A stretch of DNA of 64,000 nucleotides, from assembly GCF_032191835.1 (NCBI RefSeq), contig NW_026799993.1, positions 186,001 through 250,000 on the forward strand, in the 5' to 3' direction. Shown here piece by piece: positions 1 through 64,000 of this stretch. Both the position numbers and the translations under genes were made by a program. The stretch's first letter is position 1. Each line of letters starts with the position of its first letter. This DNA comes from Heteronotia binoei (lineage: Eukaryota). A model generated the notes under the pieces. The model was not told where the DNA came from. It was given only the letters and a program-made list of their open reading frames with translations, and ran no database searches.

Positions 1-83
1 TTTTTGCAGTCATGCAAACAAGAGCAGCAGCACAGTGAGGTGAGCTCACTCAGTAATGGAGAGCATTCTTCCATGGCTCTTAC

Positions 84-222
84 CTGTGGTTTGTTCCTTG
101 TTATAGTACACCTGGCAGATCCCGCCTTGTGTTTCCTGACCCCTCTGCTCCTTTGGTCTGGTGACCATCGTTCTGGGCCTCAAGACCAATGTCTGTCTCT
201 TCCTGTTACATGACTCTAACAT
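84..222 (-). CDS. Candidate first coding exon of an upstream minus-strand gene (MLESCNRKRQTLVLRPRTMVTRPKEQRGQETQGGICQVYYNKEQTT); RAB3IL1 suspected only from human synteny
   Basis: ATG at 222, open frame to a strong CAG|GTAAG donor at 83, phase 1. Confidence 0.35.
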
Positions 223-1819
223 CACATGATTTCCTGTCACATTATTGCAGCTCAGCGTCCCTTGGGTCTGGAGAGATTGAAACCATTGCCCTACCACATA
301 CTGGGAGAAGGGATCTGCAGCAAAATCTCATGCTTGTTCACCTAGAAGTAAATAAATCCCACTGAGTTCAGTCGGTCTTATTCCCAAATAACTGTGCATA
401 GAATCAAAGCCTGATAGTTAATCTTGGACATTTGTATATAAAAGTAAATCCAAAGGAGTTTAGAGGAATTTTCTACCCAATAAGTATACATAGGATAGGA
501 GCCATATCTGTTTCTTTGTGGTTTAAATCACAATAACTGCAAACCAGAGAGCCCTTTTATGTACATAGATGGCTGTATGTGAGTGCAAAAAGGCTCTTTC
601 TTTTCCAAGCTGTTTTCTTCCAAGAGTTTAAAATGCATTTAAGTATATTCTGCTGCGGAGGGAGGAAGACTTGCTTAGTTTATCGATCCATCCAACACAC
701 CTCTCTAGATTAGGGGCATTGCTTTTTGTCAACTATTTTCCCCTTGACATCCTCATAAACATTTGGAAAAGTGCCAGCCTACTTCCCCTTGAACTTTTTT
801 AGTCAGCAAAACATATCGAGTTTGTGCAATGTTTGCTTGTATGATTTGTCTCTTAAACCTTTTATTATCCTCATAGCTCTGCCTGCAATCCTTTCTGACT
901 TGTCAGCATTCTTCTTGAATTATGATTTCTGGAACCAAACCACACTCCCGATAAGGTCTTTCCACTAGTGAGTGTATCTTAGGAATTGCGCAATGACCAT
1001 TCAAGATACCATTGGCTGATTAGTCAAAGAAAAGGTATAAATGTGGAGTGTTAGTGTCACTTCACATGTTGGTAAATTCAGTATATGGAGAAAGATGTGA
1101 ATTCATCACCATACAGAAATCAGGCACATATACATTATAAGTTTGGTATTTTTCCAGTTTCCACAATCTTTCCATGTCAGATATCTGGAAAATTATGTTA
1201 ATCAGGGATATTGATGTGCACATGTATGCCTATCTCACATGTCAGTCTGAACACATGAATACACATGAAGATGCCTTATACTGAACCAGACCATCAGTCT
1301 ATCAGGGTCAGTTCCTCTAGAAAAAATGGCTGCTTTTGAGGGTGGACTCTATGGCATTATACTCTGCTGTGGCCTGTCTCCTCCCCAAATCTTGCCCTCC
1401 CCATCCTAAAGATCTCCAGGTATTTTCCAACCCAGTGCTGGCAACCCTACTCCTGCTGCTGTTGTATTGTTCAGGAGTCAGGTGAAGGTGATTTTGTTTT
1501 CTTTGGTACACTTTTCCCGAACTGTTTTTCCTGGTTATGGATGGTTTGTGGCCTTTATTATTGTTGTTGTTAGCTCTTAAACTATCTTAATTGTATAGTA
1601 CACCAGTTTTGTTTTATATAGTTTTTTTGTGTTTAGTAAGCATTTTTGGATACTAATAGTGGAAAGAAATGACAGAGAAAATTCGAAATAAATAGCTAAA
1701 TAAACTGGTTCAGCAGGAAAGACTGGAGTTTGGATAATGTACAGGGCGAAAGCTAGGGCTGAAGGCAGAAATCTTCACAAGGAGCTGTTTCAGGAGGTAA
1801 AAATGGTAATGGTATGGAA

Positions 1820-2088
1820 GCACCGGTTATTTCTGACTCTGGGGTGATGTCGCATCACGACGTTTTCATGGCAGACTTTTTACAGGGTGGTTTGCCTTTG
1901 CCTTCTGCAGTCATCTACACTTTCCCCCCAGCAAGCTGGGTACTCATTTTACCAACCTCAGAAGGATGGAAGGCTGAGTCAACCTTGAGCCGGCTACCTG
2001 AACCCAGCTTCTGCCAGGATCGAACTCAGGTCGTGAGCAGAGCTTGGACTGCAATATTGTAGCCTACCACTCTGCGCCATGAGGCTCT
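1820..2088 (-). mobile_element. Sauria-SINE-like element
   Basis: Diagnostic core GCTGGGTACTCATTTTACC...GGAAGGCTGAGTCAACCTTGAGCCGGCTACCTGAACC; other copies at 16025-16530, 31092-31190 and 63045-63270. Confidence 0.85.
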
Positions 2089-2328
2089 GTTTCAGAAGGA
2101 GTGGGATATAAATGTACAGAAATAAATATATAAATAAAGGTTAGGTGGTCAAGATTTGAAATACTCTGGACAACTGAGGCTGTATCAAAACTTAGGAAGC
2201 CTCCCCATATGAGCCTTGTAGGTCTTTAAGATCAGCAACTCAACATCTTCTAGCAGTCCCCAGCCCCAGAGACATCTACCTTGCCTCGACTAATGCCTGG
2301 GTTTTTTCGGCCCTGGCCCCTGCCTGGT

Positions 2329-2839
2329 TAGGGTTGTCAAGTCCAATCCAAGAAATATCTGGGGACTTTGGGGGTGGAACCAGGAGGGCAGCTAGGAGAC
2401 ATTGGGGGTGGAGCCAGGACCAAGGTTGTGACAAGCATAGCTGAACTCCAAAGGCAGTTCTGGCTGAACGTTTAAAGGGACCACACACACCTTTCCCTCC
2501 ATTGGAAATAATGAAGGATGGGGCATCTTCTTTGGGGGATCATAGAATTAGACCCCCTGGTCCAATCTTTTTGAAACTTGGAGGGTGTTTTGAGGAAAGA
2601 CACCAGATGCTATGGTGCAAATTTGGTGCCTCTACATCAAAACACACCCCCTACAGAGCCCCTGGTAACTGCAGATTACTTCTCCATCATATCCTATGGG
2701 AATCTGTATTCATAGGGAATCATGGAGTGCCCAGCAGACATTTTCCTCCCCCCCCACCCGCTTTCTAATGACCCTTAAGTGGGGGGAGGGCCTCCAAATC
2801 AGGGGATCCCCTGCCCCCACCTGGGGATTGGCAACCCTA
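2329..2839 (+). mobile_element. hAT-type MITE (~510 bp family, TIR TAGGGTTGCCA)
   Basis: TIRs TAGGGTTG/CAACCCTA and a perfect 8-bp TSD TGCCTGGT (2321-2328, 2840-2847). Confidence 0.92.
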
Positions 2840-2954
2840 TGCCTGGTGAAATGAACTTCCCTTGGAGCCTGCAAAACAGAACAGAAAGGCTACTTTGCTT
2901 TATGACAAATGGCATAACCTTTTTAATGTCACTAGAATTGGAACCCCTCAAATA

Positions 2955-3234
2955 ATTGGAACTCCTGGTCCAATCTTTTTGAAACTTGGAGGGTATTTTG
3001 AGGAGAGGCACTGGATGCTATGGTGCAAATTTGGTGCCTCTACCTCAAAACACAGCCCGCCCCCCCAGAGCCCCAGATACACGCAGATCAATTCTCCATT
3101 ATCCCCTATGGGAATCAGTCTCCATTGGGAATAATGGAGTGCCCAGCAGACATTTCCCTCCCCTGCTTTCTGATGACCCTGAAGCAGGGAGAGGGCCTCC
3201 AAAACGGGGGACTCCCTGCCCCCATCTGGGGATT
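2955..3234 (+). mobile_element. Partial copy of the same MITE, ending where a Penelope element is inserted
   Basis: High identity to 2555-2830; stops at ...CCCCATCTGGGGATT. Confidence 0.88.
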
Positions 3235-5345
3235 GAATACAAACCAAGGGAAGTCACTATAATGGATAACACAACAAAAAATACAAGCTAGTGACCAATT
3301 TACTAAGAAATATATAGAAACCAGTCCAATTGTCCAAAACATGCACATTCAAGTCCCAAATTAGTGTGGTGACAAGTCAATCGATTAAGTACTTGTTTCT
3401 TTCCAGTCTTCATCAGATCTGGGACAGCTAACAAAAGAAAATATTATACAAAAATATCAGAAGGGCATTCAGACACCACCAACCCTCTTCCAGTGAAAAA
3501 AATAGCATACTTACATATTGATTCAATTATATAGATTCTTTACATAATTTTTAAAAAAGGGGCACAGAGCATCTCCAACAGCAATTTCACCTCGGCTATA
3601 GCTCAGTATGTGGCTTCTTGTGCACCCTAATGGTGCAACTAACATGTTTAAAAAGGCAAACATCTCATTTACAGCTGCCATTACACAAACCTCTTAAAGG
3701 TAAAGTAACGTATTTCTAATGCAACATGCTAAAAGACACAAACACCACAAACTACATCCACAGCAGATACAACATTCAAAATATCCCATACAAAGAATGT
3801 CAAATCACATAATTTATACAAAAATGTGTTATCACACAGCCAAATTATGCACAGCACTCATAATATTATAAAGACCATTCATAAAAAACGTGTCAAATCA
3901 GTGGTCATATTCAGTCCATATGGAGAAATGCAATTCAACTGGTGTATCCAGTATGCCGCTTTTTGCAGCAGGATCTTGTGCACGTCTTCATTTTCTATCT
4001 GTTTGTTCATATTTGTATAAGGTGAGAAAACAAAAATCTTCACAGTCATGATTCTTTTGCATAAAATGACTGACCATAGGAGCTTCAATCACATGGTTCC
4101 TATGTCTGCTCCTGTGTTCCAGAATACGTACTCTAAGGGCTTGAGTAGTGCTGCCAACATACCTTAGGCCACACCCACAGATGATCAAATACACAACACA
4201 GCGGGTAGCACATGTAGAGTAATGATTTAGAACAAATGGTCTAGTCTTTTCAGCAAAATAATACTCTTTGACATTCATAGATAAATGACAAATTGCACTC
4301 CTTTTACAAGCAAAGTGCCCTTTAAGAGTATGCTTGACCGATTGGTATTCTCTAGATCTTACCAATTTATCCCTAATGGAATAAGTGCGACACAATCCTA
4401 TTTGTGGTGGCATTTCACAACCTCCAATATCACTTACAATGTGCCAATGCTTCCTTACCACATTATAAATTCTGCTAGACAGTCTACTAAATTCTAGTCC
4501 CCATTGTAATCTAGTATTTCTCATCCTGGGATTTTGTTTTAGTAACTGTGTTCTAACTAGATTGGCAGCGCTTTTTCTAGCCATCCTAACATCTTTTTCT
4601 GGATAGCCCCTACCAACAAAATGAGATGCCAACTTATCACTGTCCTCAAGATAATCAGTCATTAGGGTACTATTTCTTCTCAGCCTTATAAACTGGCCAT
4701 ATGGTATATTCTTTTTCAAAGCACGTGGATGAAATGATGAATACTATAAAAAAGCATTCCTATCTGTTGGCTTTCTGTAGGTTTTAGTTGCCAACTTATT
4801 CTCAGTAGTTTTGTACACAACTGTATCTAAAAAAGGTACATCATTAGTGCTTTCCTGGTAAGTAAATTCCACTTTGTCATGCATTGTGTTCATCCAGTTC
4901 ATGAGCTCTGACACATTTTGTGTGGCTTATCACAAAGAAGCAATTATCTATAAATCTGGTGTAAAAATTATCTCTTTCAAAAAAAGATTGCAATTTTCAT
5001 TGAAAAATTTTTCCATCTCAAGTTTGTTCATGAAGAGATTTGCTATGCTAGGGGCACAACTTGACTCCATAGCTACCCAGACACTTGCAAATAAAAAGAA
5101 TTTCTATACTTGAAATAATTCTTATCCAGAATTATGTCTAGCAGTTCCATAAGTAAATATGTAGGGGGCTCTTTCATTTCCTTCAACTCCAAAGTTTCTT
5201 CAACCACCAGCCTTGCATCTTCATGTGGTACAATTGTATAGAGTGATTTTACATCTGCTATGATCAAGACCGCCTCTTCTGGAACGAATAACCCTTCAAT
5301 GTTGTTAATAAACTGAGTTGTGTCTTTAGTGAAAGACTTCATTCT
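3235..5345 (-). mobile_element. Penelope-like retroelement (Neptune-type), 5'-truncated and degenerate: RT + GIY-YIG endonuclease + pLTR
   Basis: ORF 5073-5342 RT (IADVKSLYTIVPHE); ORF 3988-4719 thumb (KNIPYGQFIRLRRN), Cys-rich linker and GIY-YIG (VVYLIICGCGLRYVGST...RILEH). Confidence 0.9.
3353..3425 (-). ncRNA. Type I hammerhead ribozyme motif in Penelope pLTR (copy 1)
   Basis: CUGAUGA (3416-3410), GAAA (3399-3396), helix III ACAAGU/ACUUGU, GUC triplet (3373-3371), distal helix I GUCCC/GGGAC; one mismatch in proximal helix I. Confidence 0.7.
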
Positions 5346-6133
5346 AAGGACATATCAGCTGCACGCATATCTCTAAGGAGATATCAGCTGCACGCATGTA
5401 AGCCTACTGTCTCACAGCAGATCTTCCTGGGTATATTGTGGCACCATAGCTCCAAACTACCTTCAAGCAATAGCAGAAAAGAAGGGAAGTGAGTCATCAC
5501 AGAAAACAATCCTGTATCTATTAGTCCTCTGCAATAATTAACTCCTAGCTGTCAGTGTGGAGGATACTGGGAATGTGGAAAACTAAACTTTAGCAAAGAG
5601 AAGTATTATGTGTTGTAGGTATTAGCATTTCTGCAGTCCAAAAAAAATTAGCGACCATAAAGTCTACAATATAAAGTGGACACAATATGAAAATAATGGA
5701 ATCCAAGCAAATTTGGTGGGAAACCCATAGGACACACTGTATTCAATGTCCTATAGCACTCAGGAAAAGACTGCACAATAGTGCCCTGCTGGGGGGGGGC
5801 ATATTTTTAATGCTCCCCCGTGCAATGTCTACCCTACATAAAAGTTATTTGAATCATATGGACCCTACTTGCAAACATCTTGAAATCACCCACTTATGTT
5901 GGACTTAATAATGTACAATGGCACAAATAAATATGATGAAAATCACAGATTTCTGTCTTAAATGTCTGGATTTCAGGTAAACACCACAGCAACATAGAAG
6001 GAGAGGGGGAGCTTAACCCTTCAAGATCCACAGTGTTCATAGTAATCCAAATACTCCTTTCCCCACTCCACCCTACTAGAATTTTCAAGAGGAAAAGACA
6101 GGGTTCAAAGGGCTGATAGCAGAGGGCTGAAGG

Positions 6134-6311
6134 CAGGACCGGATTTACATGTTTTTGAGGGGGGGCAAAATTAAAAAATGATGCCCCCTTATAGGCCATT
6201 CTGTCTTATGGTCCCATAGAATACAATGGACTCCATACCCAATTTGGCCCCCCCTCCATTGGCGCCGAGGGCAAGCACCCCCCTCTGCCCCCCCCCCTAG
6301 ATCCGGCCCTG
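6134..6311. mobile_element. hAT-type MITE
   Basis: TIRs CAGGACCGGAT/ATCCGGCCCTG, 8-bp TSD GCTGAAGG. Confidence 0.88.
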
Positions 6312-7497
6312 GCTGAAGGGCTGGTTCTGGTTAGTGAACTGTGCAGGTTCAACATGATAAATCCCTTCTCCTTCCCCATATGACTCAGATCTGAATCAGG
6401 GGCTCGGTCTGCCAACTCTGGCTTGGGAAATTTCTCAGGATTTGGTGGTGGTACTGAGGAAGGTGGGGTTTGGGAAAAGTAGGGACCTCAGCAAGGTATA
6501 ATGCCCAGAGGTCATTCTTCGAAGCAGCCATTTTCTCCAAGAGAATGAATATCTAGTGATCAGCTACAATTCTGGGAGATTTCCAGGCTCCCCCCTGGAG
6601 GTTGGCAAACCTACGGCCCTATGCACTACTTGTATGAGGCAATTTAGGCAATTCCTCCCTCCCACTACAGACTCTCCTGTTGCAGCCCACACTGTCTCCA
6701 GTGTTCACTGACACACAGATACATGTCCGCATTTTGGGGACTACAACAAGATGCAGTAGGATGTTTGGGGAGAGGGGAATTTCTACTCATCAAATTTAGG
6801 ACCTGTGATCTGCCAATCCCATCCCAAGAACCTTTTCCCTGGCTTTTTTGGGTGGGGGTACCCTAATCTCTCTTTTGAGGTATCCATCCATACTAGTCCA
6901 TCCAAAATCACCCACAACAGCCATGCAACACTGATCTACCCAAACATAACTGTTTCTTTCATTCTCACAAAGATTTTAGTCAGTTTTCAATGTATTTTCA
7001 AACCTAAAAACTAGTGTAATAACCCAACAGGCAGAAGAGAAGTTGTATGCCGGAGGACACTGTTTAATCCATCCTAAACATGATGCTTCTCCTGAGCATC
7101 TCCCATCTGTTCCCTCCCAGGGGAGTGGGAGTTCAGCTGAGGGGAAAGCAATCTGGGGAGCATCACAGATTAGGGAAGGTTGAGCTCCCCTCCTCTGCTA
7201 GCGACGAATTTCCCCTTGTCCCCGGATCGGTGTAATAAGGCAAAAATAGGATTAGGAACCTGGGGCTCATCTCATCATGCACAGTTTAGCTTTTAGAGGC
7301 TGTGTAGGCGCACACGTACCCAAGCAAGGAGTGGAAATAGCTGATGGAAAACAGAATCTTGGCACCTTCCGAGTTGTTTTTTTTCTCATTTTCCAGATTT
7401 AAGCTCTGAAATATTACACACACGAGTCTGCAGCCTGTGTTTATAAAATGTGCTTACTCCAATTCCTCAGTAACACACCATGAACCATCCAACTTAC

Positions 7498-7594
7498 TTG
7501 CTGGAGAAGACAACCAGAGACCCTGCACTGAGCCAGGAAGTATTGCCTGACACACCAGCCACTGATCCGAAGCCAGACAAAGCTTGGCCTTCAT
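7498..7594 (-). CDS. Candidate alternative first coding exon (MKAKLCLASDQWLVCQAILPGSVQGLWLSSPA)
   Basis: ATG with A at -3, open to a GTAAGT donor at 7497, phase 1. Confidence 0.2.
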
Positions 7595-8011
7595 AATCTG
7601 CTATATATTTTTCCTCCTGCCACATTAGAGTCATCGCTGTCTCACAATGAAACTTCAGGCACAAAGAATGCAGCAATGTTGTGTCAGTCCTGGAACTGCA
7701 GAGACCCTGATTTGTGTCAGGAAATGAAAATTGTCTCCCCAGATTTAAAAAAAATTCACAGAGGACATGACTGCCAAAAGAGAGAGAGAGAACAAAAACA
7801 AAGATTTTAGGAAACACAAGCTCCTACCGCCCACATGTTCCCCTCATCCAGCTGTGTGGAATGTTTGCACAACTGGCTTGAATGTTTTTTACCGGGAATC
7901 CTCAAGGGATCCCTGAATCTAAAGATCTCCAGTTTCAAAGAAGGGATACAAGGGAAGGAATACAGCATTATATCATAGTCAGCATGAAATAATTTACTTT
8001 CACTACAAAAT

Positions 8012-10884
8012 CTCTCGGCTTGGCTTCGCGAACGAAGATTTAAGAAGGGTGCAATAGTCCACGTTTGCTGCAGGCTCGCTGGTGGCTGACAAGACCAATG
8101 TGGGACAGGCAGGTCCGGCCACAGCGGCTGCAGGGAAAAGTCTGATTTAGGGTTGGTCCTGTAGCAGTGCGATTCTTCCTCAATCTTCTTTTGTCCTCAA
8201 GACCAGCTATGCGCGTGTTCTCAAAGGAAGAGACAGCCTGGTGGATGGTGTGCCTCCATGCTTTGCGATCTGAGGCTAGGTCAGACCACTGGTGATGGTT
8301 GATGTGACAGGTGCTAAGGGATTTCTTCAGGGAGTCCTTGTACCTCTTCTTTGGTGCCCCTCTATTTCGATGGCCGGTGGAGAGTTCGCCATACAGGGCA
8401 ATCTTGGGAAGGCGGTGGTTTTCCATCCTAGAAATATGCCCTGCCCAGCGCAGCTGCGTCTTCAACAGCAGTGCCTCGATGCTGGTAACCTCTGCCCGCT
8501 TGAGGACTTCAGTGTTGGTCACAAAGTCACTCCAGTGGATGTTGAGGATGGTGCGAAGGCAGCGCTGATGAAAGCGCTCAAGGAGTCGCAGGTGATGACG
8601 GTATAAAACCCACGATTCGGAGCCATAGATGAGGGTTGTCATCACAACCGCTTTGTAAACATTGATCTTTGTGCCTTTTTTCAGATGCTTGTTGCTCCAC
8701 ACTCTTTTGTGCAGTCGGCCAAATGCACGGTTTGCCTTTGCCAGCCTGTTGTCAATCTCCTTGTCGATCTTGGCATCTGAGGAGATGATGCACCCCAGGT
8801 AGCTGAACTGCTGGACTGTCTTCAGAACTGATTCACCCACAGTGATGCAGGGAGGGTGATAATCTTCCTGGGGTGCAGGCTGGTGGAGAACTTCTGTCTT
8901 CTTCAGACTAACTTCTAGGCCGAATAGCTTGGCAGCCTCTGCAAAGCAGGACGTCATATGCTGCAGAGCTGATACCGAGTGGGAGACGAGTGCAGCATCA
9001 TCAGCAAACAGTAGCTCTCGGATGAGTTTTTCCATTGTCTTGGAGTGTGCCTTTAGTCGCCTCAGGTTGAACAGGCTGCCATCGGTGCGATAGCGGATGT
9101 AGACACCATCGTCCTCATCTAGATCTACTGCGGCTCTTTGAAGCATCATGCTAAAGAAAATCGTAAAGAGAGTTGGCGCGAGAACGCAGCCTTGCTTTAC
9201 ACCTGTGCCTATTGGGAAGGGCTCCGAGAGGTCGTTGCAGTGTCTGACTTGGCCTCGCTGGTCTTCGTGTAGCTGGATGATCATGCTGAGGAACCTTGGG
9301 GGACATCCTAAACGTTCCAAGATTTGCCACAGGCCTTTCCTGCTAACGGTATCGAAAGCTTTGGTAAGGTCGACAAAAGTCACATACAGACCCTTGTTCT
9401 GTTCCCTGCATTTCTCTTGGAGCTGCCTGAGAACAAATACCATGTCGGTGGTGCTCCTGTTAGCTCTGAAGCCGCACTGGCTCTCTGGGAGGAGTTCTTC
9501 TGCAATGGTGGGCACCAGTCTGTTCAGGAGTATTCTGGCAAGGATTTTGCCTGCGATGGAGAGCAGGGTTATCCCCCGGTAGTTGGAGCAGTCTGACTTT
9601 TCCCCTTTGTTCTTGTATAGGGTGATGATGATTGCATCACGAAAGTCCTGTGGTAATTTGCCTTGTTCCCAGCAGGTGACAAGTACTTTGTGAAGTGAGC
9701 TATGTAGTACTGTGCCCCCATGCTTCCAGATCTCTGGTGGAATTCCATCAACTCCTGCTGCCTTGCCACTTTTCAGTTGCTTGATGGCTTTAACAGTCTC
9801 TTCTAGGGTGGGGATCTCATCCAACTCTGTTTTCACCGGTTGAAGTGGGGTGAGGTGGATTGCTGAATCTTGAACTACGCGGTTGGCACTGAAGAGAACC
9901 TGAAAATACTCCGACCACCGGTTCAGTATGGATGCCTTGTCTGTGAGGAGCACTTGGCCGTCTGCACTATGCAAGGGACTCTGAGCCTGATATGATGGAC
10001 CATATACTGCCTTCAGGGCTTCGTAGAACCCTCTTAAATCACCAGTGTCTGCACACAGCTGGGTTCTCTCTGCAAGCTTGGTCCACCACTCGTTCTGAAT
10101 GTCTCGAAGCTTGCGCTGGAGGTTGCTACATGCAGCGCGAAAGGTTGCTTTTTTCCCAGGACAGGAGTGCTGAGCAAGATGTGCTTGGTAGGCAGATCTC
10201 TTTTTTGCCAGTAATTCTTGGATCTCTTGATTGTTCTCATCAAACCAGTCCTTGTTCTTCCTTGTGGAGAACCCGAGGACTTCTTCAGAGATCTGCAGGA
10301 CGGTAGTTTTTAGGTGTTCCCAGAGTGCTTCTGGAGAAGGGTCTGTGGGGCAACTGAGGTCCTCAATTCTTGACTGGAGTTTTGCCTGGAAGGCAGCTTT
10401 AACTTCGGCTGACTGGAGGCTGCCAACCTGAAACTTCCTCCGAGGGATACCTCCTCTCCTGGGTGTGGGTTTAAAGTGAAGACGGAGATTGCAGCGTACA
10501 AGACGATGATCCGTATGACATTCTGCGCTGGGCATTACTCGGGTGTGTAAGACATCTCGAAGGTCTCTCTGGCGCACCAGAATGTAGTCGATAAGGTGCC
10601 AATGCTTGGACCGTGGGTGCATCCAGGTTGTCTTCAGACTGTTCTTCTGCTGGAAGATAGTGTTGGTGATGGTGAGCTGGTGCTCCATGCAGAATTCTAG
10701 CAGGAGGCGCCCGTTGTCATTGCAGTTGCCAATGCCGTGTTTGCCAAGTACTCCTTTCCAGGCTTCCGAGTCTTTACCTACTCTGGCATTGAAGTCGCCA
10801 AGGATGATCACCTTGTCCTCTGTAGGGGTCTTCCGTACGAGGTTGCGTAGATCAGCAATCTGATCTGCAATCTGCTGCTGATCT
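8012..10884 (-). mobile_element. RTE-clade LINE, young, 5'-truncated, uninterrupted ORF (partial AP endonuclease + RT + C-terminal CxxC..H..C)
   Basis: ORF 8040-11291: [19 protein letters not shown] (APE); [37 protein letters not shown] (RT); about 940 codons with no stop; 10-bp TSD ACTACAAAAT (8002-8011, 10885-10894). Confidence 0.95.
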
Positions 10885-11032
10885 ACTACAAAATAAGTAC
10901 AGGGAAAAGGACTGACTAAAACTAGGGAGGGAAAAAAGAGCAACATACAAGGAGAGATTGGCCAGGGTTCAATCTGATCATGCAGGTCTGGTTGGGGAGA
11001 GAAGGGGAGAAATGGTGAGGTTGGGGCTAGAG

Positions 11033-11538
11033 TAGGGTTCCCAATCCCCAGGTGGGAGCAGCGGATCCCCTGGTTTGGATGCCCTCCCCCCACTTCAGGG
11101 TAATCAGAAACTGGGAGAGGGAAGGAAATGTCTGCTGAGCACTCCATTATTCCCAGTGGAGATTGATTCCCATAGGGGATAATGGAGAATTGATCTGTGT
11201 GTATCTGGGGCTCTGGGGGGGGGGCTGTTTTGAGATAGAGGCACCAAATTGCACCATAGCATCCAGTCCCTCTCTCCAAAATACCATCCAAGTTTCAAAA
11301 AGATTGGACAAGGGGTTCCAATTCTATGAGCCCCAAAAGAAAGTGCCCCTATCCTTCATTATTTCCAAGGTGTGTGGTCCCTTTAAATGTGATGACCGGA
11401 ACTCCTTTTGGAGTTCAATTATGTTTGTCACAACCTTGCTCCTGGCTCCACCCCCAATGTCTCCAGGCTCCACCCCAAGACTCCTGGCTCCACCCCCAAA
11501 GTCCCCAAATATTTGTTGAATTGGACCTGACAACCCTA
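11033..11538 (-). mobile_element. hAT-type MITE (TAGGGTTGCCA family)
   Basis: TIRs and perfect 8-bp TSD GGCTAGAG. Confidence 0.92.
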
Positions 11539-12917
11539 GGCTAGAGAGAGAGAAAGGACTGTTTTTCAAAGAGCCGAAAGTGATTTGATAGATGAATTTT
11601 TATCAGTAGTAGTAGTGTACATACCATTTATATCTGGTCAAACAGGGTTAGCATGTTTTTGAAACTCCATTAAAACTAGCAACATTGAGAGAAGTGCATC
11701 CCCTCTTCAATATGTATGCCCTCTTCAATGCTGGAAGTGGGGGGGGCTGTCTCCAGTTTAACCATCCCTGGCCTCACGAGAGTCTTTTAGGATTTTACCA
11801 TAGTGCCAAACTCAAAGCTAACTTGGATGTTGCTACCTATCCTTACAAGTCATGTGCCTTCACCAGCAGCTACAATTAACCAGGGGAATCTTTTCCTATC
11901 TGGTAGATGTCTTTCACTCAACTAATTAACCAAGGCAGAGTAGAGAACAAACAGTGAATGGTCCTTTCCATGTGCTGGTGGACAAGAGAAATGGAAGTAA
12001 TGGTATATCTTGTAAAAATATACAAGTTTTTCTAAAGGGCTTCTTTATAGTAACAAGATTTGTGTTATACCATCTGAAAGCTAATTTAGGCAAAGACATA
12101 GCTGTATTTTTCCTACTTTATTTTCATAAAATATATAAATGGAGCTGAATAAAAATACCCAGATAACTTTGTAAAATCTAGATGGAGATTAAGTATGCAT
12201 CTGAACATTCCCTTTGGCAAAGATTTCTGAAGCTGATTCACCAGCCTTTGTCTTGGACATGCTTTTGACTCTGTGTGCCTAACAGAGTGATCATTTCCCA
12301 GCCATTTTTCAACTTGAGCCTTGTGACCCATTAATGACTAACAGATTTACACTGCAGACTTAAGCAGAACCATACTCTTCTGTTGAAGACAAAGGAATTA
12401 GAAGGGTGTAACTCTGCTTACAATTGCACTGTTATTGTGATATATAGGATTCTGTTGATTAGAGTCCATTTCATCATATGCATGAAGTGCCACATATAAG
12501 TTGGGCATATGGAAACAGAGCCAGCTCACGGTATTTTGCCACCCCAAATAGTGTGGGTGACAACATACATACAAGCTGTGTTATTGCCACCTCCCAGCCC
12601 CCACACCATGGTCAGCTGGGAGCAAGATGAGCGGCCAGGATTCTGGAGTTCAGCTTTGGGGTCAGAGGTGGCTGCATGGTTATGAAGCAAAGCACAGGGG
12701 GATCACCGCACCCATCACCTTGTCCCACCTCACTTGTACCCGAGATCAAGACAAGCTCCAACCAGCTGCATATATTGTTGAACTGCAAGGACAGTTAGGT
12801 TGCTTGAGGAGAGAACCAGCGCTGTACAAAGAAGAAACTTGTCAACAGGACCGTTCTGCACGTAGAAATGTCACAGACTGAGCTTCTTTCATTTTGTGGC
12901 TTTTTGACCCCACTCAA

Positions 12918-12920
<3 letters not shown>

Positions 12921-12978
<58 letters not shown>

Positions 12979-12984
12979 TGTGTG
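12921..12984. repeat. Compound microsatellite (TC)20(TG)12
   Basis: Directly visible. Confidence 0.97.
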
Positions 12985-14295
12985 TACCAGCTGAAGATAA
13001 TTCTTTGTGCAAGTAAGTTCTATAGTCAACAATTGTGCTACAATAAACTAGATTCTTTGTTGGCTTTGCTGCATCAACTTAACATGGCTGCCCCTCTGGA
13101 ATTTATAGCATGGAAACTGGTTGTAAGATAACTCCCCTAAGGCTACCCAGTGAATCTCAGGGCACAACAGGAATGTACCAGGAAAGAGCCCTCTCTCCTC
13201 AGCCCCCATCTTCATATGTCAGAGGAAGAAGCCAGGAAGAAACTGCTGCCCCAGTTCAGGGAGGTGCTTGTCTGCTGAACCTCTTTGCACAGCAGGGAGC
13301 CTGTGAAGCTTCTGGAGAAAACAGCAGAGCAGCAATAAGGCCAGTTCAGAAACATCGCATGGTATAGATCACCTAGAATTGCACCAGTTCTTCATTCAGA
13401 TAGGGAAATTCCATTTTGGATGCTTCCTCCCCACTATTCCCTGCATAAAGAAAGCTAGCATGTTAGAGAAAACAAATAATCTCCTCAGAGAATTTAGAGA
13501 AGATTTAAAAGAATAATAGTAGTGCCAGATGGTCAGTGTTTTTGTGGTGCTTTGCATGTGATGTGTGTTAAGGTAGCACAGTTTTGGATACAAATGGTTT
13601 CTCTATATGAGATATATAATAGACTTTCTTTTGCACCATGCACTTATCTATTAAAGGTTCTAATGAATATGTAGAAGTGGCGAAAATACTATATTGAATG
13701 TATAATAATGATGAAACCAATGTTGTAGTAAAAACAGATTAGTTATGAAGCTTGAAACTCAAAACTTAAATGATGAATACAGTTGTACCTCAACAGAAGT
13801 AAGAATTACTGTATTTTATAGATAATACCTTAACATTATAATGAAGGGAATGAAAAGGAAAATATTCTCTGATTGTCTTTGACAAGCGTCATTACAATGT
13901 ATAACATTTTTTTTAAAAGATGCAGTTTTTAGCTTGAACTTTTTTTAAAAAAACTGGCTGGAGGCTGGTACATGAAACTTGGCAACCCCATACTTTTCTT
14001 CCTATTGGGGACTCCGAGTGTTCGCTTAGCCAGCATCTTATCTCCACCATAACAGCTCCGTGAGGTAAATCAGGCTAACAGAGAAAGTGGCTGGCTTAAC
14101 ATTACCCAGTGAGCCTTCACAGCAAAGTGTGTGTGGGGTGGGCAGGGGGGGGAGTTGTTCAGGCCTAGTTCTCCAGCCAAGACCCTAGTTCAGCAGACTA
14201 ACTACTACCCAATACGGCAGCTGGATTTTCTCCAGTCTCCCAAAAGGGTATGATACAGGGTCAGGGAGCATTTTGTGGACATTCTGGCCAACTGA

Positions 14296-14856
14296 TAAGA
14301 ACATAAGAGAAGCCATGTTGGATCAGGCCAACGGCCCATCCAGTCCAACACTCTGTGTCACACAGTGGCAAAAAATTTTATATATACACACACACTGTGG
14401 CTAATAGCCACTGATGGATCTGTGCTCCATATTTTTATCTAAACCCCTCTTGAAGGTGGCTATACTTGTGGCCGCCACCACCTCCTGTGGCAGTGAATTC
14501 CACATGTTAATCACCCTTTGGGTGAAGAAGTACTTCCTTATATCCGTTTTAACCTGTCTGCTCAGCAATTTCATCGAATGCCCACGAGTTCTTGTACTGT
14601 GAGAAAGGGAGAAAAGCACTTCTTTCTCTACTTTCTCCATCCCATGCATTATCTTGTAAACCTCTATCATGTCACCCCGCAGTCGACGTTTCTCCAAGCT
14701 AAAGAGCCCCAAGCGTTTCAACCTTTCTTCATAGGGAAAGTGCTCCAGCCCTTTAATCATTCTAGTTGCCCTTTTCTGGACTTTCTCCAATGCTATAATA
14801 TCCTTTTTGAGGTGCGGCGACCAGAACTGCACACAGTACTCCAAATGAGACCACAT
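14296..14856 (-). mobile_element. CR1 LINE 3' end
   Basis: ORF 14401-14856 HLEYCVQFWSPHLKKDI...LFSLEKRRLRGDMIEVYKI plus CR1-type 3' UTR and tail. Confidence 0.93.
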
Positions 14857-15340
14857 AAGATTGTTTTATCCAAAGGTACCACCTTTCTCACATAAATACC
14901 TATTTTTTTTGAAGCATCCTTCTAGAGCTGCAAAATCCAACAGAGCAAGAAGTCATGACAAGGTGAAGAGGGGGAGATGTTCCCCTCCCTTCATCTGATC
15001 CCAGCACCATCACCCCACCACGGAAGAAAGATAGCCCGAAACCTATCGTATGAATCATAGGTGGCCACACTTTTCCTTAGCAAACATTTTTTTAAAATCA
15101 TGGAATACCTTTCCTTGACTCCAAGCAAAATAACCCAATGCAGTTTGCATGCTTTCAGAACCTTTCATCATGCTGAATATTCACAAGTGGGGGTGGGGGG
15201 AGAGACCTTCCAGGAAATTACCTTCAGGCCTCTTTGTCTGCATCTTGGGTAGACTGCTCTACTGTCTTCAGTGGGTAAAGAGTGTAGATAGTGCAAAAAA
15301 TGGAAGGCATCCAATGGAAAATATTAAAACCAGCACTTAG

Positions 15341-15747
15341 GAGAGCCAGTTTGGTGTAGTGGTTAAGTGTGCAAACTCTTATCTGGGAGAACCGGGTTTG
15401 ATTCCCCACTCCTCCACTTGCACCTGCTAGCATGGCCCTGGGTCAGCCATAGATCTCATAGACTTTCTTCTCCTGTAGTGGTTAAATGTGCGGACTCTTA
15501 TCTGGGAGAACCGGGTTTGATTCCCCGCTCCTCCACTTGCACCTGCTGGAATGGCCTTGGGTCAGCTATAGCTGTGGCAGAGGTTGTCCTTGAAAGGGCA
15601 GCTGCTGTGAGAGCCCTCTCCAGCCCCACCCACCTCACAGGGTGTCTGTTGTGGGGGAGGAAGATAAAGGAGATTGTGAGCCGCTCTGAGACTCTTGAGT
15701 GGAGGGCGGGATATAAATCCGATATCTTCTTCTTCATCTTCTTCTTA
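15341..15747 (+). mobile_element. tRNA-derived SINE (Squam3-like) with duplicated head
   Basis: A/B boxes TGGTGTAGTGG...GGTTTGATTCC and (TCT)n tail; near-identical copies at 26627-26927 and 62756-63044. Confidence 0.85.
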
Positions 15748-16024
15748 ATAACACTTAATAAAATGTTGTGTATACAATCACATCCCTCTCCTTTTGAGGT
15801 CAAGCTGGTGCATTCTTGTCACCAAGAAAATGCTTGTAAAAATCAGGCTAATCTCATCCTATCCTAGTGCTATGTTATCATGAGAGTGAAAATAAACTGT
15901 TAATAGTAAAGCTCACATGTTGTTACAACCATCCTCGTTTATGCTTTGGAGCCCTCTAGTGGTACATCTGCATGATGCAACCTAAAGTGTGGAACACTAA
16001 AACATGTTACTATTGTTACTCTTA

Positions 16025-16530
16025 CCATGGCACAGAGTGGTAAAGCTGCAGTACTGCAGTCTGAGCTCTCTGCTCATGATCTGAGTTTGATCCCAGCAGA
16101 AGCTGGGTTCAGGTAGCTGGCTCAAGGTTGACTCAATCTTCCATCCTTCTGAGGTCATATGAAGCTGCCTTCTACTGAATCAGACCCTCGGTCCATCAAA
16201 GTCAGTCTTGTCTACTCAGACTGGCAGCGGCTCTCCAGGGTCTCAAGCGGAGGTTTTTCACACCTATTTGCCTGGACCCATTTTTAGTGGAGATGCCGGG
16301 GATTGAACCTGGGACCTTTTGCTTACCAGGCAGATGCTCTACCATTGAGCCACCGTCCCTCCCGTCCCTACATTGAGCCACCGTCAGTAAAATAAGTACC
16401 CAGCTTGCTGGGGGAAAAGTGTAAATGACTGGGGAAGGCAATGGCAAACCACCCCATTCAAAAAGTCTGCCATGAAAATGTCGTGATGCGACGTCACCCC
16501 AGAGTTAGAAACAACCTGTGTTTGCACAGA
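16025..16530 (+). mobile_element. Sauria-SINE-like element interrupted by a tRNA-head/CR1-tail SINE (16157-16363, - strand)
   Basis: Core sequence resumes after the insert; the insert matches 43178-43399 and 44256-44464. Confidence 0.85.
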
Positions 16531-16899
16531 GGACTACCTTTTTACCTTTTTTATTGTTCTCTAAAGGAAAGACAACGAGCCTTTGTGGAACTCCCTCAGT
16601 AATATTGTTTTATTGTGTTGTGTTAATTATTCATTTATAGCTCACTTTTCTTCCTGAGACTTAAGAATACAAAATAATCAGAGAACTCCAATTAACAGTG
16701 CAGTAGGACTAGGGTTACGGAATCAGACAGCGATGCAAACAAAAAAGGGAAAATATCAGGCACAATATACCATAAGACACAAAGTATGAAAGGCAGAAAA
16801 TAATGTAGTAACAGCAGGATGATACATGCAAAAAACACTGCAATAGACTATTACCTTTTCCCTCATAGAGCAACTTCCTGCATTGTTCCATTATGCTAC

Positions 16900-17172
16900 A
16901 GCAGGGCTTTCTTTGTAGGAAAAAACCAGCAGGAACTCGTTTGTATATTAGGTCACATCCCCTGATGTCACCATTGTTTCACACAGGACATTTTTGTAGA
17001 AAAAGCCCAGCAGGAACTTATTTACATATTAGGCCACACCCCTGGTGTCACCATTGTTTCACACAGGACATTTTTGTAGAAGAAGCCCAGCAGGAACTTA
17101 TTTGCATATTAGGCCACACCCCCTGATGTCAAGCCAGCTGGAACTATGTTCCTGTGCGTTACTGCCCTGTGC
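16900..17172. mobile_element. MITE of the CAGGGCTTTTTT-TIR family with internal tandem duplication
   Basis: Shared AGCAGGAACTC.TTTGCATATTAGGCCACAC core, repeated three times. Confidence 0.75.
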
Positions 17173-17175
17173 TAC

Positions 17176-17880
17176 AGTATAAAAAAAGTCCAGTAGCACC
17201 TTAAAGACTAACAAAATTTGTGGTAGAGTATGAGCTTTCATGAGTCATTGCTCACCATTTCAGATACAACTAGAATGTGAGTTCATCTGTCCTATACATT
17301 GGAAAGAGGGGTGACTTCAAATGCCAAATGACATTTGCAGGCAAAAGACAATAGAAGGTGTAACTGGATTAGGTGTGATTAGGTGTGATAGACATGATAG
17401 GTGCGACTGGATTGGTTGTGATTGGGTGTAATGAAAGTGGAAACCTAGGTCTCGATTCAGTCCAGGTGGATGCATTGTCTTAAGCTTTGTTATCAGTTGC
17501 AATTCAGCAGTCTCTCTCATCTGCTTTTGAAATTCCATTAAGGTAACTGCTACTTTTCAATCAGCAACTGAATTCTCCTGGAAGGTTAAAATGTTCCCCT
17601 ACTGTTTTTTGTTTTTTTTTAAATATTGTGGTTACTGATGTTAGACTTGTAATGTCCACTAATTTTTTATCAAAGATACTGGTCCGTTTGTCCAGTGTAG
17701 AGGGTAGAAGGGCATTGCTGACACATGATGGCATAAATCACATTAGCGGATGAGCCGAAGAATGAATCTGAGATGGTATGGCTGATGTTGCTGGGTCCAC
17801 TGATGGGGTCGCAGATTCTACATGAAAACAAAGCTGGCATGTTGGTTTGTTATAGGCCTTGATACCAGAGACCTTGGCAA
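17176..17880 (-). mobile_element. Penelope-like (Poseidon-type) 3' fragment: GIY-YIG end + pLTR with degenerate minimal hammerhead
   Basis: RETAELQLITKLKTMHPPGLNRD, CNKPTCQLC-like linker, and GTATCTGA...GAAAGCTCATAC at 17267-17228. Confidence 0.82.
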
Positions 17881-19013
17881 CAGAGTCCTAGCAAAGCCCT
17901 TCATGGTCTTGGTCCCTCATATCTGCAGGACTGCCCCTCCCACTATGTCCCACCATGACAGCATCATTCATCTGCGCAGGGATTTTTGCAGTTGCTAGCC
18001 TGTAATACAGCAAAACCAGCAACTGCCCATACATGTGCCCTCTCCCCGGTGACCCCCACCTCATAGAATGGCCAGCCCGAGGAGGTCAGGAAGGCTCCCT
18101 CTCTCCTGGCTTTCTGCAAACTGCACAGAACTGAATTATTCAAAAGGGCTTTTCTATGCAGGCAATAGAGTCCCACTGTACTAAATGATTCATAAACTTA
18201 CTTGGGAAAATTATTAGGACCTGCAGTCTATGTGTGTGTTACATGCTGGAACTAGGAGCCTACTGTAATTTTTGTATCAGTTAATGTGTCGTGCTAATAC
18301 TTATGCTTTGCTTCAGCTCTTTCAGCTTTTTCAGATTCCTGATGCTGGTGCTGCAACATAAATCCTGTTGTATTGCTTATTGATTGTCCTATCCTGTCAA
18401 CGAAATTGGCTCGCTCTGTGTAATCTGCCTTAAGTCCAAGAGAGAAAGACAGGCTATAAATAAATTTATTTTTTAATTTATTTTAGTAAATTTCTATTCC
18501 GCCCATTCCTCGTACAACATATAATAAAACAATGAAAAACAATAAAAACATTTTATAAACAGACAACTCAACAGCACTCAGATCACCATGACATCATTTC
18601 TTCCTCTTTCCTCTGCAGAGTTGGTTGACCCATCAAGATGGTACATCCCAGGCCCTTGATGGATTGTGATGGCTTCCTGATTGCGCTTGGGGATTTCCCC
18701 ACCTCAGCTGCTGCAGATTCTGTTGGGGCTCTGACAGCTCTCTGAACTATGGCTGTTAGCAAAATCACCACTAAGTGCCCTCTTCTCTCCCCCCACCAAA
18801 CAGATGCCAAGCAATCTCATTGGTTTACAAGAAACCAATGGGAATTAAATAGGAGGGATAACAGCTGGAGCATTGCTGGCAGAAAACTAAATATGGCATA
18901 AATAGAGTCCACATTAGAGCCTATTCCACAGTAAGTGATAGCTGCAAAAAAGCAATGTTTCTCAGTCACTATTGTCACTGCATATAATCATCCAGTGGCA
19001 CTGTTCCATGTGG

Positions 19014-19620
19014 TTTGGGGGCTCTTACAGTATACCCCAGGGAATTGGACTCTGACTATATGATGGCCTGCTGTGATCAATTTGCCTCTTACTTTACAGA
19101 CACATTTGCCCAGATCTGCTCTTGGCTAGATGCTGGCGTGGATGTACTGCTCACTTCTGATGATGATGTACCTTTGGCATCCACTTGTCCAATTTATAAA
19201 GATACTTTTCAGCTTGTGGTTCCTGATAATGTGGACAGTATCTTTGGTGAGGTGAGGCCTACCACCTTGACCCTTGCCTTTCCTGGATGATAAAAGCATC
19301 AAGAGGAGGGCTGGCAAAGTAGGGGAGAGGAGTGGTAATTTTTTCCTTGAGAGCAGGAGTCGCCGGTGCCTACAAGACAGAGGTGCTCTGGGTTAGTAGA
19401 AAGGTAGATTAGGGACTTGAGATCTCTCCTGTTTTAGATGGAGTTACACTACCCTTGAAAAGCCAGGTTTGCAGCTTCAGAGTCACCTTAGAAAATCAGT
19501 TGGCTGTTATGGTTTGGAATGCTTTCCCCAGCTTTGGCAAGTGCCAAAGTTTGATCTAGCCATTGTGATGGATGCCTTAGTTGCACCTAGATTGGACTAT
19601 TCCAATGCTAGACTCATTTG
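19014..19620 (+). mobile_element. Old L2-clade LINE fragment
   Basis: ORF 19015-19290 (FASYFTDTFAQI...FQLVVPDNVDSIFGEVRPTT) resembles the L2 pre-RT region. Confidence 0.65.
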
Positions 19621-20101
19621 CCTATTAGGCCACACCCCTTAACACCAAGCCAGCCGGAACATGCAACTCCCTGTTGCCATTTCAGGTTAGGAAAACAGCT
19701 CATGGGGAAGAATTAAACTCCCTTTCGCTTTACTGATATGCATCTGACTCCTGAGCAGGAGGGGGGAGGGATACTAGTAGCTCTGTCATGAAACTCCAGC
19801 TATCCCAGTGCTGTGTGTAACTGAGCCTTATTTCGTGGGAAAGGCTCAATTCCTCTTCGGCTGTAAAGCTTACTAAGTGTTTCCCCTCTTATCACAAATA
19901 TTTATCATCTAGGCTATTTATTTATTTACTTTATTAATACCCTGCCTTACTCTCCACTGGGGACCCCTAGCAGGTCACATCATTCTCTTCTCCTCCATGT
20001 TACCCTCACAACAACCTTGCAAGGTAGATCAGGCTGCAAGTGTGTCACCAGTCCAAGGTCATTCAGCAAGCTTCCATAGCACAGGAGGGATTTGAACCTA
20101 G

Positions 20102-20598
20102 GGGTGGTTTCACACAGGAGATCTGGCCCGACCTAGCCCTGCCTCCCATTTAGATTAAAAGCACACAATCACACAAGCACATCTGCCCTCTGAGCTGCAC
20201 CCATTCTCGCCCTGTCTCCAGACACCTCCTATCCGAATTAAAAAACTACCTGGATTTCCCCAGTAGCATCCCCCTGAATCGGATGTAGGTCGCATAATCG
20301 GCTGCTGTCTGAATGCCCCAGGGTGACTCATAAGCGGAAGAGTTGTGTGATGGTCAAGGTTTTTTCCTCCCCCTAACCCCTCTCAGAGGAGCGTTTGCGC
20401 ACTTCTCTGCTTGAGCGTGCACACAGGGGACTTTTTAAAAAGAACAGCCCTTTCTGCAGCGGGTCCATGGTTGAGCCACACTAGCAGTGTGAATGGGCAA
20501 CCACAGACCGCTCCTGTCTGATAGCCTGGAAATGGACCAAACTCAATGGTTTTTCCCCAATGGGACAATATTGTCAATTTCACAGTGTGAAAGCAGCC
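20102..20598. mobile_element. PIF/Harbinger-like MITE nested in an older MIR/Squam-like SINE (19915-20650)
   Basis: 14-bp TIRs GGGTGGTTTCACAC / GTGTGAAAGCAGCC (12/14 match), 3-bp TSD TAG; the SINE resumes on both sides. Confidence 0.7.
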
Positions 20599-20685
20599 TA
20601 GGTCTCCCAGCTGCTAGTCTGACACCTACTGACCACACCACAGTGGCTCTCAGTCTGTGGAACAGATCACATGTTCAGTTGCAAG

Positions 20686-20867
20686 CAGGGCTTTTTTTGT
20701 AGCAGGAACTCCTTTGCATATGAGGCCACACACCCCTGATGTAGCAAATCCTCCAAGAGTTTACAGGGCTTTTATTACAGTGCCTACTGTAAGCTCCAGG
20801 AGGATTGGCTACATCAGAGGTGTGTGGCCCAATATGCAAAGCAGTTCCTGCTACAAAGAAAGCCCTG
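20686..20867. mobile_element. hAT-type MITE (CAGGGCTTT TIR)
   Basis: Perfect 8-bp TSD GTTGCAAG. Confidence 0.9.
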
Positions 20868-21030
20868 GTTGCAAGCAATCAAGTGATGTGCATTAACATA
20901 ATGAGATGCTGGACTGAGTGATAAACATGCATGTGTAAATCTGGCCTGAAAGGGTATTTGTTTGTTTATTCATTTATTTGGAATTCCTGTTATCCAAAAA
21001 AGAAGAGCCACTTGCAGCAGCTTCCAATAA

Positions 21031-23613
21031 CAGCAACAGCAAGCCTTTATTGGCATAAAACAGATTTAGCAGTAAAATAGCAATATAGATAATATAAAAT
21101 CCTAGATAACAGAGTACGTAGGGAGCTAATATACATAAAATAAGTAAAATATATCTGAGTCAAGTTTAGCCAAATTAAATAATTAAAACAAATAAAATGT
21201 GGTCATTCCAGAACCATTCTCTGTTGTATTTCCATGGCCTGTTGAAGAAATCTAGCAACCGTTAAAGTTACCTCAGAACAAGTGTCATTTAAAAGTTTGT
21301 GGACTTTGCCTGAATCAGCACAGCCCAACATATCTGCTAAAATATCTTTCAGGTATATACAATGAATATCATCATAAAGGGGACAGTTCAATAATACATG
21401 GGAAATAGTTTCAATACACTTGGGATTACAAAGACAATGTCTATTAGAGTACTCAATCCTGTTAAATCTACCAAATAAGATAGCAGATGGTAATGCATCA
21501 CATCTCGTTAACGAGAACGCACGCCGTTGCTGTGGAGCTTGCAGAGAGGAGAAATATGACGCTAATTTCCCCACTGCAACGAATTCTTCAGTGCTAACAA
21601 CAGCCTATGATTCCCTAGTATCTAACATTCTTAGTTCACTAATTGTTAAACCTAAAAATGTAAAAAAGGAAAGAAACATAAAATCTCTGCAGCCCTGGTT
21701 TGATAGAAAATGTAGAGCCGTTAAAACTCTGTTGCGCAACACCTACAGATGTTACCGCAACTCTGGGGCTTTGTCTTTACCATCAGAGTACTTTGATCTT
21801 AAAAATCAGCTGCCCCAGGTTATTATAAGCAAAAAGAATGATTATGCTAAACTTCAATGGGAGGAGCTATACCAGGCCATAATCTTAAAGAGCTCTAAAA
21901 AATTCTGGTCTATTGTATCAGGTGCCCATAGAGCTGATGCCCCTTCTATGTCTGCTATTTCCCCCAATGTCTGGTACCAATATTTCTTCTCTATGTTCTC
22001 CTAAAGTAAACTATACACTTCTAGACCTTCCGAACTTTCTCAGGTAGATCTTCCAGAGTGGCCGTCTGTGACCTCTGATGAAGTTAAAGATCTAATTTTG
22101 CAACTGAAATCAGATAAAGCTGCAGGACCAGATGTTATTCCCTCTAAAATCCTAAAGTTAGATACAGATTGGTGGGCTACTCCGCTCGCATCTCTTTTTA
22201 CTAGTACTGACAGAACAGGCATAATTCCTAAAGCCTGGCTTAATTCAATAGTGGTTCCAATTTATAAAAAAGGAGATCACGCCATTCCAAGTAATTACAG
22301 GCCGATTAGTCTCCTATCTACCATTGGTAAATTATATTCTAAGTATCTGCTGAGGAAACTTGAACAATGGATGACACGAGAAAAAATCCTTGGACCGGAA
22401 CAACTGGGTTTTTGTAAAGGCAAAACTACTCTCGAACATTGTAATACTTTGTCCCATCTAATTTCCAAATACACTATTGGGAAAAAGATGAAATTGTATG
22501 TAGCCTTTTTAGACTTAAAGGGAGCATTTGATTCAATTGACAGAGACCTGCTTTGGGCCAAACTAGAACAAATAAGTATTAATAAAAGACTCCTTATGCT
22601 CATTAAAAAATTATATACTTTCAACTTTTGTCAAGTCAAATGTTCTTTATCAGGCAATCTTACGTCAAAAATCCCATTAAGAAAGGGGGTTAAACAAGGT
22701 TGTGTGTTGGCCCCTTTTTAGTTTAACCTCTTTCTTAATGATCTTGCTCCCTTTTTGTCAGATACTGACCATCATAGTCCAAAACTCGGTGCCAGACACG
22801 TTCCCTTACTGTTATATGCGGATGATACAGTCTTACTATCTTGTTCCAGAATTGGATTAAAACATTTGCTTGTTCGCTGTATCACCTTCCTTAACAACAA
22901 GAAGCTCCTATTGAATTATGACAAATCTAAAATTGTTGTATTTTCCAAATCTTGGAAACCAGCTAAATGGTCAATAGGCGGCAAAGAGATAGAACAAGTA
23001 AAATACTATAAATACCTAGGAATTCATTTCCAATATAACACACTTTGGACTAATCACCGTAACTGTATAATTAAGTCAGTCAATGTTAACGTTGCAGCTA
23101 TCCAGCACTTCTTTTATAGCAGAGGCAATCAGTTTATTCCAGCCGCGCTAAAAATCTTTAAGGCTAAAGTGATACCGCAGCTTTTATATGGGGTCCCAGT
23201 GTGGATCACAGCCCTGGATAACAACATTGAAGGTGTCCAATCAAAATTCCTATGGAAAATCCTGTGATTCCCAAAGTGCGTGCCATATGCAGTTTTATGT
23301 TTAGAAACAGGGACAAATCTTGTGGAAACACAAGCATGGCTAATGTCACTTAAATATTGGTTACGGCTACATTTCCACTCTGATTCGGAGAGCCTTTTAT
23401 ATCAACTGCTCTCAGAATCTAATATGTCAAATTGGCTAGTATTTATTGAGAGGAAAATTAAATCTATGGGCATTGATTTAGATTCACTTCTTATGCTATC
23501 CCTAAAAGATGCATTTTTGAAACTTAAGCTCAGAATTCTAGATATTGAAATGCAAACGTTATATAGCCTGGCCAACAAGTCTTGCTCCCCGCTGAATTTC
23601 GAACTTCCTCTCT
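21031..23613 (-). mobile_element. RTEX-like LINE with 5' inversion (3' part on - strand 21031-21576; inverted 5' part on + strand 21577-23613)
   Basis: RT motifs on + ([33 protein letters not shown]); CCHC-type C-terminus and AATAAA tail on -; 13-bp TSD CAGCTTCCAATAA (21018-21030, 23614-23626). Confidence 0.88.
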
Positions 23614-24104
23614 CAGCTTCCAATAAGAACAAAATAAAACACAAAAATGCATGATACAACTCAGCTAAATCAGTAGAATCAAAATCAAAATGGAGAAGGG
23701 CCAATGGTAGAGCATCTGGTTTGTACAAGGATTGTCCTGGGTTCAGTCCTCAGCACCTCCAGTTAAAAGGACCAGGCAGTAGGTGATACAAAAGACCTCT
23801 GCCTAAGATCCTGGAGAGCTGCTGCCGGTTTGAGTAAGCTGTACTGACACTGATAGACCAGTGGTTTCACTATAAAGCAATTTCATGTGTCCAACACCAA
23901 AAAATAAAACCAAAGCATAAAATTGCCTTAAAACAATACAGGAACAGCAGTCAATAAAAATCAAACAGTAAAACAGCACAAGTGGGTGGTTGTTGACATG
24001 ATCAACAAAATGTCTTGGCAAATAAAAAGTTTCTCATGTGTTGCCTTAACCTTAAAAGACTAGGTGCTCGGCACAGCTGAGACCCTCTGGTTGCTGCCCA
24101 CAAT

Positions 24105-24305
24105 AGTCCAGATAGCCTAGCTTAGCCTGAGCTCATGGGAACTTGGCTGCTATGCAAGGTCAGTCATGGTCGGTGCTTGGATGGAGGACAACCAAGGAAA
24201 GTAGGACTAGCTCTGTATAGGAATGCAGTGGCAAACCACCTCAACTTGACTCTTGCCTAGAATGCCCCATAGATGGGGTCACTATGAGTTGTCTATGACT
24301 CAAAG
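24105..24305 (+). mobile_element. 5S rRNA-derived SINE (SINE3-like) with BovB/Sauria-type tail
   Basis: Degenerate 5S internal promoter followed by GGCAAACCACCTC tail; similar copies at 26470-26620 and 50150-50360. Confidence 0.6.
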
Positions 24306-24529
24306 GCATGTTTTTCTGGTTGATGCCCATTTCCTTCAGAAAGTAGGGCACACATAGCAGGGTCTTTGATCCTGACAGCAGATCCATACAGCGTTTGTTG
24401 CGCAAGCCCCAGGAACCAGAGGCCACAACATCCCAGCTCGTGCCATGGAACAGTTTGGGCCATGGAAGGCCTGTGTGGGCTGGTTTCAGGCCAGCGTGAC
24501 AAACCCCTCAATGACTTGGTGGAAAATTC

Positions 24530-25015
24530 CAGCTCCACTTAATCCCTGGGCCTTCCGAAAAACTGTGACATTAAGCATAGATCCAAACAGGAAAGAATTA
24601 GCAGGAGAAATGCCTTTCTTCTTGCAACTGCCACGGCTGTGCCAGGAGTAAGCAGCAGCAGCAGCAGCTGAGGGTCCACCCCTGCTTCCCCTCCCCCGAC
24701 TGCCTCTCCAAACACGCAAGGCTTACTTGGAAGATTAGGAGCGAACATAGCAAAAGACAACAGAGTTCCTTTTGTAATGGGAATGGGATTAAAGAATCAA
24801 GTGACCAGTTGCAACTCCCAAGTGGTTTTCCGGCTTCTTAGAGCCCTGTGTCACTGTCAGGTCCAGTCCCCGACAGGCCACAGAGGTGGCAAGAGGTAGG
24901 GTGTGGAATGTGCAGATAAAAAACTCAACCAGGACTCATGCCAGGCCAGGCTTTGGAAGTCCCGGAGCCTTCTTTTGTAAGTACCGCTCTACTGATGCTG
25001 ATGAATCACGTGTGA
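24530..25015. promoter_or_regulatory. Candidate BEST1 / bidirectional promoter and 5' exon region
   Basis: OTX2/CRX-type sites TAATCC 24540-24545 and GGATTA 24786-24791; TCACGTG E-box 25006-25012; + strand donor GTAAGT 24977; - strand donor GTAAGC at 24726. Motif-level evidence only. Confidence 0.35.
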
Positions 25016-26626
25016 GATTTCTTTTTAAGTTAAACTCTTATGTTTCTGCCTTTTGTGTCTGGGTATCTTTTTCAGTTTGGTGGCTACCAATTCCAAATAT
25101 TCAATGATCTCAGGAAGCATAACATGAAGAACAAATAATGTTCATAACTGAAAGTCTCTTCAGACTTCCATTTCTTAGGCAGATATGCATTTAAGTTGGT
25201 AACATGCTGCGAATTGTATCAGCTGGGGGGTGGGGGCTCTTTGACTTATGTTATATACATCTTTTTTTTATAGTGTGCACCGTGTTAAGGTTAGCTTCCT
25301 ATATATATATGGGCTTATAGGATAGCTCAGTGCCGATTACGTTTACCAGAGTAGGGCTGTATGCCTTAACATCTGGGTGAGAGGCAGCCATATGCTGGGA
25401 GAAATTATGCACTTTGCTACAACACTGTGATGTGAGATTGATTTTTTTTCCTCAGATTAATAGACTGATTCATAGCAATGCTGTGCCTAATATCAGCCAC
25501 TCAGGTTTTTTAGGTGCACATGCAGCTACACCCGAGAAGTGAGTGATTTTGTTCATTAGGTTCTAATATTCCACATGCAGTACAGAGTTGTTCAGTACAT
25601 CAGTAGATTTTCTTCTATATCAAAGCACTTTAGTATGATACAATAAAAAGAATGTCCTTGATTCCAGTACACCCAAATACCACTGGATTCCATTCACCAG
25701 AGGATATACCACAGTATATCTCGCCTGATTTTAGAATTCCTCTGTGGTAGCACCAAACATCACCTGGCAGGGCTTGGAAATGTTAACTTTTCAGTTTCTT
25801 CCAGGAATGAGCAAGACATCCAGGAATCCATTTTAAATTGCAGAGGAGGGAAAGGCAAAAGAGGACATCATGTATAATATAGAAGAACAGAGAGGCATTA
25901 TTTACACAGAGGGGATTTAGATTTTTCCATGTTTGGTAAAGATGTGTTCTGCATTTCAGTTGCATAAGAAAATATATCCACTACATGCCATGAAGAAACA
26001 AAAGTTGTTTCCATTGTAAAGAACTTAGTAATATGTACGTATTTCTGACATCTGTTCCGTACTTGGGGGAGAGTTAAACTCACCAGAATCTCACTCTACT
26101 GTGGAAGAGTGCTGGGTGATCTTGAGACAGGGTTGTTGTGACTGTGAGGATAAAATGGAGGAGAATGATACAAACTGCTTTCAGTCTCCACTAGGGAGAA
26201 AGGTAGGTTAGAAGCAAAATAAAATTTAAACTATAATCAACTATACAGTGCCCATACTTGGGCCTCAGTTGCCCTGATCCTGCAAAAAAAATATCTGCCC
26301 ATGAGCATTTCTTTTTGAATGCATTGCAAGGGCAGATGCACATCTGTATGCTTATCCCCATGTGCACAGTAGTGCTTATTTGAGCTGTATTATATTGCTG
26401 GGATGTGTCTTTTGATATTGATGATGGTGAATGTCTGATGCCACCAGATGTTCCTTATGACCACAGTTCAATGGCTTGACCTGAATATCTCAGGTTAGCC
26501 TGATCTTGTCAGATCTTAGAAGTTAAGCAGGGTTAGTATTTGGGTGGGGCAGCACCAAGGAATACCAGGGTCACTACACAGAGGCAGGCAATGGCAAAAC
26601 ACCTCTGAATGCCTCTTGCATTGTCA

Positions 26627-26927
26627 CCAGTTTGGTGTAGTGGTTAAGTGTGGTTAAATGGTTAAGTGTGCGGACTCTTATCTGGGAGAACCGGGTTTGA
26701 TTCCCCACTCCTCCACTTGCACCTGCTAGCATGGCCTTGGGTCAGCCATAGCTCTGGCAGAGGTTGTCCTTGAAAGGGCAGCTGCTGTGAGAGCCCTCTC
26801 CAGCCCCACCCACCTCACAGGGTGTTTGTTGTGGGGGAGGAAGGTAAAGGAGATTGTGAGCCGCTCTGAGACTCTTCGGAGTGGAGGGCAGGATATAAAT
26901 CCAATATCTTCTTCTTCATCTTCTTCA
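26627..26927 (+). mobile_element. Young tRNA-derived SINE (Squam3-like) inserted in a 5S-derived SINE
   Basis: Nearly identical to 62756-63044. Confidence 0.88.
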
Positions 26928-27867
26928 TATGTTGGCTGTGACTTGACAGCAAAAAAAGAGAGAGTTCAATCAGTGCCAGTATGTTTACCAGAGATGTGGT
27001 AACAATGCAGAATGTATGTGTTATCTCAGAATCCAAGAACTGATGTCAATTGTCAATCCAAACAGGCCTTTTCCTTTTACTGAATATAGTCTTTGGGGCT
27101 GCAAATTCAAGGAAGAGAACAATACATTGAGGATAAGGCCATTTGAATTCTTCCCCTGCTGTTTTCCCGCTAATCATCCCCAAACTGCTCTTATCCTCAC
27201 TGTGGAAAACTTATGGAAGAGGTAAGCAGAGTTGTTTAGATTAAGAAATGAAAATAGTATGGCTGATCTGACTGACGTGATTGCCATTCATAGAGAAAGA
27301 GAAGGAAACCACTGTCCATTTAGGTATTCATGAATGCAAAATGTTTCAAGTGTTAAATTCCTGTACACCAATCGTGAGGACAAGTGTTTTTTTAAATCAG
27401 ATTGCAAAATTACCAAATGGCAGCCTCAGATAATGCTGGCCATTCTCTTCCTCTCAGCTCAATCAGATATGCAGGAACCACTTCTGGGCATGAAAGGAAT
27501 TAACAGTTCAGTACATAGCATGCTTGGTCAAGGCCTGAGCCATCCATGAGTATTATATATATAGGAGTGGCCAAACTTGCTTGACGTAAAAGCCACATTG
27601 AATAAACATCAGATGTTCGAGAGCTACAAGACAGATGTTTGAGAGACAGGAGGGAGGGAGGAAAATAGATGGGGAGGGGGAAAGAAAGCAACTTTAACTT
27701 TAATTGCATTCTCCAAGCTGCCAGCTGGCTTGGAGAAGTGATTTAAAGAGAAAAACATATTTTCCAAGTCAACCAATATGGCACTGGGGGCTTCAAGAAC
27801 CACACAATATGTGTGAAAGAACCACATGTGGCTCCTACACTGCAGTTTGGCCACCCCAATATATAAC

Positions 27868-27990
27868 CAGGGCTTTTTTTGTAGAAAAAGCCCAGCATGA
27901 ACTCATTTGTATATTAGGCCACACCCCTTGGCACCAAGCCAGCCAGAACTATGTTCCTGTGTATTCCTGCTAAAAAAAAAAAAAGCCCTG
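27868..27990. mobile_element. hAT-type MITE
   Basis: CAGGGC/GCCCTG TIRs, perfect TSD TATATAAC; abuts another MITE at about 27562-27857. Confidence 0.88.
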
Positions 27991-28713
27991 TATATAACCT
28001 TTCTTCCTTCCTTCCTTGGAATAAGCTTTAGGAAACATGTGGACAGAGATACAGTGCAAAAAACATCAGGATATTGTAAGGACTGTCCATCATGTTGAGC
28101 AACCCCAGGCAGTGACATGACTGAGTCAGGAAATTCACCTTATACTGACATTATAAAACCTACATGATCAGAAATGTGCCTTAGGGTTCCATTGTCTTTC
28201 AGCAATAATGCTTGCACCTTGGACATTCCATTCTGCGGGGAGTACTCCATGCACCACAGAAAATGGACAACAGAAGATGTAGAAAGAGTCTCTCATCCCC
28301 TGCTGTGCTTTACTCCCTGTCCCTTTGGCATCTCCCCTCCCAGTCACACCAGCTAAGCTCAGCACTAAACATGATTGTTGATGATGTTCTGGTACAAGGA
28401 GACAAGATCCTTCTGAGGATCAACATTGCTTTAACGTTCCCTTTAATGTGTAAACTATCTCCTGGGCAGCAGCCCAAGAGTTACGGTATTTCTTAACAAA
28501 TTATGTTTATGGACATCTCACCCCGCTCCCTTCTTCTTGATGTGCTTTTTCCTCCTTTAATCTTTCCTCATGTTTCCTTCTCTCAGTTCTAGTCTTACCT
28601 GTTATTAAATTTCTCCGAAATTAGTCAAAAATGCCTTGATGTAGTCTTATCATAACTTAGCTCTGTGTCCCATCCACAATAACAGCAGCTCTGGATTTCT
28701 GAAGTACCACAAA

Positions 28714-28831
28714 CAGGGCTTTTCTTGAGCAGAAACGAACAGGGACACAGTTCTGGCTGGCTTGGTGTCAGGGAGTATGGCCGAATATGCAAATGAATTC
28801 CTGCTGGGCTTTTTCTACAAAAAAAGCCCTG
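28714..28831. mobile_element. hAT-type MITE
   Basis: TSD ACCACAAA/ACTACAAA; carries ATGCAAAT at 28787-28794. Confidence 0.85.
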
Positions 28832-29103
28832 ACTACAAACACATGCTAAAGCTGTCCAAAGGTACATTTGTAAATGCACATAAATTGTTTATCTGTGCAT
28901 TTATAATCTGGATTTCCTTTATTTTCTGGAAAAGACTGTTTTGCCATTAGGATGGAAGCCTCCTGGGGCCAACTGAAACATAGTACTTCCAATCATTTCC
29001 TCTGAGTTCTTCTATTCTGCAAGCTGCTAAGGTCTTAAGGTCCCTTGTCTCTTTAAGAGCACCTCAGTCCTTATCATGCTGTTTGTTTCTAGCAGGACTT
29101 GTG

Positions 29104-29255
29104 ATGACAGTGACATATACCTACCGCGTAGCTGATGCTCACCTAGGCACCTTCTCACAGCTTCTGCTCCAATGGAAAGGGAGCATCTACAAACTCCTCT
29201 ATTGCGAGTTCTTAATCTTTATCTCTTTCTACTTTGGCATCAGCATTGTCTACAG
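29104..29255 (+). CDS. BEST1: Bestrophin-1, first coding exon ([51 protein letters not shown])
   Basis: Manual translation matches the bestrophin-1 N-terminus. 152 coding nt as in human exon 2. Upstream tandem acceptor TAGCAG (29090-29095) and donor GTGAG at 29256. Confidence 0.97.
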
Positions 29256-29437
29256 GTGAGCATCTCCTGAGCCTGACATATATCTCTAGGGCCTCTCTGT
29301 ATAATCACTGGAATCCTGTCACCAGTATACTTTGCACACAATCTTTGCAGAAGTGACTGTTCAGTAATAATAACTCAATATCACACCCAGATATAATAGA
29401 TGCTCTTGAAGGGGAGCAGGAGAGTTGTACCCCTGTC

Positions 29438-29654
29438 CAGTGTTCCCTCTAAGCTGAGTTAGTGGGAGCTAGCTCACAATTTTTTTAGCCTCCAGTTCAC
29501 AGATTTTTGTCTCCGCTCCGGAAAAATGGCCCTAGAGCAAACTAATTTATCCAATAGCTCACAACTTTAAAGGCAATAGCTCACAACTAAAAAGCCAGTA
29601 GCTCACAAAGTAGAATTTTTGCTCACAAGACTCCACAGCTTAGAGGGAACATTG
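29438..29654. mobile_element. hAT-type MITE
   Basis: 19-bp TIRs CAGTGTTCCCTCTAAGCTG / CAGCTTAGAGGGAACATTG; diverged 8-bp TSD. Confidence 0.85.
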
Positions 29655-29869
29655 CTCCCGTCCCTCTTTTCTGGCTAAATGTGCTTCTCTTCAGGAATGA
29701 CATATGTGGGCCGCAAGAGATCATAGATGCCTTTAAAAATATGTTTACCACTAATCCTTGTTCTCCCCTTGCCACATGGTTGTAAATAAACAATATAGTT
29801 GTATGAATCACAGGAAATTAATTGTCAAACAATCATAGCATATTGATGCCTTAGTATAAGTGTGAGTTT

Positions 29870-31092
29870 TCTTTTTAAAGCTTTCGTGCTGTTTTAAATA
29901 AACAGATAAAATACATACCACAAGTTAGGAAAGGCACAAACAGGCATAAGAAAAGGCCTGCATGGTTAACAAACAAAATAATGGAAGCTGTAAAGGGTAA
30001 GAAGGACTCCTTTAAGTGGTGGAAAACCAATCCAAGTGAGATTGATAAAAGGGAACACAGGCTGTGGCAAATCAAATGCAAGACTGTGATCAGGCAGGCA
30101 AAAAGGGACTATGAGGAGCATATTGCAAAAAACATAAAGACCAACAATAAAAATGTCTTCAAATATATTAGAAGTAGGAAACCAGCCAGGGAGGCAGTGG
30201 GGCCCTTGGATGACCATGAGGTAAAAAGATTACTGAAGGAGGATAGGGAAATGGCTGACAAGCTGTATGCATTTTTTGCCTCCGTCTTCACTGTGGAAGA
30301 TGAGAACTTTTTGCCCACCCCAAAACCACTAATTTTGGAAGGGGTGTTGAAAGACCTGAGTCAGATTGAGGTGACAAAAGAGGAAGTCCTACAACTGATA
30401 GATGAATTAAAAACTAATAAGTCACCGGGTCCAGATGGCATACATCCGAGAGTTCTGAAAGAATTCAAAGTTGAACTTGTGGATCTTCTAACAAAAATCT
30501 GTAATCTTTCATTGAAATCTGCCTCCGTTCCTGAGGACTGGAAGGTAGCAAATGTCACCCCCATCTTTAAAAAGGGTTCCAAAGGCGATCCGGGAAATTA
30601 CAGGCCAGTCAGTCTGACTTCAATACCGGGAAAGTTGGTAGAAACTTATCAAGGACAGAATGAGTAGGCACATTGATGAACACAGGTTATTGAGGAAGAC
30701 TCAGCATGGGTTCTGTAAGGGAAGATCTTGCCTCACTAACCTGTTACATTTCTTTGAGGGGGTGAACAAACATGTGGACAAAGGAGACCCGATAGATGTT
30801 GTTTACCTTGACTTCCAGAAAGCTTTTGATAAAGTTCCTCATCAAAGGCTCCTTAGAAAGTTTGAGAGTCATGGAGTAAAAGAACAGGTCCTCTTGTGGA
30901 TCAAAAACTGGCTAAGTAATAGGAAGCAGAGAGTGAGTATAAATGGGCAGCCTTCGCAGTGGAGGACGGTAAGCAGTGGGGTGCCGCAGGGCTCGGTACT
31001 GGGTCCCATGCTCTTTAACTTGTACATTAATGATTTAGAGTTGGGAGTGAGCAGTGAAGTGGCGAAGTTTGCGGATGACACTAAATTGTTGA
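29870..31092 (+). mobile_element. CR1 LINE RT fragment (frameshifted, 3'-deleted)
   Basis: ORFs 29981-30667 and 30660-31127: [47 protein letters not shown]. Confidence 0.93.
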
Positions 31093-31527
31093 GCTGGCTA
31101 CCTGAACCCAACTTTTGCCGGAATTGAACTCAGGCCGTGAGCAGAGCTTGGACTGAAGTACTGCAGCTTACCACTCTGCACCACAAGGCTCCTAGTTTGC
31201 ATGCTACCCACAAAAAATTTCCACTGTCTACCCACGCAAATGCTATCGCACACAGAGCCAAGCAATGTTACTACCTGGGGTAAATGTATTTGTCCCAAGA
31301 AGAAAGTATTATGATTAGTGCACAGGAAATGTGATGTCCATAATAACAGAAGTGCTATACAAGAAGACAACAAATAGAAACAAATGTGCATTTATTGAGC
31401 AAAAACATATCAACTGATTATGCAGAATAGTCTGTGCAGGCAGCCAAGAGTCCAAGTTCAATATTTTCAATCAATGAATAATCTTTCTTACAGTTTAGAA
31501 ACTGGGAATATTTTCCTTTTATTCTAG

Positions 31528-31622
31528 GTTTATTCTGAGTGAAAGCCAAAGGCTGATGTTTGAGAAGCTGGCTCTATACTGCAATAGCTATGCTGAACTG
31601 ATCCCTGTATCTTTTGTGCTAG
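31528..31622 (+). CDS. BEST1: BEST1 coding exon 2 ([31 protein letters not shown])
   Basis: AG/GTAAG boundaries, 95 nt, phases consistent; contains neck residues I76 and F80. Confidence 0.97.
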
Positions 31623-32809
31623 GTAAGAATTGATAACAATATGAAGCTGTATGAGAACATACTTGTTCTTTTGCAATCTTCCATGAAGACTCCACTCCCT
31701 GTTCATCTAACATTTGAGCTGCAATTGATGAATGCATTGGCAGGGCTTTCTTAGTAGTGGCAACAAAATAATGGAATTCCCATACAAGGGTGGTTTGTCC
31801 CATCACTGCTGGTCTTCAGATGGCAGACTGGGAATGTTTTATTCTGGAAAACATTTACTATACTAGTCCTGCGTAGGCCTTTCCTATTTAGACATGCTGC
31901 CAATTTGGCTGTGATACTCAGGGCTTTTTTTTGAACAGGAATGCCGTTCCGGCTGACTTGGTGTCGGGGTGTGTGGTCTAATATGCAAATAAGTTCCTGC
32001 TGGGCTTTTTTCTACAAAAAGTGGGGCACTGGTGATGTCAGGGGGTGTGGCCTAATATGTAAATGAGTTTCTGCTGGGCTTTTTCTACCAAAAAAAAGCC
32101 CTGGTTATACTATATTCATTATTGTCTTGGTTTTATATGTGGTTTTCATACCTTTGTTGGCTACCCTGAATATCCTGCTTTTGAAAGACAAAGTATAAAT
32201 ATTTTTCACAAATAAAGAAATCAAAATACTAAAACACTAATCTAATGAAAACTCTGTCTCACATCAACATAAATGATGGTCACTTCATAAAGTATGTTCC
32301 AAGAGAACCATCTTACTAAAGCATCACATCTGAGGTATTTTCAAGGCTATATTAAGACATGTTAAAGTCCTACATTATGGCTAGTTTAAGATTTATTTAT
32401 TCATTTATTTATTTATTGACTTTAAATTTGTATTCCGCCCACTCTACATACGGTCTTTGGGCGGCTCACAGTCATAATCAAAGAGGCCATATAACATTAT
32501 CAAAAATTGTGTATTATCTGACATTGAATTTTAGTTTTAAACATTTGTATGTAGAGGTCCCTCTTAATTTTTTAAATTTTATTTTGTTCTCGCTGTAGCG
32601 TGTTTTAACTTGCTGGGTTTGGGATTGATTATTCTAATTTTTTAGAATGGATATTATATTAGCTGCCTTGAGTAGTTTCAAGGTGGAGAGGCAGCAGAAA
32701 AATATACTGAATAAAATGAATAAATTAAAAATTATATATGTATGTGCAGGTGACAGACAATTATATCCTTTTCTACCTCATTATGACTAATATGTGGTTT
32801 CCACTCTAG

Positions 32810-33043
32810 GCTTTTATGTCACCTTGGTGGTATCTCGCTGGTGGGGTCAATATGAGAGCATCCCTTGGCCTGACCGCATTATGAACCTGGTTTCAAGTAG
32901 TGTGGAAGGGAAGGATGAGTATGGGCGCCTCCTGCGGCGAACCTTGGTACGCTACATCAATCTGCTGAGTGTGCTGATCTTGCGCTCTGTCAGCACTGCT
33001 GTCTTCAAGAGATTTCCAAGCATAGACCATGTTGTGAGAGCAG
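32810..33043 (+). CDS. BEST1: BEST1 coding exon 3 ([23 protein letters not shown]...[11 protein letters not shown])
   Basis: 234 nt, canonical splice sites, contains the bestrophin RFP motif; lies within ORF 32794-33072. Confidence 0.98.
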
Positions 33044-33242
33044 GTATGAGCCACAACTCTGGCGAAGAGTAGGACGAAACATACTTGAAATAGACACACT
33101 CCTCCATGTCACCAATGAAGATATGTTATGATTTGGGAGATTCCCAAAGCTTATCGAGAGCCAAGATATGAGGGGGGGGGGGATCTATGAAGCCTAAGGC
33201 TCAGCTACCTGTGCTGGTGATAGTTGTGCTCCCTCTTGAAAG

Positions 33243-33750
33243 TAGGGTTGCCAAGTCCAATTCAAGAAATATCTGGGGACTTTGGGGGTGGAGCCAGGCA
33301 CAATATGGGTGGAGCCAAGATCAAGGCTGTGACAAGCATAATTGAACTCCAAAGGGAGTTCTGGCCATCACATTTAAAGGGACAGCACACCTTTTCAATT
33401 CCTTCCTTCCTTAGGAAATAATGAAGGATAGGGGCACCTTCCTTTGGGGCTCATAGAATTGGACCCCCTAGTCCAATCTTTTTGAAACTTGGGGGGCATT
33501 TTGGGGAGAGGCACTAGATGCTATACTGAAAATTTGGTGCATCTACCCCCAAAAACAGCACCCCTAGAGCCCCAGATACCCGCGGATCAATTCTCCATGA
33601 TTTTCTATGGGAATAAATCTCCATAGGGAATAATAGAATTCCCAGAAGACATTTCCTTCCCCTCCCCCCGCTTTCTGACGACCCTGAAGCGGGGGGAGAG
33701 CCTCCAAACCGGGGGGGTCCCCTGCCACCACCTGGGGATTGGCAACCCTA
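33243..33750 (+). mobile_element. hAT-type MITE (TAGGGTTGCCA family)
   Basis: Perfect TIRs and TSD CTTGAAAG. Confidence 0.93.
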
Positions 33751-35072
33751 CTTGAAAGCTATCAAACCAAGTGCAGGTCAGCAGTCTTGCTTGGTGACCA
33801 GACAACTGTTATGAACATTGGAAGCTGTCTAACAGCATTGTTTCACCTTTTTTTTCCCCTTGGAAAAGGTATATGTTACACCCCCAGACACTTGCGTGAT
33901 GTGGCTCACCAAGTACAAAGAATATAGTAAAATAATTTTAAAATCTCAAAGATAATACCAGTTTTAAAACAAGCCATAAAATGGCAAAACATCAAATAAA
34001 ACTCAGCAGCCTAAAATGGTATCTCTAAAACAGTCCTCAGGCAAGAAACAGACCATAAAAGTGGGTTTTAAAAAGAGGGAGGCCTTCAGTTAAAAGCCTG
34101 GTAGTTCAGTGTTTTCTCATCTGACTGGCAGCATTTTCCAGGGTTTTAGTCAGAGACAAATCTTGCCTAACACTTGCTATCCCTTGACTGGAAATAGCAA
34201 GGACTCATATACAAAGCATGTGGTGGTCCTATCTATGTAGTGTTTCGTAACACACACATCTTTGCAGGCAGGAAAATAAAATGGGATATTTAGTCAAGCC
34301 CTATGAGTAAGCTGCACTCAACTCAGTGGGTAACAAGGTTGCACATTTCTTTAGAGGAAGACACAAGGCTATTTTAAGATCTACCAATATTCGCCTCTGC
34401 AAAAACACCCATGTTGCAAAAGAAGCAGTTGCCAAAATAACTATCAGACTTGTCCAGAAGTTGCACTGAGTTGCACTGTTTCAGATAAAGCAGCATTCTT
34501 TATCTAGTAAGATGGAACCAGCCTGCTCTATCCTCTTTTAGGGAAACAACGACACTGAGGAGCTGATAATGGAAAAGCCAGACAGAGAGCAATGCTACTT
34601 CATTCTAGTTGCTTTTCAGATGCATGCTGCAGTGGCTGTGCTTGGCCCATTTCTGCCTGCCTATTAGGGTTGTCAGTCTTCAGATGGGACTTGGAGATCT
34701 AGAATTACAAATTATGTCTGGAGCCCAGACAACAGAGATTAGTTCCCCTGGAGAAAATGGGTGCTTTGGAGGGTGGACTCTAAGGTGTTATATATACCAA
34801 TGAAGTCCCACCCCTCCCCACACCCTGCTTTCTCCAGGCTTCATCCCCTAATTCTCCAGGTACTCCCCCAATTGCAACCCGGAGCTGGCAATTTCCTGTT
34901 TAGCCCTCCCTATTGTTTAGTCCTCCCAATTGTTGAACATCCTATAGATGTGCAGCACAAGTATCTCCACATGGCACTGCTGCATCGTATGAGACAGAAT
35001 GCAATATGTGAACACCAAGGGATCTTCCACCCTAGAGTGGGGAGTTACCTTGCTGATGTTAGATACAGGAAT

Positions 35073-38000
35073 GGAAGATTGGAAGCACTTACTATTAAGT
35101 TTCCTTCTTGGTGGTTCCAGAGTGGCATGGTCCCTCACAAGTGGGTATAGGCTCCTCCTCCTCAGAACAGGGTGGGTTTCTTTAATCAGTCCAGTAGGGG
35201 GAGTAGCCTATCCCCTGGGAACATCCCAGTTGCAGCCAAGCTGAATTCCCCTCAAAGTTCCTAGATGAGAAAACTCAGAACAAAGCATGCACCATGCCAA
35301 ACATAGTAACAGTATCAAAGGCTTTAATAAAAAAACTTACAACACCTTTCTATAATACCAGAATTGTAAAAACAGATCTCAGCATTTATTTGGTTAGTAT
35401 AACTCCCACTAACCAAACCCTTCAATTAACTATCTGGAAGCCCTTAAACCTGGGTGGGTTGGACCATCCCACTCCAGAACCACCGAGAAGGAAGCTTCAC
35501 GGTAAGTGCTTTCAATCTTCCGTTCCCCAGTGGTTCTAGGAGTGGGACGGTCCCTCACAAGTGAGACATACACAAGCTATATGCCCTAGGGAAGGAAAGG
35601 TTTCCCTTTTCAGAGTATATGCTGAAGCACTCTACGGCCAAAAGCCACCTCTGCTGAAGCCCATTTATCCACCTTGTAATGCCTTGTGAAAGAATTCACC
35701 AACCTCCAAGTTGCAGCTCTACAAATATTCTCCAAAGTCAGGAATGCTCTATATGTGGCTGAAGTCACCACTCCCCTTAAGGAATGAGCTGTAATTCCCC
35801 CCTCGGTGGATCCATACCCTGTGATTTGTAGGCTACCTGAATACACTCTCTCAACCATCTACTCAGCGAGGAGGTGGATACCGGCTTTCCCAGGGAAGAC
35901 TGACTAAAGGACACAAATAACATATCAGTTTTTCTATGCACTTTAGTTCTCTCCAAATATAAACTAAGAGCCCTTTTTACATTCAAGCAATGCTACTCTT
36001 TTTCCTTCACATGCTGTGGATTGGGGCAAAATGATGGAAGAACAATTTCCTGGGACATGTGAAATACAGAATTGACCTTAGGGATAAATGTGGGGTCTGG
36101 CCTCAACACTACTTTATTAGCATGAAAAACACAAAGCTCCTTGTCGACCGACAGAGCTCTCAACTCAGAAACCCTGCGCGCTGAAGTGATTCCTACTAAG
36201 AACACTGTCTTGAGAGTTAATTCTTTTGCCCCACAGATTGCCATAGGTTCAAACAGTGGCTTACACAAGGCCCATAACACCACATTTAGTTTCCATGTGG
36301 GAAACCTGTGAACTTGTGGTGGATTTAATCATGCTGTACCTCTGAGGAATCATTTAATATGTGGATGGGCATTCAGAGACCTGCCTTTTCTAACCTTCCT
36401 AACTGCTGAAATGGCTGCTACTTTTCTCCTTAATATACTAGTAGCCAACCCTTTATCCAAGCCTTCTTTCAAGAACTGCAGTATGGTTTGAACCAGGACG
36501 GTTAAAGGATCTCCACCATTTTTCAGACACCAATCCTGAAAAACCTGCCAGGTGTTATATACTCTATAAGTAGAGCCTTTCCTTGAGGCCAAAAGAGTAC
36601 CAACCACCTTAGAAGAATAACCCAGACTTTCTAACAGGTGACGTTCAACCTCCAGGCTGCTAACTGCAAATTGCCTGGTTGAGGATGAACCGTTGCCCCC
36701 TGCTTCAACATGTCCCTGGACACCAGCAGCCACCATAAAGTCTCTCTTGACAGTTTTAGCAAGTCCTATAACCACGCTCTTCTCGGCCAGAAGGGAGCAA
36801 TCAGCACTAGCCTCGCCTTTTGCTCCAGAATCTTCTGAATGACATGTGCTATCGGTTGTACAGGAGGGAAGGCATAAATTAGACCCTCCGGCCAGTTGAG
36901 AGCGTTGACCCCTTCTGCTCAGTCTTGTCTGTTTCTGGAAAAGAATCTTGGCACCTGATGATTCTTTGCTGAGGCAAACAGGTCCACTTCCAGTTTGCCA
37001 TACTTCTGTTACAGTTGCAGAAATACAGACCTGTCCAGCATCCACTCTGTTTGGTCCAAGGTTTGTCTGCTTAGCCAGTCTGCCACCACATTGTCCTTGC
37101 CTGCTACGTGGACTGCTTTCAGAGACAACAGGATCTTTTCTGCCCAAGTGAATAGAACATTGGCTTCCTGTTGTAGGGACCGAACTTTGGTTCCATCTTG
37201 CCAGTTCACATATGCCTTGGCTGTCTTTATACGAACTTGTCTGTCTTTATACGAACATGACAGCCCTCGAGGGTTGTCTGAAACTGTTGCAGTCCCAGCT
37301 GTATGGCCCAAAGCTCCAAAAAGTTGATGCTCCTGCCAGTCTCCTGCTGGGACCACAGACCCTGAGCCAGAAGCCCCTGGGAATGAGCTCCCCACCCCAT
37401 CAGGCTGGCATTGGTAGTTACTACAGATCTTGGAGGGTCTCTCAAGGATACTCCCTGACCAAACTATGAGGGTGCCAACCACCACTGGAGTTCCTGATGT
37501 AGATCCAGCGGCAGGTTCACCCACTGGAGGGTTTTGGTGGAGATGACTTGCTGGAAGGGGAGTAGGAAGTTCCGTGAAGGTCTTGTATGGAAGCGTGCCA
37601 ATGGCAGGATGTCCTGATAAAAGACCAGAACCAGTACCAGTACCATCACCTGTACTCATTCCTGAGATAGGACTTCTTGCAGCAGGGACTGCAACTTCCA
37701 CTGTCTTTCCTCTGACAGAAAAACCTTGTTCAGCTGAATGTCGATCTGAGCCCCTAAATGGACCAATCTCTGTGTTGGTAACAGGTTGCTTTCCCCTCGA
37801 TTCACTACAAAACCGTGCTCTTGTAAAGTTCTGACTGTCAAATCAGTAATCTTCATGCTCCGATGCTGAGACGAGGTTTGCACCAGAATATCATCCAGAT
37901 AAGGAAACAACGCCACTCCTTGCATCCACAGGTGCGCCATCAGCACCACCAGGATTTTCATGAAGACCTGAGGTGATGATTTTAGGCCGTACAGAAGGGC

Positions 38001-40227
38001 CTGGTATTGTTAGTGTTGTCCATTGTAGGAGAAACAAAGAAACTTCCTGTACACTTCTCGAATGGGAATGTAGAGATAAGCTTCAGAAAGGTTGATGGAG
38101 GTCAGGTAATGTTGGGCTTGTATCGCTAGCAGGATCGATTTTAGCGTCTCCATTCGGAATTTCCTGGTTCTGACAAAACGGTTGAGTCATTTTAAACCCA
38201 AGATTGCCCTAACATCCTCGTTCTTTTTTGGAACCGTGAATAGAATAGAACAAACCTCCCTTCCTCTCTCGGAGGCTTGGACCAGTTCTATGGCCCTTAT
38301 GTCCATCAAGTGTTGGATTGCCATTGTCATTATCTGATGGGATTCCGTTTCTTGGGTACTTGCTGGAATCTCAAGGAGGGTATAGATTCCAGTTCCAAGG
38401 CATAGCCATGAGTAACCATCTCCAGCACCCACTTGTCGGACACCGACTGGTTCCATTGGTTTGCGAAGAAGCGCAGGCAACCCCAATCCCCTGCGTTTCT
38501 AGCCTAGTCTCATAGTCATTGAGACCCTCCTTTTTTTGTATTACTCTTGGTGCCTTGCTCAGACTTCCTGGCATAAGCTGGAATCCCTATTCCTGGGCTG
38601 CCATTTACCCTTGAAGGGCTTAGAATTGGAGGATCTAGCCAGTTTTTTAGAGTCCCGAAAGGACTGGTAGCGTCGTCTCTGTTTGGTGTCTCTTTGCTTT
38701 GAGGGAAGTACCTTCTTTTTGTCTCTAGTCTGTCTCCAAAGAGCTTCATGCCTGTGAAGGGAACTGCTGTAACCTTGGCCTGTGCCGCCGCATCCATGTC
38801 CCAACTTCTGAGCCAGATGTTGCAACAGGCTGCAACACTGCAGGCCATGGCCTAGGCTGATAGCTGCATCACATCAATTGCCGCATCTGCTATGACTTGC
38901 TGGTAGGGGAACACCAGTTTCAGCCACTCCCAGCTTGGCAGCATTTTTCCTGACCCTGTAGGTAGGTCTGGGTCCACTTGTTCTTTGGGAGTAGAGTTAA
39001 AATATAGTGCTCTTAGAACTTTAGGTAACAGCTTGTGTAATAATCTAGGTTAGACAACCTAGACTGTATCATGGGTATCACCACCTCCTCCTCCAATAAT
39101 TCCCCCCCCCTCTTTATCAGACAGGGAATTAGAAGCCTCAGAGTCCTCATCCACATGAGAACTAGCAATGGGGGAATCCACTCCTAGGGCCAGCCTCCCT
39201 TGCTTAGGCCTGGTTGAAGAAGCTGTGGGGCTGTATGAAACCCTTCTCTTAAGTTGTGCCCTGCTATGCCTGTCTTGGGTAGAGGACTGCATCCCAGTTT
39301 CTGTAGGGTGTCCCATCTCTTTGAGGGGCTCCCCTTTCAGCCGCTGTAACAGGTTAGCCTTGGCATTCTCCTCTGAGAGGTCTGTTTTTGTCTCCTCTGA
39401 AGAAGACTGGAGTATTTGGGAAGCTGTGAGGGAAGCCCTTTTACTGCTACATGGGGAGTTCATCATGACTTTTCCCAGCTCATCCACCATTTTGGTTAGC
39501 TAATCGCTGAAAATGAAAGTAAAAGAGGGGAAGAATATATATCAGGAGCCAGTTACCAAAATGGCTCCCATTACTCCCTGGCAGTGCCCAGAAACCTTCC
39601 CTGGCTTCCTTCCTGGGCATTCTCTACTCCCTGTGTTCTGGGCCTTGATTCTGCATTAGGTGGTCTGGACACCCCCATGCCAGCCCACCCTTATCATCTC
39701 TTAGGTTTTCTGGGGCCCCAAAGCCTCGGCCAAGGCCTCACAGCGCTTATTGTCAGCCCCTCTGTCTGTTGCAGACACTCAAGTGCCTCAGTCTGTTGCA
39801 GACACTCAAGAGTGCCGAAGTAGACTGCCCTTGACTCCACCACTTCCCGCTCTCCTCTTAGGGAGTGGGGGGGAGGTCCTGCACCGAGCAGGGCCCTCTG
39901 TGGTAATCCGCTGCTCTGCCGCGTTTGTTGGGATGATTCCAACGCTGGTGGCTCTCCATTCACCGCCGACCATGGTGAACATGTTGACTTTGTTTCGGCG
40001 GTTATCTTCCTCACTGCCTCTTCCTCTCCCTCCAATGACCTGGATCATTGCGCTCCCTGAGCACCAAATACGTCCTGCTCCTTCAACAGGGTCAGCGAAC
40101 CTGGGATGTTCCCAGGGGATAGGCCACTCCCCCTGCTGGATCGATTAAAGAAACCAATGCTGTTCCAAGGAGGAGGAGCCTATACCCACTTGTGAAGGAC
40201 TGTCCCACTCCTGGAACCACTGGAGAA
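35073..40227 (-). mobile_element. Full-length, decayed DIRS1-like tyrosine-recombinase retrotransposon in BEST1 intron 4
   Basis: gag-like (39059-39490), RT (FPYLDDIL), RNase H (TNASLMGWGAH..INFLELWAI), Dam-like methyltransferase (DLFAS..YAFPP, about 36770-37010), YR (SARRVSEL; AHSLR..HY); ITRs 35073-35230 and 40101-40227; ICR about 35469-35563. Confidence 0.93.
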
Positions 40228-42879
40228 TGTGAATCCACAGTTCCACCTTCTGTGATATGCTGATCGCTGGGGTCAGTAATGCCCAAACTAGTTCACCAAA
40301 GCAGTGTTTATGTCCCTACAGACACCTCCTGGCTTACAGGAGAGAAACAGGTAGCCAAGACAGACTTGTTCCTACCCATATTTCCAATCCCACTTCTGAA
40401 ATCCTTGAACCTCCTAATTAAATTCTGGGCTATTCTCAATAAGCCAATTGCACTACATAAAAAGTTACTTACTGAATGGCTTTAACAAGCATATCTCTCC
40501 CAAAGTGTGTGCGCATTCCATACTACTAAAAATCCTCCTCAGTGCTTATAAAGATACAATCATGTGCCCTGACAACAAGTGAGATAGGCATGAAATACCT
40601 CATTCCAATGCCCTTTCTGATAGAGTGGATCTAGTGGCCATTTTGGATTCTGTTTTTGGCATCTTCCCCCCCTCCCACCCCAAGTTTGTCAAACTGGTTT
40701 TGAAAACACCAGAATCCCCCCATGATGTGTGGCCCTGTGGTAAAAAGCAGCAGCTGAAAAATTGGATTGGACAATAATCTTTGCCACACAACAACCAACC
40801 ACAGGCACTAACAATTCTGTAGTCAAATTCAATTCCATTATAAAGACAGAAATCTAAAATTAATTGAAGTTTTAAAGGCAGGTTAAAATAATTTGAGAGA
40901 TGGTTTGCTTCCAAGGGCATGCACATGTATTTTTGTTGTAATCACAAAACCTTACCACAAACAGCCCCTCCCCCCAAAAAACCAGTGAGTTCACATATGA
41001 CCTTCATTCTCTGGAGTAAACAAAAAATGCGGTCCAGGTTTAGACTATCATAGCGCAAACAACATTGCATGACACCTAAAAAGTGACATATGCTTTTGTA
41101 CCTTGGAGACCACTCTATAAGACGCATGAAGTTCCAAAACACCAACAATTTGATTGGTGTATTGTGGATGCACAAGGGCTGGACATGGCCTATTCATCAT
41201 TCATGTTCCTATTTTTTTCCTCAGATGAATAAACCACATCATCAACTAGGATTTGGGGGTTGAACTAACTCCATATGCCTTATCCATGCCTGTAAAGCCT
41301 TTTCAATATAAACAAAGTATGGTGGTTCACAAAGTAATTAGGTTTCCATGGAGATCTCTATAATTATATGTGGTACACCTCTTGGAAATAGTTAGTCATC
41401 CTACACCAAAGAGATGGGCACTTATTAATACTATTTTGCTTCATTTGAGTAATTATATTGGAAGTAACTCATTTATTAAAGATCTCTTGAAACTGTCCCA
41501 CTAAGCAAACTAACCAAGAAATTAAGTCCTTTTAAACTCAGATGAACTTACTTCTGAGTAAACATTTATAACGGCTGCAATGGTCTGCCTCTGTAAAATC
41601 CTGACCCTGATTACTGCCTGAGCCAACATACTTTTGAAAGACAATGAAACTGTTCCATCTTATTTCAACATTAATTGAAGTCTGGATTAAGACTGAGCTG
41701 GTTCGGTTCAAAGATTTGTGACACCAAAGATTTATAATACTTACATGTTTGCAATAAGCTTAAATACAAAAATGTCGGCACAAAGATTTAAGTTCAGGGC
41801 ACCCAGACTCCAGTAATACGTGGTCACTTGTCCCTCTAGCCCAGTTCTGATAACTGCTGCAGGGGTCATTTAGTAGAAAAAGATGTGCTGGAGCTCATTA
41901 GCATAACTCATTTGCATATGCCACACACACCCTGATACCACTGTAAGGTGTACTAAATTCTATCAATTCAGCTTCTTGAATTACAATTGTCATAATAAAA
42001 CCTCACTCCCATCATACTTTTTAAATTACTTTCTCCTATATAGCCAGAAGGGGCATGATGAAGATTTCCATCTGTCTGCTTGATATGTTTTGGTTATTTT
42101 CCCATTTTTTTGTGGGGGAAAATATTAGAAAGTTTGTCAAATCTTAAAGTTCAGCAAAATTCTCACAGTTATTGAAATTTAATGTAGACCATTTTTTCAC
42201 ATCACTCATGTCATTTTTCAAACAGCATTCCACCCAAACACAAAGCTGCTATTTGTTCCTACAGAGGGACACGTACAGGCATCCGTCTCTTTTGACCCTC
42301 AGATTCCATTGATGGATTCTAGGGTTTGGCCTTGGAACTTTCTGCACACCAAGCATATGCTTTATCACTGAACCTCATTAATAAAGGGGTGGTAACAGTT
42401 CTCCACAGATATGTTACTGTTTGGGGCACTGTTCTGATTGGAAATCTAGCAACTTTTGAAATAATTAGGCTTGCCATTCTCCAGGTGGGGCCTGTAGATC
42501 TGCTATAATTATAACTATTTCCAGACTAAAGAGATCGGTTTCCCTTAAGACAGTGGCTGCCTTGGAAGGTGGACTCTATGGTATTATACCCCACAAAGGT
42601 ATCCCCCCGCCACTTTCCCCAGGTTCCTCCCCAAAATCGCCAGGAATTTCCCAACACAGAGTTTGCAATCCTACAATAGACTGCAATCTTATTCTCTTAT
42701 AAAAGTTACCACAGTCAAATATAAGTAACATTTCCTCTTTAAAAAAAAAAAAAGCCAGAATATTTTAGGTTCAGTCAATGCATAGCAATGAAGTTTAAGA
42801 GTTTGAGATTGAGCCAAATTATATTCATGATATTTCAAACACAACCTTCTCTCACATGCAATGACGCATGAGCCATCAG

Positions 42880-43986
42880 AAAAACTCTTTGACATGTTGA
42901 GTGTTAATATGAGTTTTTCCCTCAGGGTGGATTTGCCATGGACTTTAAATTCTGTAGAATTTCCGAAGTATATCCCACATTTCAAGCAAATACATGGATA
43001 TGATATGAATATTTTCTTGCGGCCTAAGTAGGGTTGCCAAGTCCAATTCAAGAAATATCTGGGGGTGGAGCCAGGAGACATTGGGGGTGGAGCCAGAGCA
43101 AGATTGTTGACAAGCATAATTGAACTCCAAAGGGAGTTCTGGCCATCAGATTTAAAGGGACTGCACTCCTTTTAAACGGGGAGGGACGGTGGCTCAGTGG
43201 TAGAGCATCTGCTTGGGAAGCAGAAGGTCCCAGCCCAGGTTCAATCCCCGGCATCTCCAAAAAAGGGTCCAGGCAAATAAGTGTAAAAAACCTCAGCTTG
43301 AGACCCTGGAGAGCCACTGCCCGTCTGAGAAGACAATACTGACTTTGATGGACCAAGGGTCTGATTCAGTATAAGGCAGCTTCATATGTTCATATGTTCA
43401 ATGCCTTCCCTCCATTGGAAATAATAAAGGATAGGGGCACCTTCTTTGGGGGCTCATAGAATTTGACCCTGTGGTCCAATCTTTTTGAAACTTGGAGGGT
43501 GTTTTGAGGAGAGGCACTGAGTGCTAAGTTGAAAATTTTGTGACTCTACCTTGAAAAACAGCACCCCCCAGAGCCCCAGATACCTGTGAATCAATTCTCC
43601 ATTATAATGTATGGAAATCAGTCTCCGTTGGGAATAATGGAGTGCCCAGCAGACATTCCCCCCCACACTTTCTGATGACCCTGAAGTGGGGGGAGGGCCT
43701 CCAAACTGGGAGATCCCCTGCCCCCAACTGGGAATTGGAAACCCTAGGCCTTAAGATTACTTGACTGATAGAAAAGTTTCCCACATTCATAATACTTATA
43801 AGGTTTCTTTTCAGTGTGAATTCTCTCATGTATGAATGTGTGAATTCTCTCATGTTGGAGCAATTTGCAAAACCTTTTTGACACTGAACATCAAAAGGAT
43901 TTTTCTCCAGTATGGTTTATTTCATGGATCTTACATTTTGTAGAAGTATGGAAGCTTTCCCCACACAGTTTCACTCCAGTGTGATT
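42880..43986 (-). pseudogene. Degenerate C2H2 (Kruppel-type) zinc-finger array fragment, split by a MITE
   Basis: One frame over 43986-43755 reads HTGVKLCGESFHTSTKCKIHEINHTGEKSF*CSV...[26 protein letters not shown]; a further CLKCGIYF...H finger lies at about 42900-42990. Confidence 0.75.
43029..43746 (+). mobile_element. hAT-type MITE with nested tRNA-head/CR1-tail SINE (43178-43399)
   Basis: TIRs, TSD GGCCTAAG/GGCCTTAA; the SINE has A/B boxes and a (CATATGTT)2 tail. Confidence 0.88.
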
Positions 43987-44255
43987 TGTGTGTGTGTGTG
44001 GGATTTAAGTTTAAGGGAACCTAGAGTTGGCAAGCTATTCCTCATCCCTGCCACAGCCAGCAAAATCAGGAACCATGATGGAAAAAATAGTAAAAATTAT
44101 GTGTCTGCATAATTTATGTGAGCAATAGAATTTTAAGAACAAAAAAATGCAGAGAAAACACACTTGTTTATTTCTAGGTAATATACAAACCTCCTACAGA
44201 GGCAGCAGTGCTCTTTGATTGTGCTAGGGCCTCCTCTCCAACACTAAGTCCAGAT

Positions 44256-44464
44256 GAACATATGAAGCTGCCTTATACTGAATCAGACCCTTGGTCCATC
44301 AAAGTCAGTATTGTCTTCTCAGACTGGCAGCGGCTCTCCAGGGTCTCAAGCTGAGGTTTTTCACTCTTATTTGCCTGGACCCTTTTTTGGAGATGCCAGG
44401 GATTGAACCTGGGACCTTCTGCTTCCCAAGCAGATGCTCTACCACTGAGCCACCGTCCCTCCCC
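44256..44464 (-). mobile_element. tRNA-derived SINE with CR1-type 3' tail
   Basis: Near-identical reverse complement of 43178-43399. Confidence 0.88.
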
Positions 44465-44792
44465 GAAAATGTATGTTTCATTACAAGAAAATGTATCAAG
44501 TTAAGTGCATTTTATCCCATTCTTTTCTCAGGAACATTTTCATCATCGGGTCCCTAGAGGTCCCTAGATGTCCTCCCTGCTGCCCCCATTTTGTTTCCAA
44601 GAGTAAAATTCTCTGCTTGCTATGGCTAGGATCCCTGGGTTTACAAACCCAGGAATTTCAGGCACAGAATTAAAGTGCTATAATTTTCAGGTTCCAAAAA
44701 TTGTTCTTGAAACTAATATATTTACCTTTTTTCTGCCAAAAAAATCAATTGGGAGGACAGACTTACCTTTCTTTTCTCCACCCTATGTGTAG

Positions 44793-44947
44793 GGTTGATG
44801 ACTCCAGAAGAGCACAAGAAATATGACAGCCTGAACTCACCTCATAACAAATTCTGGATCCCCTGTGTCTGGTTCTCAAATCTGGCAGTGAAGGCTCGCA
44901 ATGATGGGCGGATCTGTGACAGCGTGCTGCTCCAAGGCATCTTGAAT
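44793..44947 (+). CDS. BEST1: BEST1 coding exon 4 (GLMTPEEHKKYDSLNSPHNKFWIPCVWFSNLAVKARNDGRICDSVLLQGILN)
   Basis: 155 nt, AG/GTAAGT boundaries; contains aperture residue V205. Confidence 0.97.
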
Positions 44948-45159
44948 GTAAGTAATGAATATGCTACACCTTTTAATGTTGATATGTGGTTTTAATTTTA
45001 ATATGTTGTTTTACTGTTGTAAGCCGCCCTGAGCCCACTTGCAGGATAGGGTGAGATATAAATCGAAAAATTAAATTAAATTAAAATCCAAGAACTGGAT
45101 CTGGTGGTAATTTAGAATGAAGCAGACTGCTGAAAAGACAAAGTGATTGATGATTTCCT

Positions 45160-45410
45160 ACTTCTAAGGGTAGAACAGATTTTGAGTCCAGTGACCAACA
45201 AAAGTTGTATGTTAATTTGCTGTTCACCTACGTAGAAGCATCTGCCTGCATTTGTGAAACATTAGCTTCCATTTCCATGTATCTGAAGAAGTGTGTGCGC
45301 ACATGAAAACTCATACCTTGAATAAACTTTTGTTGGTCTTAAAGGTTCCACTGGACTCAAAATACATTTTACTGCTTCAGACAACATGACAGCCCACCTG
45401 GATCTAGCTC
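45160..45410 (+). mobile_element. Poseidon-type Penelope pLTR fragment with minimal hammerhead-like motif
   Basis: GTAT-CTGAAGA-AGTGTGTGCGCACAT-GAAA-ACTC-ATAC at 45279-45316; related copy at 46321-46400. Confidence 0.65.
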
Positions 45411-45446
45411 TAAAGGTGGTGTTAAAGGTGTTACACTGGCTTCCAC

Positions 45447-45910
45447 TTGAGTACTGAGTCAGATTCAAGGTATTGGTTCCAGACTTTAAGACCCTGAGCG
45501 GTCTGGGACCAACATATCTGCAGGACTGTCTCCTCCATTATGTCCCTGGTAGAGCATTACACAACACTGGTAATAGCGTTGTGGTGATCCCGGGCCCTAA
45601 AGAGGTCCACTTGTCCTCAACAAGGACCAGGGCCTTCTCAGTCCTGGCTCCAACCTGATGAAACTCTTTTCCAGATGACATCCGGGCTTTGCAGGACTTT
45701 ATGCAATTCCACAGGGCCTATTAAGCAGAGATGTTCCACCAGGCTTTTGACTGAGGACAGCAATGGCTGGCACCTTCCTTTATCCCCCATCCCCTCCCCG
45801 CCCCCGAGGTTTTTCCTCCCTCCCACCACCCCCATTGGTCTGACAGTCTGCAGGAACAGCACTCTTAGCAGGATGCCATCGGGATTTTTGAATCGTTTAT
45901 TGTTTTAGTC
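45447..45910 (+). mobile_element. L2-clade LINE 3' fragment
   Basis: FKTLSGLGPTYLQDCL...TRAFSVLAPT-type C-terminus; related antisense fragments at about 49595-50085 and 54215-54830. Confidence 0.7.
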
Positions 45911-48462
45911 TATATTGTGGGGCAGCTTTCATCTATGTATTATTCCATTTGATGCGCATCACCCAGAGCCTGGACTGGGCTGGGACTGGGCAAGTCAACA
46001 AGTCTGATAAATGACAGCAACAACAACAGCAGCAGCAGCACTGTCCTATGATCCCAGTTGTACCAGTGGCTGCTAAGACCAGTGTAATATCAATATATTG
46101 TTATTGATATCCTGTGTGTTAGCTGGAGCTGGCAGTGTGTAACTTGAGCGTGTCCTTTAAAATGAGGGCCATATGAGTTAAGAAACGAAAAGCTATTATT
46201 TCTTGATAAAGAAATCCATACTGTTACAGGAATGAGGAGACAAGTGTTCTAGCTATGCTCCTAGATCAAGATATGTAGCTGTGTTTTTAGTGTGTCTGTG
46301 GAAAAGAGTCACTCGCACCTGCTCTGAAGAAGTAAACAGTGACTCATGAAAGTTCATACCCTACCGCAAATGTTGTTAGTCTTTAAGGTGTTACTAGCTA
46401 TGCTCCTGTTGCCCTCTTGTAGGTAAGAGGGAGAGGGCAGCCAGAAGGAAACAAGTGCCTAAGATCAGCTGTTTGGCAATAAAGGGATAACAGCATAACA
46501 AACTTCTAGTTCTACTCCTCCCCACCATGAAGAGCTGTCTTTTTAAACGAAGTTCAAAATAACTGGTTTAAACCAGTTCTAAAACAAAAGCTTCAGTTGT
46601 TCCGTTTACAGTGTAAAAGACTCCTGTAAGCTGAAATATAAATTCATTCTCTGAGTACTCTTTATGATCATAAGCATGACATCTCCAACAGTATGGGTAT
46701 GCTTACAAAGAGACATTGCATCATCCTTCACTTCCAACACTAAGCCATTCCAGCAGCTCTGCTGAAAGAAAAATAACACATCAAACAGGGAATGTAATGA
46801 TGCCTACAGTACCAATCACAGTGCATGGCATATTGATGCCAGCCCCCTATTAGACATGTCTGGAAGGAACCAATGCACGCTCAGCAAAATGCAGTGCCTT
46901 TATGACTTCACTGTCTCCCACAATATGGACAAACAAAACCCAGAAGAAGCAAAAAACAAACAAACAAAAAACACCACTCCATCATTAGTAATGTGAATTG
47001 CTGTGGAGTGGGCAGCAGAATAACTAACACACTGTAGGCACATCCCTAAAGATGGAGGAATTGAATTACTTTATATCATACATGCAACCTGTAAACAACA
47101 ACCCTATGAAGTGAAAACACACAAGGACACAGAGAAGGAAGGATGGGAATTCCCGACCCATTTTCCAGTAAACTCCACAACTCACTTGAGAAGGAATGTA
47201 CACAAAGAGCAATAGTTTCCCCTGTTCTAAACTACCTGACAGGATTGTTGTGAGGACAAAATGGAGCGCTCTAAGCTCCTTGGAAGAAAGGCAGGTTAAA
47301 AATGTGATAGACAAATAGATAAACAACAACAATAATTCTGTCCTTGACTCAGAGCAGGCAGAATAAGAGGGGAAAGAGAAAGCAGGATGATGTGAATCCA
47401 CGAGATGCTTGAGGAACCTCCCAGAAGGAAGGTGACCAGGAGACTGTCTGCCTTCTGGCCTCATCAGAGTGCAAAAAGTTGGGGGATTAGCTTTGTAACT
47501 ATTCCACATTAGGGACTCTGGGCTCACTCAGATGGTAAGAATCCTGACAATATAGACAGAAATATCCCACTTTGGACATCTGTAGTCCCATTTGGAATAT
47601 GGCAGGAGAATATTTGCAGAAAGGAATGTTTCAGGATGAAAACAGTTGGAAGAAATATAATGGAAGGGTTGTGAGCTGTTTATATTAAAAGCTGTAATAA
47701 AGAAACTTCAGTTCTATGTTCTGAGTAATTTAATAAATAAAACACACTGTATAATGTGGGGTGATTAGAGTAGACACACATATATAGGTTTTTGGTTTTG
47801 GTGGTTAGGGTACACATACATATATTTGGGTTTTGCAAGAGTTCTAAATACTTTGTTAAGGGATGGGTTGATGGAAAGAGGAAGGGAAGTTTAAAAAGGT
47901 GGGTTAAAATCAGGCCTTAGTTTTAGCTGAAACTCAGCCTTGAAGCATGTTTTAATACAAAGGATTACAGACTTGGTCCACTGAATAATAGCAAGGAGTA
48001 GAATGTGTCTGAGCATGTACAGAGTTCCTTCATACTCTGTGGAAAATAACAACAGCCATCCTCCACACAGTTGGGTTTTCAGGGAGAGCTTTGGGGATAG
48101 AAGGCATAATTTTCTTAACTCACTGGGAGGCAGATTAAGATCTTGAGATGAGGTGGGGCACTATACAGGATAGGAGTGTTGCTTACTGGAAACTACTTGT
48201 TTAGAATTATCAGTTACTAAAAACTGGTGCAGATGCCTTTAATTTCTATGTGGCTTGCTGTGCTATGCAACCAAAATATCTAATGCACTCCATAGCAATT
48301 TTGATTCAGAGACATACGAGGCTAATAAGGTAGACAGATATAGTGAGGCTGAGGCCTGAAATCATGGATAAAGGAGCAGAAAAGTAAAAGTAGGTATTCT
48401 CATAAACAGTGATGGAAATCCTGTAGGGTTTTTTGGTCTATAATTATTCCTTATTCTGCCAG

Positions 48463-48540
48463 GAAATGAACACTCTGCGCAGTCAATGTGGGCGACTCTA
48501 TGGGTACGACTGGATCAGCATTCCTTTAGTCTACACTCAG
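48463..48540 (+). CDS. BEST1: BEST1 coding exon 5 ([26 protein letters not shown])
   Basis: 78 nt, CAG/GTGAG boundaries, invariant [12 protein letters not shown] motif. Confidence 0.97.
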
Positions 48541-48911
48541 GTGAGAACCTTGATAAGCATTTTCCTCCATGATTGCAACCAGAAGTATTATATTATTTCA
48601 GAGCAATGAGCAGAAACAGGTCCAGTGTGAAATCTAGAGTACACTATTTGGATGTCTCCTGCTGGAAGCTGGATCCTTACGTTGATTTTGAGTGTGATTT
48701 AAACATGCCAGCTACAAATTCGTACCCTGCCTCCATGATCCCCTTCATTCTTTCACACATAATCCACCCAGTCCTGATATAATTCTCCCACACAATCCAT
48801 TTTTTTTTTTGGAACCACATTGTGGTTTTTTTGGAACCACAATCCATTTTTTTTTAACCCCATAAACATACCTACTACAATTTACCTAACAAAGTGGGGT
48901 GGATCTAAAAG

Positions 48912-49491
48912 CAGGCCTGTAACTAGGGACAGCTGAGGGGGCCTTGCCTCCGACTTCCTGATGAGGGCCCCGATTCAGGGCCCTCAACCTGCAGTCTACC
49001 CTCCCTACTGCTTGAGGACTGCTGCTGGCCCTCCCCCCATTCAAATCATGCAGGAGGGGTGGCAGGAACAGCCGCTGGCCTCCCACAATACTTAAAGGGC
49101 TCGTCAGTCAACTGATTGGCGCGCCCTTTAAATTGTGCGGGGACTGGCAGCTGCTCCTGCCACCCCCTTGTGAGATTTGAATCATGAGAGAGGGGTGGGC
49201 AGTAGCACCGGCCCTCAGGCAGCAGGGGAAGGCTGTGAGTCTGAGCAACTGTGGTTCCAAGCAGCCTCCTGAGTGGAGGGAACCCCTGACCTCAGGCTGC
49301 CTGTCTCTGCGCCATAGAGGAAGTGGGGGCCAGATGGGTGGTGGAGCATGCCAAGCCTGGCCAAGAGAGCCAGGGAGGATCCCCATCAAGTGGAGGCAGT
49401 ATGGGTAAAGGCTGCAGCGGAGGGGAATCAGCTAAGTGCCCCTTGAAAAATTGAAATTCCCCCAACCCAAGAAATCCTGGCTACAGCCCTG
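48912..49491. mobile_element. hAT-type MITE, 580 bp, GC-rich
   Basis: TIRs CAGGCCTGTAACTAGG / CCTGGCTACAGCCCTG, perfect TSD TCTAAAAG. Confidence 0.88.
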
Positions 49492-51542
49492 TCTAAAAGT
49501 TCCTTTTACAAGCAGCAGTTCCATTTATAGAAAGTTGGGGGTTTCACCTATTTCTTCCTTCCTGCTGCAGACCTCCACATTCCACATTTATTTTATTTAT
49601 TTTAAAACATTTATTAGTTGCCTTTCTACCTTGTGGCACTCAAGCAACTTGCAATATAAATAAAACCGTTATAAAACACATAAAAGATGACAGTTTAAAA
49701 TCTCAATTAGGACAGCCAATAAATAAAAATTAAATTAGTCGAATGCAGTCCTATATAAAAGTGTCCTCATCTGCCTCCTGAAGATGGAAAGTGAAGGGTC
49801 AAACACACCTTTCTTGGTGGTTGCTTAGCAATTGTGGGCTGCCATTGCAAAGGCTCCTCTCTTGTGTCCACCAGATTAGCTTCTTTGATTGGCAGGGCAG
49901 TCAGGAGGGCCTCTCCCTGTGATCTTAATTTCCAGGCAGGAATGTATGGGAAAATATGGTCCCAAGATAGTCTGGTCCCCAGCCATGTAGGGTTTTGAAG
50001 GACAAAAGCTACACCTTGGACTGGGCTCAGAAGCAGATTGGTAGACAATGCAATTACTGTAGTCACATCCTCCTGGTAGCTACCCCCACCCACTAGTCTA
50101 GTCACAGCATTCGGTACCAGCTGCAGCTTTCAAATGCTCTATAACGGTAGCTCCATGTAGCCCTAACCTGAACAGCCCAGGCAAGCCTGATCTCGTAAAC
50201 GAAGCAGGGCCAACCCTGGCAAGTACGTGGATGCAAGACCTCAAAGGAATACCAACAGTTGAGATGCAGAAGCAAGCAATACCAAGCCACCTCTCTGAAA
50301 GTCCAAGCACCACTAGGGGTTGCCAGAAGTCAACCATGACTTCCAGGCAGGGATGTGCATACGCACACACACAAGGGTAGCCCCAAGTAGAGTGCATTGC
50401 AAAAGTCCTGTCTAGATGTAACTAAGGCATGGATTATTGTGGCTAGATCTGACTGAACCACAGCTGACGCACCAGCTGAAGCTGGGCAAAAGCACTCCAA
50501 ACCACCACAGCCATCTGGTTTTCTAAGGTGACTGCTAGATCAAGCAGCACATTATGAATCCGGCTTTTCAAGAGAAGTTTAACTCTGTCCAAGACAGGAG
50601 AGATCTTAAGCCTTTCTACTAATCCAGAGCACTTGCTTCCTGATGACCACTCTCTGTGGTCATCATATATTCATATAGATATTAAGCAGCACAGTGGATC
50701 AGATCCAAACCTGTGGGGACCCACAGGGCAAGAATCCCCCAACACTGTCTTCTGAGACCAAGTCCCCAGACAGGACTCGAATCATCGTAACATAGAGCAT
50801 CATGTTTCTGAGATGTGAAACGCAGACAGGAAGTTTTAAACTTCTACCAGATTTATGAAATAAGGCCAAGCAGGGGTGAGGTCAGATGTTCAGAAAATCC
50901 CTCTACGGGCATGATCGGGAAATTGGTTGTGCGGATTATAATAGAGGCGCGTTGCAGATGGATTTAATGGTGAGCGTGTCCGCACCCCAGGAAGGGTGAT
51001 ATTTCCACTTCCCAGAGCTTTACAGACCATGTGTGATTTTCCTGCACACTTATTGGGATTAAAATAACATAAAGTGAGATTCAAAGGAGCAAAATGCAGA
51101 ACAACATCTGGAAGAATCAAAAGGGAAGAAACAATCAGAGTAGCTCTTGTGTGGGGAGAGAGATGGGTGAGTTAAGAACCGGGCTTCTCAAACTCTTAGG
51201 CCATTTGCCAGCTAAAATTCCTTTTCCATGAAGAGCAACCTGGCTTTCTCTAGTGTTTTCCACATGGGAACAGGCTTGCATGGTTTCTCACTTGCTGTTG
51301 TGGCTGCTGATGCAGCGCAAAGTAGTAATGGGGCTTCCACATGGCAGGTTACTCCACATATTCTCTGCCCTACATCCCAGGACTTTTTTTCATTTTTTAA
51401 AAATCAGCAGTTGCATATTGTTATAATGATGAATTAATCTGTGTATCAGGTGCTCTGGAATGCCAGCTTTCATTTAAACAGAAAAATAAGTCTTTAGCCC
51501 GTCACATCGTGAGGATAACAAAAGACAAGACATATCTCTGAA

Positions 51543-51690
51543 CAGGGGTCATTTTATAGAAAAATAGGTGGCGGAGCTCATCCAGGGGTTGTTATGCAGC
51601 TGCACATACTATTCAACGGACAAGAAGGTGGAACTCTCAGAAAGGCTCAGGAGCTCTGCTCCTGTGAGCTCCCACTGAATCTGTGGCCTG
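51543..51690. mobile_element. hAT-type MITE
   Basis: Perfect 8-bp TSD TCTCTGAA. Confidence 0.82.
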
Positions 51691-53261
51691 TCTCTGAATG
51701 AAAGGGACAACAGACTTGCTGTTTAAAAAAAAAGCTGGGAATTCTGAGAACCTGATATACAGATTGTTATAACACTATAACGATATTCAGTTGTCAATTT
51801 CTAAAAGCCCTTTGGTGGTGGAGGAAAACGTTCCCCAGAGCAGAGGAAATTATGCCCATGTGGGCAAGAACTGCCTTTCTCTTTCAGCTAGGTGCCACTC
51901 CAGCTTGGCTGCAATCTTCCCTGAAGTATTGCTGAATTGGTTTGAAACAACTTGGGAGGTGCCTAGAAGTACTGCAGTGTTGTAGGTACGTAGTGGGGGG
52001 TGGGGAATCACTTTCCAATAGCATCCAAGCCCGGGCAAACAAGGTGATGTGAGTGACCTCTGCTTTAAGCCTGGTTCACACATGCAGGAAATGATGTGGC
52101 AGAATCTTAAGGGCTCAGAATGGATTGCACCATTTCAGACTGCAGGTAACAGAGCCTGGCTTTGAATACTCCTTTGCAAAACAAAACTTCCTGGAACTAG
52201 CACAGGAGGGAGAAAACACTTTGCTTACTATGGCAGTTTTCTGTTTGATGGGCATTTTAAACATGCCAGCTGCAGAATGAACGTTACAATTCATTCTCCC
52301 ACTCTGGCACTTCATTGCCACCATGGCACTCATTACAGGCATGAACTAGGCCTCAGTGTTTTACTGGTACTAGCCACCTCACAAAATATCTCCATCTCCT
52401 CATAACAGAAATAAATTGTATTCAAGTTGCTGCATCAGGGTTTTTGCTTGCTTTATTCTGTTTTAAACTGCGTAAAGTGTGCGGTCCAATAATAGAGGAT
52501 CTGACTTAATCTGCCTTCAAAGGAAGGAGGAAAAGAACCAGGGAAAGTTATTAGTATGAAGTATATAATAAAGGAATAAAAAGGAGGGGGACATGTGGAA
52601 TGAAAATAGATGGCCAGCTCAGGGCGGCATCAAGCCGCCCCATAAGTAAGCCAGTCAGAAAAGGAGTGGCTGGAAGCTTCCTGACAGCATACGGTCCACC
52701 CCCGGAACAGGGACAGGGTGCGTGTGCTCTGGAGGAGCTTACAAAGTGCTCATGCACCTCTTGGCTGCTCCCTGGGCGCTTCCCAGCTATCTAGATGACT
52801 GGGAAAGTGCCTTGGAGCTGTCTCAGAACTTACAACGTGGTGCCTTTCTGTGGCGGCTTCGATCCAGCCCTGAATGGGCTGCGTGCGGGACAGGGATGGC
52901 AGGCAGATGTGCAAGTGCGTATGTGCTTTTTTGATCAGCCTGCCTCTGGTCCCCGGGGCGGCTCAAACTACCTGTCTGTTATCACCCATGATACCTTGCA
53001 GTGATATTATAGGCAACACTGTCCAACGGATATATTGTCAAAAACACTTCACATAGCAACACAGCTATAATACAGGCATAGTAGTTGAGGGAAAGAATCA
53101 GAGAGCACAATTATTTTGGTTTAAGTTCCGACAACTGTTATTCTGTAGTAACAGAAATGCTTTTGAATTTAAGATGTGGTTCTAGCAATGCTTCATGGTT
53201 CTCCTCTCCATTCCAAAAAAGCAACAATGTCTTGAAAGGCTCTAACATCTCTTTCTCTCAG

Positions 53262-53414
53262 GTGGTCACTGTCGCTGTTTACAGCTTCTTCTTGGCTTGT
53301 CTGATTGGCCGGCAATTCCTGGACCCAGCAAAGGCATATCCAGGCCATGAGATGGACCTCTTTGTACCCATCTTCACCTTCCTACAGTTTTTCTTCTATG
53401 CTGGATGGTTAAAG
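53262..53414 (+). CDS. BEST1: BEST1 coding exon 6 ([51 protein letters not shown])
   Basis: 153 nt, canonical splice sites. Confidence 0.97.
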
Positions 53415-53734
53415 GTCTGTTCAAAAGAAAGAACCTCAATCCTCAGAAATTTCTCTTCACCAATACAGATAATCAGAAGTGGGTTCTTGAGTCACCAAAA
53501 CTAAAGTATTTATGGCCATTTCATGCAATATATGTAGACACATCTTTGTACTAGGATTAGCCCATTCATTTGCAAAGCTAGAGTTCAGGGTCCTGATCTA
53601 AAAGCTCAAATGGGTGGGTGCTCCTGAACCATCCAGCTGCCCTCCGCCTGGCACTTTCCTCCTGACCACACTTCTGTACTAGGAAAAAGGATCTGGAGCT
53701 GAGTCCTGTAAACAAATAGCTGCTGTATTTGTGA

Positions 53735-53977
<243 letters not shown>

Positions 53978-55636
53978 TAGGCTTGGATAAAATCTCTGCA
54001 TTTTCTGTCAGCAGCTCAGGCACAATATGGTGGCCTCTGAGTGTGCAGCACTGAAAAGGAACTTCATATTGTATCAGTAGTCCTACTAATCAAATTCATG
54101 CCTATCTTAGTGTTCAGTTCTATTATCATACAGAGCTGGGTGTTTATAACTTCAATAATGGCTTTTAGGATTAGATTTTAATTTGTCCATTTAACAACAA
54201 CAATGATGATGATGAAAAATTTAATTTTTATCTTGCCCATTTCCCAAAATTGGGCTCAGGCACACAACATATCTCATCATTACAGAGTAAAAACATAAAT
54301 AAATATGGATAAAATAAACAATAAGTACATTCAATCCAATCAAATGGTGTCACACATCTTTCTTGCAAGCAACTGGGGTAGCTAGTGTAACTACATATTC
54401 CACTGATGTGAAGGTTCTTAACCAGGGGGTGTGGAAATAAAAAGATCGGAGAAAAAGACCCCTAGGAGGCCACTGATCTCACCAGCCATCACTGTCTTCA
54501 ACCATATGCCTGGCTCTTCAGAACTGAGTCAAGTTCCATAGGGCTCAGATCTCACTAGGAAGAGTTTCATCAAGCTGGGGTCAGAGCTGAAAAGGCCCTG
54601 GCCCAGGACAACTGGACCATTTTGGAACCCAGGACTACCAACAAGTAGGTACTGGTTGAATATAAAGCACTCTGAGGGGTGTATAGGGAGACACAGTCCC
54701 ACAGATACAATGGTCCCAGATCATTTAGGGCTTTAAAGGTAAGAACCAAAACCTTGAACTTGATTAGGTTTTCAATCTGGAGCTTGCGCAGCTGATGGAG
54801 CGCAGGTTGTATATGCTCACTCAAGGGATCTGTTTAATTTGGTAGCTGCCTTGGTGGCCCTATGTAGGCAGAAAGATGGGGTAAATTTTTATTAATAAAT
54901 AATACATATTTCTCTGTGTAACCTTCCTAATTCCTGCATATCAAAATATTTTTTTAATGTGGAAGCCTCCTATGCTCACGTCTCACTGAGCTTTCTCTCA
55001 TACTGTTGTTCTTGTATGAATAGGACATAATATCTAGATCCTAGCACCAAATGAAATGAAATGTTGATTTTAATTATTGAATGTATAATTTTTTATAGAA
55101 TGTACTATTTTTATAATATGTATTCTTTTAACTATTGTGATGTTTTTATGTTGTGAGCCGCCCTGAGCCTGCTTCGGCGGGGAGGGTGGGATATAAATCA
55201 AATCAATAAATAAATACAATTTGATCATTCCCTCGCCACCCATGAGATGATGCTCCTTCCTGTGCCTCAAAGATACCTCCTTTGGCAGGTCTACACACCT
55301 TCTGACCCAACATGCTGAGTACAATGCAGAAGGAACTCAGTAACTACCACTTTATTCCACATTCCTGGAATAGAGAAAAGAGAGGGGGCAATAAATAACA
55401 CATGGTTATCTGGGCTGCTGCTCCATAATTGTCATAAGCTCTCCCACATATTCAGTCATTACACCAAACAAGTCCAACTTTTCAATTAGCTTTTACATTA
55501 CAACCCTTCCCCAGTCATTAGGAACTTCTATTTTTATCCAACATAGCAGCAGAAGGGAAGAACTTTTACAATGCTAAGATAATATATATGCAGTTTTTAG
55601 CTCATTATGCCTGACATGCATGTCCTCTCTTGACAG

Positions 55637-55788
55637 GTCTCTCTTATGGCTGTGGATGAAATGCACCAGGATTTGCCAGCTCTGCAGAAAGATCCATACT
55701 GGAATGAATCAGACCCACAGCCACCCTACACAGCAGCAACTGCAGAATATAAGCGGCCATCTTTCCTCGGCTCAACCTTTGACATCAG
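55637..55788 (+). CDS. BEST1: BEST1 coding exon 8 ([50 protein letters not shown])
   Basis: 152 nt, cumulative CDS 1100 nt as in human. Ends at a non-canonical AG|GCAAGT donor. Contains the RPSFLGS inactivation peptide. Confidence 0.95.
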
Positions 55789-55809
55789 GCAAGTGAAGTT
55801 GCCTAAAAC

Positions 55810-56496
55810 CAGGGCTTTTTTGTAGCAGGAACTCCTTTGCATATTAGGCCACACATTATGTTAATATTCAGCGCAGCATTTTATCATTAATTCTTGATAG
55901 TATCTTAGAGCAGGGGTGGTCAACGGTAGCTCTCCAAATGTTTTTTGCCTACAACTCCCATCAGCCCCAGCCATTGGCCATGCTGGCTGGGGCTGATGGG
56001 AGTTGTAGGCAAAAAACATCTGGAGAGGTACCGTTGGCCACCCCTATCTTAGAGCTTCTGGATTCATATAAACTGCTGTGTCTATTAAACAACAAAGATG
56101 GGAACACAACATGCTATGGTAAAGTTTTTGCAGGCTGCTCTTCTCATACACAGTAATGTACTGTAATTTACATTTCTATTAGACAGATTGACTTATTTTT
56201 GTTCAGATTTTAGACCCTTTTAGAATGTTCTTTTGTCATGTTGGCATGTTTTATCTATTTGTATGCATATGTGTATATATCTATTTTTTTCTTTCCTCTC
56301 TTTTAACTCTCTTTTAACGCCAATAACGGTAACTGAACTGACTGATATTAGGCCACACACACCTCCGATGTAGCCAATCCTCCTGGAGCTTACAGTAGGC
56401 CCTGTACTAAGAGCCCTGTAAGCTCTTGGAGGATTGGCTACAGCAGGGGTGTGTAGCCTAATATGCAAAGGAGTTCCTGCTATAAAAAAAGCCCTG
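55810..56496. mobile_element. hAT-type MITE with a second nested MITE (55911-56046)
   Basis: Outer TSD CCTAAAAC; inner TIR CAGGGGTGG/CCACCCCTA with TSD TCTTAGAG. Confidence 0.88.
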
Positions 56497-57863
56497 CCTA
56501 AAACAGTACTGGCAGTCTCTTGCCAATGAATGATTATCCCACAATATATGTTGTCTATACTTAAAGCTCCACAAGGCTTTTAGCAATTTGTAAAAACTTA
56601 CATTCCCTGAAGTTCAGACATTTTTTTGTTGAGCTACGTCTACCCATGTTTTTTGCTGTTTTGATTCACTGTGAAGCTGTTATTATGGCTTTCTGTATAA
56701 CCTTAGTCATCCAAACCTAAGGGCTAAATTGTTTGCAGTGCCAAACCCCACCCTTCTCTTCAGCAGCAAGATAAACCCCAAATACCCTGTGGCAACAAAG
56801 TTAGTATCATTGCCCAACATAATTGAGGTATTTGCTGCCAGATAAGCAGTATGTACACACAATTTGGTAATACATGAGGTGTCCCTTGGACTCTTAAATC
56901 ATGTCTGAAGACATATTAGTTGTCACATAATTCAGCTTTTCTTGGTGCAGGATAATTCAGCTTTTCTTGGTTCAGGAAATGGAGATAGAAATGTATGCTG
57001 TAAACAGAGTATACATCACTGACTCTGTACACTCCCCCACTCTATGAGATCTGTGCTGGCAGTGACTGACTAGGAAAGAGATCTTGGGGTTACAGTAGAT
57101 AGCTCAATGATAGCAGCAAATGACAGCTCAATGATAGCAGCAAAAAGGCAAACTCCGTTATTAGGGAAAGGATTGCAAATAGAATAACAGGCACTGCAAT
57201 GCCTTTGTAGAGATCTTTTGGAACACTGCATATAGTTTAGCCCATCTATTTTAAAAAGGATACCATACAGTAGATGAATTTTGTTCTTGTTTGGCTCTAG
57301 GAGCCAACCTTAAGAAATTATAAGTCTAAGTCATATTCAAGTATTAAGGTTTTTTTATTTAATGACCATATTTTCTAATTAGTGCTATCACAAAATCTAT
57401 TCTTAACTTCTTCATAGTGTCTCATAATTTGATTAAAGCTGACTAAAGTGTTACAGTATATAAACAAATATAGGGATAACCTAAAGGAGACCACAAAAAA
57501 CTAACATTTAACTCTAACCTAACCTCCCCAGTTTCTCATAATTACATTGCTGCTTTTAAAAGCTCCATTTTATTAAATATTGCAGCTAGTACAGAAAATA
57601 CCTAAAGATATGAAATCGTCCACCACCACCACCACTAAATGGTGTAAAGTTAAATTTGTATATAAACAATTATAACTTCATGCCCATTTAGTTTTGCATC
57701 ATAAAACAAACGATTCTGGTACAGAATAACAAATATCCTTTGTACTTCATGGTAAATAGCTGCAAGATGCTGTAATAAAATAACAGCTAAAAATAAAAGC
57801 TGCCACAATGAAACTTTTAACACCATGATCATCTGGGGCTTGGGAGTTATCAAGCCCTGTTAA

Positions 57864-58770
57864 TAGGGTTGCCAAGTCCAATTCAAGAAATATCTGCAGA
57901 CTTTGGGGGTGGAGTCAGGAGCAAGGGTGTGACAAGCATGATTGAACTCCGAAGGGAGTTCTGGCTATCACAGTTAAAGGGACCACACACCTTTTTAAAT
58001 GCCTTCCTTCCACAGGAAATAATGAAGGATAGGTGCACCTTCTTTTGGGGCTCATAGAATTGGACCCCCCAGTCCAATCTTTTTGAAACTTGGAGGGTAT
58101 TTTAGGAAGAGGCACTGGATGCTATACTGAAAATTTGGCACATCTAGCTCAAAAAACAGCCCCCCAGAGCCCCAGATACCTGCAGATTCATTCTCCATTA
58201 TTTCCTATGGGAATCAGTCTCCATAGAGAACAACAGAGTGCCCAGCAGACATTTCCCTCCCCTCCCCCTGCTTTCTGATGACCCTGAAACGGGGGGAGGG
58301 CCTCCAAACTGGGGATCCCCTGTCCCCATCTGGGGATTACACAACAAAAAATGCAAGCTAGTGACCAATTTACTAAGAAGTATATAGAAATCAGTCCAAA
58401 TGTCCAAAACATGTATATTCAAGTCCCAAAGTAGTGTGGTGACAAGCCAATCGATTAAGTACTTGTTTCTTTCCAGTCTTCATCAGACCTGGGACCAATA
58501 TTGACTCAATTATATAGATTTTTTACACAATTTTCAAAAAAGAGGGACGCAGAGCGTCTCCAGAAGCAATTTCATATCGGCTACAGCTCAGTATGTGGTT
58601 TCTTGTGAAATTGCTGCTGGAGACGCTCTGCGTCCCTCTTTTTTGAAAATTGTGTAAAGAATCTATACTTCTTAGTAAATTGGTCACTAGCTTGCATTTT
58701 TTGTTGTGTTACCCATTATAGTGACCTCTCTCAGATTGTATTCTGTCCCAACTGGGGATTGGCAACCCTA
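57864..58770 (+). mobile_element. hAT-type MITE carrying an inverted-repeat Penelope pLTR insertion (58339-58743)
   Basis: TIRs intact, TSD CCTGTTAA/TCTGTTAT; insert homologous to 3235-3620 and flanked by duplicated TGTCCC(C)A(T/A)CTGGGGATT. Confidence 0.9.
58423..58496 (-). ncRNA. Type I hammerhead ribozyme motif (copy 2)
   Basis: GGTCCCA-GGT-CTGATGA-AGACTGGAAA-GAAA-CAAG...CTTG-TC-ACC...TGGGACT: core, helix III, GUC triplet and both parts of helix I pair. Confidence 0.78.
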
Positions 58771-59516
58771 TCTGTTATAAAGCAGAAAAGGTTAGTCAAA
58801 ATAATGAAGAGGTTGAAGGACATTCTCTAGAAAGGAAAGGCTAAAAAGTTTGGGACTTTCAGTTTAAAGGAAAGATGATGGGGGGCATGATAGAGGTTTA
58901 TACATTGATGCATGGATCTTGAACATAGTGTTCCTAACAAAATTTAGAGGCAATAGATTCAGGCCAGATAGAAGGGGATTTATTTCACACATTAAGTAAT
59001 TAACTGCTATAATTCAGTGACACAGAATGCAGGGATGGCCATTAATTCAGATCGTTCTAAAAGGAAAACAAGTTCATGAAGGAGAGGTTCATCAGTTGGT
59101 ATTAGCCAAGTGAAACTAGATAAGTGAAAATGAAATGAAATTTCTCTGTTCAGAGACAATAAATCTCTCAATACCTGAGCTGGGAGACTTTGCCTTGCAT
59201 GAAGTCCTTCCAGAACATCTGGCTGGCTGCTGTGTGTAACAAGATGCTAAACTAGATGGACTACTGGGCAAATGCAGCTACACTGCACTTATACTCCAAT
59301 GAAGCTAGCCTACCTGAGTAATTTTTCAGCCTCATCTACCTCTAAGGTTTGTTGTAAGGATAAAAAGAGGGCGGAGACGTGTTGATCTGAGCTTCTTTAA
59401 GGAAGAGTGGGATAAAAATTGAATAAAATTTCTTTTGCATATATACGTATGAGCTTAGACTCACGCTGTGATTTTGCTCTTCACTCACTATATGCAACTG
59501 CCTATCTCTTTTCCAG

Positions 59517-60705
59517 CATGCAGAAAGAAGAGATGGAATTCCAACCCCTGGAAAAGATTAAAGAGAATGAAGAAGCAAACCACTCAACGCCATTGTTGGG
59601 ACACATAAGCCGCTTCCTGAGTGTCCAATCCCCCAGTTTCAATAGAGCATCATCAAGAATGAATCTGATGCGTCGGAGAAATGAAAATATGCCTTCCTCC
59701 CCATATTATGCATACCCAGATGGGAAATCTGGCAGCCCTACTAGCTTTAATCCACAAAGGTTTCACACAGGTTTCAGTTCCCAGGATCAATGGGACAATG
59801 AAGACAGCAGACTGAGGGAATTTGATGCCTTCATGTCAACTCCATTCTGTGAGAGGCCTGGTTTTTACAGTGCTCCACAAACACCCATCAGTTCCATTCC
59901 AATGATCTTCCCATCCAGACGTCTAGGCTGCAAGAAGCCTCCTGCTCTCTCCAGTATTGTTGCCTGCTCTTTGAAGGACAACTCTGCCAGCCAGTCTCCT
60001 TGCAAGGCTAGTGATAAGGACAGAAGCCAGACCTCTCTTGGTTCAGGACCTAAAGAAACTTCTGCTTCGCCAGCAGAAAAAAGCCCAATGCCAGACTCCC
60101 TAGTAGTGACAGTAGAAGAAAAGGAAAAACCCACAAGCCATAAATCCAAGGATGTTGTTCCTCTTGGAAGCCCAGGGGCCTTGTCCTTGGGGGACTCAGA
60201 AAGTCCCATTTTTCGTTTCTTTCCTGAGTCCCCAGGCCCTGAGTGGCAGGCTAACAGCAAGAACACTCTGAAAGGCTGCCGTCATCCATGGCTGACTTCA
60301 GATAACACAGCAAGTCCAAACCCAGATCGCCCTACCTCCCTTCATACCCATGGCATCAGGACCCCTAGCAGCAATGGCCCTACTTTCTTTTCATTCACAC
60401 CTTTGACATCCCCAGCACTTGAGAGATCCCATCTGAACAAAACAAAAGCTGCTGTGAGGCCTAGCGCAGATGATGCTTCTGGAATCCCTGAGCAGGATCC
60501 TGCAATGGTTTCTGCCCATGCAAAAGACATGGGGAGTGGAAACACCAATGCTCATCACACTAAAGACCACAGAAAGGCAGCCAGCTCTTCACCAAATGAC
60601 TCTGGCATTTCTCTAGCAGAGGGAGACCTTGTAGGATTAATGGAGGTGATCATGGAAACCAGCGAAAACACAGCTGATGAAGGGAAGATGGACAGGGACA
60701 ACTAA
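59517..60705 (+). CDS. BEST1: BEST1 last coding exon, long cytoplasmic C-terminal tail
   Basis: TTTTCCAG acceptor then (S)MQKEEMEFQPLEKIKENEEANHSTPLLGH; RPGFYSAPQTP resembles human RPGYYSAPQTP; TAA stop at 60703-60705. Total CDS 2289 nt = 762 aa. Confidence 0.93.
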
Positions 60706-62755
60706 ATCAAAGGGGCTCACAGATTCTTTAGGATGGTGTCATTGTTCTTTAACCAAGCTTCATTGGTGCTCAGTCTTTTAGCACATTGTGCCAGAGGCAT
60801 CAGAGCTGTGCTCTAGAAGCTGAAGAATGCTTGAGAATTCCAGCACTTAGGTTGAGCAGTCAATGTGTACTTCCATCAACCAATGTGTTACAAACACTAT
60901 TCACTGCAGTACTAGGAAAACAGCTGCAATTCCAGCAAGACTTGTTAAAAGTGTTTTAAGTTCAAGACTTTTTGATGTGTTTGTAAGCACCAAAGAATGG
61001 AATGATGTCACTAGTTTCAGCTGTAGATTGTCAGTTTTGCATGACTGTTTCAGTCAGCGATTTCTTTCCCACCTGTAATGTTTCCTTGGAGAGCACCTCC
61101 ACCTGAGCAGCCAAGCAGGCTAGAGAACAGATGTCTTCACACAATATCACGCAACTTCAATACAATGATTACAGAAGACTATCGCACTCTGTTAGATACT
61201 TGTTGCCTGAATCGGTTAATTCACAAGGGCTCAATTATAGTAAACATGAACGTTTTATCAATTTCAAAGCCACATCTGTCTTCAGTGCAAGGACCCTATG
61301 GCAGCAGTTTCCCAGCCACATGCTCCAGGACTAAATGAAATGTACCTTTAAAAACCAGCAGGTTGGATTGGTTCACCATTCTCTGCACAGTAGAGTGAAG
61401 ATGAATCATGCTGCACTAAAATCTGATTTACTGTCAAAATATGGGAGGGATCCCAGAAACTTCACTACTGGCCCCCAATCTAACCTCTGAGCTGAAAGAC
61501 TTATGGAGTAACAGGAGGGCAGAACACTAGCAGGCAATTTTGAATTGGCTCTCCTGCAACAAGGATGCCCCAAGAGCGAAGAATGCCTCTGATTTTAACA
61601 TGAAAAAAAACTGAGCTCTAGGTGAGGATAAAATGGAGGAGAGAATGATGAAGCTGCTTTGGGTTCTTATTGGGGGGAAAGGTGAGATATAAATGAAGTA
61701 AATAAATGTTTGAGAAACTTGCTCTACAAGTATAATTGCCTTTAGAAAATAAACACACTGCATAGCAGAATGATAGAAGCCATAGTGTCCCTACTGGGGA
61801 GAACGGCAAGGCATAAATGAAGTTAAATAAAATTAAGACTCAGACATTAATAACTCCCAACCCAACAAGCATTTGTAGTTTCAGTGAGCTATAGCACAAA
61901 CAAAGGTTTCTTATACTATAAAAATGCCTGACATTGTACGCTAATCCTCCGCTCAGCAAGCAAAAAGAAAATGGTGTCATACTTGTTAGGTTCTCATGAA
62001 CACTGGACTATGATTCACTTCTAAAAAGCAGGTGATAGAAGCCACCCATGAAGAAAACATTTCACTTCCTCATTACTTAAATAGCATCAGTAAAAGTAGA
62101 AACAATGCCGTTTTACCAAGTAAAATTAAATGGGCTGTTTGTACTTTTTATAACACCTTCAGCAGCTGGTAAGACCCAACACACTCTGCATACTCAGGAA
62201 AAGCTTTTAATTGTCAAAATTACATTCAAGTTGGTATGAACAATAACAACTCAGGTCCAACATCTGCAACTGAAAATGCTTTTCCATACTGGAAACGTGA
62301 AATACCACATGAGAATCACATGGCCATTCTCACTTCTCTGCTGCCACCAGTGTCTACATAACAAGGAAATTCCCTTGACAAAAATAACCTGCAACCTTTT
62401 TCGGTATAAGCGCAGTTTGATTGGCGCTAAAGAATCTCTACCATGCACTTAACTGAATATACTGTTTTGACTACAATACATGGTTGTTTCCATCCATGAA
62501 GCTAATATACAAGCATGAGGCAGAACTGTGTGCATTCCACACAATCATAGATTCAACATGAGCTAACAATATTGATTTTAGAGGAGAAATTCCTAGCCTT
62601 CCTGCTCATTGTAGAAGCTAGTGTGCTGCAACTATTCGCTGTTATTTTTAGTAGATTTCAATCTATTGCAAACAAACGACTGTCCAATTCATTAGGGGAA
62701 GTTATGTCATCAGGAAATTATCCAACCACCTTGCAGGACTCTGGCTCATGACCTG

Positions 62756-63270
62756 GAGAGCCAGTTTGGTGTAGTGGTTAAGTGTGCGGACTCTTATCTG
62801 GGAGAACCGGGTTTGATTCCCCACTCCTTCACTTGCACCTGCTAGCATGGCCTTGGGTCAGCCATAGCTCTGGCAGAGGCTGTCCTTGAAAGGGCAGCTG
62901 CTGTGAGAGCCCTCTCCAGCCCCACCCACCTCACAGGGTGTCTGTTGTGGGGGAGGAAGGTAAAGGAGATTGTGAGCCGCTCTGAGACTCTTCGGAGTGG
63001 AGGGCGGGATATAAATCCAATATCATCTTCATCTTCTTCTTCATCAATCCCGGCAGAACCTGGGTTCAGGTAGCTGACTCAAGGTTGACTCAGCCTTCCA
63101 TCTTTCTGAGGTCATTAAAATGAGTACCCAGCTTACTGGGGGGAAAGTGCATGACTGGGGAAAGCAATGGCAAACCACCCCATAAAAACGTCTGCCATGA
63201 AAACACAGTGATGCTACTTCACCCGCGTCAGAAACAACTAGTACTTGCACAGGGGGCTACCTTTACCTTT
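62756..63270 (+). mobile_element. Young Squam3-like SINE (62756-63044) inserted into a Sauria-SINE-like element
   Basis: Sauria SINE sequence CTCATGACCTG | CAATCCCGGCAGAA continues across the insert. Confidence 0.87.
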
Positions 63271-64000
63271 TACTGTAGCCAGTTACAGCTTAGGGGTTCC
63301 CAAAGCATGACTTATCACTGTACTAGCAGACACGTGGCCTTAAAATCACAGATATCTACATGTTTAATTACCTCAGGAGGGACATAAAATGACATTGAAG
63401 ATTAGTAAAGCTTTGCATGAATGTCCTCAAAACTGGTAGTTGAAAAGATGAAGCCGTAATGAACATAGTTCTGATTTCTAGTTGCCTCAGAAGACTATTA
63501 GTTTGTCACTCTAAAGTAGCACATGAACTGTACCAACTAATGACAGCCATGTTGAAATAATCCAATTCCATGGTGAAGTATCTGTTTTGCTAGCAGAAAG
63601 TCCAAGGTTCAATGCCAGCATCTCCAGTTGAAAGGTCTGATAGTAGCTGATGTGGAAGATCTTAAATTGGGATCCTGGAAAGCCACTGCCAGTCTGAGTA
63701 GACAACAGTGATTTCAATAGACCAAAGATCTGACCATTGTGTGTATATACATACATGTAGCTGCTTTTACAAATTTCAGCAATTGCAGAAAGAATAGTCT
63801 TTCAGCTATGTCTTAACAAAGATCTTGCTCCATAAAATCATATGCTATAGTAGGTTTGTTGATCTAGGATGCTATCTGAGCCTTTTTTACTTCAAAAAGT
63901 GAATGGTTTAATGGGAAAAAGATTACTTGTGCATTTGCAATGAAAAAGCTTGAACATGAGAATTAATTTAACCCCACTAACTCACTGGTACCTGTCAGTA

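Follow-up and report, generated by a model that had tools for sequence, protein, structure and literature searches.

A Penelope-like element family of the gecko Heteronotia binoei prefers the subterminal end of a hAT-type MITE and probably integrates by nicking both strands at inverted half-sites

We analyzed a stretch of 64,000 nucleotides of the gecko Heteronotia binoei (contig NW_026799993.1, positions 186,001 to 250,000), hereafter called the window, to which all positions below refer. The element at positions 57864-58770 belongs to a family of TIR elements of about 510 bp, with at least six copies in the 64-kb window. The TIR reads TAGGGTTGCCAA and the copies measure around 506-511 bp. 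The 8-bp flanking duplications are perfect in three of five window copies and near-perfect in the other two; those of the copy studied here lie at 57856-57863 and 58771-58778. Because of this TIR, the 8-bp flanking duplications, and the presence of at least six copies in 64 kb, we assign the family to the hAT-type MITEs: it has short TIRs, an 8-bp duplication, and no coding capacity. The subterminal 3' end of the MITE reads CCCCTGCC^CCCAYCTGGGGATT^GGCAACCCTA, with one half-site of the target described below in the TIR and the other 14 bp inward. The 5' TIR has the same TIR half-site, without a partner 14 bp inward. Two perfect targets of the form TGCC-N14-GGCA are unoccupied in the window, one at 2812..2833 on the plus strand, in an intact MITE copy (2329-2839), and the other at 33723-33744. 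Elsewhere in the window, a LINE-type open frame of 1,083 aa on the minus strand (8040-11291) contains endonuclease- and RT-like sequence recognizable by eye. Its mechanical ORF call runs through the adjoining MITE at 11033-11538; since this MITE has its own 8-bp duplication, the two elements are merely neighbours.

The host MITE is interrupted by an insert of 405 bp (58339-58743). The original prediction of a Penelope insertion at this place was correct, in that the insert is real and consists of PLE 3'-end sequence built as an inverted repeat. It is a fold-back product of a Penelope-like element (PLE), with two converging, inverted arms of one sequence and a 34-nt tail. The arms are 96% identical between 58334-58384 and 58664-58714, and 89% identical between 58500-58574 and 58606-58680. 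Read along the plus strand, the host MITE, delimited by BLAST against the other window copies, runs from its 5' TIR to the inner half-site (57864..58324). This half-site, CTGTC (58320..58324), is a variant of the CTGCC seen in the reconstructed empty sites of 41 insertions, and CTGCC is the reverse complement of GGCAG. The sequence suggests that the bottom strand was nicked directly 3' of CTGTC. There follow the left copy of a 14-bp target-site duplication (cccatctggggatt, 58325..58338) and the left arm (58339..58605), an antisense cDNA according to the arm map against the long copy described below. This arm begins at the inner reverse-transcription start ACACAACAAAAAATGC, also found at most 5' junctions of genomic loci, and reaches the usual 5' boundary of the unit. 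The right arm (58606..58743) is in sense orientation, has an internal deletion, and ends in ...GATTGTATTC. Its last 34 nt (58710..58743) are the one-sided tail, present in the right arm only; at most loci the left arms begin with ACACAAC, about 34 nt inward. After the filler tgt (58744..58746) come the right copy of the duplication (cccaactggggatt, 58747..58760) and the MITE 3' TIR end (ggcaacccta, 58761..58770), which starts with the TIR half-site GGCAA (58761-58765). The top strand was probably nicked directly 5' of this GGCAA.

These boundaries correct two details of the original prediction. A duplication of 17-18 bp had been proposed, which needed a 1-nt gap. The target-site duplication is in fact 14 bp (CCCAWCTGGGGATT), and the extra tgt is the variable 3' filler of the element, copied from the element RNA directly beyond GTATTC and outside the target. 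At L002, the duplicate locus on contig C21, the filler is still TAT, its ancestral state; the longer duplication was thus a chance match between filler and target. TAT starts 29 of the 63 3' flanks at unbiased junctions, and across loci the filler between ...GTATTC and the right-hand target copy is absent or reads T, TA, TAT, TATT, or TATTCT. Both boundaries had also been placed 2 nt 3' of TGGGGA. This holds for the right-hand one; on the left, the nick position lies inside TGGG^GA, on the other strand. The symmetry is centred on the outer half-sites CTGTC and GGCAA, and not on the CCCCA..TGGGG palindrome.

A second copy of the family lies on the minus strand at 3236..~5350. It is an older, 5'-truncated copy of autonomous type, broken but longer, and the sequence of the 58339-58743 insert corresponds to its 3' untranslated end. 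Its own 3' end at 3236 (...GGTTTGTATTC) directly abuts, with no filler and in the orientation opposite to the right arm at 58743, the 3' part of another copy of the same MITE (2948..3235, plus strand). This part contains CTGCC at 3217-3221 and cccatctggggatt at 3222-3235, and ends at the same top-strand nick position, its ...ctggggatt adjoining the minus-strand PLE copy at 3235. The claim that this insertion uses the same MITE position is thus upheld to the nucleotide at one junction. The other junction was not found, the sole similar sequence (6595-6613) being part of a different, intact MITE; therefore, the event has no verifiable duplication. That MITE (6395-6613) represents a related family ending in ...CCTGGAGGTTGGCAAACCTA, which has the TIR and the TIR half-site in common with the host MITE; its relatives are PLE targets genome-wide (L016, L038, and L063; in reverse, L025, L073, L079, and L081).

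The last ORF of the long copy (3988-4719, minus strand) matches the Pfam GIY-YIG model with E = 0.0018 and 19 bits, under the 22.6-bit cut-off. The motif YLIICGCGLRYVG, two Cys inside the GIY-YIG core, and downstream His residues can be read directly in this ORF, and its neighbours in the ESM Atlas are animal GIY-YIG/HTH_animal clusters (score 0.96). These lines agree, with weak statistics, on the C-terminal CCHH-type GIY-YIG domain of EN+ PLEs. RT-like motifs were seen by eye only, in broken fragments at 4744-5342 on the minus strand (…DVKSLYTIVPH…, …RFIDN…, …PFLD…), and these fragments had no Pfam match. PLE hallmarks include inverted 5'-truncated copies (PMC8557442) and a 30-40-bp tail (PMC8557442, PMC11167929). 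Fold-back arms are found in the window insert and in approximately 70% of 90 genomic loci, and the tail, at one end only, measures 34 nt. The architecture of the long copy and of the insert is the one described for PLEs (PMC8557442, PMC11167929). A hammerhead ribozyme in the pLTR is common, and not universal, among EN+ PLEs; Rfam searches at E <= 1-10 found none in 58200-58900, 3200-5400, or 58400-58560. A hammerhead-core-like string, CUGAUGA...GAAAC, occurs on the PLE sense strand at 58470-58495 (minus) and also at 3407-3424; no Rfam model matches it. A common 5' boundary, (GCA)CAAGAAGCCACATACTGAGCTGTAGCC, delimits many arms (58590-58606 in the window; also L034, L046, L058, L060, and L076), and an 89-bp segment of the old copy (3426-3514) is absent from young copies. 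These two observations suggest that the template RNA is short, around 300 nt, and is itself a non-autonomous mini-unit whose 5' end is defined.

The original prediction rested on two insertions and proposed an analysis of junctions across the genome, which we carried out. In the 2.63-Gb genome, the exact 3'-terminal 23-mer of the PLE occurs 302 times, and a BLAST search for the PLE 3' end gave 1,346 first-look candidates. We took as an unbiased sample the first 63 junctions, in genome order, of the 302 exact sites, and as a second sample the 30 best BLAST loci (63 + 30 loci in total). In the unbiased sample, 27 of the 63 3' junctions (43%) lie at the subterminal MITE site, a count obtained both by eye and with an objective pattern rule. 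The same rule gives 1-3 out of 63 at control offsets and 1.1% among random 40-mers of the window, and the excess over a random position is about 4,000-fold. By eye, 17 of the MITE-end junctions are forward and 10 reverse, with no orientation bias. The remaining 36 are outside MITEs, at sites that share the motif described below. The same two nick positions recur in the 20 MITE-hosted loci where both junctions were recovered, and the 14 nt that are duplicated do not differ between forward and reverse insertions (CCCAYCTGGGGATT, or the complement). The older subfamily that includes the 3236 copy has the same target at four independent loci. Sequence of the 5'-TIR type was found in none of the sampled PLE flanks. 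The preference of this PLE family for the MITE site is thus real.

Both junctions were recovered in 41 loci, from which we reconstructed the empty sites. The duplicated target is 14 nt across the 41 insertions; automatic boundary calls range from 13 to 16, a spread caused by microhomology. In the empty sites, two half-sites in inverted orientation flank the 14 nt that become duplicated, ...CTGC(C/T)^N14^(A/G)GCAG.... The spacer is 14 in 21 of the 29 well-scoring sites and in 11 of the 20 non-MITE sites. For TGCC/GGCA, the latter reach 5.75 out of 8 and random sites 4.37 (p < 5e-5), a comparison that is partly circular, since the anchor is the best match and the sole control is random sites given equal freedom. 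RGCW occurs 13-21 nt from the junction in 43 of the 63 flanks (10-14 at control offsets), and in 23 of the 36 non-MITE flanks (4-9 at control offsets). Position 5 of the half-site, unused in anchoring, is G in 19 of 30 cases. The motif is degenerate, as 7 of the 41 sites with both junctions score at most 5/10, and about one third of the loci, which are single-arm or long copies, have no clean duplication or no clean second junction. As the MITE carries half-sites in its TIR and 14 bp inward, its subterminal end is used more than any other target, whichever the orientation.

Could these junctions be copies of a single event? One ancestral MITE with its PLE may have been amplified as a composite by hAT transposition or segmental duplication, each copy inheriting the junction, an outcome the original prediction had named as one that would refute it. 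Several forward junctions are indeed alike (TAT+CCCAYCTGGGGATT), and both window loci have a duplicate on contig C21. Yet both insertion orientations are present, and the fillers, the insert lengths (140-1,412 bp), the internal break points, and the MITE's own 8-bp duplications vary between loci. The MITE sequences beside the inserts are only 47-87% identical pairwise (mean 69%), which argues for independent events in the MITE-hosted loci; the PLE termini are about 93% identical. The outer flanks are unrelated, except between the window locus (L001) and its duplicate L002. These diverged hosts, varied structures, and unrelated flanks exclude such an amplification as the source of the pattern, a reading to which we give almost no credence, and they bear out the claim of independent insertion. 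We also considered 3' transduction of the MITE end by the PLE, which is unlikely, as 12 forward loci have an upstream MITE body and the 14-bp duplication; in 11 other forward loci, with long or single-arm copies, a search of 1.5 kb upstream revealed no MITE body, and transduction is possible there. Independent insertions might also have been near-random, with the copies in MITEs surviving better, or with MITE ends breaking and capturing PLE cDNA during repair. Insertions of one transposable element (TE) into another are expected to be neutral, and hAT ends are sites of transposase action and thus a source of breaks. However, survival bias can account neither for a position exact to the nucleotide nor for a duplication that is constantly 14 bp, at 10 and 24 nt inside the end. 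Moreover, the hAT transposase cuts the element boundary and not the subterminal PLE site, and the motif and its spacing are common to non-MITE sites. Near-random insertion is thus very improbable.

A targeting nuclease leaves the question of how much of the MITE share is due to the core motif. There are 85,994 perfect TGCC-N14-GGCA sites genome-wide, of which 33,621 (39%) have the MITE spacer signature, and all eight insertions at perfect sites are in MITEs (0.39^8 = 5e-4). With the 10-position motif and a score of at least 9, 8 of 18 insertion sites are MITE-like, against 4 of 42 background sites (odds ratio 7.6, p = 0.004), and at cores scoring 8/10 the MITE excess is around 180-fold. Since MITE sites are over-used relative to sites with equal cores, the core motif alone is insufficient: it accounts for the MITE share largely, but not fully. 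The over-use of about 8-fold makes it possible that the MITE context adds to the core, through a longer recognition sequence, the G/C-rich palindromic spacer or its structure, or something else. The original prediction had proposed a nuclease preferring either a sequence or a cruciform. If structure directed the insertions, the nuclease would recognize a cruciform or hairpin of the MITE palindrome (GGGGATCCCC / CCCCAnnTGGGG) and not its sequence. In line with this, the hairpin potential of MITE targets exceeds that of random DNA (MFE per nt -0.136 vs -0.047, p = 2e-11), and these targets are the ones over-used at equal core. However, the CCCC/GGGG stem is just 4-5 bp, and the nicks are fixed relative to RGCAG on both strands while their place relative to the CCCCA..TGGGG palindrome shifts from one strand to the other. 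In addition, the 36 of 63 insertions at non-MITE core sites have AT-rich (36% GC), non-palindromic spacers and no hairpin excess over random DNA (p = 0.82). With no excess of folding outside MITEs, a cruciform is rejected as a general requirement. Of the two proposed preferences, the one for sequence stands; direction by structure alone is unlikely, and structure could have an enhancing effect in addition to that of the sequence core. Recognition guided by RNA was also rejected, as local alignments between the PLE and the MITE target score at most 7-7.5, under the shuffled controls (mean 7.9, 95th percentile 10). Tentatively, the nuclease may be a site-specific, dimeric GIY-YIG enzyme of the homing type whose cognate site is the MITE end of about 24-34 bp. 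This site would comprise both half-sites and the G/C-rich palindromic spacer or its structure, and non-MITE insertions would be off-target events that have RGCAG cores only. If so, this would be the first Penelope-like element specialized on another transposon, and its site, a double-nick target both natural and defined, would lend itself to the reconstitution of PLE integration.

Coming back to sequence-directed nicking, the junctions make it very likely that integration of this family proceeds through symmetric nicks in both strands of a bipartite target with an inverted-repeat structure, 5'-CTGCY^N14^RGCAG-3', of which the MITE end is the top target. Each strand would be nicked directly 5' of an RGCAG half-site, leaving 3' overhangs of 14 nt that give rise to the 14-bp duplication. 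Both 3' ends would then prime reverse transcription of the element RNA from two fixed internal starts 34 nt apart. The outer start (GTATTC plus 0-6 nt) would usually serve for one cDNA, the inner start (ACACAAC...) for the other. Once the converging cDNAs were joined, the insert would be a fold-back structure that has the 34-nt tail on one side only. The order of strand nicking and the nuclease dimer are presumptive parts of this model. Priming from both sides is proposed by analogy with PAc, a PLE of Anolis carolinensis that cleaves and extends both DNA strands in vitro, whose two internal RT start sites define the tail, and for which a dimer is predicted (PMC11167929).

In many respects, the gecko family resembles known EN+ PLEs. 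Like Penelope/Poseidon and PAc, it has a C-terminal GIY-YIG domain with two Cys in the core; like EN+ PLEs including PAc, it has inverted, 5'-truncated arms, a one-sided tail (30-40 bp there, 34 nt here), and two fixed internal RT starts with both strands as probable primers. It differs in its target. The insertion biases reported for PLEs are towards AT-rich DNA and microsatellites (PMC8557442, PMC3846280, PMC11167929), and PAc prefers AT-rich sequence and ATT in vitro (PMC11167929). Whereas these targets are AT-rich (ATT for PAc) or (TA)n/(CA)n and the duplications variable, in the gecko family the motif is bipartite, inverted, and contains GC, the duplication is fixed at 14 bp, and a single target, located in another transposon, dominates. 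In the literature searched, we found no PLE with a bipartite inverted, palindromic, or TE-specific target, nor one specialized on a DNA transposon.

The prediction that no such pairing of elements had been described was overstated. Tx1 (Tx1L) non-LTR elements insert into the Tx1d DNA transposons of Xenopus, and Tourist into Tourist is another known case of TE-in-TE targeting (both cited in PMC6719617). Like the gecko PLE, Tx1L is a retroelement that the specificity of its nuclease directs to one position within a family of DNA transposons. It belongs to a different class of retroelements, has an AP-type endonuclease, and uses TPRT primed from a single strand. Tx1L-like behaviour would lead one to expect most copies in the target; in the gecko PLE, only around 43% are there, and many off-target sites have just the core. 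Hence, TE-in-TE targeting is already known, and what is new is a PLE with such a target preference; it refines a known class of elements and adds no new one.

Sequence-directed nicking also sets the integration point of R2 in rDNA and of I-TevI-type GIY-YIG homing endonucleases, and a long, degenerate site of the homing type with tolerated substitutions would explain both the on-target insertions in MITEs and the off-target ones. Those systems target unique or genic sites, and we know of none that is a symmetric two-nick system with a 14-nt stagger. To our knowledge, no other retroelements have an integration mechanism as poorly understood as that of PLEs, and PAc, their sole in vitro system, is without a defined natural target. 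The gecko family offers a compact, testable target made of two inverted RGCAG half-sites 14 bp apart. Its hundreds of natural events provide in vivo evidence that points to cleavage of both strands, a fixed stagger, and priming from two ends. They also reveal a clear TE-in-TE niche for a PLE, which explains the frequent fold-back Penelope fragments in the MITE ends of this genome and matters for repeat annotation.

Other regularities were seen in the sampled loci. Three other repeats are each struck two or three times at one internal position (L030/L034/L043, in a related MITE; L046/L065; L066/L070). In these repeats, GCTG or GCAG comes about 14 nt after the junction, and they are secondary hot spots of the PLE family. 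Four independent insertions with unrelated flanks (L061-L064) lie within 360 kb (G000:C2:193.11-193.47 Mb), possibly a local cluster. Finally, contig C21 carries near-identical copies of the two PLE/MITE loci of the window, about 51 kb apart and in inverted order (L002, G000:C21:165576390-165579489; L096, G000:C21:165627920-165630943). The flanks beyond the MITE in these copies are 100% identical over 100 nt, and the contig of the window looks like a haplotig or a recent segmental duplicate of the C21 region.
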